A stretch of DNA of 7,196 bases from Paraphysomonas bandaiensis (Eukaryota > Protista > Chrysophyceae): positions 1-7,196 of the forward strand of contig CBFFRP010000227.1 in the NCBI GenBank assembly GCA_965644295.1. The letters are read 5' to 3'. Made by a program: the position numbers and the translations under genes. Of the stretch, positions 1-7,196 are shown in pieces. The notes under the pieces were generated by a model. It was not told the DNA's origin, did not search any database, and saw nothing but the letters and a program-made list of their open reading frames with translations. Each line of letters starts with the position of its first letter. Within the stretch, counting starts at the first letter, position 1.

Positions 1-31
1 ACAACCGCTGAAGGCAAGAACTTATACCCAA

Positions 32-495
32 TTATGTCGCTGATCCCTTTGATGGCGGATGGTACTCTGACACACTTTTTGTGTCGAGGTAGAACATCTC
101 TTGAACATGATACCCAACAGGGGATTTTTGTTGAAGTTCGTTGACAACATCAGCGACATTGACAAAACTCTTTCCATTATTTCTTGCCCTCTTTACAGTC
201 CCTTTGATAAAAGCAGTGATGGTATCGGATCGACATTTCCCATGTCCAGGCTCCTCACCAAAATTCTCCAGGATACGAATGCTCGTGTCATCAGTAGCAG
301 TCGTTTTCAAGTGTTCATTCATATCTACCAAAGCACAAAGTGGCAAAGTTGACTTGTAGTAATCGACGTTATCTGTTGCTCGAACTGTGGGGTGTTAAAA
401 GATACAGTCACCATCTCCGACTGGGAGATGGTCTCCGGCAGCAAGGCGAGTCATCTTGCCGGAGTTTCTTCCATCAAGCTCAACAATATGGGTCT
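32..495 (-). pseudogene. Decayed OTU-like cysteine protease sequence (tentative)
   Basis: Extending the 32..346 ORF upstream in frame gives HLPVGDGDCIF, then TAA at 395-397, then HPTVRAT. GDGDCIF resembles the OTU Cys box GDGNCLF. No catalytic His motif is visible in the window. Confidence 0.3.
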
Positions 496-559
496 ACACT
501 ACAATAATACACACTTTTTATTCTCTATCTATATGTATATGGCGCCTGGCTCCTTAATA

Positions 560-588
560 GAAATTGTGGTCATTTTGACCACAATTTC
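560..588. repeat. Perfect 13-bp inverted repeat with 3-nt loop
   Basis: GAAATTGTGGTCA-TTT-TGACCACAATTTC. Confidence 0.9.
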
Positions 589-876
589 AAAGCTCTACAC
601 TCATATTCCATACGAAAAAACACAATACAAAAAAATGAAGTGGGACCAGACTGGTCCGCTTTGTCGAAAAACGTCTCCAAGATAGATACCCGCCTTCCTA
701 GACTTATTCCACAATGATTTCGAACACATTCTGAAAGAAAGATTTCGAGTGTTCAAAAGAAACTTCTTGGAAAACTCTGAAGCCCATATCACTGTATGAG
801 GACTGGAGTCTGCCTTCAGTGTCTTCTATTCACTGTTGCTGTCTACCGTCTGAATAGCTTGCATGTATAGGAAGTA

Positions 877-1117
877 TGTATGTTAGTATGGCAGTCTTTT
901 TTTGCACTTTTTTGGGTTTTTCTCTTAACTGTCACTCTTCACACACACAACCAAACAGACAGCCGAGACTATCCATCGATCAGGCTTGCTCTGGGCTGCA
1001 ATTCATACTAATTGATCATCGACATTCATAATTTGGATGTAAAGTTATTGACGGGCAAAGAGAGGACACTTTCAAGGATTTCGTCGAAACCGTTTTTTTT
1101 GTATGTTAGTATGGCAG
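877..1117. repeat. 18-bp exact direct repeat (877-894 and 1100-1117)
   Basis: TGTATGTTAGTATGGCAG occurs twice, 223 bp apart. Confidence 0.85.
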
Positions 1118-1467
1118 GTTTTCACTGTCGGTGGAAGTCACTTGCACACCATATTATGGAATGATCCCTACATGACGCGTCATGAGAGCTCCATACATTA
1201 CATCTGACATAACCACTAGACTAATTCAACTGTGCTTGATACGCTGATGTGCTCAGATTTTTGTAAATGGTTGTGTAGCATTGTGTAGAGCAGCTTACAC
1301 ACAATGACCTGGTATTTCACTGTAGTGTCTGTAGCTCACCAAGAGTGACATTGATGCACAAATGAAACAATGAAACTTAGTATTTACTATGTTTAAAATG
1401 AGTGTGGACGACCAACGTCACCCTGACAGCGTTGAGCTGATTGAAAGCGACGAGGAATCTCTGGGTT

Positions 1468-1471
1468 GTCA
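1468..1471. repeat. Target-site duplication GTCA (left copy)
   Basis: GTCA directly abuts the LTR at 1472 and recurs at 6524-6527. A 5-bp match fails (TGTCA versus GTCAC). Confidence 0.9.
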
Positions 1472-1860
1472 TGTAATCTTTCTGATGAGAAAGACCGTGT
1501 TTACAACGTTTTATTAATTTAAAGTGCTTCCCAAACCGAGAATACACTGTCCAGAACACCAAACCGGTGAAACTGCCTCCTAACACAAGCAAACCGCGAG
1601 TATAGAATGAATTAAATTACGTTAAAACGTGTAAAGAAAAGAAATGAAAACATACAACACTCTATCTTGCTGTGAATCATCTACAGTTTACAGTATCATA
1701 CTTGTAGTTATACGGGACTTATATCCCTTCAAGAATACAGTAACCGCAATGTATACTAAATAAACTGAAAATGAAAGTACAACAGCATGCTACACCTAGA
1801 GTACCGCAGTATAACACCGTATAACTCCACGTATAACAGTAACTACAGGTATGCGTGACA
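1472..1860 (-). repeat. 3' LTR (389 bp)
   Basis: Direct repeat of 6135-6523, immediately preceded on the minus strand by the polypurine tract. Confidence 0.97.
1510..1515 (-). promoter_or_regulatory. Candidate polyadenylation signal AATAAA in the 3' LTR
   Basis: Minus-strand AATAAA lies 38 nt before the LTR end. The copy in the 5' LTR is at 6173-6178. Confidence 0.4.
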
Positions 1861-1877
1861 CTACCCCTTCTCCCTCC
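1861..1877 (-). other. Polypurine tract (plus-strand primer)
   Basis: The minus strand reads GGAGGGAGAAGGGGTAG directly before the TGT of the 3' LTR, the canonical PPT position. Confidence 0.92.
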
Positions 1878-2107
1878 AGCTAGAGAAAAGAAATAAGAAT
1901 ACATATCAGGGATAGATAGAAGTAATGCTTGTATCAGCCAATAAAGCGTCATTCCAAGCATTAGCAAATAAAAATCCAATTCATGAAATAAAAGTACTAA
2001 ACATACGTAGAGCAATATTATGATAATAAGTATGAATAATAGTATGAATGTTATAATATATATATGATATAATCATGAAATAGTAAATAAATAAAAGTAA
2101 TCAACAA

Positions 2108-3274
2108 TTAGAGGAGAATAGTAGGATATTGTTGGCAGAATGCAGCATCCACCAATACCATAGTAGAAGGATCAAATTCCGTGACTCGACCATAGCAGTG
2201 AACGTCATAGGCACTCCATTCATATGTAGATTGAAACAAAGGGCAATAGAGGTCTATACGTAACTGGCGACGGCCAGCCCACCGCACATAAGAACACTCG
2301 ACAACATACATCGTTGTATAACAATTCGGCAGATTAAGTTCATCATAGAAATCTGAACCCCATGCACGCAAATCTACATAAATTGTTTGACCAGGTGACA
2401 CCCCTTCGATAGGTATACGTTTCAAACGTGCACGTTCAGATTTTGCCATAGCAGCAGAAAACAACAAAGGGAACAATTGAGGTTTCTGCTCACAGAACGA
2501 CTGAAATTGCGAGGTGGAAGCGATATCCTGTGACCATGGAAGCCATAATAACGAACCATCTTCAAACTGAACTTGGAATTCCATTCGAGAACGAACCTCT
2601 GGATCTCCTCGATATGCAATCACAGCAACCACGGTATACTGGTTAAAGTCAATTTGCGCAACACGATATGCCTGCTCAGGCGTACCAAAGCACGGTTTGA
2701 GCCATGACATGTGCAGCACAACTTCAAAACGCATCACAACATGCATGCATGTGACATCAGCCTTATACGTGGAAATCACTTCGTAAGGACCTTTGAAACG
2801 AGGGTACAATTTACTGGGCTTATGTTGAGTTGGATCCAGCCGCAACAAAACTAAATCACCAGGCTGATATTCGTTCAAAGTATGTGCAGGCGTGGCAGAC
2901 TTGCGCTTGTCTTGGATCTTGCGCTGAACATCCATGGCAACCGCTCGAATCTTCTGTAAGTTCTCATTCAAAATAGACACGTAACCCGCAGCAAAAGACT
3001 CATCCATAGTCAGTTCCCCCAACCGAAAATATGGAATATCAACGGTACCAAACACATATTGAAAAGGAGAGAGTCCAGTCTCACTACTGACTTCATCATT
3101 CAAAATGAACTGAATCAACATGTAACACTCAATATCCCCCCATGAATCTTGCAACCTCTCATCGTGGACTAAACCCTGAAGAAATCGCAACAGCTCTCGA
3201 TGAGATCGCTCGACCATGTTGGACTCATGTCGATTAGTTAATAACACTCGAAATCGAACTTCAAACCACTTCAA
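2108..3274 (-). CDS. pol: N-terminally truncated integrase: C-terminal catalytic core, GPY/F module, chromodomain and C-terminal extension
   Basis: RHESNMVERSHRELL matches the region of the catalytic Glu (compare the PQSNGxVER consensus). TGLSPFQYVFG, YQPGDLVLL and KLYPRFKGPYEV form the GPY/F module. YTVVAVIAYRG...FQVQFEDGSLLWLPW is chromodomain-like. The frame is open from 3316, with TGA TAG upstream. The HHCC finger and the first two catalytic Asp motifs are not recognisable. Confidence 0.9.
   Translation of the reverse strand: MKWFEVRFRVLLTNRHESNMVERSHRELLRFLQGLVHDERLQDSWGDIECYMLIQFILNDEVSSETGLSPFQYVFGTVDIPYFRLGELTMDESFAAGYVSILNENLQKIRAVAMDVQRKIQDKRKSATPAHTLNEYQPGDLVLLRLDPTQHKPSKLYPRFKGPYEVISTYKADVTCMHVVMRFEVVLHMSWLKPCFGTPEQAYRVAQIDFNQYTVVAVIAYRGDPEVRSRMEFQVQFEDGSLLWLPWSQDIASTSQFQSFCEQKPQLFPLLFSAAMAKSERARLKRIPIEGVSPGQTIYVDLRAWGSDFYDELNLPNCYTTMYVVECSYVRWAGRRQLRIDLYCPLFQSTYEWSAYDVHCYGRVTEFDPSTMVLVDAAFCQQYPTILL
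2490..2641 (-). other. Chromodomain of the integrase (approximate limits)
   Basis: Pattern Y-x-V-x-x-V/I...F-Q-V-Q-F...W-L-P-W followed by a helix-like segment (SQFQSFC), located after GPY/F as in chromoviruses. Confidence 0.75.
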
Positions 3275-3453
3275 TAGAAACTCCTCATAGAACTCAGCAC
3301 TCTCATATTGTAACTCCTATCACAACGGTAAGGCTCACAACAACCTCAATCCATTCCGAAATAAAATGAATAAAACCATGATAAATATTGCATCATCATA
3401 AATAATAAGATGAACTTTGAAACAAAAGACACTTGCTGGATTTGGAATTGAAC

Positions 3454-4395
3454 TTACTGAATTGATGGCGGCCCTGGCCCATGCTCCGCAATAAACACAA
3501 GATTTGAAAGCAATAAACTCAAACTCTTGTTCAACGTAAGAAACTGAAAAACGTAACAAGCTGCATCTTGCTTTATCAGCATAAACAAGGAATATTCAAA
3601 CACCGAATAATTGAACACTGAAAAAGGTACGACTGACATGCGCTCGATTACATCTGTAGCATCATTGGCAGTAGTCTCTTTTCCAAAGGAATTTGGAATT
3701 ACCATTTCAGGATCAATGGCAACATGCTGCATAACAACTTGAGAATTATCAACAAAAATCTCAGCCTTTTCCACTGACATCTCCATAAAATTTATAAGTC
3801 CACCAAATGAACAGGGTTCTGGCATCAACTCATCTTCCGGAGCAACCCCTGCATTAGGCTTCCCCCATGGCACTCGTGTAGGAACTTTAGTAATTTTGTT
3901 ATAGTCAGTTTCGAAATCATCTATCGAATAGTTAATTTGGCACTCCACGCCAGCAAGCAAGTTTAGATGCATTATAGTATCACCCGAATTCGCATTACTC
4001 GTAGACTGAACCATTTTACAAAACAATTCTGCGAAGTGCTCGCATATAGCTGGCAAACCGATTATAACTTCTTTAGTCAATCCATCCAACACATACAGCT
4101 TTAGCTTAGCACTGTAGATCTTTTCGCAATCCTTAAACTGCATTGTAACAGGAACATATCCCTTTATCTGAACTTCTTTTCCATTGGCTACTCTCACTCG
4201 AATTGGCCTTTCCACTAAATGCTTTTTTAACTTTTCTCCAACTTCGTCCAAATACTCCTTAGAAATAAAATTATCATTGCTCGATCCCGAGTCGAATAAA
4301 GCTACATCCACTACAATTTCATCATTATCATTATTTATTATAATCCCTTCTCTGTGTGCTGCTCTCCAGTATTTGCTGGTAGACATCTTATACAA
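3454..4395 (-). CDS. pol: Retropepsin-type aspartic protease region of a truncated pol, with a C-terminal tail of uncertain origin
   Basis: Active-site motif VALFDSGSSNDNFIS (DSG at 4285-4293), flap-like IRVRVANG, and C-terminal hydrophobic-Gly motif EVIIGLP. The frame is open from 4422, and the first ATG is at 4386. No RT motifs follow. Confidence 0.85.
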   Translation of the reverse strand: MYKMSTSKYWRAAHREGIIINNDNDEIVVDVALFDSGSSNDNFISKEYLDEVGEKLKKHLVERPIRVRVANGKEVQIKGYVPVTMQFKDCEKIYSAKLKLYVLDGLTKEVIIGLPAICEHFAELFCKMVQSTSNANSGDTIMHLNLLAGVECQINYSIDDFETDYNKITKVPTRVPWGKPNAGVAPEDELMPEPCSFGGLINFMEMSVEKAEIFVDNSQVVMQHVAIDPEMVIPNSFGKETTANDATDVIERMSVVPFSVFNYSVFEYSLFMLIKQDAACYVFQFLTLNKSLSLLLSNLVFIAEHGPGPPSIQ

Positions 4396-4422
4396 CTGGG
4401 CAGCATGATAAGTAGAACCCGA

Positions 4423-4520
4423 TCAAAGATCATCAATAGGATCTGTGTCTCCCTGGTCCTCTTGTTCTCGCACAAGCATTCGCACATCCCCTTTCTCGTT
4501 TCCTAGTTTCCTCTGGTACC
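4423..4520 (-). pseudogene. Possible remnant of the Gag C-terminus, in frame with the protease and ending in TGA
   Basis: The protease frame reads WYQRKLGNEKGDVRMLVREQEDQGDTDPIDDL, then TGA at 4423-4425, then SGSTYHAAQLYKM. The segment is charged and more GC-rich than the AT-rich DNA upstream. No Gag motif is recognisable. Confidence 0.35.
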
Positions 4521-6057
4521 AAGGAACACTCCAAAGAAACACCAAGAATAATACTTTCCATATTATTCACAATCACACTTCTTTAATTCCATAATATACA
4601 ACCTCGAATCTCGAATTTTAAACATGAACAACAAGAAGTTCACACATTCCGAATATCGAACAAATAAATCAAGTTTGAACAATCGAACATGCTCCGCTTT
4701 TGAAATATCAAGACTCCAAACTTCTCAAATCTTTTCAACCAATGTAATAATACCATAATATTGTCTCAAATCTCTCGTACAACCTTTTCAAGAAGACACA
4801 CACAACTGAAAACCGTAAGTGTCTTATAACCCGTTTTGACAACTGAATCTGAAAAGTAATCAACAACCATCATACAAATATTTGTGCACCAAACTCTACT
4901 TTGACATATCTTATTTTGTACAATAATTGTAATTCATCCTCTCGATTTTAGAACGAAACAATATTTGATTAATGAAAATATCACCGGACGGACCAATCAA
5001 TAACCACCCCAATCAAAACATCATTCATCTCATTGGTCTTATATTTCAGTAATCATACGTAACGACTTCCCTCAGATACAACATTATAATATAGTAAACA
5101 ATAGAATGATCCACTCAACGCGATCTCATTGAAAAGAATCCAACAATAGAAATATCAACTGAAATAACAACAAGCTCGCAAAGTAATACCCCCCATTTTG
5201 AGTCTCGAAGTTAACCATCACTAGCATATATAATTCTTTCGCATGCAATAGTATTATCAACACCATACCTCCAAATATCATTGACACTTAACCATCGATC
5301 TCATACCCGATGCATAATACAATCGAACGATTGAAAAATACCAGCGACAAAGTTTTCAAAATTTCATTGACATGTTGTATCACTGAACCATATTCACTTC
5401 AACGTAACAGAAACTTCAATTTCGAACAACTTTCAATCAACAACTAACCATGAATTTAGACAGGTTAATTCATTGCATTTATGGATACCATATATTCAAA
5501 TTCAATCCCATTGCAGATCCAAAAAAACTGAGTAACCATTTTATAACCATTAACAAGACAATGAATATCTCCAACTCCTTCCTGTTTCCATTCATTCTCT
5601 TTAATACAAAATGCAAAGCACACTGAAAACATATTGCTCCAAATATACTTTCCTCATACTGAAATTACAACAGCACAATTTACATTCTGTTCACATAGAG
5701 GCAATCGCGTTCATTAAAAACTGTTTACTTCCTCTGGAATTAAACTTTCGTATATGAATCATATAGTATTGCAAAACTTATCCAAACCATACATGACCCT
5801 TGCAAAACTATAACAATAATTGCTTGCCATTGATGTTGAAACCATACCATTGATATTGAACAACTCTTTGCAGACTTTTAACCAATCTCAGACAATACTG
5901 TCATTCATTGAAACTTAATAAATTCACTGAAACCCATTCTTATACATTGAACTTAAAACCGAATTATTCTCTCGTAGTAGTCAGTATATATCACACAGGA
6001 CTATTGAGCATAATTTTAACTAGACATTATTGAATATGAATCACACTTCTCAAAAAC

Positions 6058-6134
6058 TCAGTTTATTTAGTATACATTGCGGTTACTGTATTCTTGAAGG
6101 GATATAAGTCCCGTATAACTACAAGTATTAATAC
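6058..6134 (-). other. Non-tRNA primer-binding region: 71-nt perfect inverted copy of LTR 6361-6431 (putative self-priming PBS)
   Basis: 6058-6128 is the exact reverse complement of 6361-6431 (and of 1698-1768). After a small internal loop, 6131-6139 pairs with 6351-6359. There is no TGG-initiated tRNA complement after the LTR. Confidence 0.8.
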
Positions 6135-6523
6135 TGTAATCTTTCTGATGAGAAAGACCGTGTTTACAACGTTTTATTAATTTAAAGTGCTTCCCAAACC
6201 GAGAATACACTGTCCAGAACACCAAACCGGTGAAACTGCCTCCTAACACAAGCAAACCGCGAGTATAGAATGAATTAAATTACGTTAAAACGTGTAAAGA
6301 AAAGAAATGAAAACATACAACACTCTATCTTGCTGTGAATCATCTACAGTTTACAGTATCATACTTGTAGTTATACGGGACTTATATCCCTTCAAGAATA
6401 CAGTAACCGCAATGTATACTAAATAAACTGAAAATGAAAGTACAACAGCATGCTACACCTAGAGTACCGCAGTATAACACCGTATAACTCCACGTATAAC
6501 AGTAACTACAGGTATGCGTGACA
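6135..6523 (-). repeat. 5' LTR (389 bp)
   Basis: Reads TGTCACGC...GATTACA on the minus strand. No difference from 1472-1860 was found by eye (offset 4663). It lies upstream of the minus-strand ORFs. Confidence 0.97.
6426..6437 (-). promoter_or_regulatory. Initiator-like motifs (TCATTT-TCAGTT), candidate transcription start in the 5' LTR
   Basis: The minus strand reads CTTTCATTTTCAGTTT. TCAGTT begins exactly at 6431, where the 71-nt self-complementary segment begins. Short motif, supported mainly by position. Confidence 0.4.
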
Positions 6524-6527
6524 GTCA
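6524..6527. repeat. Target-site duplication GTCA (right copy)
   Basis: GTCA lies directly after the LTR end at 6523 and matches 1468-1471. Confidence 0.9.
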
Positions 6528-6975
6528 CGATACAGGCGCCCTACCATTCTCTGTATTTAACGTGCATGATAGTGACATAAAATGTTGTTACGACGGTATT
6601 AGGTATACAAGGGAACACCTTGGTCCTAATGAAGCTATAGTAGCGTTTTACATGGCAATCAGAGTGCTAAGCATCGAGAAGGGATAGAGCACAATATGAT
6701 ACCGAGAGGTGTGATGCGTTCTCACTCGCTTTTGCAGTGACCTGTCAATGGATTTATACTTAGATTCGGTATTAACATTCAATAATGTACTTGGTGGAAT
6801 AACCCTTGCCACGAATGGGAATGGTTGCGCTGTGCACAACAGAAACTGCACAGGAGTTAGAATTGTGCAATCGTTAGTGATTGGATCTACATACTGGGCT
6901 AGTGATGGGCCACTACACCAACGCGGCATTGGGATAGAGGTAGTAGTTTATACCGCCTATCTCATTCAGCAGTAG
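6528..6975 (+). pseudogene. 3' part of a decayed ORF interrupted by the retrotransposon (5' part at 1389-1471), weakly SET-like
   Basis: Removing the element and one TSD copy joins ATG 1389 to TAG 6685-6687 as an 80-codon ORF. ORF 6748..6975 is in the same frame after three stops. Confidence 0.3.
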
Positions 6976-7196
6976 GTCTAGTCAGTAGTGAGTAAATGAA
7001 TCACTAAGTAAAAAAGCAATGTGGCCAGAGATTAAGACCGAGGTTTATGTAATGTTCAGTTAACTGCCATCAGTGGCACCGCAACTTCTTAATTTCGTGT
7101 TGTATTTGGTGAATATAGTGTATCACTAGAAATACAATCTATTTCATAAGGCTAGTTATGGTATTCTGACATAATATCTGCCACAATGGACATACG

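Follow-up and report, generated by a model that had tools for sequence, protein, structure and literature searches.

A fold-back beside the primer site of one Ty3/gypsy-related LTR element in a marine alga: probable scar of a faulty round of reverse transcription

One LTR retrotransposon copy carries, directly after its 5' LTR, an inverted copy of 71 nt of that LTR. We regard this fold-back as probably (at roughly 65%) the scar of a single faulty round of reverse transcription and not as a working part of the family to which the element belongs. The structure of the fold-back, its uniqueness, the joints with short shared stretches around it and the hallmarks of integration can be observed directly. 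From them we infer in which order the events took place and which RNA was copied.

Anatomy of the copy and its fold-back

The window, the whole stretch of 7,196 nucleotides analysed, is an entire 7.2-kb contig containing a single LTR element on the minus strand. The parts that define the element and the fold-back are as follows.

1468-1471, second copy 6524-6527, no strand: target-site duplication, sequence GTCA
6135-6523, minus strand: 5' LTR, 389 bp, TG..CA, a direct repeat of 1472-1860; LTR position p is window position 6524-p
1472-1860, minus strand: 3' LTR, running from 1860 to 1472, bounded by TG..CA
1861-1877, minus strand: polypurine tract, adjoining the 3' LTR upstream; in reverse complement, a run of purines that extends up to the LTR
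6361-6431, minus strand: LTR segment copied in inverse (LTR 93-163), beginning TCAGTT
6351-6359, minus strand: LTR 165-173, found in all copies; pairs over 9 bp with 6131-6139, the LTR end and 4 nt beyond it
6124-6135, minus strand: 12-nt perfect palindrome AGTATTAATACT, which spans the LTR edge and includes the last LTR base; the family's primer-site zone
6058-6128, minus strand: inverted copy of LTR positions 93-163, with a private part at 6062-6122 (61 nt) and a junction pattern unique in the genome

The copy is a true transposition, as its identical LTRs, its 4-bp duplication and the empty-site contigs attest. The two LTRs agree at 389/389 positions and differ by ~2% from every other LTR of the genome. 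Target duplications of 4 bp flank four other copies as well, and the GTCA of the window is typical of the family. The empty site, with a single GTCA, is present in contigs from four sequencing runs, the joint 1467 to 6524 having four shared letters (runs X1, X3 and X4); the insertion is therefore recent and polymorphic. The locus thus varies between strains: at 1467-1473 / 6524-6548 the runs contain at least three distinct empty-site haplotypes, distinguished by C or T at 6528 and by the replacement of 17 letters. The left flank of the insertion (378-678) is itself a repeat, with a 94% match at 412-711 of L042 beside another copy on contig C566, and a short direct repeat (877-899 and 1100-1122) also lies in this flank.

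A sequence-only reading of this DNA had described 6058-6128 as a 71/71 reverse complement of LTR 6361-6431. A repeat search bears this out: the arms are 71 nt long, 100% complementary and 232 nt apart, and the arm at 6058-6128 also matches 1698-1768, in the other LTR. The same reading had seen a TA-versus-C loop followed by nine more base pairs, and these are present, 6129-6130 (TA) facing 6360 (C) and 6131-6139 pairing with 6351-6359 across the LTR edge at 6134/6135. It was also right that a TGG-type tRNA site is missing, TGG being absent within 35 nt inside the LTR when the sequence is read, and right about the polarity: the 3' end of the LTR arm (6361, LTR position 163) falls 6 nt away from the LTR edge, pointing into the LTR. 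Both ends of the inverted copy overlap its neighbours, since 6123-6128 (ATACTT) is common to it and to the normal primer zone, and 6058-6061 to it and to the downstream internal sequence. Within the LTR segment 6361-6431 lies a TATAAG, at 6381-6386. Folded as RNA, the window leader has a predicted energy of -180.8 kcal/mol (z = -18 against shuffles), a predicted fold far beyond chance.

Beyond the fold-back, the interior of the element is a mosaic of four blocks, named here with reference to a common non-autonomous copy (L031) and to an autonomous relative (L041).

4531-6061, minus strand: Block C, non-coding internal part of the non-autonomous element, L031 1418 to about 2980; abuts the inverted insert
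3760-4531, minus strand: Block X, autonomous-element piece, L041 2133-2904, with a protease-like DSG motif
3280-3767, minus strand: Block E, L031 948-1434, directly upstream of block C in normal copies
1861-3302, minus strand: Block F, common 3' part, including what remains of an integrase C-terminus

The element thus reads LTR plus 12 nt of primer zone, inverted LTR piece, then blocks C, X, E and F, an order permuted with respect to both L031 and L041. Five joints are private to it (6123-6128, 6058-6061, 4531, 3760-3767 and 3280-3302), with 1-23 shared bases, and no other genomic match spans any of them. At 6058-6061 the inverted insert joins L031 position 1418, about 840 nt being skipped. 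Block X differs at about nine sites from the four near-identical autonomous copies of the genome, and the pieces of the window derive from at least three different parental elements located elsewhere. The scrambled copy (1472-6523) measures 5052 bp, compared with 5053-5057 bp in normal non-autonomous copies (L031, L032 and L034), and the offset of its 3' block is 3222 versus 3221; this near-equality of length is an unexplained coincidence. A 313-aa open frame (3454-4395, minus strand) crosses the joint at 3760-3767, fusing the autonomous protease-like stretch (DSG) in frame to the gag-like C-terminal part of the non-autonomous element; an exact-protein look-up returned no record of this fusion elsewhere. 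Hypermutation of 4400-6060 was considered and rejected: the C-poor composition is also found in the normal element, and the differences are mixed substitutions and 1-nt indels.

The family and its primer zone

The common copies of the family are 5.06 kb long, and their coding content is limited to a gag-like ORF of 212 aa and the remnant of an integrase C-terminus; by Pfam, copies of the L031 type have neither RT nor protease. The 6.67-kb relative L041 has the same LTR and primer zone, with RT, RNase H and integrase in Ty3/gypsy order, and is of a type represented in the genome by the four autonomous copies mentioned above. LTR, primer zone and 3' end are common to the L031 type and L041 and RT is missing from the former, which would make it, judging by sequence, a non-autonomous LTR element mobilised in trans. 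The window copy itself possesses neither RT nor an intact gag.

In none of the other copies does the primer zone lead into an inverted LTR piece. When the genome was searched with 6000-6540, about 40 LTRs were detected, and all matches other than the window end 17 nt inside the element. The 5' junctions that were read directly (26 besides that of the window) all run on into one and the same normal sequence, which leads up to the gag ATG. The pattern formed by the LTR end and the primer zone with its palindrome occurs at 37 places in the genome; that of the fold-back junction occurs in the window only. Nor does the autonomous Ty3/gypsy partner carry the inverted copy; ocean metagenome contigs of the family lack it as well and have the normal sequence at this position. 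Head-to-head LTR scars, expected if the whole leader of a partner RNA were copied, were sought by pattern, and the search gave only opposite-strand normal copies, none of them exact. An outlier junction in a related family (C297:605827), examined as a candidate second scar, does not match the LTR of that family and was discarded. One TARA metagenome contig (L058, 1-520) contains purine tract, LTR, primer zone and gag in one piece, a layout that represents either tandem elements sharing one LTR or an assembly collapse of two LTRs.

The palindrome at the LTR edge has counterparts in related families. In relatives compared by their 5' regions, with LTR starts undefined, five different perfect palindromes of 12-14 nt lie at the same place in eight families having 48-75% RT identity. 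A perfect boundary palindrome that varies between families suggests that the family belongs with the palindromic-PBS Ty3/gypsy elements. Just past their palindromes, the distant relatives L054 (253-275) and L057 (150-174) have TAGTCCCAC in common, where the window family has TAGTCGG; the sequence at this position may be a second conserved element. In normal copies LTR 158-163 and 165-173 can pair with the primer zone (6+9 bp), and this helix appears in both the MFE and the centroid fold predicted for the normal leader. Comparison by RNAduplex with 200 shuffles detects LTR-primer-zone pairing at the 2% level in only two of the eight families. The helix is therefore not a conserved feature of the lineage, and the matched LTR and PBS changes which the sequence-only reading had proposed to look for among relatives were not found.

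A proposed course of events and its alternatives

We propose that RNAs of the non-autonomous element and of its autonomous Ty3/gypsy partner were packaged together, that the minus strand was built by switching among them, and that its synthesis ended about 840 nt before reaching the primer site. An end at that point would have left the plus-strand strong-stop DNA without an acceptor. Synthesis of that DNA would have gone beyond the primer zone with a sense LTR RNA as template, the ...AAGTAT (LTR 158-163) of this RNA being annealed to ATACTT in the right half of the palindromic primer site. Copying of the LTR RNA would have proceeded back to LTR 93-97 and the product would then have joined the truncated minus strand through four shared bases, after which the finished DNA would have integrated normally. 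Such an RNA would most simply be the minus-strand primer, which would have remained joined to the cDNA. Both ends of the insert bear on this scheme. The insert starts in register, within ATACTT (6123-6128), the six bases of complementarity between LTR and primer zone; it ends at LTR 93-97, where four bases are common with non-autonomous position 1418. Furthermore, the letters of the loop are of primer-zone type (TA) and not of LTR type, so that the copied strand would have ended at LTR 158-163 and not at the 9-bp helix.

A precedent exists in HIV-1, where proviruses carrying 7-54 nt of tRNA(Lys3) after the PBS, which define a deletion junction, have been ascribed to deferred second-strand transfer (PMC12657518). 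As in those proviruses, an intact 5' LTR and primer zone are followed in the window by tens of bases that continue the RNA annealed there, and the insert ends at a joint to downstream internal sequence. An in-register insert after the primer zone and then a deletion junction is the layout that primer read-through with deferred transfer would be expected to leave. Because the layout is the same, we read the window plus strand from 6058 to 6523 as the probable copy of an RNA-cDNA chimera, made of sense LTR RNA and then minus-strand cDNA. Unlike in HIV-1, the copied RNA would be the element's own LTR RNA instead of a tRNA, which is why insert and LTR make up an inverted repeat; the window copy also has three further template-switch joints, and its host is a marine alga. 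The number of joints is a difficulty for the scar reading, since four non-homologous switches and a deferred transfer are a lot for one cycle.

It is tempting to go further and to consider the insert (61-71 nt) as the copied primer, which would mean that the minus strand of a palindromic-PBS Ty3/gypsy lineage was started, in this event at least, by LTR RNA of the element itself. We put this forward tentatively, as a possibility with the balance somewhat against it. The LTR contains a near-copy of the palindrome, and the RNA would have been cut midway through it, after LTR 163; the 5' end of the RNA would lie at the TCAGTT motif near LTR 95, with which the far end of the insert coincides. From the TATAAG at 6381-6386, by contrast, a start near 6350-6360 would be expected, and the product would be no different if the strong-stop DNA had slipped onto a bystander leader RNA instead of copying a primer. 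Look-ups of exact gag proteins for transcript starts gave either nothing or metagenome contigs of DNA-like character, with breaks within the LTR or at its edge. Run X4, presumably an RNA run, has coverage on the autonomous-type blocks and on the LTR and zero depth on the non-autonomous non-coding core (window 4600-5999).

The principal competitor of the scar reading is an artefact of assembly or library preparation, in which a real insertion had its interior, fold-back included, mis-joined from reads of other copies or from a chimeric molecule. The evidence from the runs consists of their assembled contigs. At every private joint, contigs of all four runs pass into parental sequences, and no bridging contig is listed among them at these joints; this is not proof of absence, and it leaves an artefact some likelihood. 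The window being the whole of a short contig, the lack of support in run X1 (the best DNA run) for the letters at 2083, 2691, 4246 and 5917, and a total length nearly that of a normal copy point in the same direction. However, the flanks are contiguous in the empty-site alleles and the 4-bp duplication of the family is present; the LTRs are identical to each other while different from all others, and this divergence, together with the differences in block X, indicates that the window was not stitched from assembled copies. Moreover, mixing in a consensus would not yield blocks that are permuted and not collinear, and five chimeric joints within 5 kb are improbable for a library artefact. On balance we consider an artefact unlikely. 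Rearrangement of the DNA after integration, by template switching in replication or by repair with short shared stretches, could also have made the inverted duplication and shuffled the blocks, and the shared bases at the joints would fit it too; but the insertion is very young, with identical LTRs and empty alleles in all four runs, local events do not explain pieces from so many parental elements, and the insert lies exactly at the primer zone. We deem this quite improbable.

Lowest in our estimation stands the proposal of the sequence-only reading that the 71-bp duplex is the regular self-priming structure of the family, regenerated at every cycle, and an undescribed long-duplex priming system. 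Geometry and polarity suit it, as does the missing tRNA-type site, but the duplex is lacking in 36 other copies, in the autonomous partner and in the ocean metagenome copies, and the one copy that carries it is scrambled and defective in RT and gag. Absence from autonomous relatives was the very observation that the proposal had named as speaking against it, and we find the proposal extremely improbable. Part of its reasoning survives: copying of an LTR-derived RNA during plus-strand synthesis is still the simplest source of the perfect match, although not as a regular priming structure of the element.

Own-RNA priming and the meaning of the scar

The Tf1 and Tf2 elements of Schizosaccharomyces pombe self-prime (PMC5341516), the first 11 nt of the Tf1 mRNA pairing with the PBS, and similar self-priming has been predicted for the plant Tcn1 and TAR lineages (PMC6317226). 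The present family resembles Tf1 and Tf2 only in that a tRNA site is absent and the zone beyond the LTR has a complement within the LTR transcript; a 3' end made at the paired LTR stretch would prime into U5. It differs from Tf1 in that normal copies pair over only 6+9 bp, with an internal loop, and in that this pairing is not conserved in relatives. A Pfam search identified RVT_1, RT_RNaseH and Integrase_H2C2 and no chromodomain, SH3_Tf2-1 appearing below threshold only. Since neither the conservation of the pairing nor a chromodomain was found, we do not file the family with the self-priming elements of the Tf1/sushi type.

Taken by itself, the fold-back is a defect confined to a single dead copy. 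If transcribed, the 80-bp hairpin could feed small-RNA silencing of the family. What the window copy adds is that it may have recorded, for one event, the RNA that was in fact extended. If true, the copied-primer reading would mean that own-RNA priming had, for the first time outside the Tf1 group, been recorded at the sequence level, and it would fix the transcript start. In HIV-1, primer read-through was recognised through defective copies that trap extra primer sequence. The comparable scar described here suggests a cheap route to primer identification, namely to look in long-read data from these algae for further copies with inserts right after the palindrome.
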